From Acaryochloris marina S15 (GTDB lineage Bacteria > Cyanobacteriota > Cyanobacteriia > Thermosynechococcales > Thermosynechococcaceae): 32,000 nucleotides of DNA. Position 1 is the first letter of the stretch; each line of letters starts with the position of its first letter. Positions 1-32,000 of this stretch are shown here, in pieces. The stretch lies in contig NZ_CP064923.1 in the NCBI RefSeq assembly GCF_018336915.1, positions 1,470,001-1,502,000 on the forward strand, read 5' to 3'. Both the position numbers and the translations under genes were made by a program. The notes below the pieces were generated by a model. That model had not been told where the DNA came from. It was given only the letters and a program-made list of their open reading frames with translations, and made no database searches.

Positions 1-1080
1 CGGATGAAAATCGGTTTAGAGGCCGCATTGAAGGATCAAAAAGTGCAAGGGAGATCCATTCGTCTGATCTTCAAGAATGACTATTACGAACCAGCCAGCA
101 CTCAACAAGCAACCCAAGAAATCATTCAAGACAAGATATTTCTGATGATTGGCAATGTGGGCACACCCACAGCCAAAGTGTCTTTACCCATCCTGGCAGC
201 ACAGAACATTCCGGCGGTCGGCTTTTTCACAGGCTCGGGGATTCTGAGGCCCGGCAAAGGCCCCATCGTCAACTATCGTGCCAGCTATGGGCAAGAAATT
301 AAAGCAGTGGTTCAACTGGCAATCCGTAATGGCATAACTCCCCAACAAATCTGTGCCTATGTCCAAAATGACAGTTATGGCATGTCTGGTTTAGCAGGGC
401 TAAAGTCAGCCATCGCAGCCGCCAAGGGTGATCCAGCCATCATTCAATCCTTTGAAAAGATCCTTGCCATGACAGGGGATAACCCCCAACGCAACAATAT
501 TGGCCCCGTTGGTGTATATGCTCGCAACACGCCGGATGTCGTTCCTGGCTATCAGTCCATCAAAGCCTGGGAAAAAGCAACTGGAGCCCAGTGCCGCCTG
601 ATCGTCACAGTCGGTTCCTACAGCAACATTGCTCGCTTTGCCAGCCACCTTCAGCAGCAAGGCGAAAAATGGATTATCTCAGCGGTTTCCTTTACAGGCG
701 GCGATGATTTCATTCTTGATTTAGAAGAGTATGGCATTCGTGACCGAGTGATCATGACCCATGTCGCTCCTTTATTAGATTCAACGCTGCCCATTGTCAC
801 AGAAGCCAGAACTAAACTGAAGAATGAATTCGGTCATGTCTCCTTAGAAGGGTACATTGTGGGCAAAATGACCCTGCGAATTTTCAATGATATTCCAGGA
901 GAAATCACTCGTGAAAGCTTTATGCAGCAAGTGGCTCGTTCCCAGTTTGATTTAGGGGGGGTAACGATTGATTTTTTGGAAAACGATAATCAAGGTTCAA
1001 ATCTAGTGATTTTGAGCTACTTAACCCCTCAAGGATTTAGAACCTTAGACCCTTCAATATTCAAAGCCATGCTCCAATAA
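1..1080 (+). CDS. Type-I periplasmic substrate-binding protein (Leu/Ile/Val-binding-like ABC SBP family), 5' end outside the window
   Basis: The frame is open from base 1 and stops at 1078-1080. No signal peptide or N-terminal lobe start is present, so the gene is probably truncated by the window edge. Segments such as DKIFLMIGNVGTPTAKVSLPILAAQNIPAVGFFTGS and YVQNDSYG resemble the LivK/amide-receptor PBP fold. Confidence 0.7.
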   Translation, partial: RMKIGLEAALKDQKVQGRSIRLIFKNDYYEPASTQQATQEIIQDKIFLMIGNVGTPTAKVSLPILAAQNIPAVGFFTGSGILRPGKGPIVNYRASYGQEIKAVVQLAIRNGITPQQICAYVQNDSYGMSGLAGLKSAIAAAKGDPAIIQSFEKILAMTGDNPQRNNIGPVGVYARNTPDVVPGYQSIKAWEKATGAQCRLIVTVGSYSNIARFASHLQQQGEKWIISAVSFTGGDDFILDLEEYGIRDRVIMTHVAPLLDSTLPIVTEARTKLKNEFGHVSLEGYIVGKMTLRIFNDIPGEITRESFMQQVARSQFDLGGVTIDFLENDNQGSNLVILSYLTPQGFRTLDPSIFKAMLQ

Positions 1081-1172
1081 CAGGAGATTGAGTTCATATT
1101 CTATTTGATCGCGATTTTGATGAGTAAAACATCCCTGGAGAGAAATCCCATCCCCAATATCCAAGCGCAAAG

Positions 1173-3227
1173 ATGAACAAAACGCTTCTTGACGAGAACA
1201 ATGATCATCCCTTGGCAGAAAGCTTTCAGAGAGTCAATGTGATCTCCGAGGATTATCTACGTTTAGCGGTAATTAAACAGGAAGCCAGTCAATCTCAGCT
1301 TTCCTTAGCTGCCTATATTCATCAACTTGAACAATATAACCAGGCACAGCAGTCTACCCCCCCTCCAAAACCACCTCTCCTCAAACCGTTCTCGATTCTG
1401 GATGCCAAGGTGAGTGATTTTGTGGCTTGGCTAGAAATGATTTCTATCATTAAGCTGGCAACGGTCCTGGGCGAAGCAGCTATTCTCATTGCCTTTATTT
1501 CTTATCTTTTCTCTATCCCCTATCAACAGCAGAAAAAAATAGACGATGCTCGTAATGTTCTCGTGGATCAAAAGGGGCAACAACATAGTGATGGCAGAAT
1601 AGCGGCCCTCAAAACCCTCGATTCACTCTGTGCTAGCAATGCTGGCCTGCAAGCCCCCAAGGCCCAAATGGTGGGAATTCAACTGAATCATTGCCACAAA
1701 TTGTTTTTCAGTTTCGAAAGTTTTCACCAATGGCCTTTCCAGTTTTCTGAGCATCAAGGCATTGATTTATCCTATGCAAATTTAGATCGAGCCAATCTTG
1801 CCAAAGCCAATTTAGAAAAAGCCAACCTCAAGGGCAGTAATTTAAAGGGAATCAACCTCAGCGAAGCCAATCTGCAAGGGGCCAATCTGCAAGGGGCCAA
1901 TCTAGAAGGCGCGAATCTAGAAGGGGCCAATCTGCAAGGGGCTAACTTTACGGATGCAGTATTGCACGGCAGCTTTCTCAATAATGCCAATTTAACGAAG
2001 GCCAATCTATCGCAGGCAAAAATGCACAAGGTGCAGGCCTTATGGGCGAAATTTAATCAAGCCAACCTTCATCGCACAGATTTATATCAAGCCAATCTGA
2101 ATCGCTCCAACTTTAAGGGTAGTGATCTGTACAAAGCCAATTTGCAGGATAGCTCCCTCCAATCGGCTGACTTTTTAGACGATGCCAACTTGCGATCGAC
2201 GAACTTGAATAATGCCGATCTCTCTAAAGCCAGCTTTTGGGCACTCCACCAACTCAAACGGGCCAAGCACTGGCAGTCCGCCACTAAAAGTCCCAATTGG
2301 ATGCAAACGATTGCCCGCCCTCGCTCGCCTCGCTTACGAATTGGCCTGATCAAATCAGCCGATAGCACTATCTTTAAAGCCTATGAATTGGGAATGCGGC
2401 GAGCCGCCAATCGACGAGTCGAAATTTGGAGTTTGCTGTCTGCCTCCGGGGTTCAAAATGAAGCCCAAACCATCCAGGAACTGATTGACTCTGGTATTGA
2501 TGCCATCGTGTTGTCTCCAGAAGATCCATTAGGGTCTATCTCAGCCCTTGAAAAGGCTTATCAAGCTGGCGTAGTAGTGATTACAGTCGATTTCTGTTTC
2601 GATAAAGAAACCGCAAAAGATATGGTGTTTGCTTGTTTCAATACCAATAGCTTAAAAATGGGAGCTGATTCGGCAGAACACCTCACCCAATGGGCTTCGA
2701 CCCATCTGCAGGATCAGCCTCTAAATATTGGCGTGGTGGATAGTGCGGAATATGAACGGTATTACCCCAACTATCAAGGCTTCTTAAACGGTATGGCTGC
2801 ATCCGCAGTTAAATGGCGAGAAATTTCTTCCGTAGATGCGATTACTCGAACCGACATTGCTCGCGTTAAAGAAATGCTGTCGGAGAATCCCCAGATCAAT
2901 ATCTTGTGGGGAGGATCTAACTTGGCCACAGAAATTTCTGTGGCGGCAGTAGAAGAATTAGGGTGGCAAGAGAAAGTTAAAGTTTTTGGCATTCTGGATC
3001 TATCTAAAGACAAGGCCCGAATGCTGTTAGATCCCAACAGTCCCCTCCAATCGATCATCGATCAGGCAGGGGTCAAAATCGGCTACAAAGCCGTCCATGC
3101 GGCAGTGGAAGTTTTAAGACATCAAAAAACTCAGTACACCGAATATCCGATAGAACATCGGCTGCTGACCCAGACTGATAAAGCAGCGGTCAAAGAGCTA
3201 TTAACGGAAGCCAACAGCATTCAATAA
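1173..3227 (+). CDS. Membrane-anchored pentapeptide-repeat protein fused to a C-terminal type-I sugar-binding-like PBP domain
   Basis: 684-aa ORF with ATG at 1173. One hydrophobic helix at aa ~89-115 (MISIIKLATVLGEAAILIAFISYLFSI). Aa ~198-355 are consecutive A(N/D)LxX pentapeptides (ANLDRANLAKANLEKANLKGSNLKGINLSEANLQGANLQG...). Aa ~387-684 (RLRIGLIKSADSTIF..IDSGIDAIVLSPEDP..AGVVVITVD) resemble RbsB/LacI-type periplasmic binding proteins. Confidence 0.8.
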   Translation: MNKTLLDENNDHPLAESFQRVNVISEDYLRLAVIKQEASQSQLSLAAYIHQLEQYNQAQQSTPPPKPPLLKPFSILDAKVSDFVAWLEMISIIKLATVLGEAAILIAFISYLFSIPYQQQKKIDDARNVLVDQKGQQHSDGRIAALKTLDSLCASNAGLQAPKAQMVGIQLNHCHKLFFSFESFHQWPFQFSEHQGIDLSYANLDRANLAKANLEKANLKGSNLKGINLSEANLQGANLQGANLEGANLEGANLQGANFTDAVLHGSFLNNANLTKANLSQAKMHKVQALWAKFNQANLHRTDLYQANLNRSNFKGSDLYKANLQDSSLQSADFLDDANLRSTNLNNADLSKASFWALHQLKRAKHWQSATKSPNWMQTIARPRSPRLRIGLIKSADSTIFKAYELGMRRAANRRVEIWSLLSASGVQNEAQTIQELIDSGIDAIVLSPEDPLGSISALEKAYQAGVVVITVDFCFDKETAKDMVFACFNTNSLKMGADSAEHLTQWASTHLQDQPLNIGVVDSAEYERYYPNYQGFLNGMAASAVKWREISSVDAITRTDIARVKEMLSENPQINILWGGSNLATEISVAAVEELGWQEKVKVFGILDLSKDKARMLLDPNSPLQSIIDQAGVKIGYKAVHAAVEVLRHQKTQYTEYPIEHRLLTQTDKAAVKELLTEANSIQ
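1866..1940. repeat. Five tandem 15-bp units (GCCAATCTGCAAGGG consensus), in frame, each encoding one pentapeptide (ANLQG/ANLEG)
   Basis: Units at 1866-1880, 1881-1895, 1896-1910, 1911-1925 and 1926-1940. Three copies are identical and two differ at 2-3 positions. Confidence 0.9.
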
Positions 3228-3249
3228 CCCCATTCGTTGGTGGTTAAAC

Positions 3250-5169
3250 TTAGCTATTTTGTTGCAACATTGTTTGATAGCGGCCCAGGGCCGTTAAGGG
3301 GAAATGCTGCTGGTAAAGATGATATTTCAGATAGAAATGGCCAGGAAAACCCGTGCCTGTGAAATAGTCTTCATTCCAAGTGCCATCCATCTTTTGCGTG
3401 GTCGTGAGATAATTCACGCCCCGCTCAATCGCTGCATCAGCATAAGTGGAGGTCGCTTCACCTGCTGACAGCAGTCCCATAAGCGCCCAAGCCGTTTGGG
3501 AAGCGGTGCTAGGACCTTGGCCTTTGAGCTTCGGGTCATCATAGCTGCCACAGGTCTCGCCCCAACCCCCATCAGGATTTTGACAACTCACTAACCAAGC
3601 GGCAGCTTGTTTGATTTCAGATTGCCAACCTTGCGGATCGATCAAGGCTAGGGCAGCCAACACGCCACTCGTACCGTAAATATAGTTGACTCCCCAACGC
3701 CCAAACCAGCAGCCTTCTGGTTCTTGCTCGGTTCGCAAATACCGCAGTGCCCGATCAACGCTATCTTTCCCCGTCGTCTTATGACAGCGCCCGATCATTT
3801 CCAGCACACGAGCAGTGACGTCAGCAGTATTGGGGTCAATCATGGCTTTGAGGTCCCCGTAGGGCAAGGCATTCAGCCAGTCTTGATCGTTATTGATATC
3901 AAAGGCGGCCCATCCTCCAGGACGGCATTGCATGGTGGCAATCCAGTTCGTGGCTCTGACAATGGCCGCATCCTTTGCCTGTTCATCCGGCAACTGGACT
4001 TCGTTTAAGGCCATGACCACAACGGCTGTATCGTCCACATCAGGATAAAATCGATTGTCAAACTCAAAGGCCCAGCCCCCTGGCAAGCCCCCTGGATTTT
4101 TAACGGACCAATCTCCGTAATCTAGGATTTGTTTATCTAGCAGCCATTCTCCCGCTTTCACCAGGGCTGGATGGTCTGGAGCTAAACCGGACTCGGCTAA
4201 CCCTCGCACAACCAGGGCCGTATCCCACACAGGAGAAATACAGGGTTGAATCCAATATTGATCCTCGGTTTCGAGGGCAAAGGCATCCAGAGCCGCCATA
4301 CCCCGTTCAATAATCGGATCGTGGACATCGTATTCCAGGGCTTTCAATCCCAGTAAGGAATTGAGCATGGCCGGGATAATCCCGCCCCAGTCACCGGTTG
4401 CTTCTTGACGCTCCAAGATCCAACGTTCTGCAGCACGAATCCCTTCTTCTCGGAAGGGGACTAGATTGGTGGCTTCGGCAAATTTGAATAGACCATCTAG
4501 ATAAATAAACGCATCGGTCCATTCGTTGCTGAGGGGCAGATCAAATTGGGCGCGATTTCGGCCTTCTATATAGAGCTCATCCAGATTGAATCCAGCTTCG
4601 ACTGCGTAGATTGGCTCTCGATCCATAACGATCAGCAAGGGAACGGTACTGCCCCTGGCCCAACTGGACATTTCGTAAATGGTGACGGGAAATTGCTCCG
4701 GCAACAACATCACCCAGGGCGGTAAGGAGGGAATACCTCGCCACTCATAACAGCCAATTAACGCCAAATGCAGCTTGGTAAACACGCGGGTGCGGCTAAT
4801 CCCCCCATGCTCCAAAATAAATTCTCTCGCCCGCACCATCGCAGGATCGGTAGCTGCAACTCCCAAGAGTTTGAGGGCCATATACGCTTCTACAGAAACG
4901 CTGATTTCACCGCCATCGCCAAAGTAGAGTTCCCAGCCGCCGTGGTCTCGCTGTTGCGATCGCAAATAAGTCTCCACCTTCGCCAAAGGCCGACTGCGAT
5001 CCGTGCCCCAAATCTTATGGAGCAGAACCACTTCAGAGGTAATCGAAACATTGGATTCTAGCTCTGCCCACCAGTAGCCTTTCTCATCTTGCTGGGTAAG
5101 CAGATAGCTTTGCGAAGCTGCAATCGCAGCTTCGAGGGTTTTAGAATTCACTCTGTCTCGAACAGGCAT
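3250..5169 (-). CDS. shc: Squalene-hopene cyclase
   Basis: 639 aa. DxDD catalytic motif (YPDVDDTAVVV). Several QW-type repeats (QQRDHGGWE, RQEATGDWG, QCRPGGWAAF, QNPDGGWGE, TQKMDGTWNE). GGWAFEF segment and typical size. Confidence 0.95.
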   Translation of the reverse strand: MPVRDRVNSKTLEAAIAASQSYLLTQQDEKGYWWAELESNVSITSEVVLLHKIWGTDRSRPLAKVETYLRSQQRDHGGWELYFGDGGEISVSVEAYMALKLLGVAATDPAMVRAREFILEHGGISRTRVFTKLHLALIGCYEWRGIPSLPPWVMLLPEQFPVTIYEMSSWARGSTVPLLIVMDREPIYAVEAGFNLDELYIEGRNRAQFDLPLSNEWTDAFIYLDGLFKFAEATNLVPFREEGIRAAERWILERQEATGDWGGIIPAMLNSLLGLKALEYDVHDPIIERGMAALDAFALETEDQYWIQPCISPVWDTALVVRGLAESGLAPDHPALVKAGEWLLDKQILDYGDWSVKNPGGLPGGWAFEFDNRFYPDVDDTAVVVMALNEVQLPDEQAKDAAIVRATNWIATMQCRPGGWAAFDINNDQDWLNALPYGDLKAMIDPNTADVTARVLEMIGRCHKTTGKDSVDRALRYLRTEQEPEGCWFGRWGVNYIYGTSGVLAALALIDPQGWQSEIKQAAAWLVSCQNPDGGWGETCGSYDDPKLKGQGPSTASQTAWALMGLLSAGEATSTYADAAIERGVNYLTTTQKMDGTWNEDYFTGTGFPGHFYLKYHLYQQHFPLTALGRYQTMLQQNS

Positions 5170-5494
5170 AGCTCTTAAAATTCAGTCAATCGTGACGACA
5201 GTCGATTCATCTTACCGGATTCCGCAAAGGTGCGGCACGATTGTGGTTCCACTCTCCTAGCTGGAACACATTCTGAAGTGTAGGAGTCTATTTTAATAAC
5301 CGTTCTCCCAAGACAAATTACCCTGTCCCCTTTACTCAAGCAATAGCTTCCCGACCAGCGTTCTCCCTTCAATTCATGAAGTAGTCAGGATATAGCTTGG
5401 GTATGATGAGGAAGTGCCTAGTGTCTGGAAAATTCCGCCAGCTTCCCTTGAACCGTTCTGCACCTAATTTTTTGAGAGGCCCAGCTGACTACCC

Positions 5495-6361
5495 ATGCCT
5501 AAATATTGTTCTACCCCTGCAAAACGGATCGCGATATTAGCAGCGGGAGGCTTAGTGGGAGTTCTATTATCGGCCTTACCTAGCCATGCTGGATTTAAGC
5601 CACCCGGTGATTTGGAAAAACCCGGAAATCGACGAGGGTTGGCGACACGGGCATTCGAACCGAAGAAAGGGCCATTAAACGAGAGTGCACCTCGACGACC
5701 TAGCCAAGTGGTTCCGATTCCCTTACCCAGACCGGATGCACCGCCCATCTGGGAATTACCGGGTGATCCCGCCGTTTCGCCACAGCCAGGTCAACCTAAA
5801 GCCTGTTCTACTAGTGGTCGCCCCACTCTCACCACATTGGTGCCCAAAAGTAATATTGGCTTAAGTGCAACGGCTTTTCCAACCTTTTATTGGTTTACCC
5901 CCACTAATAGCTACCGCATCGTCCAGTTCAGTTTGTACGAGGTAGGGGCTGGAGGTCGCTCTAGGAAAGAAGTCTATTCCACTACTTTTCAGGCTTCAGG
6001 TAAAGCAGGACTATCTAGAATTTCCATCCCCGATCAAGAATCAACCCTCGCCTTGAAACCAAAAACAGATTATCAATGGGTCGTGGGACTCTTCTGTACT
6101 CGCAAGGGCCGCAATGGCATCATCGCCAATGGGTGGATTCGCTATGTACCGCCTACCCAAGACGTAGCTAAAAAGGTCTCAAAATCTAAACTTAAGGATC
6201 AGGTCAACGCCTTTGCAGAAGCAGGCTATTGGTATGATGCCGTGCAGGCCTTAGCCGCCGCTCGACGGGAGAAGCCTGAGGATGGACGTCTTAGTAAGAC
6301 ATGGAAAACACTATTTGAAGCAGACGCCGTTCAACTTTCGGAGATTGCTGCTCAAAAATAG
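5495..6361 (+). CDS. DUF928 domain-containing secreted protein
   Basis: Signal-like N-terminus (RIAILAAGGLVGVLLSALPSHA). Family-typical blocks: FKPPG..PG.RRG, LTTLVPKSNIGLSATAFPTFYWFTP, DYQWVVGLFC, ANGWIRYV, YAEAGYWYDAVQALAAARR. Confidence 0.8.
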   Translation: MPKYCSTPAKRIAILAAGGLVGVLLSALPSHAGFKPPGDLEKPGNRRGLATRAFEPKKGPLNESAPRRPSQVVPIPLPRPDAPPIWELPGDPAVSPQPGQPKACSTSGRPTLTTLVPKSNIGLSATAFPTFYWFTPTNSYRIVQFSLYEVGAGGRSRKEVYSTTFQASGKAGLSRISIPDQESTLALKPKTDYQWVVGLFCTRKGRNGIIANGWIRYVPPTQDVAKKVSKSKLKDQVNAFAEAGYWYDAVQALAAARREKPEDGRLSKTWKTLFEADAVQLSEIAAQK

Positions 6362-6421
6362 TTCGATAGGGCTTCATCAAGCTGATAGGCTCCTCATCCT
6401 AAGGGTTCCGCAATAAATCCC

Positions 6422-7159
6422 TCACATCTCATCCTCATCCCATGAAGAACTTGCAATCTTCAGCTGCTCCTCATGGATAAATTGCATGGACGTTGGGGTA
6501 GGAATCTTGCGCTCAAATAAAAAAGTCGTAGGGGGTTCACAGAGATAGCAATCTGATTCAAAGGCGATAAACCAACTACACACTTGAATCAAGTGCTTAT
6601 AAGCTTGCCATAGCGGAACATTATACGGGGCCCTCAGGGTTCGTTGGGCAACAGAAAAATGAAAATCTAGCATGCATGCTTCCGTCGTATACCCACATCT
6701 TGGGAAAATCCAAGATATACCCTTTTCCCTTCTCCAGCTCAGGGGTAGATCATCCAGAAATTCATGCTGCAAAAAATTGGCCAGACTCTCGTCAATATAG
6801 CCACCTTTAACTTGGTTGCATGGATAGGCCAATGACCAATCCCAAGAACCGATACTCCCACGAAAGCGTTGTTGAAGATCATGGATTCTTGCCATTTCCA
6901 GGGTCGGGAAAACCATGCCATCCTGGCAATAATATAGGTTATCAAACCGGCCTTTAGTACTTGCTGCCAGAGCATGAGGGCCATCACAATAGTGAATATT
7001 CGGATAAGCCAAGCCAAGGATTTCGTATATCCTTTGAATTACGCCTTGAACTTGATTTCGATCAAGCCTGCTGGTTGAAATCGTGATTCCGTTCCATAAG
7101 CGGCAGTAGGTGGGGATAAAGCTTTTTTCTTCTTCCGTCAGCTCCTGTAACAACGCCAT
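6422..7159 (-). CDS. Hypothetical protein, Cys/Trp-rich; N-terminal and C-terminal blocks reminiscent of a conserved bacterial family (possibly DUF6745-like, named from memory only)
   Basis: 245-aa ORF. N-terminus TEEEKSFIPTYCRLWNGITISTSRLDRNQVQGVIQRIYEILGL and C-terminal WFIAFESDCYLCEPP resemble a recurring uncharacterised family. No catalytic motif recognised. Confidence 0.55.
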   Translation of the reverse strand: MALLQELTEEEKSFIPTYCRLWNGITISTSRLDRNQVQGVIQRIYEILGLAYPNIHYCDGPHALAASTKGRFDNLYYCQDGMVFPTLEMARIHDLQQRFRGSIGSWDWSLAYPCNQVKGGYIDESLANFLQHEFLDDLPLSWRREKGISWIFPRCGYTTEACMLDFHFSVAQRTLRAPYNVPLWQAYKHLIQVCSWFIAFESDCYLCEPPTTFLFERKIPTPTSMQFIHEEQLKIASSSWDEDEM

Positions 7160-7336
7160 CCTGATTAATTCTGCTTGGTTAGATTAACGTTTTCTCTTCA
7201 CCACAAAATACAGCCAGTAAAAAGCTGATAAGCACTTAAGCAGAAGTAATTACAATCTATTTCCTTGCTAAGCCAGGGTTTTAGCAAAAATGTTGTGAAA
7301 TTAATTATGTCCTACTGCTTATCAACGGCCAAGCCA

Positions 7337-8347
7337 TCACTTCAACCGGAATAATTTGCGAATGGGGCGCGATGATCTAGCTTCTAGTGAGGTGAGCAAT
7401 TCATACTCTCCTGGACGAAACCTTTTTTTAGAGGGTGTAATCCCTAAGGTAAAGGCCCCAACCTTGCGATCTAGCTCACTCGTTTCTCGAAAAACTTGAA
7501 TGGGGGGAATTTTGTCATCCTTGGTCTTGCCAAGATAGCGGAGGATATAAGTGATTTCAGAATCTCCTCGGAATTGTACATTCGCAATGCTGGGCAATTT
7601 AGCCGTAAAGGCTAGAGTTGTGATGTCAATCGAGAGTTCACTCAAATCTTCGGCACAAGGTTCTTTAGCATCGCTACTCCCCTCACAAATTTTGATACCA
7701 CTGATGCTGTTATTTAAACCAGCATCCTCAATATCCCCCTCATTACGCTTGGTGACATCCTCAGGATCAGTCCATACAGAAAAGATCTGCTCTTCGGCCA
7801 ACGGTTTTTGCTGACCAATTCCTTCCGGCATTAACGTAACGCGGTAGGTACCAGGCTGCAGATTAACCTGATCTAGCTGCAGGGCCACCTCTCGTTTCCC
7901 CTTCGGCACATCAAATACATTGCTAAACACCTCAGACTCTTGGTCAGGCTCTGGCCAATAATCCAGAGTAACCTTAACCTGTTTAGCTGCTTTACCTTTT
8001 CGGAGTTTCGCGCTGACCGAAATGGTTTGAGTTTGTTCTAAGAAAGCAATCTCATGCTTTTCACACTGGCCGTCTACCGGGGATTTACAAACGGCTACAT
8101 TGGTAAAGCGGACCAGATTTCCCCCTGTCACCATCAATGCCGCAAACAAAACCATCACGGCTAAAAATATTTTCAAGAAGCGAGATTTTAGCCAGGGGAA
8201 ACGCTGATTGAGGCGTCCTTGAATGGGAGGGGCCACAAGGATGACGGCGAGTAGTGCAATGATAAAACCAATCCACTCACCTGAAATCAACAAACCTGAA
8301 CTCATGAGAAGTGCAACTACTGTGAGCAGCCACTGAAAAAATTTCAT
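7337..8347 (-). CDS. Membrane protein with N-terminal TM helices and two tandem Cys-pair beta-rich modules
   Basis: 336 aa with 3 hydrophobic helices in aa 1-80. Two ~105-aa modules each begin with a Cys pair (CKSPVDGQC / CEGSSDAKEPC) and end with PGTYRVTL / PGEYELLTSL. Confidence 0.7.
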   Translation of the reverse strand: MKFFQWLLTVVALLMSSGLLISGEWIGFIIALLAVILVAPPIQGRLNQRFPWLKSRFLKIFLAVMVLFAALMVTGGNLVRFTNVAVCKSPVDGQCEKHEIAFLEQTQTISVSAKLRKGKAAKQVKVTLDYWPEPDQESEVFSNVFDVPKGKREVALQLDQVNLQPGTYRVTLMPEGIGQQKPLAEEQIFSVWTDPEDVTKRNEGDIEDAGLNNSISGIKICEGSSDAKEPCAEDLSELSIDITTLAFTAKLPSIANVQFRGDSEITYILRYLGKTKDDKIPPIQVFRETSELDRKVGAFTLGITPSKKRFRPGEYELLTSLEARSSRPIRKLFRLK

Positions 8348-8470
8348 AGTTTTTGCAAAATATCACCAATTCCCCCATCGTTTTATAACACTAAATAGTC
8401 TATTTACTTTACTGAAATAGTAATTAAAAACTCTGGATAAAGTCAAAATTAAAGAGGTCAATGGCTACCC

Positions 8471-9013
8471 ATGAGCACAAAAGTTTCTGTTTTTATTGCG
8501 ACCAGCTTAGATGGGTTTATTGCCAGGAAAAATGGAGACATCGACTGGCTCGATGATGCCAATGCAACTGTCCCGGAGGGGGAAGATTGCGGTTATCAAG
8601 CCTTTATGGCATCGGTGGATGTCCTCATCATGGGGCGCAAGACCTATGAACAGGTTCTATCTTTTGGGGAGTGGCCCTACGGTCAAACCCGAGTCATTGT
8701 CTTGAGTCAAAGCCCTATCAAATTCCCTGACCACTTACCTACCTGCATTACACACTCAGCAGAAACCCCACCCATGCTCTACAACCGTCTCGCCAAGGAA
8801 GGTGCCCAGCATTTATATATAGATGGTGGGGTGACCATCCAGAGATTTTTGGCAGCGGGCCTGATTGATAAACTCACCATCACCGTGATTCCTATTCTGT
8901 TAGGTGACGGGATACCTCTATTCGGTTCCTTGGCAAAGGATCTGCAGCTGACTCACCTCAGCTCCCACACCTATGACTTTGGATTTGTCCAACTTAAATA
9001 TGCCGTTCCTTGA
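8471..9013 (+). CDS. Dihydrofolate reductase family protein (RibD C-terminal domain type)
   Basis: 180 aa. VSVFIATSLDGFIARKNGDIDWL and VLIMGRKTYEQV are typical of the RibD_C / bacterial deaminase-reductase C-terminal fold. Confidence 0.85.
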   Translation: MSTKVSVFIATSLDGFIARKNGDIDWLDDANATVPEGEDCGYQAFMASVDVLIMGRKTYEQVLSFGEWPYGQTRVIVLSQSPIKFPDHLPTCITHSAETPPMLYNRLAKEGAQHLYIDGGVTIQRFLAAGLIDKLTITVIPILLGDGIPLFGSLAKDLQLTHLSSHTYDFGFVQLKYAVP

Positions 9014-9188
9014 AACATGCTCCCTCACTTCCCAGTCAGTTCACCCAGGTGTATAGACAGGATGAATGTGATGCGATCGCAGATCTGTATTGCTGTATGG
9101 TCAGTAAGATCTCATCAGAGACTCAAGCCTTCCCACCCTCATCGCTGATCACCCAACGCTAGGATTGTGGCATGCTCTCGCCTTACCC

Positions 9189-10547
9189 ATGCCAATATTG
9201 CCCCGTCAAACTCTCATCACGATTATGTTTATTCTTCGGCTCCAGGTTGCGCTTCTATCTACAGCACTCTCAATAGCAGCCGTCACAACCGCTTTCTCCC
9301 CCCCTAAGACCTGGGCAGCCCCAAAGTCCGATTCCTCCAAAGCCATCATTGACGAGGTTTGGCAAGTTATCAACGGTGATTATTTAGATACAACCTTCAA
9401 TGATACAAATTGGCTTGCTGTTCGCAGCCAATACTTAAACCGCACCTATACGTCCAAAGAAGAAGTCTATGACGCAGTCCGCGAAATGCTGGACAAACTT
9501 GAGGATCCCTATACTCGCTTTTTGGACCCAAAGCAGTTTAAGAACATGCAAATTGATACGTCTGGTGAGCTGACTGGAGTGGGTGTACAAATCACCCAGG
9601 ATGAAAAGACAAAAGACATCACCGTTATTGCTCCGATTGAAGGAAGTCCCGCATCCCAAGCAGGACTCTTAAACAAAGATGTGATCGTTCAAGTGGATGA
9701 TACGAACATCAGAGGGATGGATTTGAATGAAGCGGTCAGCCTCATTCGAGGTCCCGTTAACTCCAACGTGACTCTCACCGTTTTACGGGGTCAGGAGCAG
9801 TTGAGTTTTAAGATCAAGCGGGCTCGCATTGAAATCCATCCTGTTCGATTTTCCACTCAAACGACCCCAGCAGGAACAGTTGGCTATATCCGCCTCAACC
9901 AATTTAGCAACAACGCCACTGCTGAAATGCGCAAAGCCATTCAAGAATTGGAAAAACAACGGGTGACCGGATTCGTTCTAGACCTGCGCTCAAATCCGGG
10001 TGGATTACTGTATTCCAGTGCTGAAATCGCCCGGATGTGGATGGGGGAAGGGACGATTGTGGCCACTGTGGATCGAAAAGGGGGCGAAGATAAACTCACT
10101 TCTGATAAAAACACCCTAACGGATAGGCCTCTTGTCATTCTGGTGGATGGAGGGTCTGCCAGTGCCAGTGAGATTTTGGCCGGGGCATTGCAAGATCATC
10201 AGCGCGCAATCTTGCTCGGAACTCAGACCTTTGGAAAAGGACTCGTTCAGTCTGTAATGCCTTTGGAGGATGACTCTGCTTTAGCCGTAACCGTTTCTAA
10301 ATATATGACTCCCAATGGTCGAGATATTCATAAAAAAGGCATTGAGCCCGATATCGAAGTCAAACTCACCGACAAACAACGAGGCGACCTTTTTCAAAAC
10401 CCAAGCAAACTAGGCACGGAATCGGATCCTCAATATGCAAAAGCGGTAGCCGAACTCAATAAACAAGTTGAAAAACATCGTTGGGAAAAGGTCACCGTTG
10501 CCACCCAGTATCTGTACTCATACCTAAAATCCTTAGTCATGAATTAA
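9189..10547 (+). CDS. Carboxyl-terminal processing protease (S41 peptidase with PDZ domain)
   Basis: PDZ region GELTGVGVQI..IAPIEGSPASQAGL. S41 blocks VLDLRSNPGGLL, DGGSASASEILAGALQD and TFGKGLVQS (Ser/Lys dyad context). Start is ambiguous: TTG at 9165, ATG at 9189 or ATG at 9225. The signal-like helix begins at the 9225 Met. Confidence 0.9.
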   Translation: MPILPRQTLITIMFILRLQVALLSTALSIAAVTTAFSPPKTWAAPKSDSSKAIIDEVWQVINGDYLDTTFNDTNWLAVRSQYLNRTYTSKEEVYDAVREMLDKLEDPYTRFLDPKQFKNMQIDTSGELTGVGVQITQDEKTKDITVIAPIEGSPASQAGLLNKDVIVQVDDTNIRGMDLNEAVSLIRGPVNSNVTLTVLRGQEQLSFKIKRARIEIHPVRFSTQTTPAGTVGYIRLNQFSNNATAEMRKAIQELEKQRVTGFVLDLRSNPGGLLYSSAEIARMWMGEGTIVATVDRKGGEDKLTSDKNTLTDRPLVILVDGGSASASEILAGALQDHQRAILLGTQTFGKGLVQSVMPLEDDSALAVTVSKYMTPNGRDIHKKGIEPDIEVKLTDKQRGDLFQNPSKLGTESDPQYAKAVAELNKQVEKHRWEKVTVATQYLYSYLKSLVMN

Positions 10548-10794
10548 CAACGTTGCGATCGCACATTCGGAATCGAGCGATACCCTTTTGATCGCGGGAA
10601 AAGGCCATGAAGATTACCCAATTCTAGGAGTAAATTCGTTTCGACGATCGCGACGAAGCCTAGCCCTATCTCAACGCGATGGTTAACCTCTGACTTAGCG
10701 CCGTGCTCTAGGGTATCAAGAGGAAATTAATGCGGGTCTCCACCACAGGCTCTTGCAGGTTAAACTAGGCCGATTTCTACTGCCCTGTCCCCGA

Positions 10795-11574
10795 CTAGTG
10801 ACGGATCAGCACAAAGATAGCAACCAAAAAGACAAAGTAGCCAAATCCTGTTTGTAGATCCTCATCATTGATAAAGCGGGTTAGATACGATCCCACCAGC
10901 GTGCCCAGACTCGCAGCCACCGTCAGAGACCCAACCAATGCCCAATCCACTGTGACTTGATGGATATACCCCAAAAAACCAGTCCCTGACTTGGCCGCGA
11001 TAATGACTAGAGAGGTGCCAATCGCCTCTTTCATCGGAATCCCGCCGAACAGCACCAGAGCCGGGATGATTAAGAATCCTCCCCCCACTCCGACAAATCC
11101 GGTCAGAACGCCAACCCCTAGGCCCTCTAATGGAATAATCCACCCATAATGCTGGATGGATGATGCACCCTGCTCCTCGATTATGAGGGCAGCATCGACA
11201 ATTTCTGTCTTGCTTTTTTGAATCATTAAAACACTGGCAATCACCATGACCACGCCAAAACAGATTAGCTGGATGGTCTCTGTGATCGAGGGCAGTGCCG
11301 TTAGACGTGCACCCAGATAGGCCCCCACCATTGCTGCTGGCGTAAAGACAAGAGCCATTTTGAGATTGACATTTCCCTGTAACCCATGGGGAATCGCACC
11401 CACCAGGCTCACTGTTCCCACAATGACGAGACTCATTGCGATCGCAACCTTAGCTCCCACTCCCATCACATAAACCAAAATAGGAACCGCCAAGATGGAA
11501 CCGCCCCCACCAATCAGGCCCAAACTAAGACCAATACAAACGGCCAATACATGACCTATAACAGTGGTAAACAT
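10795..11574 (-). CDS. Sulfite exporter TauE/SafE family permease
   Basis: 259 aa, highly hydrophobic, with two internally repeated halves containing GGGGSILAVPIL / GVGGGFLIIPAL motifs. Confidence 0.85.
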   Translation of the reverse strand: MFTTVIGHVLAVCIGLSLGLIGGGGSILAVPILVYVMGVGAKVAIAMSLVIVGTVSLVGAIPHGLQGNVNLKMALVFTPAAMVGAYLGARLTALPSITETIQLICFGVVMVIASVLMIQKSKTEIVDAALIIEEQGASSIQHYGWIIPLEGLGVGVLTGFVGVGGGFLIIPALVLFGGIPMKEAIGTSLVIIAAKSGTGFLGYIHQVTVDWALVGSLTVAASLGTLVGSYLTRFINDEDLQTGFGYFVFLVAIFVLIRH

Positions 11575-11738
11575 ATCTGCCTAATTCGCTACTGGAAGCA
11601 CGCCACAGTCCTCATTTACAGGCACTGTCTCCATCAATCATCTCGGCTTTGAGAAGATCTCGGAGATAGGTGGCCTATCGTTGTCACCAGATGTAATTGA
11701 ATGGCTAAAGCAACAGATCCCAGATGATGTTCAAGCCT

Positions 11739-14700
11739 TTAAACTTTAACCCCTTCTAGCTCTTCGTCCGTTAGCTCATACAACGCACGGAGTTGATCTA
11801 GAGTATCCTGATCGGGGCTCCAAAAGCCGCGACCGTGAGCTTCTAGCATTCTGCCCACAATATTACGGAAGGCTTCAGGATTAGATTGGCGTAGTTTTTC
11901 AGCCATTTCTGGATCTAGGGCATAGGTCTCTGCAGCCTGGTCATAAACCCAACCTTCTTGGAAATCAGCCGTACCGCCCCAACCAATCAGGGCCGTCATT
12001 CGCTGGGAAATTTCATAGGCTCCGCCAGATCCTTGATCCGCCATCGCATCCGCCCATTTGGGATTAAGCAGCTTAGTTCGGTACTCCATCCGCAACAGCG
12101 AATCTAAATCCCGGGGAGTCGTGTCTTTAGAAAAACTTTCAACAAAGTTGGCTTTAACCTTACTGCCCCGCTGTTTTTCAGCCGCCAATTTCAGGCCACC
12201 TGTGTTGGCATAGTATTCCTGAATATCCGTCAGACCATATTCCACCGAGTCAATTTCTTGGACGATTTGCTCTGTACTTTTAAGCAGGGTTTGCAGGACT
12301 TCAGGACGGGCTTGGCCTTTATCATTTCGGCCATAGCTAAAGGCATTGCGATCGCTCCAGGTTTGCCCTAACTCATCGGAAGACTCCCAGTTGGAATCTG
12401 TGACTCGGTCGTTGACCAAGGAACCAAAATCTCCGGCAGGGTTAGAGAAGAGGCGAGCCGAGACATTCTCGACCCCCTGCTCTTTCAGGGCTAGGGCATG
12501 TTTGCGAATAAAGTTTTGCTCTGGGGGTTCGTCTGCTTCAGCCGCGCGTAAGAACAGGTCATCCAACAGCTCAATGATATTGACAAAGCTATCGCGGAAG
12601 ATACCGGATAGATTTGCTAAGACATCCACGCGGGGATGGTCTAGCTGATCTAAGGGAGTGAGACCATAGCGAACAATCCGCCCTGTCCCTTCTTTGATGG
12701 GTTCTGCCCCGACGAGTTCCAAAAGAATGCCCAAGGATTCCCCTCGGGTCTTAATGGCATCTAATCCCCACAGCATCACCGCTACGGTTTCTGGGTAGGT
12801 GCCTTTGTCTTCTAGGTTTTGCTCCAATATCTTGCGGGCAATCTCCCGACCTCGCTCATAGGCAGCTGGAGAAGGCATCCGGTAGGGATCGAGGGCATGG
12901 ATATTCCGGCCTGTAGGTAAAACACCAGGGCCATCCCGGAGTAGGTCACCGCCAGGGGCCGGGGGCACATATTCTCCGTTTAACCCCCGCAGAAGGTTGG
13001 TGAGTTCATCGCTAGTTTGAGCCAGTAGGCTACGGATTTGTAGCGCTTCTTCTAGCTTGGGAGTGCTGCCATTGAGTTCAAACCGTTGGCGGATCTGATC
13101 GGATGCTTCGCCCGTAGCAACGGCTGCGATCGCAGCTTCAGGCAACTCCTCCCCAAAGTAAGCCTCAAGGTAGCTCTCTAGCTTTTCAGCATCGGGGGAT
13201 TCGCCCAATACATGCAGCCCCGAAGAGAATAACCGCGTTTCTAGCACTTGCAGATATTCGTATAGCTCCACTAAATAGTGGTTAAAGGCCTCGGCACTAA
13301 ACATGCGAGCATTTTCAGGGGTGAATTCAATGCCTCCCCGTTTGGCTTCCTGGAACGGGCAGTCTGCATCAATGCCCGCATCAATAATTTTTTTACAGAT
13401 GGCTTCCCGTAACACCGCATTTTTCTCAGGGTCTTCGCGATATTCCTGAATCAGATCTCGTAAGGCGGCTAGCTCTTTATACAGTTCCGCTCGACCATAG
13501 GGGGGGACGTTATGGGAGATCAAAACCCCATATCCTCGACGCTTGGCCAAGATCGACTCAGAGGGATTGTTGGCAGCGTAGATATAGAGGTTAGGAATAT
13601 TCCCCAGCAGCACATCCGGCCAGGAATAGCCGGTATTCCCCAGGGGACTTCCCGGTAGCCATTCCACGGTGCCATGCATCCCAAAGTGGATTACCCCATC
13701 GGCCTGGAAGCCATTTTGTAGCCACTTATAAAAGGCTGCATATTGAGGATGGGGCGTCAGATCCCGCTCAAACATCAGACGCATGGGGTCGCCGGATAAG
13801 CCTAAGGGGGGCTGGACGCCAATCCAGACATTCCCCATTTGGATGCCGCCGACGCTGAATTCTTCACCATTGGTTTTAATCCCGGTGCCCGTCAGAGAGT
13901 TCCATTGCTTTTCAATGCGGTGGGTGAGCAAATACCCCAACCACCGTTCGAGCTGACGAACATTGACAGAGGTCGATCCATCATGGCCATTCATCTGGGC
14001 CGGATCGCCTAAGCCATTATCTGCTTCTCGCACCCAGTTGATAATTTCTTCACCATCCTCTGGCAGATCCCCCACGTTGTAGCCCTGGGCTTTGAGGGAC
14101 CTAAGGAGACTCAGCAAAGATTTAGGAACATTTAAAAGGGCTGCGGTTCCCGTTGCCCCATACCCCGGTGGAAATCCATAGAGCAGAACAGCCAGCTTTC
14201 GCTCGGCCATAGGCTTCTGGCGCAGGGAAATCCACTGCTTTAGCCGTCCGGTCAATCGATCCACCCGTTCTGGCACGATGTAAATGTCATTGCCGACTAG
14301 CCCGCCGAGGGGAATCGTATCAATGGCCCCATCCAGTTCGGGCAGGGCATAAAGAACCACACTTTGCAGACCACCAATCCCCTGACGGGTCCAAGAATAA
14401 ATATCCTGAATCAGCAGAGGAGCGGCTACAAGGTAAGGCACGTTCTTGGCGCTGAGAATCTGCTTGGCTACCGCTACTTGCCGTCCCGCTTCCATGGAGC
14501 CTGCAGGGCCGCCCACAAGAGGGAAGCCAATCGTCGAGACAATGGCATCTACTTCAGCCGCCTTCTCAGATAAGGATAAGATCTCCTTAGTGCCCTGCTG
14601 GCGTTGCGCCTGTTCATGGCGGGTGGTCATCAGATCTCGCACGGCCACATGGCCTTCCACCCCGTTAATGAAAATTGGCAAGGGAATTAGTCCCGCTTCC

Positions 14701-15524
14701 TCAAACTTGCGAATCATTTGAGGGATATAGGGTTGTTTGGTAATCACATGCTTGCGATACAGCAGAATTCCCACCACTGGGGGTTGGTCAAAATGGATGT
14801 GGCGGGTTGCTGACGTCGCCCCGGCCTTCCAGAGGAAGGGCAATCGATCGATGCGATACCAGTCTAGATAATCCTGAGGGGAATCAAAAAAGCCTTCATA
14901 GTCTGGATGGAGCAGGCCAATATTGGGGGTTTCGATGGGAGGGGGAATTTCAGCGTTGAGGGGTAAGTTCAGATATTTTTCGGCCAAGGTCCAACACATG
15001 GCGGCTACATTCTCAGGCCCCCCGGCATTCCAATAGCCGTAGATAATCAGCCAGTTACGGAGATCCTGAACCTTTTTGCCAGGGACATACTTGAGCAGCT
15101 TAGGTCCAACTTTGAGAAAGCTGATATACCCGGCCAGCTTGTCTTCTTCTTTGCCACTGCCAAACTTATCCAGAATAAATTTGACGGGCTTGGGCATGCC
15201 CTTGGGTTTCTCGCCAATCACAAACTTGCCTAACTGGGTCAGGCTCATCAGTTCCAATGCCGATTCAAATACCAAGCGAATGGGAATATCCTGCACCCGC
15301 TCCTGCAGCCACAGGACCTGGTCGTAATCGAAAACTAAGCTGCTAAAGAAGACATCCGCCCCTTGTAAGGCAGCGGTGACAGCATCTGGGTCAGCGTTAA
15401 TATCGCGATCGCTAAAGATCCGCACTTCCAAACCCGGACAGCGGGCTTGTGCCAGCTCGGCAGCTCTGATATACAAATCGATATTAAAGGACTCAAATCC
15501 CGCAATCAGAACTATCCGTGCCAT
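11739..15524 (-). CDS. bchH: Magnesium chelatase subunit H family protein (CobN/ChlH superfamily; ChlH/BchH-type paralogue)
   Basis: 1261 aa. Central block HFGMHGTVEWLPG...NLYIYAANNPSESILAKRRGYGVLISHNVPP matches the ChlH/BchH signature as I recall it (YAANNPSE..AKRR) rather than the CobN type (VNDPGEG). No chlI, chlD or gun4 nearby. Confidence 0.8.
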   Translation of the reverse strand: MARIVLIAGFESFNIDLYIRAAELAQARCPGLEVRIFSDRDINADPDAVTAALQGADVFFSSLVFDYDQVLWLQERVQDIPIRLVFESALELMSLTQLGKFVIGEKPKGMPKPVKFILDKFGSGKEEDKLAGYISFLKVGPKLLKYVPGKKVQDLRNWLIIYGYWNAGGPENVAAMCWTLAEKYLNLPLNAEIPPPIETPNIGLLHPDYEGFFDSPQDYLDWYRIDRLPFLWKAGATSATRHIHFDQPPVVGILLYRKHVITKQPYIPQMIRKFEEAGLIPLPIFINGVEGHVAVRDLMTTRHEQAQRQQGTKEILSLSEKAAEVDAIVSTIGFPLVGGPAGSMEAGRQVAVAKQILSAKNVPYLVAAPLLIQDIYSWTRQGIGGLQSVVLYALPELDGAIDTIPLGGLVGNDIYIVPERVDRLTGRLKQWISLRQKPMAERKLAVLLYGFPPGYGATGTAALLNVPKSLLSLLRSLKAQGYNVGDLPEDGEEIINWVREADNGLGDPAQMNGHDGSTSVNVRQLERWLGYLLTHRIEKQWNSLTGTGIKTNGEEFSVGGIQMGNVWIGVQPPLGLSGDPMRLMFERDLTPHPQYAAFYKWLQNGFQADGVIHFGMHGTVEWLPGSPLGNTGYSWPDVLLGNIPNLYIYAANNPSESILAKRRGYGVLISHNVPPYGRAELYKELAALRDLIQEYREDPEKNAVLREAICKKIIDAGIDADCPFQEAKRGGIEFTPENARMFSAEAFNHYLVELYEYLQVLETRLFSSGLHVLGESPDAEKLESYLEAYFGEELPEAAIAAVATGEASDQIRQRFELNGSTPKLEEALQIRSLLAQTSDELTNLLRGLNGEYVPPAPGGDLLRDGPGVLPTGRNIHALDPYRMPSPAAYERGREIARKILEQNLEDKGTYPETVAVMLWGLDAIKTRGESLGILLELVGAEPIKEGTGRIVRYGLTPLDQLDHPRVDVLANLSGIFRDSFVNIIELLDDLFLRAAEADEPPEQNFIRKHALALKEQGVENVSARLFSNPAGDFGSLVNDRVTDSNWESSDELGQTWSDRNAFSYGRNDKGQARPEVLQTLLKSTEQIVQEIDSVEYGLTDIQEYYANTGGLKLAAEKQRGSKVKANFVESFSKDTTPRDLDSLLRMEYRTKLLNPKWADAMADQGSGGAYEISQRMTALIGWGGTADFQEGWVYDQAAETYALDPEMAEKLRQSNPEAFRNIVGRMLEAHGRGFWSPDQDTLDQLRALYELTDEELEGVKV

Positions 15525-15689
15525 CTGTGCAGCCTAAAATCGGTTGACGTCTCTTCCTAAATCTTAATGATCTTTCAGGGGTTTTAGCAGAAGAGTTTCG
15601 GACAGTTTCCCTGAACGACAACCTTGCCCCATCGCAGGGCGTTGGCAAAATAATTTATTTCGTGATGGATTAAGGCATAAAACCGAGCC

Positions 15690-16154
15690 TTAGAATAGCA
15701 ACCCCGCTGGACCGAGCAGGATAGCAATACCCACGCCTAAGATCGAGCCCACAATCACTTGTACAGGCGTATGGCCCAGAAGTTCCTTGAGACGGTCTTC
15801 ATTAAATTCGGGATGCTCTTGAAACATTTCATCCACAATCTGATTGAGGACCTTGGCCTGCTTGCCTGCTGCCTGGCGCACGCCGGCTGCATCATACATG
15901 ACGATGATGGCAAAAACCGTTGCGATCGCAAATTCCGTACTATCCCATCCATGGACTTGCCCCACACAGGTGGCCAAGGTCGTCACCGACGCTGAATGGG
16001 AACTGGGCATGCCTCCTGTTTCTACCAGTACCCGGAAATTGATTTTGCCGTTTTGAGCGAGATCAATAATGATCTTGAGGCTTTGGGCCAGCAAACTTGC
16101 TGCCAAGGAAACCAGCAAAACCTGGTTGTTGATAATATTGCCAAAATCCTGCAT
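15690..16154 (-). CDS. Divergent PAP2 family protein (DUF212, acid phosphatase/vanadium haloperoxidase-related)
   Basis: 154 aa. GGMPSSHSASVTTLA and MYDAAGVRQAAGKQA blocks plus a membrane-protein profile. Confidence 0.85.
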   Translation of the reverse strand: MQDFGNIINNQVLLVSLAASLLAQSLKIIIDLAQNGKINFRVLVETGGMPSSHSASVTTLATCVGQVHGWDSTEFAIATVFAIIVMYDAAGVRQAAGKQAKVLNQIVDEMFQEHPEFNEDRLKELLGHTPVQVIVGSILGVGIAILLGPAGLLF

Positions 16155-16196
16155 ATTTATCGTCGAGACTTAGACAAGGAGAGCATTTTACAGAAT

Positions 16197-17147
16197 CTAG
16201 GATTGACGAGAAGTAATAAAATCAGCCAGAGCCTGTAATGGAGCCGATTGATCACCATAAACGGCTAGCTCTGCTTTCGCTTCTTCAATCAGATGTTGGG
16301 CTTGTCGCTTTGACTCTGGAATGCCCCAGAGACTGGGGTAAGTCGCTTTCTGGGCTTCTACATCTTTGCCTGCCGTTTTTCCTAGCTTTTCACTGGTTGC
16401 CGTCACATCCAATACATCGTCAATAATTTGGAATGCAAGACCGATATTGCGGGCATATTTGGAGCATCGATCCAAGAGTTCTTGATCCGCACCTGCCAGT
16501 TCTGCTCCCGATAAAACCGACGCTTCTAGCAATGCCCCGGTTTTATGGGCATGGATAAAGTTCAAAGTCGAGAGGGTGACATCTTCCGCTCCCTCGGACT
16601 CTAAATCAACGACTTGGCCCCCCACTAAACCCGTAGCAGCCACCGCATGTCCCAGACGGGCAACGACCTTCAAAACCTGTTCTGGCGGAACCTGCTGGGT
16701 CTGAATCGCTACATGCTCATAGGCATAGGCCAACAACCCATCGCCTGCCAGAATGGCGATATCTTCGCCATATTTCTTGTGGTTGGTGGGCTTGCCCCGA
16801 CGAAAGTCATCGTTATCCATGGCGGGTAGATCGTCATGAATCAGTGACATCGTATGGATCATTTCTAGGGCACAAGCTGTGGGCATTGCCATCTCAATGG
16901 TGCCACCAGCCAGTTCACAAGCCGCCAAGCATAAAATAGGTCGGAGACGCTTTCCTCCCGCCATTAAGGAGTACCGCATCGCCTCATAAATTTTTTCGGG
17001 GTAGACCACGGGAATAGAGGCATCTAACGCGGCCTCCACCAGTTCTCGCCGCTGAGAGAGATAGTCTACAAGGTTGAAATTGGAGGGGGTTGAACCAGAC
17101 AAATCTTGGGTAGATGAGGTTTTCTGAGGGTTTTCAGCGGATATCAT
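16197..17147 (-). CDS. crtE: Geranylgeranyl diphosphate synthase (polyprenyl synthetase family)
   Basis: 316 aa. First aspartate-rich motif [17 protein letters not shown], second motif [16 protein letters not shown]. Confidence 0.9.
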
Positions 17148-17260
17148 CCTGGTGATCCTTCGTGATCTTTGACGATGAAATGGTCACTCTAAGTCGGGCA
17201 AAAAAAGCCCTCTAGTTGTTGACAGCATTGATTTAGTGCGATCTCAACCATGAGGCTAGT

Positions 17261-18148
17261 TCAACTATTGTATGATCCTTTGTGCCGTTGCCTATAACTC
17301 CACACCGTATTCTCCAAAAGCATGGATACAGTCATCGGACCCACGCCCCCCGGTACAGGAGTAATCAATGAACTTTGAGGCTGAACTGAGGCAAACTCTA
17401 CATCCCCCACTAATCGGGCTTTACCCTCAACCTCTTGTCGGCTAATCCCCACATCAATTACGACAGCCCCAGGTTTGACCATATCTGCCGTAATCAGTCC
17501 TGGCTTGCCGACAGCCGCCACCAACACGTCAGCAGTGCGGGTAACAGCGGCTAAATCAGGGGTGCGAGAATGGGCCATCGTCACTGTGGCATTGGCTGCC
17601 AACAGCATCAGAGATACAGGTTTGCCCACCAAAATACTGCGGCCAATGACCACCGCATGCTTACCTGACAACTCAACATCATAGGCAGCTAACAATCGCA
17701 TCACCCCTGCGGGGGTACAGCTGCGCAACCCAGACTCACCACGCACCAGTCGTCCTAAACTTAAGGGATGTAAACCATCCACATCTTTATCCGGATCGAT
17801 CTCGTAGAGTAGGGCCGTGGAATCTAAATGGGGGGGCAAGGGCAACTGCACCAGAATGCCATCGACTTGAGGATTAGCATTTAAGTCATGAATCGTTTGC
17901 TTCACTTCATCAAAGGCCACCTCTGTAGGGAAATGATGACCAAAAGAAGCAATCCCTAGCCGTTCGCAGGCCCGCTCTTTATTGCGAACATAGGCTGCAC
18001 TCGCCGGGTTATCTCCCACCATCAGAACAGCTAATCCGGGCGGACGACCTATTTCGGCTTGCAAAATTTGGATTTGGGCGGTCAGCTCCCCTTGAATTTT
18101 TTGGGCTAGTCCCTTGCCATCCAGCAGCTTGGAAGACTCAACAGGCAT
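17261..18148 (-). CDS. folD: Bifunctional methylenetetrahydrofolate dehydrogenase/cyclohydrolase
   Basis: 295 aa. [63 protein letters not shown]. Confidence 0.95.
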
Positions 18149-18283
18149 CGGTCATGTCCTTCTGATGCGGTTAAAAGTGCTTCTCGATTGTATAGGTTTA
18201 CCTTAAATTTCGAGATAGTCTTAACCTAAGGGTCAATTTTCTATCTCGGTTGACCATTCATACTCAAGAAATTGTCCTTAACT

Positions 18284-18511
18284 ATGTCTGAATCTATTGA
18301 TATTGGCGATCGCATTCGCATTGTCTCCCTCCCACCCTATGTCAAAACCGCTGAGCCGATGCCGATGTTACGGCCTCCAGATGTGATCCATGTGGGTGAA
18401 GAAGGTACAGTCCTCAGTCGAGAACCAGGTGATTACTGGAGTGTGCGCATGGAGAATGGGGCTTATTTACTCAGTAGTCAATATTTAGAAAAAGTAGACT
18501 CCGCCGATTAG
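18284..18511 (+). CDS. sipA: Small SH3-like protein, DUF3148 / SipA (NblS-interacting protein A)-like
   Basis: About 75 aa from the ATG at 18284 (the ORF track uses the TTG at 18272). IGDRIRIVSLPPYVKTAEPMPMLRPPDVIHVGEEGTV matches my memory of the cyanobacterial SipA/DUF3148 family. Confidence 0.65.
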   Translation: MSESIDIGDRIRIVSLPPYVKTAEPMPMLRPPDVIHVGEEGTVLSREPGDYWSVRMENGAYLLSSQYLEKVDSAD

Positions 18512-19839
18512 GAGGGAGCTAGCCACGGTTGCACAGCAGTGTCCGACCCAACCAAGGAAATATGGGATTGCTGTAGGTGCTGACAAGCAGCCTGATAGAC
18601 GGCTTCAACATCTAAACTGGCAATCTGTTTGGGGAAATTCTGATCATAGTGAATACCTAATCCCAAGGCTTCGTACCAGCCCATCAGATGAGCCAATTGA
18701 GCATTACTTTGTTTGCCCAAGACATATTGTCCTAGGAGCTTACTCTTGGCTGTTTCTAGCTCTTCGGTTGCCAGGGGCTGTTGGCTGAGGCGATCAATTT
18801 CAGCTTGGAGTTTCGCCAGTGCGATCGCAGTATTATCCGCAGCCGTCCCCAAATACACGACAAAATGCGATGGCCCTAATCGAGTGGGATAGAATCCCGA
18901 AACTTCATAGGCGAGTCCCTGCTTTTCTCGCAGCTCCACAAACAAACGACTAGACAGACCGCTACAAAGATAGGTATACAGCAGCTTCAGAGCAGCATAG
19001 TCTGGCTCCTGCACTGAAGGGGCGAGATGCCCCAACATGACAATACTCTGCTGGCTCGGTTGCGTCGTTATGGAAATATTTGAGCTAGATCCCATCGAGG
19101 CAGCCATTGCTTCCACTGGCTGTAACCCATCCGGCGGAAGCAATGGCTGCTCAGGGACTGGCCAATCTCCAAATACTTGCTGGCAATATTGCACTGCCTC
19201 AAAAGCCTTCAGATTACCTGAGAGACTAATCACCATATTGTCAGGCCGGAAATAGGTCTGATGATACTGGTGCAGATCTGCAGGTTGAAGCTGAGCAATC
19301 TGGTCAGGGTCTCCTGGCCCTGTTTGAATATAGGGATGGCCTGGGGGAAAAAGGGAGTGTCTGAGTCCCTTCAGGGCTAAGGTGAAGGGCTGCTCTTGCT
19401 GAGCACGAATGGACTGTAGAGCCAGCTTCTTTTCCAACTCTACTTCAGATGCTGGGAAAGACGGATATTGAAGTAACTCAGCCGCCAGGGACAGGATATC
19501 TAAGAAATCCTCAGACACGGTTTTCAGGCTGAGCAAGAAGTAGTCAGGCGCTCGTTCTACCCCTAAACTGGCCCCGACCGATTCCACCTGTTCGGCAATT
19601 TCAGCCGAGGACAATCGGTGCGTCCCTTTGGTGAGGGTGGCCGCCATCAAATAGGCTACTCCAGCCTGCCCCAAGGGTTCACGAGTATTGCCTGCCCCGA
19701 CAAAAATGCGAGCCGAAACAATATCAGCAATGGGGTTCTCTGTGATCAGCACCACCAGCCCATTGGCTAACGCAAACTTCTGGCAGAGTAACCCTGAAGT
19801 GACGGGAACTGAAGTAATGGGAGAGGGAAGAGGCAGCAT
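18508..19839 (-). CDS. M16 family peptidase-like protein, probably the non-catalytic subunit
   Basis: 443 aa with insulinase-like architecture. The HxxEH position reads AYLMAATLTKG (no zinc ligands). The start abuts the stop of the upstream M16 gene. Confidence 0.85.
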   Translation of the reverse strand: MLPLPSPITSVPVTSGLLCQKFALANGLVVLITENPIADIVSARIFVGAGNTREPLGQAGVAYLMAATLTKGTHRLSSAEIAEQVESVGASLGVERAPDYFLLSLKTVSEDFLDILSLAAELLQYPSFPASEVELEKKLALQSIRAQQEQPFTLALKGLRHSLFPPGHPYIQTGPGDPDQIAQLQPADLHQYHQTYFRPDNMVISLSGNLKAFEAVQYCQQVFGDWPVPEQPLLPPDGLQPVEAMAASMGSSSNISITTQPSQQSIVMLGHLAPSVQEPDYAALKLLYTYLCSGLSSRLFVELREKQGLAYEVSGFYPTRLGPSHFVVYLGTAADNTAIALAKLQAEIDRLSQQPLATEELETAKSKLLGQYVLGKQSNAQLAHLMGWYEALGLGIHYDQNFPKQIASLDVEAVYQAACQHLQQSHISLVGSDTAVQPWLAPS

Positions 19840-21150
19840 TCAATAAGAGCAGGGTTGCAACGTAGTAATCGCGTAGTGGCTAGGGGAAAGGTATTTTTGG
19901 GCAAGCGTTTGCAAGGTTTTGGGGTCAATGGCCTGAATCAGCCGTGGATAGGTAAAGGCTTGTTCCAATTCGCCCAATATACTGTAATACCCATATAATC
20001 CGGCCAACTGATTGACCATTTCTGTCCCAAAGATAAAGTCGTTGACCACCAATTGCTGACATCGATGCAGCTCGACCTCTGGAATGGGGATTTCCCCCAA
20101 CTGATACATATGCTCACGAATGACCGTTTCTACCACCTCTAGATACTTCGGATCTAGCCAAACAGAGATTGTGAAACATCCCCCTTCTCGCTGCAGAAAA
20201 AATTCACTGTGGACATCATAAATCCAGCCTCGTTGTTCTAATAAATCTGAGACCAACCGAGATGTGCGTCCTCCAGTTAATATCACCGACAATAGGTCAA
20301 ATCCATACCCCTGTTCTTTCTCGGTTACACCCGGTCCTAACCAGGCTATGGTCAACCGGGCTTGGTCGATCCCTGGGGTTTCCATGGCATGGTAACGGCG
20401 TTGGTCCACAGGGTTCAGAGGGCTGGGGGATGACAGCAGGTCTCTAGAAGCAGGGGTATGGGGCCAATCACAATGCCGATGTACCAGGTCTATGGCTTGT
20501 TCATGGGTCAGATCGCCCACCAAGACGATCGTCATATTCTCGGGCTGATAAAGCTGATGGTGAAAGTCCCGTACATGGGCCGCAGAGAGAAACGGGGGCA
20601 ATTCTGCCAAACCCAGCACTGGACGCCCATAGGGATGGTTGGGAAAGACGAGTTGACGCACCGATTGATAGACTACCCAGTCGGGATTGTCATAGGCTTG
20701 ATCAATTTCTGTACGGATGATTTCTTGTTCCTGCTTAAATTCAGCTTCAGGAACCGCTGCATGGATTAAAAGTTCAGCCAGCTGTGCAAAGCAAGGTTCA
20801 AGCTGATCTGCTAAGGTCACCATGTAGAAATGAGCATAATCATAGCCCGTGGCCGCATTGACTATTCCACCCTGGCACTCCAGCAGCCGATCAAATTCTT
20901 GGGGTGAGACGGTTTCAGTACCCTTGAAAATCATATGCTCTAAAACATGAGCCAATCCAGGTACTGCCTCAGGCTCCCTGGTGACCCCTGCATTGACCCA
21001 AATATCAACGGTCACGACTGGCGTGAACGGTAGGTATTGATGCAGAACCGTTAATCCATTCTCTAAACAAGTTTGATTGACGGGATGGGCTGCCCCTCTG
21101 GTCTGGACAGGCTGCCAACGCTTAGCAGGATTGTGATTAAACCACATCAA
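19840..21150 (-). CDS. M16 family zinc peptidase (insulinase/pitrilysin type), catalytic subunit
   Basis: 436 aa. Intact inverted zinc motif HVLEHMIFKGT. Confidence 0.88.
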   Translation of the reverse strand: MMWFNHNPAKRWQPVQTRGAAHPVNQTCLENGLTVLHQYLPFTPVVTVDIWVNAGVTREPEAVPGLAHVLEHMIFKGTETVSPQEFDRLLECQGGIVNAATGYDYAHFYMVTLADQLEPCFAQLAELLIHAAVPEAEFKQEQEIIRTEIDQAYDNPDWVVYQSVRQLVFPNHPYGRPVLGLAELPPFLSAAHVRDFHHQLYQPENMTIVLVGDLTHEQAIDLVHRHCDWPHTPASRDLLSSPSPLNPVDQRRYHAMETPGIDQARLTIAWLGPGVTEKEQGYGFDLLSVILTGGRTSRLVSDLLEQRGWIYDVHSEFFLQREGGCFTISVWLDPKYLEVVETVIREHMYQLGEIPIPEVELHRCQQLVVNDFIFGTEMVNQLAGLYGYYSILGELEQAFTYPRLIQAIDPKTLQTLAQKYLSPSHYAITTLQPCSY

Positions 21151-21370
21151 CGATGGTTAAGACATGAGGGACAAGGGAATGGATCTTCTAAAGTTTTGCA
21201 TTGATTAACAAGACTATAAAAGGGAGACCGAACTGGAAGAAAAAACTAAACTCTATTTCTCTGATCTAGAACGATTCTGTGAGAAGTTACTATATATCAG
21301 TCTACAAGACGGCAGGAAGTCCCGTTCTCCAGCCCCTCTCTATCTTTCACCTTCTCGGCGCTCCCTCCCC

Positions 21371-22300
21371 ATGTCGAATATACAAACACTAACCCTCCAG
21401 GTCCCTGCGACTACAGCCAATATTGGTCCAGGCTTCGACTGTTTAGGGGCAGCCCTCTCTCTCTACAATCGTTTTCAATTTACCCGTCTTCCAGATCATT
21501 CTGAATCGCCCATCATCCGGGCTACAGGAACTGGTGCTGATCAACTCCCGACAGATGCCCAAAACCTGGTCTATCGAGCATTTGCGGCCACGTATCAGCA
21601 TCTAGGTCAAACACCACCCGCCATCGAAATTGATATCCATTTAGATATTCCCCAAGCGAGAGGATTAGGCAGCTCCGCCACAGCCATTATTGCGGGTCTG
21701 ATAGGAGCCAATGAACTGGCCCACCAACCTTTAGGCCAATCAGAATTACTGCAGCTAGCCATTGACCTAGAAGGCCACCCAGATAATGTCGTACCTGCCC
21801 TGGTGGGAGGTTGCTGTCTCGCCGCCAAAGACTTGGATGACAAATGGCAAGTCTGCCCGATAGATTGGTCCCCCGAGGTGGTTCCCATTGTCGCCATACC
21901 GGACTTTGAACTAAAGACCGATCTGGCTCGCAATGCTCTACCCGAGACCTGTGGGTATGGTGATGCGATTTTTAATATGGCTCATCTCGGCTTTTTGATG
22001 AAAGGGTTAGAGCAAGCCGATCCAACCCTCCTCAAAACGGCCCTTGATGATAAATTGCACCAACCCTATCGGCTGAAGCTAATTCCTGGATTTGCAGAGG
22101 CTTATAAGGCTGCCCTAGATGCTGGGGCCTACGGCCTGGTCATCAGTGGGGCTGGTCCGACCCTTTTGGCACTGGGTGATAGCGAAACGGCAGATGCGAT
22201 CGCATCTGCCATCCGCAACCAGTGGCAAACAGCCAACCTTTCAGTAAAAACTCAGGTTCTAAGTCTAGATAGACAAGGCGCTATCGCTCAATCCACCTAA
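21371..22300 (+). CDS. thrB: Homoserine kinase
   Basis: 309 aa. PATTANIGPGFDCLG, GHMP kinase motif IPQARGLGSSATAIIAG, HPDNVVPALVGG, ISGAGPTLLAL. Confidence 0.93.
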   Translation: MSNIQTLTLQVPATTANIGPGFDCLGAALSLYNRFQFTRLPDHSESPIIRATGTGADQLPTDAQNLVYRAFAATYQHLGQTPPAIEIDIHLDIPQARGLGSSATAIIAGLIGANELAHQPLGQSELLQLAIDLEGHPDNVVPALVGGCCLAAKDLDDKWQVCPIDWSPEVVPIVAIPDFELKTDLARNALPETCGYGDAIFNMAHLGFLMKGLEQADPTLLKTALDDKLHQPYRLKLIPGFAEAYKAALDAGAYGLVISGAGPTLLALGDSETADAIASAIRNQWQTANLSVKTQVLSLDRQGAIAQST

Positions 22301-22351
22301 GTAGTTTCCCTCAGCCTCTATCCTCAAACAGAATTGAAAGCTAGGTAACCC

Positions 22352-24691
22352 TTAGTTCTTAATCCCGTTGGCAACAACGCCCAAGATAGGAATTTGAGCA
22401 ATTTCTAGCATGCGGAGACTTTCCTTCAGGAGGCTTCTGGGAACACTCCCTAGATGTGCAACCACCATTAAGCCATCTGTTTGAGGCGCAATAATCGTTG
22501 GATCCGCGAGGTTTAAGGGTGGGCAGTCGTAAATGATTAAATCAAACTGTTCAGCAAACACGCCCATCAGCTTCTGCATCTTTTGAGATGCCAAGATGCG
22601 AGTCGGATCGGACGGCAACATCCCTGCCGTCAGGACAAAGAGGTTCTCTGTACCCGGTAGTGGATGAATCGTGGACTGAAGATTGCCTTCCGTTGCCATC
22701 AGATCACTCAATCCAGGGCTGTTGGGTAAATTGAGAACGCGGCTAAGACTGGGAGCCCGCAAATCAGCATCGACCAACAAGACTCTTCTTCCCATGGCTG
22801 CTGCCGCCTGAGCAAGGTGCATCGAGGTAGTCGATTTCCCTTCCTGGGGTGAGCAGGATGAAATAACCAGAGAAGAAATCGGTAAGTCAGGATTAAGGAG
22901 GTGCAATTGAGAGTAAAGGGAGCGGAAGGCCTCCAAGAACGGTGAATAGGAGTACTCTGAGGCTTTCTTGTTATTGGCAAAGTTACTCAAACTAGCCAAA
23001 GAGAATTGCTCGTTATTCAGCAATGAAGGCTGTTCCTTTTGCTCAAGCAGAGCGAGTCCCATTTCACTCTTAAGGAAGTCACCTTCCGAAGACAGAAAGG
23101 GAGTTTCTTCTAGCTGCTTTTGCTGAGGGATGATACCTAGGATAGGACGCTTTAATTCAGCTCGAAGATCCTGCAAGGAGTGTATGGCATCATTGGTTCT
23201 GTCAAGAAGAATTGCAATGCCAACACCGAGTAAGAGCCCCAGCATAGTGCCTAAAGCCAAGTCACGCGGTAGATTAGCATCGGTAATAGTTGCTACATTA
23301 GGCTCCCCTAATAACTCCCAGGGCACCTCATTTCTCGCAGCATTAATTAAGAGTTCTTCTCGCTTCTCCAGAAATTTGCGATACGTATCATTGGCAATCT
23401 GCAGTTTCCGCTGCAGATTTTCGTATTGGCGGGTAATGGCAGGCAGTTGCCCCATTTTCTGTTGAAGAGACGTTTGGGCTCTCAGAATCCCCTGTCGTTT
23501 TGCTTCTAAAACTTGCAGCTGTACCGAAGCATCAACAAATTGCTGACTCATCCCCTTCCGGAGGGAGTTTTGATAAGGGAGTGCTGCCGTATCAGGAATC
23601 GTACTGGACAAATTTCGGCCTAGGCTATTGCGGGCCGCCTGGTTGATTAAAGGCAACAGCTTATTACGCTGTTCTCGTAAATCTACGACTTCAGGGTGAT
23701 TACTGGTGAGTTCCGCCGACCGAATGGCGAGTTGAGACTCAATTTCTTGCAATTGCGTCCGCAATTTCTGATAGCTGGGCGATTCGGTCAGAACAGTTGC
23801 AGCTTCAGCACCTGATGGAGTCAGTTTCAGTTGCTGTTGCAATGTTGTATACAGCTGCCGAGTCTCCATGAGCTGAATTTGGTTTTCAGCTAATTGGCCT
23901 TGAATGGCACCAGCTTGAGAGGAAACCTGCCCACCGAAGGTCGCAGGGTCGAGGAGCTGATATTGTTCACGGAACCGCTGCAAAAGTTGCTCAAACTGAC
24001 GGACTTGGCCCTCAGCTTTAGGGAGTTCTCGATCAACAAACTGAATCGCTCTGCCCAAATTTGTTTGTCGTTCACTGACACTGTAGTCTGTATATTGCTG
24101 AGCCACTTCAGCGGCAATAACTTTCGCAGACTCAGGATCGGCAGCATCAAGGCTAACTGACAAGATTTTGGTTGGAGCTTTGTTCTCAGCAACTCGCTCA
24201 ATGGTTAAATTTTTTGCCAACTTTTTGTAAGACAAGTTGGGATACTGAGGGCTCAATTTGTCCGCAATGGGCTGGAGAATTTGAGGACTCAGAAGGATTT
24301 GGATCTGTGTAGGATAATCCAGAACCGTTTGGGAAGCCTGAGAGTTTCCTAAGCCTTGATCCTGAACTGAGGTATTGTTGCCGCTAAGTGAAGACACAAC
24401 CTCACTTTCAGCCGTGACAGGCTCAATCAGGATGCGAAATTGACCTTGGTAAGAAGATGGTCGCGTCCGGCTCCAATATAAAGTTGAAACGGCAACAGCA
24501 GCGGTCACTAAAACGACCACGGGGAAGCGCCGACGAATAGCCCCAAAAAGCTGGCCAAGATTCAGACCTCCTTCTTCTTCTACACCTGCTTGAAAAGATT
24601 GAGGAAGAAGAGTTAGCGCTGGAGTAGGAGTTTCCTTAACGGTCTCCAGTCGCTGTAGTCTCGTCATTTTTGAGTTAGGGCTAGGTTTCAT
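22352..24691 (-). CDS. Polysaccharide co-polymerase / BY-kinase family protein (Wzc/GumC-like), without a C-terminal tyrosine cluster
   Basis: 779 aa. TM helix near aa 55-75, a long coiled-coil-like periplasmic region, and a second TM (LALGTMLGLLLGVGIAILL). C-terminal P-loop domain with Walker A SPQEGKST, A' VLLVDADLR and B LIIYDCPP. The protein ends at ..GVVANGIKN. Confidence 0.85.
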   Translation of the reverse strand: MKPSPNSKMTRLQRLETVKETPTPALTLLPQSFQAGVEEEGGLNLGQLFGAIRRRFPVVVLVTAAVAVSTLYWSRTRPSSYQGQFRILIEPVTAESEVVSSLSGNNTSVQDQGLGNSQASQTVLDYPTQIQILLSPQILQPIADKLSPQYPNLSYKKLAKNLTIERVAENKAPTKILSVSLDAADPESAKVIAAEVAQQYTDYSVSERQTNLGRAIQFVDRELPKAEGQVRQFEQLLQRFREQYQLLDPATFGGQVSSQAGAIQGQLAENQIQLMETRQLYTTLQQQLKLTPSGAEAATVLTESPSYQKLRTQLQEIESQLAIRSAELTSNHPEVVDLREQRNKLLPLINQAARNSLGRNLSSTIPDTAALPYQNSLRKGMSQQFVDASVQLQVLEAKRQGILRAQTSLQQKMGQLPAITRQYENLQRKLQIANDTYRKFLEKREELLINAARNEVPWELLGEPNVATITDANLPRDLALGTMLGLLLGVGIAILLDRTNDAIHSLQDLRAELKRPILGIIPQQKQLEETPFLSSEGDFLKSEMGLALLEQKEQPSLLNNEQFSLASLSNFANNKKASEYSYSPFLEAFRSLYSQLHLLNPDLPISSLVISSCSPQEGKSTTSMHLAQAAAAMGRRVLLVDADLRAPSLSRVLNLPNSPGLSDLMATEGNLQSTIHPLPGTENLFVLTAGMLPSDPTRILASQKMQKLMGVFAEQFDLIIYDCPPLNLADPTIIAPQTDGLMVVAHLGSVPRSLLKESLRMLEIAQIPILGVVANGIKN

Positions 24692-25656
24692 CGCCTTTTA
24701 GGGGGGGTAAGTAAAGAACTTAAACTAATGCCAAACTTTTTACATCGCCTGAGTTTCAAGTCAGACTGCAGATACCAAGGAATGAGGGCTTAGTAAAATT
24801 TCATATATCTTTAGAATAACCTGTTTGTGGGGGGTTGCAATTGACTCAGATCACATGAACTTGAATACACAAGGCGGCTAGGCCGTTCTAAGGAAATGTG
24901 ATCACATTGTTTGATAGCAATGGGCGCTCAAGAACAAGCCTTTAAGAAGCATATGAGGTAAGGGGAAGACTGAATGTGACTTGAATCAACTGGATGACCA
25001 TTAATTTGGTTTTCTTATGATTTTGATAAAATTTAGTATTAGAAGCTACACGAGACTCTATAACGTTTCTAGCTTTGGATTAAGCGTAAAAATGCTTTAT
25101 ATACTAATAATATCTTCCTTGTTTTCAGAATGGGAGCTAATCCTAAATCCATAGCCTAAAATTCGACTACTTTTTGTCGCATTTTCTTAGGAGTAACAAA
25201 CTCATAGCTATCTCAGTAGTATTAATTGATACAAAAGTAATAATTATGAATGTAATTCTATTGTAGGCCCTTAGCCTTAGCAGGACGGTAAGATAAAGTC
25301 TGATTTAGTATGAATCAAATGTAAGTTTAGTTTGAATTGCTATACTTTTTCTGCCTCTAAAAAGAAGAAACGCAATTATTTTTCGTATTCAATAAATAAA
25401 TATTCTGATAAATAAAAACGTTTTTGTTTTGTAGTACCCTCTAACACTTAAATTTATTAGATTTATCCTTTGATACATATGTGATTTTATTTGTTCGGGA
25501 TTGTCGGTGTATGTATATAAATTTCAGGTGCCTTGTCTTTGTAAATACAATTTCAATATATTCCTATATAGATAAATGCCTGAAATTTATATTTTTTTGA
25601 TCAATTAAAGTTTAAATACGCACAAAAACCTCAAAAAATCATCAAAGATTTCCTGG
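24692..25656. other. AT-rich spacer with no ORF of 60 aa or more in any frame (upstream region of the wzc-like gene)
   Basis: The six-frame track is empty here. Hand counts of 60-nt lines give about 22-30% G+C, versus about 43% in one wzc line counted the same way. Confidence 0.7.
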
Positions 25657-25658
25657 TA

Positions 25659-26612
25659 TAGCAGTCGCCACTCTAATTAGGACGCTAGGTACAACATATG
25701 TTCCATTGCTTCTCTAAGTGAACCGAAGTGCTCTAATTGGTGTCTAATTCGACTTTTAATCCAAGCCCACGACCGTTCAATCTTATTCAAATCAGGAGAA
25801 TAGGGTGGCAAGTACCACACTTCACATCCTGCGGCTTCTACCAGTTGCTCAATTCGCCCTCCCTTATGGAAGGTGGCATTATCAATGACTAACTTCTGCC
25901 CCGGTTTGAGCATCGGTATCAAACAAGTCTCAAGCCAAATTTCAAATACGGTGCGATTGCAAGCCCCTTCAATCGTGAACGGGGCCATGAGCTGCTTTCC
26001 TCTCAAAGCTGCAATCATATTGACTCGTCCACTTCTGCTACCAGACTTTAAAGCATAGACCCGCTCACCTTTGGGACCATAGCCATAGTCATACTCATCT
26101 CGATTGTCCATCCCTGACTCGTCAGCATAGACGATATCGTCTGGGTCTACTGTTGTTAACTTTTGGACGAACTCAGCCCGTTTGTGCTCATCACGTTGGC
26201 GGTAGCCATAGGTCTTTTTTTTCGAGTAAATCCAATATTCTTCAGCGCTCTTGAAATAGTACGCTCACTGATTTGCCCCTCCCACAACTCGGCCATCTGA
26301 GCTTGGGTTTTATAGCGATGTTCTTGAGCAAAAGCTCGAAACTTATCCCAGTCTGTGATTTTGTGGCTATGGCCAAGGTGTTGTCTAGGGATGGGATGAA
26401 GATCACCTGTTTCTGCTTTGAGACGTTGCCATAGATTAATGGTGTTACGACTGATATGAAAGGTGTCACTCGCTTCTGAGGGAGGCATGCCATCAAGTTC
26501 AATAGCATCGATCACTTTGCAACGTAAATCGTAGCTGTAGATTTTAGGCATCCATTGAAAGACATAACAGTATCTCTAGTTTATTATGTCCTGAATAAAA
26601 TGGCGCTTGCTA
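25659..26612 (-). mobile_element. IS630-family insertion sequence (~954 bp), apparently intact
   Basis: Imperfect ~25-bp terminal inverted repeats: left TAGCAGTCGCCACTCTAATTAGGAC (25659-25683) against the reverse complement of 26588-26612, TAGCAAGCGCCATTTTATTCAGGAC (19/25 match). Flanked by TA at 25657-25658 and 26613-26614, the family's typical TA target duplication. Confidence 0.85.
25677..26551 (-). CDS. IS630 family transposase, two frames joined by a -1 programmed frameshift
   Basis: The upstream frame (26156-26551) encodes the HTH part. The downstream frame is open from the A8 run through 25677 and carries DDE-type blocks (IVYADESGMD, LVIDNATFHK, LPPYSPDLNKIE). The A8 run at 26215-26222 gives an A_AAA_AAG heptamer. 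The fused reading is ..GFTRKKKTYGYRQRDEHKRAEF.. Confidence 0.88.
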
Positions 26613-26622
26613 TATCTTACTA

Positions 26623-28387
26623 CCTACATTCAGCAGGCTAGCTAGCAGAGCAGATAATATTTTTTACAGCCCTTCCCAAGGAACGGCAAGATAAGTTGCT
26701 GCCTGCTGTTGAGCTTGATGAGATGCTTGGCACCATCAAGCCAAACTAAATGGACGGCCTGAAAGCATTGGAGAATCCAACGTAACGTAGGTTTCATAGT
26801 TTGTTTCCCCTTCTGATTAGGGAGAGTTGTTTGTACTTGTTCTAGTGCATTTCTTAACTGTCGTTGTCCTAAGCTGTAGACCATCAAACACAAGGCCATG
26901 ATCATGGCTAAGGCAGCGATACGCCGAGGTGTCTTCAGGAAAACACTAGAGGCAAAGAAGAGTGGATCTTTGATAAAGCGAAAGCCTCCTTCACACGCCT
27001 GCTGGTTCTTATACTCGCGCAGAATATCATCATTGCTCCATTGCTCTTGTTCCAAGAGATTGGTGGCTAAGATGAAACGACCTGCTTGCCGCCGATAGCG
27101 TTCGATGACTGGCTCATTGAGGGTTAAGGTAGCCTCAATAGAATAGGTGTAGTGAGTCACAACCGTTGCTTTTGTCGGTCGTCCAGCCTTTGAATAATGA
27201 GGTTTTTTGTGGATTTTGAGATCGTCAAGGGTGTGATACCTGAGGATTTTGCCAAAATCTTGGGCTGCAGCTAAAGCATCTGCAGGGCACAAGAAGGTCT
27301 GTTTGCAGAGGGTTTTAAGTGCAGTAGTTTTTTGGCTAAACGCCTGATCAATCCGCTTTTGCACTTGTTTGAGTCCAGAGTCTCTGCGAGCTTTACTTTC
27401 AACCACCAGCCACCGTTGTTGAATCTCTCCATAGGTACTACATACTTCGACAAAGCTATAGCCGTTGAGAGCACTGGGGTGAAACTGTGAACCCGGCAGC
27501 CCTTGTAATAAGTCTTGGGCTGCCGTTGAACTTGCTGGAACTCGGCTAATCCAAGATGTACTTCCTAATGCTTGCAGATTGTCGGCACTGTAGAGGGCAC
27601 TATCAGCAACAATCACCTCTGGCTGTTGCTGACTCCACTGTTGCTTAAATTCATGGATGATAGGCACAAACGTACTTTTGTCCGCATCATTACCGTTGCC
27701 CACTTGTAAAAATAAAGGAATACCCCCGTCCCCACTCACCAGTAGGTTCAATACAAACTGCTTGAGATCACGACGATTGTCCCGTGAGTAGCCGTAGGTG
27801 ATTTTCACGGGTATCGGCTCCTCTGATTCAGCCAGTGCAGGGGAGGGGGACTCAGGTGCAGAGGGGGATTCGTCTGACGCCTCAACCTGTGGTTTATCTA
27901 AGTATTGCCCCTCAACACTAAGGCTTGTCGCATCTAGATGCGCACACCTTAGAGCTACATCGAATTTCTGAACGACTGCCATTGCCACATGGATAAATAT
28001 CTGGGTCACACCATAGGCATAGAGCTTGTCGAGGACTCGACCGATACGGGTATCGTTGAGGTGCTCTGGCAGTACACCTTGACCGAGTAAGTGCTCGGTT
28101 GCTTTGCTTTCGAAAAACTCACTAAATAAGTACAATGGAGCACTCAAAAAGCCCATACCATTTAGAATCAGGGCTTTGACAACTTGACCACAACTAACAT
28201 TCTCTTGCTCGTGAGTACCTAATAATCGATCCACTATTTCGACAATGCCGATCTCATCGACGATACCGGCAATAATACCGAGATGGTCAATATCCTGAAC
28301 GTCTATCTCTTGAGGTGAATACATGGACTTGCGTTGAGAGACAACCTCAAAATTATCCCTTGATGGTTAGTACCTGCTGAATGTCGG
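26623..28387 (-). mobile_element. IS1634/IS4-like insertion sequence (~1765 bp), apparently intact
   Basis: 15-bp terminal inverted repeats CCTACATTCAGCAGG (26623-26637) and CCTGCTGAATGTCGG (28373-28387), matching 14/15 when reverse-complemented. 6-bp direct target duplication TTACTA at 26617-26622 and 28388-28393. Confidence 0.85.
26642..28324 (-). CDS. IS1634 family (IS4 superfamily) DDE transposase
   Basis: 560 aa. The N-terminal block DHLGIIAGIVDEIGIVEIVDRLLG..VSCGQVVKALILNGMGF is typical of IS1634-type transposases. DADKSTFVPI and VADSALYSADN are DDE-like contexts. Confidence 0.85.
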   Translation of the reverse strand: MYSPQEIDVQDIDHLGIIAGIVDEIGIVEIVDRLLGTHEQENVSCGQVVKALILNGMGFLSAPLYLFSEFFESKATEHLLGQGVLPEHLNDTRIGRVLDKLYAYGVTQIFIHVAMAVVQKFDVALRCAHLDATSLSVEGQYLDKPQVEASDESPSAPESPSPALAESEEPIPVKITYGYSRDNRRDLKQFVLNLLVSGDGGIPLFLQVGNGNDADKSTFVPIIHEFKQQWSQQQPEVIVADSALYSADNLQALGSTSWISRVPASSTAAQDLLQGLPGSQFHPSALNGYSFVEVCSTYGEIQQRWLVVESKARRDSGLKQVQKRIDQAFSQKTTALKTLCKQTFLCPADALAAAQDFGKILRYHTLDDLKIHKKPHYSKAGRPTKATVVTHYTYSIEATLTLNEPVIERYRRQAGRFILATNLLEQEQWSNDDILREYKNQQACEGGFRFIKDPLFFASSVFLKTPRRIAALAMIMALCLMVYSLGQRQLRNALEQVQTTLPNQKGKQTMKPTLRWILQCFQAVHLVWLDGAKHLIKLNSRQQLILPFLGKGCKKYYLLC

Positions 28388-28820
28388 TTACTATTGTAAT
28401 CTATCTGAAAAACTTTTCTTGTGCTATTCCAACTACTGTAAACAGCAATTAAAACTATATATAAGAATGTAAATATGGCTCTGGCATATAGGTTTAATTC
28501 ACCTATATTCATCAACTAAAATAGGACAGATAAAGTCTTGAGAGTATTATTGCTATAAAGTGGGCAAGCAGGACATAAACCTCGTCCAGCTTGAAAGCAA
28601 GAGTTTTATGAGATGCCTATAAGCCTTTAGGAGGTATGGTTTAGGTACTTAAGTAGCCCCCCTGAAAACTATGGGTCTCAATATGGACAAGGGCTAGTAA
28701 TTCTGCAGCAAGACACTTGCCATTGATCATAAAACAATTCATCAGCTCACAGCATTCGCCAAGCTAGCATGAAGTCCTAAGAAAAAGGCGATCGAGCAGC
28801 AACATATACTTGATTTACCT

Positions 28821-31244
28821 TCAGGTATTAACTAGCTCAGCAGATGCTGATTTTGCTGTGGGGGGTTGCCAGATAGCAGCTTTGATCAAAGCCCAAATCA
28901 GAGAAACATTATAAATGGCCCAAGCAGAGTTAAGAAGATGAAGGCCAGGGTTATCTAAATCACCCATTGCATATCGAATTAGACTCACGGAAAGTCCTAA
29001 TACAGTCAGAACAACAACCGTGATCTGAGGTATCACCAGGCCAACATACATGCCAGATTGACGTTGTTTAGGAGTAACTTGAAACTTAACAGGTCTCCCT
29101 GTGAATACACTCCAAACTGCCTTAATAAAGAGTGGAAAGAGGGCGATGGCAAATTGTTCTGCTCGCCATAACTCATTCTTCTTAATGCCCCAAGCGGCGG
29201 CCATAAAGGTAATCCGATTGAGAATGAAGGCAGGTACAAAATGGATGGCAAACGCCAAGCCATAGGTCTGTACGGGTATTGCTTCAGTAAAAAAGTAAAT
29301 CAGCGGACAAGCAATGAAGATCAGGGTAAAAAATCCAGAGAAGTAACTATACATGGTCTGGAAATATTGCAGCTGCTGCCAAACGGTAAGACCTTTTTTT
29401 GCCAGGGGATTTTCTTGCAACAGGACCTGAACAGTGCCCTGTGCCCATCGAAGTCGCTGTTTTAGGGTAGAGCTCAGGTCATCTGGTGCTAAGCCAACCG
29501 CTAATACTTCATGGTGATACACTGACTTCCATCCTGCAGCATGGAGTCGCATGGCTGTATTCATGTCTTCCGTAATACTGGCACTGGAGACACCCCCCAC
29601 CAACTCAAACTCCTCTAGGCGTTTTTGATCGGCGATATATTCATCCGCGAAATTTTGTAGCCCGGTGGTAACCAATGCTTCGCGACGTAAAACAGCATTT
29701 GTGCCCGTGTAAAAGGCTGAACTCATGCCATCCTTGCCCTGTTGAATTGGACCATAGAACAATCGAGCTTGATGACCGAAAGGGTCACCGGGAGGAAGAT
29801 TATAGAAGTCTTGTGGGGTTTGGACAAAGGCAATATCGCTGTCTTTGTATGCCCCCTCTTGCATACTGTAATCAAAGAAATAGGGCAGTGCTCGCTGAAG
29901 AAAATGAGGTTTAGGAATATGGTCGGCATCTAGGGTCAAGATCAGATCGCCGGTTGTTTCTCCAGAAAACAAGGCATAGTTAATATTGCCTGCTTTAGCA
30001 TGATGGGGTTTCCCTTTAGGCTTAGGACGGGCAATATATCGGCTGCGCGCTAGGTCAACTAATTCCTGTTCTTTTTGCTCAATGGTGCGCTGTAAGACCT
30101 TGACTTCTGCTTTTAGATAGTCAGCCACTGAGCCATATTGATGATTGAGCAGACGGGTACTCTGTTGGAGGCTATGGAGATAACCCACTAACTGCTGATT
30201 TTGATCTTGAACGCCAGTTGCTTCTGGCGCAAAGAACTTGATGGCAATTAAACACTGACGTTTATCGGGAGTGGGGTTATAGCTGACAAAGTCAGTGAAT
30301 TGGCTCATGATGCCAAAGCCTCTCCCCCCTTCATCCATCAGATCCACATCTTCCAGAGATTTGAAAATTTTGTCAGGGTTGTCTAGACCTGGACCTCGGT
30401 CCCAAATTTGCAGTACTAAAACATTACTGGAAATGTTGAGCTCCAAGTCAATCGGCGTGGTGTGGGGCAGATCCTTATGGGCATATTTCAAGACATTATC
30501 CACACCCTCACCCAATACCGTTTGCAGCTCTAACCAAGGTTTCATGGGAATGTGAGGCTGCTGAAGCTGCCCAAACCAGTCCAGGGCCGCCTGGGCGTTT
30601 TCCCGTTTGGTTTCTAGGGTTAAGGTATGAGACTTTAATTGCTCCTCTCCGGCAGCAATTTCTGAGACGAGACTCTGGAGATGCTGCAGCTGCGCTTTGA
30701 GGTGTAGACGTTGCGAGTTGATCTCATCCGCTGCCGCACGAAGTTGTGGTGTTTGCAAATCCCCAATACATAATTGCTCCGACATTTGCCGCATTTGAGG
30801 GGAGTTGCCGTCATCCAGTACATAGACCTTCAGCTTTGTTGCAGGATAGTCCATGCTCAAGGCCGCTTTAGCCGTTTCCCGAACCATCTCAACCGGTTCG
30901 TTATAGCAGGTAATAAATACATCTACTCTCGGCCATTTAGCCTCTGGCAAAGCGGGGCGCATTTGTCTGAGGGGTTTGGCATCTCGGATAATGGGTCGCC
31001 ACAGACCAATAAAAAACATGACGCCGCCAATATAGCTATATATTTCAGCGAGTAATAGTGGAATGGCTATCCATAGGGCATTGAAGTTGACCGAATTCAG
31101 GATTCGCCACTGTAAATACCAGCCCCCAAAAATGAGGTTTATGATCACCAGAAACCGAAAGAGTAGGGTTCTATCCTTGAGTCTGATGCGAATATTGCCA
31201 GAAAAGGCAGGGGTATTTTCAATAATGGGGACGGCATTAGTCAT
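28821..31244 (-). CDS. Processive family-2 glycosyltransferase (cellulose-synthase-like) carrying an internal coiled-coil + GHKL ATPase-like insertion
   Basis: 807 aa. N-terminal TM pair, then VYVLDDG, HAKAGNINYAL, TLDADH, ITEDMNT, QRLRWAQG and FQVTPK, then a C-terminal TM bundle. A ~250-aa insert at aa ~152-402 contains LGEGVDNVLKYAH / IWDRGPGLD / DEGGRGFGIMSQFTDFVSY. No PilZ domain. Confidence 0.9.
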   Translation of the reverse strand: MTNAVPIIENTPAFSGNIRIRLKDRTLLFRFLVIINLIFGGWYLQWRILNSVNFNALWIAIPLLLAEIYSYIGGVMFFIGLWRPIIRDAKPLRQMRPALPEAKWPRVDVFITCYNEPVEMVRETAKAALSMDYPATKLKVYVLDDGNSPQMRQMSEQLCIGDLQTPQLRAAADEINSQRLHLKAQLQHLQSLVSEIAAGEEQLKSHTLTLETKRENAQAALDWFGQLQQPHIPMKPWLELQTVLGEGVDNVLKYAHKDLPHTTPIDLELNISSNVLVLQIWDRGPGLDNPDKIFKSLEDVDLMDEGGRGFGIMSQFTDFVSYNPTPDKRQCLIAIKFFAPEATGVQDQNQQLVGYLHSLQQSTRLLNHQYGSVADYLKAEVKVLQRTIEQKEQELVDLARSRYIARPKPKGKPHHAKAGNINYALFSGETTGDLILTLDADHIPKPHFLQRALPYFFDYSMQEGAYKDSDIAFVQTPQDFYNLPPGDPFGHQARLFYGPIQQGKDGMSSAFYTGTNAVLRREALVTTGLQNFADEYIADQKRLEEFELVGGVSSASITEDMNTAMRLHAAGWKSVYHHEVLAVGLAPDDLSSTLKQRLRWAQGTVQVLLQENPLAKKGLTVWQQLQYFQTMYSYFSGFFTLIFIACPLIYFFTEAIPVQTYGLAFAIHFVPAFILNRITFMAAAWGIKKNELWRAEQFAIALFPLFIKAVWSVFTGRPVKFQVTPKQRQSGMYVGLVIPQITVVVLTVLGLSVSLIRYAMGDLDNPGLHLLNSAWAIYNVSLIWALIKAAIWQPPTAKSASAELVNT

Positions 31245-31258
31245 GAGACTGTGTATCC

Positions 31259-31450
31259 TTACTGCTTGACTAAAGAGTGATGATGTTGAGTTCTATGAAC
31301 AATATTTTTGAGAATCACCACAGTAGCGTTGCGGTTAAGTTGAGTATTGACACCTAGCTGCTCATTCTCACAACATCTCGCAAAACATTCATTTTGAGAT
31401 CGCTGTGAAGTCGGCTTGAGGCCATCTATTGCTATAGGGAGAGTATCCAT
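31259..31450 (-). CDS. Possible small protein (63 aa) between the upstream gene and the GT2
   Basis: The ORF nearly fills the 218-bp gap. It starts 13 nt after the upstream stop and ends 15 nt before the GT2 ATG. No recognisable motif. Cys-containing (CFARCC). Confidence 0.3.
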   Translation of the reverse strand: MDTLPIAIDGLKPTSQRSQNECFARCCENEQLGVNTQLNRNATVVILKNIVHRTQHHHSLVKQ

Positions 31451-31462
31451 TTATCAGAAAAG

Positions 31463-32000
31463 TTATTTGTTATTGTTTTTGGACAGAGCGCTGTTTGGGG
31501 CTCCCCAATAGGTCCCGGTCGAATCAGTAATAAGCTGCAATTTAGGTTTGGGGGTAGGGGGTAAGCCCGTACCAATTTCTTCGTTGGCAACGGCTTTCCA
31601 CCAGGGGGAGCTACGGGAGATATCGGCGACGAGTAACGGTTGGCGATCGCGCAAACGATACAAGATTGACTGCAGGACAATACTATTGGTGGAGCCACTA
31701 AAACCAGGATTAGACTGGCCCGATTGCTCGTTTACCCCTTCGTAAAAACCCAATACGGGGTTATACAGGTCTAATGCTGACTGATACAGCTCTTGAGCGT
31801 AGTCATTGTCGGGAAAAATTGCGTGATAGGCAAAGGCTGCAGCACTGCTGATGACCCGTTGCTCAGACTCTAGTGCTTTGTTCGCACTTGAAGCCGCCCA
31901 AGCTTTTTTATCTTTATCCATCAGACTGCTATGAATGACGTAAGGGGCCTTAGTCGACAGGGTTGTTCCAGCTGCAGTCAGTACCCCTTCCCGGTTATAC
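31463..32000 (-). CDS. Hypothetical protein, probably extracytoplasmic and glycan-associated (possibly DUF3131/glycoamylase-like), 5' end outside the window
   Basis: The minus-strand frame stays open from 31463 to the window end (..YNREGVLTAAGTTLSTKAPYVIHSSLMDKDKK..). The block FYEGVNEQSG..GSTNSIVLQSILYRL recalls cyanobacterial DUF3131-type proteins, from memory only. Confidence 0.55.
   Translation of the reverse strand, partial: YNREGVLTAAGTTLSTKAPYVIHSSLMDKDKKAWAASSANKALESEQRVISSAAAFAYHAIFPDNDYAQELYQSALDLYNPVLGFYEGVNEQSGQSNPGFSGSTNSIVLQSILYRLRDRQPLLVADISRSSPWWKAVANEEIGTGLPPTPKPKLQLITDSTGTYWGAPNSALSKNNNK

Follow-up and report, generated by a model that had tools for sequence, protein, structure and literature searches.

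For gating by c-di-GMP and PilZ, the standard example is the cellulose synthase of bacteria. The PilZ-less synthases of cyanobacteria are often treated as relatives of plant CesA, and a 2025 review lists their control as an open question. The insert in their catalytic domain is called a 'plant-like PCR domain' of undetermined mechanism in the same review and was described as an insertion of ~90 amino acids by Zhao in 2015. As the original prediction supposed, it had thus been noticed but not recognised: no link of the insert to a kinase was found in the searchable literature (Nobles 2001 excluded). The Pfam domain of the insert is already precomputed in databases, and some members are titled 'ATP-binding protein' by NCBI.

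The HcyA-D partner-switching system of Nostoc punctiforme was described by Klicki et al. in 2022 (PMC9127174). Its components are HcyA, a STAS protein; HcyB, a PP2C; HcyC, a kinase of the SpoIIAB/RsbW type; and HcyD, a multi-sensor hybrid histidine kinase. HcyA binds HcyC, no binding of HcyC to SigC, SigF or SigJ was seen in two-hybrid assays, and hcy mutants are altered in the transcription of hormogonium genes (gvpA, pilM). The target of HcyC was left open by the authors, and the words 'cellulose' and 'glycosyl' are absent from the text of the paper (PMC9127174). In Anabaena PCC 7120 a partner-switching-like module, All4160/HenR/Alr3423, exerts direct control over a polysaccharide glycosyltransferase (Harada et al. 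2026, PMC13555669). The STAS domain of All4160 did not interact with Alr3760, a kinase of Anabaena whose gene lies three positions downstream of cesA (alr3757) (PMC13555669). All2285 and XssP are named beside All4160 as STAS-glycosyltransferase comparators.

Here we present an analysis of a synthase gene in a window of 32,000 nucleotides, the whole stretch of DNA studied. On balance we favour the reading that this gene represents, in fused form, a five-component set conserved among cyanobacteria, in which partner switching acts on the synthase. Polymer export would then probably be switched by protein phosphorylation and not by c-di-GMP. The features of the locus, in the order of transcription, are as follows.

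Positions 31463..32000, minus strand: C-terminal end of a DUF3131 protein that runs past the window edge (PF11329, 6.4e-27).
Positions 28821..31244, minus strand: synthase ORF of 807 aa, a PilZ-less CesA/BcsA-type processive GT2 (ORF, Pfam, AF2 and Foldseek).
Positions 30807..30815, minus strand: DDG, aa 144-146, the last GT-A element N-terminal to the insert (translation).
Positions 30627..30800, minus strand: helical arm 1 of the hairpin, aa 149-206 (AF2 helices H149-163 and H166-206).
Positions 30225..30626, minus strand: SpoIIAB/RsbW/HcyC-type GHKL serine-kinase domain, aa 207-340, as predicted by PF13581, Foldseek and alignments.
Positions 30477..30515, minus strand: N box LGEGVDNVLKYAH with E246, N250 and H256 (translation).
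Positions 30381..30407, minus strand: G1 box IWDRGPGLD with D282, G284 and G286 (translation).
Positions 30306..30332, minus strand: G2 box and end of the ATP lid, EGGRGFGIM, with E305, G307, R308 and G309 (translation).
Positions 30057..30203, minus strand: helical arm 2 of the hairpin, aa 348-396 (AF2 helices H348-366 and H373-396).
Positions 29985..30005, minus strand: HHAKAGN, aa 414-420, where the GT-A domain restarts past the insert (translation).
Positions 29922..29930, minus strand: DAD (DxD), aa 439-441 (translation; invariant among 84 sequences).
Positions 29565..29573, minus strand: TED, aa 558-560 (translation).
Positions 29445..29459, minus strand: QRLRW (QxxRW), aa 596-600 (translation).
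Positions 29067..29084, minus strand: gating-loop motif FQVTPK, aa 721-726 (translation).

IS elements adjoin the downstream side of the synthase gene.

In Pfam the 807-aa product matches Cellulose_synt (4.7e-35), GT2 families and HATPase_c_2. Its AF2 model (pLDDT 83, pTM 0.75) contains two N-terminal and five to six C-terminal TM helices. Foldseek searches with the whole synthase delivered BcsA (9b8v_E, 2.8e-24), 4p00_A and the plant CesA structures 8vht and 6wlb at TMq values of 0.50-0.57, the plant structures ranking among the top matches. The processive GT2 set of D, DxD, TED, QxxRW and FxVTxK is complete and in order with TM helices flanking, and every motif of the original prediction translates at the place given for it. 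D144 of the DDG motif occurs in 84/84 homologues and G146 in at least 90%, both being invariant in a set of 25 sequences. In HHAKAGN, H414 and N420 are invariant among the 84 sequences and H415, A416, K417, A418 and G419 are conserved in at least 90%, while F721, V723, T724 and K726 of FQVTPK are invariant in the homologue alignment. No PilZ domain was found in the protein by Pfam profile search, even at E<=10, as had been claimed for its C-terminus. The scores stay below the equivalog cut-offs for BcsA (TIGR03030, 323 vs 699 bits; NF008558, 258 vs 992). The synthase would be a beta-glucan synthase, with cellulose as its probable product. In PCC 7002, mutation of A2118 led to the loss of a cellulase-sensitive, CBM-labelled layer (PMC4851311); judged by its length, SYNPCC7002_A2118 (788 aa) is probably of the fused type.

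The BcsA models TIGR03030 and PRK11498 align with the protein in two stretches, of which the C-terminal one begins at aa 384 or 401, so the GT domain is interrupted by the insert. The extra ~250 residues between DDG and HAKAGN (30039-30791, aa 152-402) that had been predicted are thus found again in both the motif positions and the split model matches. Motifs and the AF2 model place the insert with its helical arms between the first catalytic D and DxD, which agrees with the proposed topological match to the P-CR of plant CesA. The plant P-CR has this equal position but no GHKL domain, and the likeness of the hairpin to it may be positional only. According to the AF2 model both arms make up a hairpin that carries the GHKL domain at its tip. 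In that model long helices are present where coiled-coil flanks had been claimed; the first claimed segment (aa 165-225) overruns the GHKL domain by ~20 residues.

The assignment of the insert to the RsbW/SpoIIAB type stood up to profile, sequence and structure searches. PF13581 (HATPase_c_2) matches with E=3.2e-14 and scores 53.5 bits where the gathering cut-off is 27.4, spanning profile positions 6-121 (116 of 127); the general HATPase_c profile stays slightly under its threshold (23.9 vs 26.4). SpoIIAB was the sole match of a phmmer search against the PDB, with a residue-for-residue alignment over 33-124. Foldseek aligned ~135 columns with SpoIIAB (1til_E, 1th8_A, 1l0o_A) at TM 0.75-0.78, rmsd 3.2-3.5 A, probability 1.00 and 21-22% identity, and the order of secondary-structure elements in the model matches the Bergerat alpha/beta sandwich of SpoIIAB. 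Since the SpoIIAB/RsbW models of NCBIfam score far under cut-off (TIGR01925, 24.6 vs 135 bits; NF003144, 18.4 vs 145), the domain is, by these scores, a distinct GHKL subfamily and not SpoIIAB or RsbW at equivalog level. A database search with the domain gave 228 matches at E<=1e-3 among 1.8 billion representatives.

The N, G1 and G2 boxes all translate in the order claimed and are conserved family-wide. In the N box E246, N250, A255 and H256 each occur in 84/84 homologues, as do D282 and G284 in the G1 box, where the second glycine, G286, is Gly in 19/84 only. In the G2 box, which aligns with ERSGMGFTIM of SpoIIAB, E305 and G309 are found in 84/84, G307 in 81/84 and R308 in 82/84 homologues. 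Mean identity is 43% in the GHKL domain against 71-74% in the GT core, and the kinase motif residues are nonetheless invariant; judged from the alignment, they are under purifying selection. We infer that the domain is a serine kinase acting on a STAS protein, with ATP binding and phosphotransfer predicted from its conserved residues and, indirectly, from the invariant serine of the STAS proteins.

The fused synthase-kinase architecture is widespread in cyanobacteria. A clade of Nostocales differs in that the synthase carries the hairpin only, and an orthologous kinase stands alone; in a neighbour-joining tree these split forms are one clade nested inside the fused forms. The two patterns are complementary: a stand-alone kinase gene is found at 21/24 split loci and at 0/36 fused loci. 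Split synthases keep both helical arms and miss aa ~206-350 alone, and the stand-alone kinases of 138 aa align end to end with the window insert. The G1 Asp is replaced by Ser in 20/21 stand-alone kinases from Nostocaceae, and one lineage (L056) has a degenerate kinase domain. Because the second G1 glycine varies in the fused forms and the G1 Asp is exchanged in the stand-alone ones, catalysis may be dispensable to the system.

The split module is, on sequence grounds, the published HcyA-D system, because in two split loci (L059 and L061) the start of the stand-alone kinase ORF is matched perfectly, with 0 mismatches, by the published primer for NpF1684, and S49 of HcyA, the site of the S49A exchange, is the invariant STAS serine.

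Of 46 fused loci, 36 have a STAS gene at most 1.5 kb downstream of the synthase, in 34 of them on the same strand; 24 of 26 split loci also have one at that distance. The linked STAS protein has 108 aa, and its phospho-Ser position is invariant in 65/65 sequences. No STAS gene was found in the 32,000-nt window, and 10/46 fused loci have none within 8-10 kb, those of the whole A. marina clade among them. A syntenic relative free of IS elements (L083) likewise has no linked STAS gene, so the absence in this clade is not caused by IS elements. Acaryochloris genomes encode an unlinked orthologue of the synthase-linked STAS, 82% identical, at a housekeeping locus; this orthologue and the linked genes of the 36 fused relatives bear out the earlier expectation that a STAS partner lies beyond the window. 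A PP2C gene (Pfam SpoIIE, 1e-39 to 1e-40) lies no more than 6 kb away in 16/36 fused loci and in 22/24 split loci, and none was found in the 32,000-nt window. Near the relatives of the window the PP2C architectures are RR-PAS-GAF-SpoIIE, GAF-CHASE3-PAS-GAF-SpoIIE and RR-SpoIIE. Among 60 other neighbouring ORFs from 16 loci, 13 are hybrid histidine kinase or Hpt genes, and no sigma-factor or transcription-factor family is recurrent. The DUF3131 protein, of which the complete A. marina gene encodes 1550 aa with three DUF3131 domains, is a conserved upstream partner of the synthase; its gene is the immediate upstream neighbour at 27/43 fused loci and at 24/26 split loci.

The five-component set would consist of the synthase itself together with a single-domain STAS protein resembling HcyA, a sensor PP2C that resembles HcyB and often has a receiver domain, a kinase resembling HcyC, and a hybrid histidine kinase plus Hpt resembling HcyD. 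With the fold, motifs, insertion point, gene linkage and complementary fused and split forms observed here, the most likely mechanism is that docking and phosphorylation of STAS on the embedded kinase gate the synthase. Signals would be carried to the PP2C by the phosphorelay and by its own PAS and GAF domains, and the PP2C would dephosphorylate STAS-P. Unphosphorylated STAS would then bind the kinase domain within the synthase, and docking would alter synthase activity or assembly via the hairpin, with the synthase in the role played by the sigma factor in classical partner switching. With ATP, the kinase domain would finally phosphorylate the STAS serine, releasing STAS and resetting the switch. 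If anti-sigma logic and Hcy genetics are a guide, the kinase domain would be inhibitory and STAS binding activating. In the window genome the STAS partner would act from a gene unlinked to the synthase.

A more specific version is offered tentatively, as somewhat short of an even chance. Here the embedded domain would be a cis-acting 'anti-sigma-like' brake, freed by unphosphorylated STAS and replacing the PilZ/c-di-GMP gate, and the target of HcyC would be the neighbouring CesA, on whose hairpin it docks. If this is true, UV-A/light signalling is linked to glucan secretion, and the hairpin is a regulatory docking element at the plant P-CR position.

Several observations count against gating of the synthase as the best explanation. 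The window and 10/46 fused loci have no linked STAS gene, and the G1 box varies as described above. The transcriptional effects of hcy mutations fit poorly with the synthase as sole output, and the review gives Npun_F1469 as the cellulose synthase gene of N. punctiforme, whereas hcyA is Npun_F1682. Together with the target of HcyC left open (PMC9127174), the changed gvpA and pilM expression speaks for a signal that runs in reverse or past the synthase, which would then be a membrane scaffold, or a sensor that modulates the kinase according to its own state of catalysis or assembly. Systems with STAS as the output are documented (PMC8256260, PMC6495340), and the unlinked STAS of 10/46 fused loci, including the clade of the window with its housekeeping locus, points the same way. 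We nevertheless consider such a flow of signal unlikely. The PP2C (receiver, PAS, GAF, CHASE3) and the neighbouring hybrid kinases already take care of sensory input, which leaves the output position to the kinase-bearing protein. Scaffolding alone poorly explains a covalent insertion at a hairpin that is kept even where the kinase is separate, and genes for transcription factors or sigma factors do not recur nearby (60 ORFs, 16 loci).

It is quite improbable that the domain works without phosphotransfer, as a nucleotide sensor or as a structural or oligomerisation module. Its role could then be coupling to the ATP level, binding of another nucleotide such as c-di-GMP, or dimerisation of the synthase by a SpoIIAB-like interface and the hairpin. 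In the histidine kinase CckA, c-di-GMP is reported to bind to the ATPase domain. The missing PilZ domain, the variable second G1 glycine (19/84 Gly), the stand-alone Nostocaceae orthologues without the adenine-binding Asp, and the degenerate domain of the L056 lineage would all fit such a role, as would the plant P-CR, which at the equal position is thought to mediate CesA rosette assembly (2025 review). These points are met by the invariance of E246, N250, D282, G284 and G309 in 84/84 fused proteins, and by the joint presence of a PP2C and a STAS protein whose phospho-Ser is invariant, a combination that is sensible only with a phosphorylation cycle.

An artefactual origin of the insert (as an assembly chimera, the remnant of a mobile element or a motif match by chance) could be suspected from the IS elements directly downstream, but can be dismissed with near certainty, because the insert is found in frame at the identical site in over 100 full-length homologues that represent many orders of cyanobacteria, complete genomes included, among them the complete chromosome of Acaryochloris marina MBIC11017 with a homologue of 96% amino-acid identity, and because the PF13581 score is twice the gathering score, the fold is predicted with confidence and the kinase motif residues are under purifying selection.

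Under the preferred reading, partner switching on the synthase, a 'PCR-like' insert becomes a kinase with STAS, PP2C and histidine kinase partners, a concrete mechanism that can be tested by mutants. If true, this would be a second way to switch a processive synthase and would offer a candidate target for the Nostoc Hcy system and a regulatory handle for engineering cyanobacterial cellulose production.

Compared with known systems, the synthase shares the GT2 fold and the motifs D, DxD, TED, QxxRW and FxVTxK with BcsA, but BcsA is gated by PilZ and c-di-GMP whereas the window synthase has no PilZ domain and falls below the BcsA equivalog cut-offs. It is a member of the cyanobacterial 'CesA with PCR domain' class (alr3757, SYNPCC7002_A2118), the PilZ-less class of the review. 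With SpoIIAB and RsbW the insert has in common the fold, the N, G1 and G2 boxes and a domain size of ~140 aa; SpoIIAB and RsbW are free-standing, however, while the window kinase domain is embedded in a membrane enzyme. Like SpoIIAB/RsbW with SpoIIAA/RsbV and SpoIIE/RsbU, the relatives of the window pair a STAS protein carrying a conserved Ser with a PP2C, but genes of the classical target, a sigma factor, do not recur among their neighbours (60 ORFs, 16 loci). RsbK-RsbY of Bacillus cereus is a partner-switching variant with a hybrid kinase and a receiver-PP2C, and this type of input likewise lies beside the relatives of the window.

The Hcy system has the same four regulators, and its strand pattern (+,-,+,-) equals that of the split loci. 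Its type of kinase is homologous to the window insert over the whole length, but is a separate protein of 138 aa with the G1 Asp changed to Ser, whereas the window domain is fused and keeps the Asp. SypA/SypE of Vibrio fischeri and HmpU/V/W of N. punctiforme are also STAS/kinase/phosphatase modules that are linked to polysaccharide-dependent behaviour or motility, with no known sigma factor as output; they involve no enzyme fusion, and their STAS protein is regarded as the output (PMC8256260, PMC6495340). The present system would add to the recent finding that Rsb-type phosphorylation switches of cyanobacteria act directly on polysaccharide enzymes. The All4160 module joins its STAS domain to an initiating Bac_transf sugar transferase and leaves the kinase free; the window type has it the other way round, with the kinase built into a processive GT2 synthase and a free STAS protein.

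The synthase is a GT2 enzyme of the BcsA/CesA type, encoded in the window by one open reading frame:

28821-31244, minus strand: synthase ORF, 807 aa (ORF translation)

Translation places the processive GT2 motifs where the original prediction had put them, namely DDG at aa 144-146, HHAKAGN at 414-420, DAD at 439-441, TED at 558-560, QRLRW at 596-600 and FQVTPK at 721-726, and it also recovers all three proposed GHKL boxes, LGEGVDNVLKYAH, IWDRGPGLD and EGGRGFGIM. In Pfam the protein matches Cellulose_synt and GT2 families, with HATPase_c_2 (PF13581) lying inside them; the suggested check against the PF13581 profile gave E=3.2e-14 and 53.5 bits versus a gathering score of 27.4, and covered profile positions 6-121 of 127. 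That the insert interrupts the glycosyltransferase (GT) domain is borne out by the BcsA equivalog models, which score far under their cutoffs and align in two pieces, the C-terminal one from aa 384 or 401 onward. No PilZ domain was found in the synthase by the Pfam search, as had been noted. The motifs, the boxes, the PF13581 match, the split BcsA match and the lack of PilZ therefore make the observation real, far beyond chance. More than 100 homologues, one of them on a complete A. marina chromosome, share the insert in frame, which rules out an assembly chimera or chance motifs.

An AlphaFold2 model was built from an 84-sequence family alignment (mean pLDDT 83.1, pTM 0.75). In this model a GT-A domain extends to aa 148 and is followed by helices 149-163 and 166-206, a compact alpha/beta unit at aa 207-340, helices 348-366 and 373-396, and finally the remaining GT domain with the C-terminal membrane helices; within the alpha/beta unit confidence is lowest around the ATP lid. 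Foldseek searches of the PDB with the whole protein returned BcsA (9b8v_E, E=2.8e-24) and plant CesA trimers. The predicted SpoIIAB-like fold of the insert was found as well, with Foldseek matches to 1til_E, 1th8_A and 1l0o_A (TM 0.75-0.78, rmsd 3.2-3.5 A, 21-22% identity). A PDB sequence search with aa 201-347 gave SpoIIAB as the sole match, aligned over residues 33-124 without register shift; thus the insert is a whole SpoIIAB-sized kinase and no fragment. We regard the assignment of the insert to the GHKL domains as virtually certain; the original finding is real, and its interpretation holds.

More than 100 full-length homologues of about 800 aa (55-95% identity) carry the domain at the identical place. 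This fused type occurs in Acaryochloris, Coleofasciculaceae, Lyngbya, Calothrix, Pleurocapsa, Geminocystis, Nodosilinea and Leptolyngbya-type cyanobacteria, and some of its members are named 'ATP-binding protein' by NCBI. The counterpart in A. marina MBIC11017 shares 96% amino-acid identity with the window synthase and 89% DNA identity over the gene region. Across 84 sequences the mean identity to the window is 43% for the kinase domain and 71-74% for the GT core; the former is the faster-evolving part. With the kinase domain alone as query, a word-index search gave no match, and an exhaustive search of representative sequences was used in its place. Residues E246, N250, A255, H256, D282, G284, E305 and G309 are invariant across the 84 sequences, and G307 and R308 almost so; DxGxG has its second glycine in only 19 of the 84, the window among them. 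Invariant box residues amid a fast-evolving domain indicate, at the level of sequence, selection on a nucleotide-binding or catalytic site.

The gene neighbourhood was surveyed in 80 loci from one scan of species-representative genomes, in which ORFs were searched with synthase, insert, STAS, PP2C and DUF3131 seeds. Besides the fused type (about 800 aa, n=50) a split type of about 660 aa without GHKL domain (n=26) was found in Nostocaceae, Microcoleus, Aliterella and Scytolyngbya.

Partner-switching genes near fused-type and split-type synthases
STAS gene at most 1.5 kb downstream: fused 36 of 46 (34 on the same strand), split 24 of 26
PP2C gene within 6 kb: fused 16 of 36, split 22 of 24
Stand-alone GHKL gene: fused 0 of 36, split 21 of 24

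The stand-alone GHKL proteins of split loci have about 138 aa and align end to end with the window insert (E=1e-14 to 1e-25). Pfam confirmed STAS, RR-SpoIIE and HATPase_c_2 in one split locus; the PP2C proteins of fused loci show the architectures RR-PAS-GAF-SpoIIE or GAF-CHASE3-PAS-GAF-SpoIIE. The STAS serine is invariant (65 of 65) within an F-(M/I)-(N/D)-S-(S/T)-G motif. Hybrid histidine kinases make up 13 of the 60 other neighbouring ORFs in 16 loci, and 11 of these have Hpt; no sigma-factor family recurs among the same ORFs, and a conserved sigma-factor gene beside the module was sought and not found. It is highly probable that the insert belongs to a partner-switching set.

Two STAS genes are present in some fused loci, as a tandem downstream pair (L025, 10428-11122) or with an extra upstream copy (L009, 1573-1932). 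In Nostocales split loci an ORF of about 180-250 aa lies between synthase and STAS (L060 10019-10723, L081 10043-10783, L073 10323-10871), consistent with an accession gap in the genome of split locus L059 (MEH2432797). The annotation puts the split synthase of Nostoc flagelliforme CCNUN1 (P0408) on a plasmid, in a 327-kb record ('bcsA, cellulose synthase (plasmid)'). Usually one or two DUF3131 proteins are encoded upstream of the synthase, either about 490 aa long with one domain or 1000-1550 aa long with three tandem domains; such partners are seen in the window (31463-32000, minus strand), in MBIC11017 (L003), in L001, L008 and others, and in the syntenic relative L083 a sugar-phosphate nucleotidyltransferase takes their place. 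For DUF3131 function, a PDB sequence search gave a marginal sole match (8wy1_A, 'Glycosyltransferase 36', E=0.067), and the four papers found to name the domain are unrelated.

In alignment with fused synthases the split ones keep both helical arms of the insert and are without exactly aa ~206-350, where a short turn is found instead; the kinase therefore occupies the tip of a hairpin, and the hairpin itself is conserved in this class of synthases. In a midpoint-rooted NJ tree of the GT core, computed with the insert removed and without support values, all split forms constitute one clade nested among fused forms, and this tree suggests that a single fission placed the kinase in its own gene, three genes downstream. 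A degenerate form is the 762-aa long-branch synthase of locus L056 (7935-10223), with a shortened insert that has lost the N-box Asn and G2 and gives no Pfam HATPase_c_2 match; a divergent STAS gene (E=1e-15) is retained immediately downstream at 10227-10538. All 21 stand-alone kinases (split loci L059-L082, e.g. L059 12695-13111) retain the E and N of the N box. The G1-box Asp, the adenine contact in GHKL proteins, is kept in all 84 fused proteins and in the kinase of Scytolyngbya (L073), and is replaced by Ser (RIWSQGE) in 20 of the 21 stand-alone HcyC-type kinases, all 20 from Nostocaceae. The free kinases with G1 Ser may differ in nucleotide binding or may be pseudokinases.

No PP2C gene was found in the window. 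Downstream of the synthase an IS4-like element, an IS630-type element and a Wzc-like gene follow in this order:

26622-28388: IS4-like element of about 1.77 kb, starting ~430 bp past the synthase stop codon
26642-28324, minus strand: IS4-like transposase, 560 aa, DUF4277 and DDE_Tnp_1
25677-26551: IS630-family element with two ORFs, HTH_Tnp_IS630 (131 aa) and DDE_3 (144 aa)
22352-24691, minus strand: Wzc-like polysaccharide co-polymerase of the P-loop tyrosine-kinase type, Wzz and ParA/AAA_31, 779 aa

The IS4-like element has 16-nt terminal inverted repeats (26622-26637 and 28373-28388, 94% complementary) and is absent from MBIC11017 and from the syntenic L083. The IS630 copy is the only IS shared with MBIC11017, at the same place (L003 10827-11703), which makes it the older of the two insertions. 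A STAS gene or remnant displaced by these elements was sought in the window with tblastn and a 67-sequence STAS HMM on six-frame translations, and nothing was detected (best E 1.4). L083, which is 73% identical, IS-free and otherwise syntenic, is likewise without a STAS gene there; the lack of STAS is therefore characteristic of this A. marina clade and does not stem from IS damage. Two other Acaryochloris MAGs have a STAS gene just downstream of the synthase on the opposite strand, and Acaryochloris chromosomes carry an 82%-identical orthologue of it at an ftsH/TPR locus. There is thus a candidate partner that is unlinked to the synthase. In the window, MBIC11017 and L083 alike, the first conserved gene downstream of the synthase is the Wzc-like one; it may act together with the synthase or in a separate EPS pathway of the Wzx/Wzy type. 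Elsewhere in the window, ORFs of 245 and 336 aa (6422-7159 and 7337-8347, both minus strand) have no Pfam match at E<=0.01, and a periplasmic-binding-protein gene (4-1080) is followed by that of a 684-aa protein (1173-3227, plus strand) with pentapeptide repeats and a periplasmic sugar-binding-protein domain (Peripla_BP_4/1).

Zhao et al. showed in 2015 (PMC4851311) that a CBM-labelled wall layer sensitive to cellulase depends on SYNPCC7002_A2118 (788 aa); in a comparison with the 693-aa Nostoc enzyme they mentioned 'an insertion of ~90 amino acids' and did not identify it. Judged by length alone, A2118 is probably of the fused type. A 2025 review, which calls the insert a 'plant-like PCR domain', leaves open whether PilZ-less cyanobacterial synthases work like plant CesA, and the words ATPase, kinase and STAS are nowhere in its text. 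The split cluster of Anabaena PCC 7120 comprises alr3756 (uncharacterised protein), reported in one operon with cesA, alr3757 (cesA), alr3758 (anti-sigma antagonist, HetR-dependent, up in heterocysts), alr3760 (candidate serine kinase) and alr3761 (sensor kinase).

Klicki et al. (2022; PMC9127174) described the four-gene Hcy system of Nostoc punctiforme, consisting of hcyA (Npun_F1682, STAS), hcyB (phosphatase), hcyC (Npun_F1684, kinase) and hcyD (Npun_R1685, hybrid kinase). Split loci show the same composition and the same arrangement of strands. Over its 29 gene-specific nt, the NpF1684 two-hybrid primer is identical to the beginning of the stand-alone kinase ORF (nt 1-29) in L059 and L061 and has 2-4 mismatches to it in ten other Nostoc loci. 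The 5' flank primer lies in the PP2C gene, and the residue changed in HcyA S49A corresponds to the invariant serine in the STAS alignment; so the split module is Hcy. N. punctiforme is absent from the members listed in the 90% clusters of L059 genes. HcyA-HcyC interaction was shown in that study, HcyC did not bind SigC, SigF or SigJ, and the target of HcyC was left open, the synthase being nowhere mentioned. Synthase family, Pfam domain and Hcy system were each on record before. Searches of open-access full text found no earlier link of a cyanobacterial cellulose synthase to HATPase, anti-sigma or STAS, and the connection of synthase family, GHKL domain and Hcy appears not to have been made before in the searchable literature. 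It opens two questions to direct experiment, the regulation of cyanobacterial cellulose synthases that have no PilZ domain and the target of HcyC.

The analysis shows a SpoIIAB-type domain whose motifs are intact, carried by a conserved hairpin of the GT domain; genes for its partners recur beside the synthase in relatives, and fused and split loci complement one another. In the mechanism we infer, a phosphorelay and PAS/GAF inputs would control PP2C, which would set the phosphorylation state of STAS; unphosphorylated STAS would bind the kinase domain on the synthase and alter synthase activity or assembly through the hairpin, and the kinase domain would then phosphorylate STAS and so release it. 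Loss of hcyA weakens the response and loss of hcyC relieves repression, which by analogy would fit the kinase as inhibitor and STAS as relief of inhibition. The Hcy genetics suit equally well a model in which STAS is the output, and the main argument for that model is that Hcy mutants also alter hormogonium gene transcription (PMC9127174). Direct gating of the synthase by its embedded kinase domain is given a slight preference, at little better than even chances.

A related arrangement was described by Harada et al. in 2026 (PMC13555669), in which the HenR phosphatase and the Alr3423 kinase, in a partner-switching-like manner, directly regulate a STAS-fused glycosyltransferase, and phosphorylation control of polysaccharide enzymes was proposed as a cyanobacterial strategy. 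The module reported here is its mirror image: here the kinase is fused to the enzyme, there STAS is fused to the glycosyltransferase.
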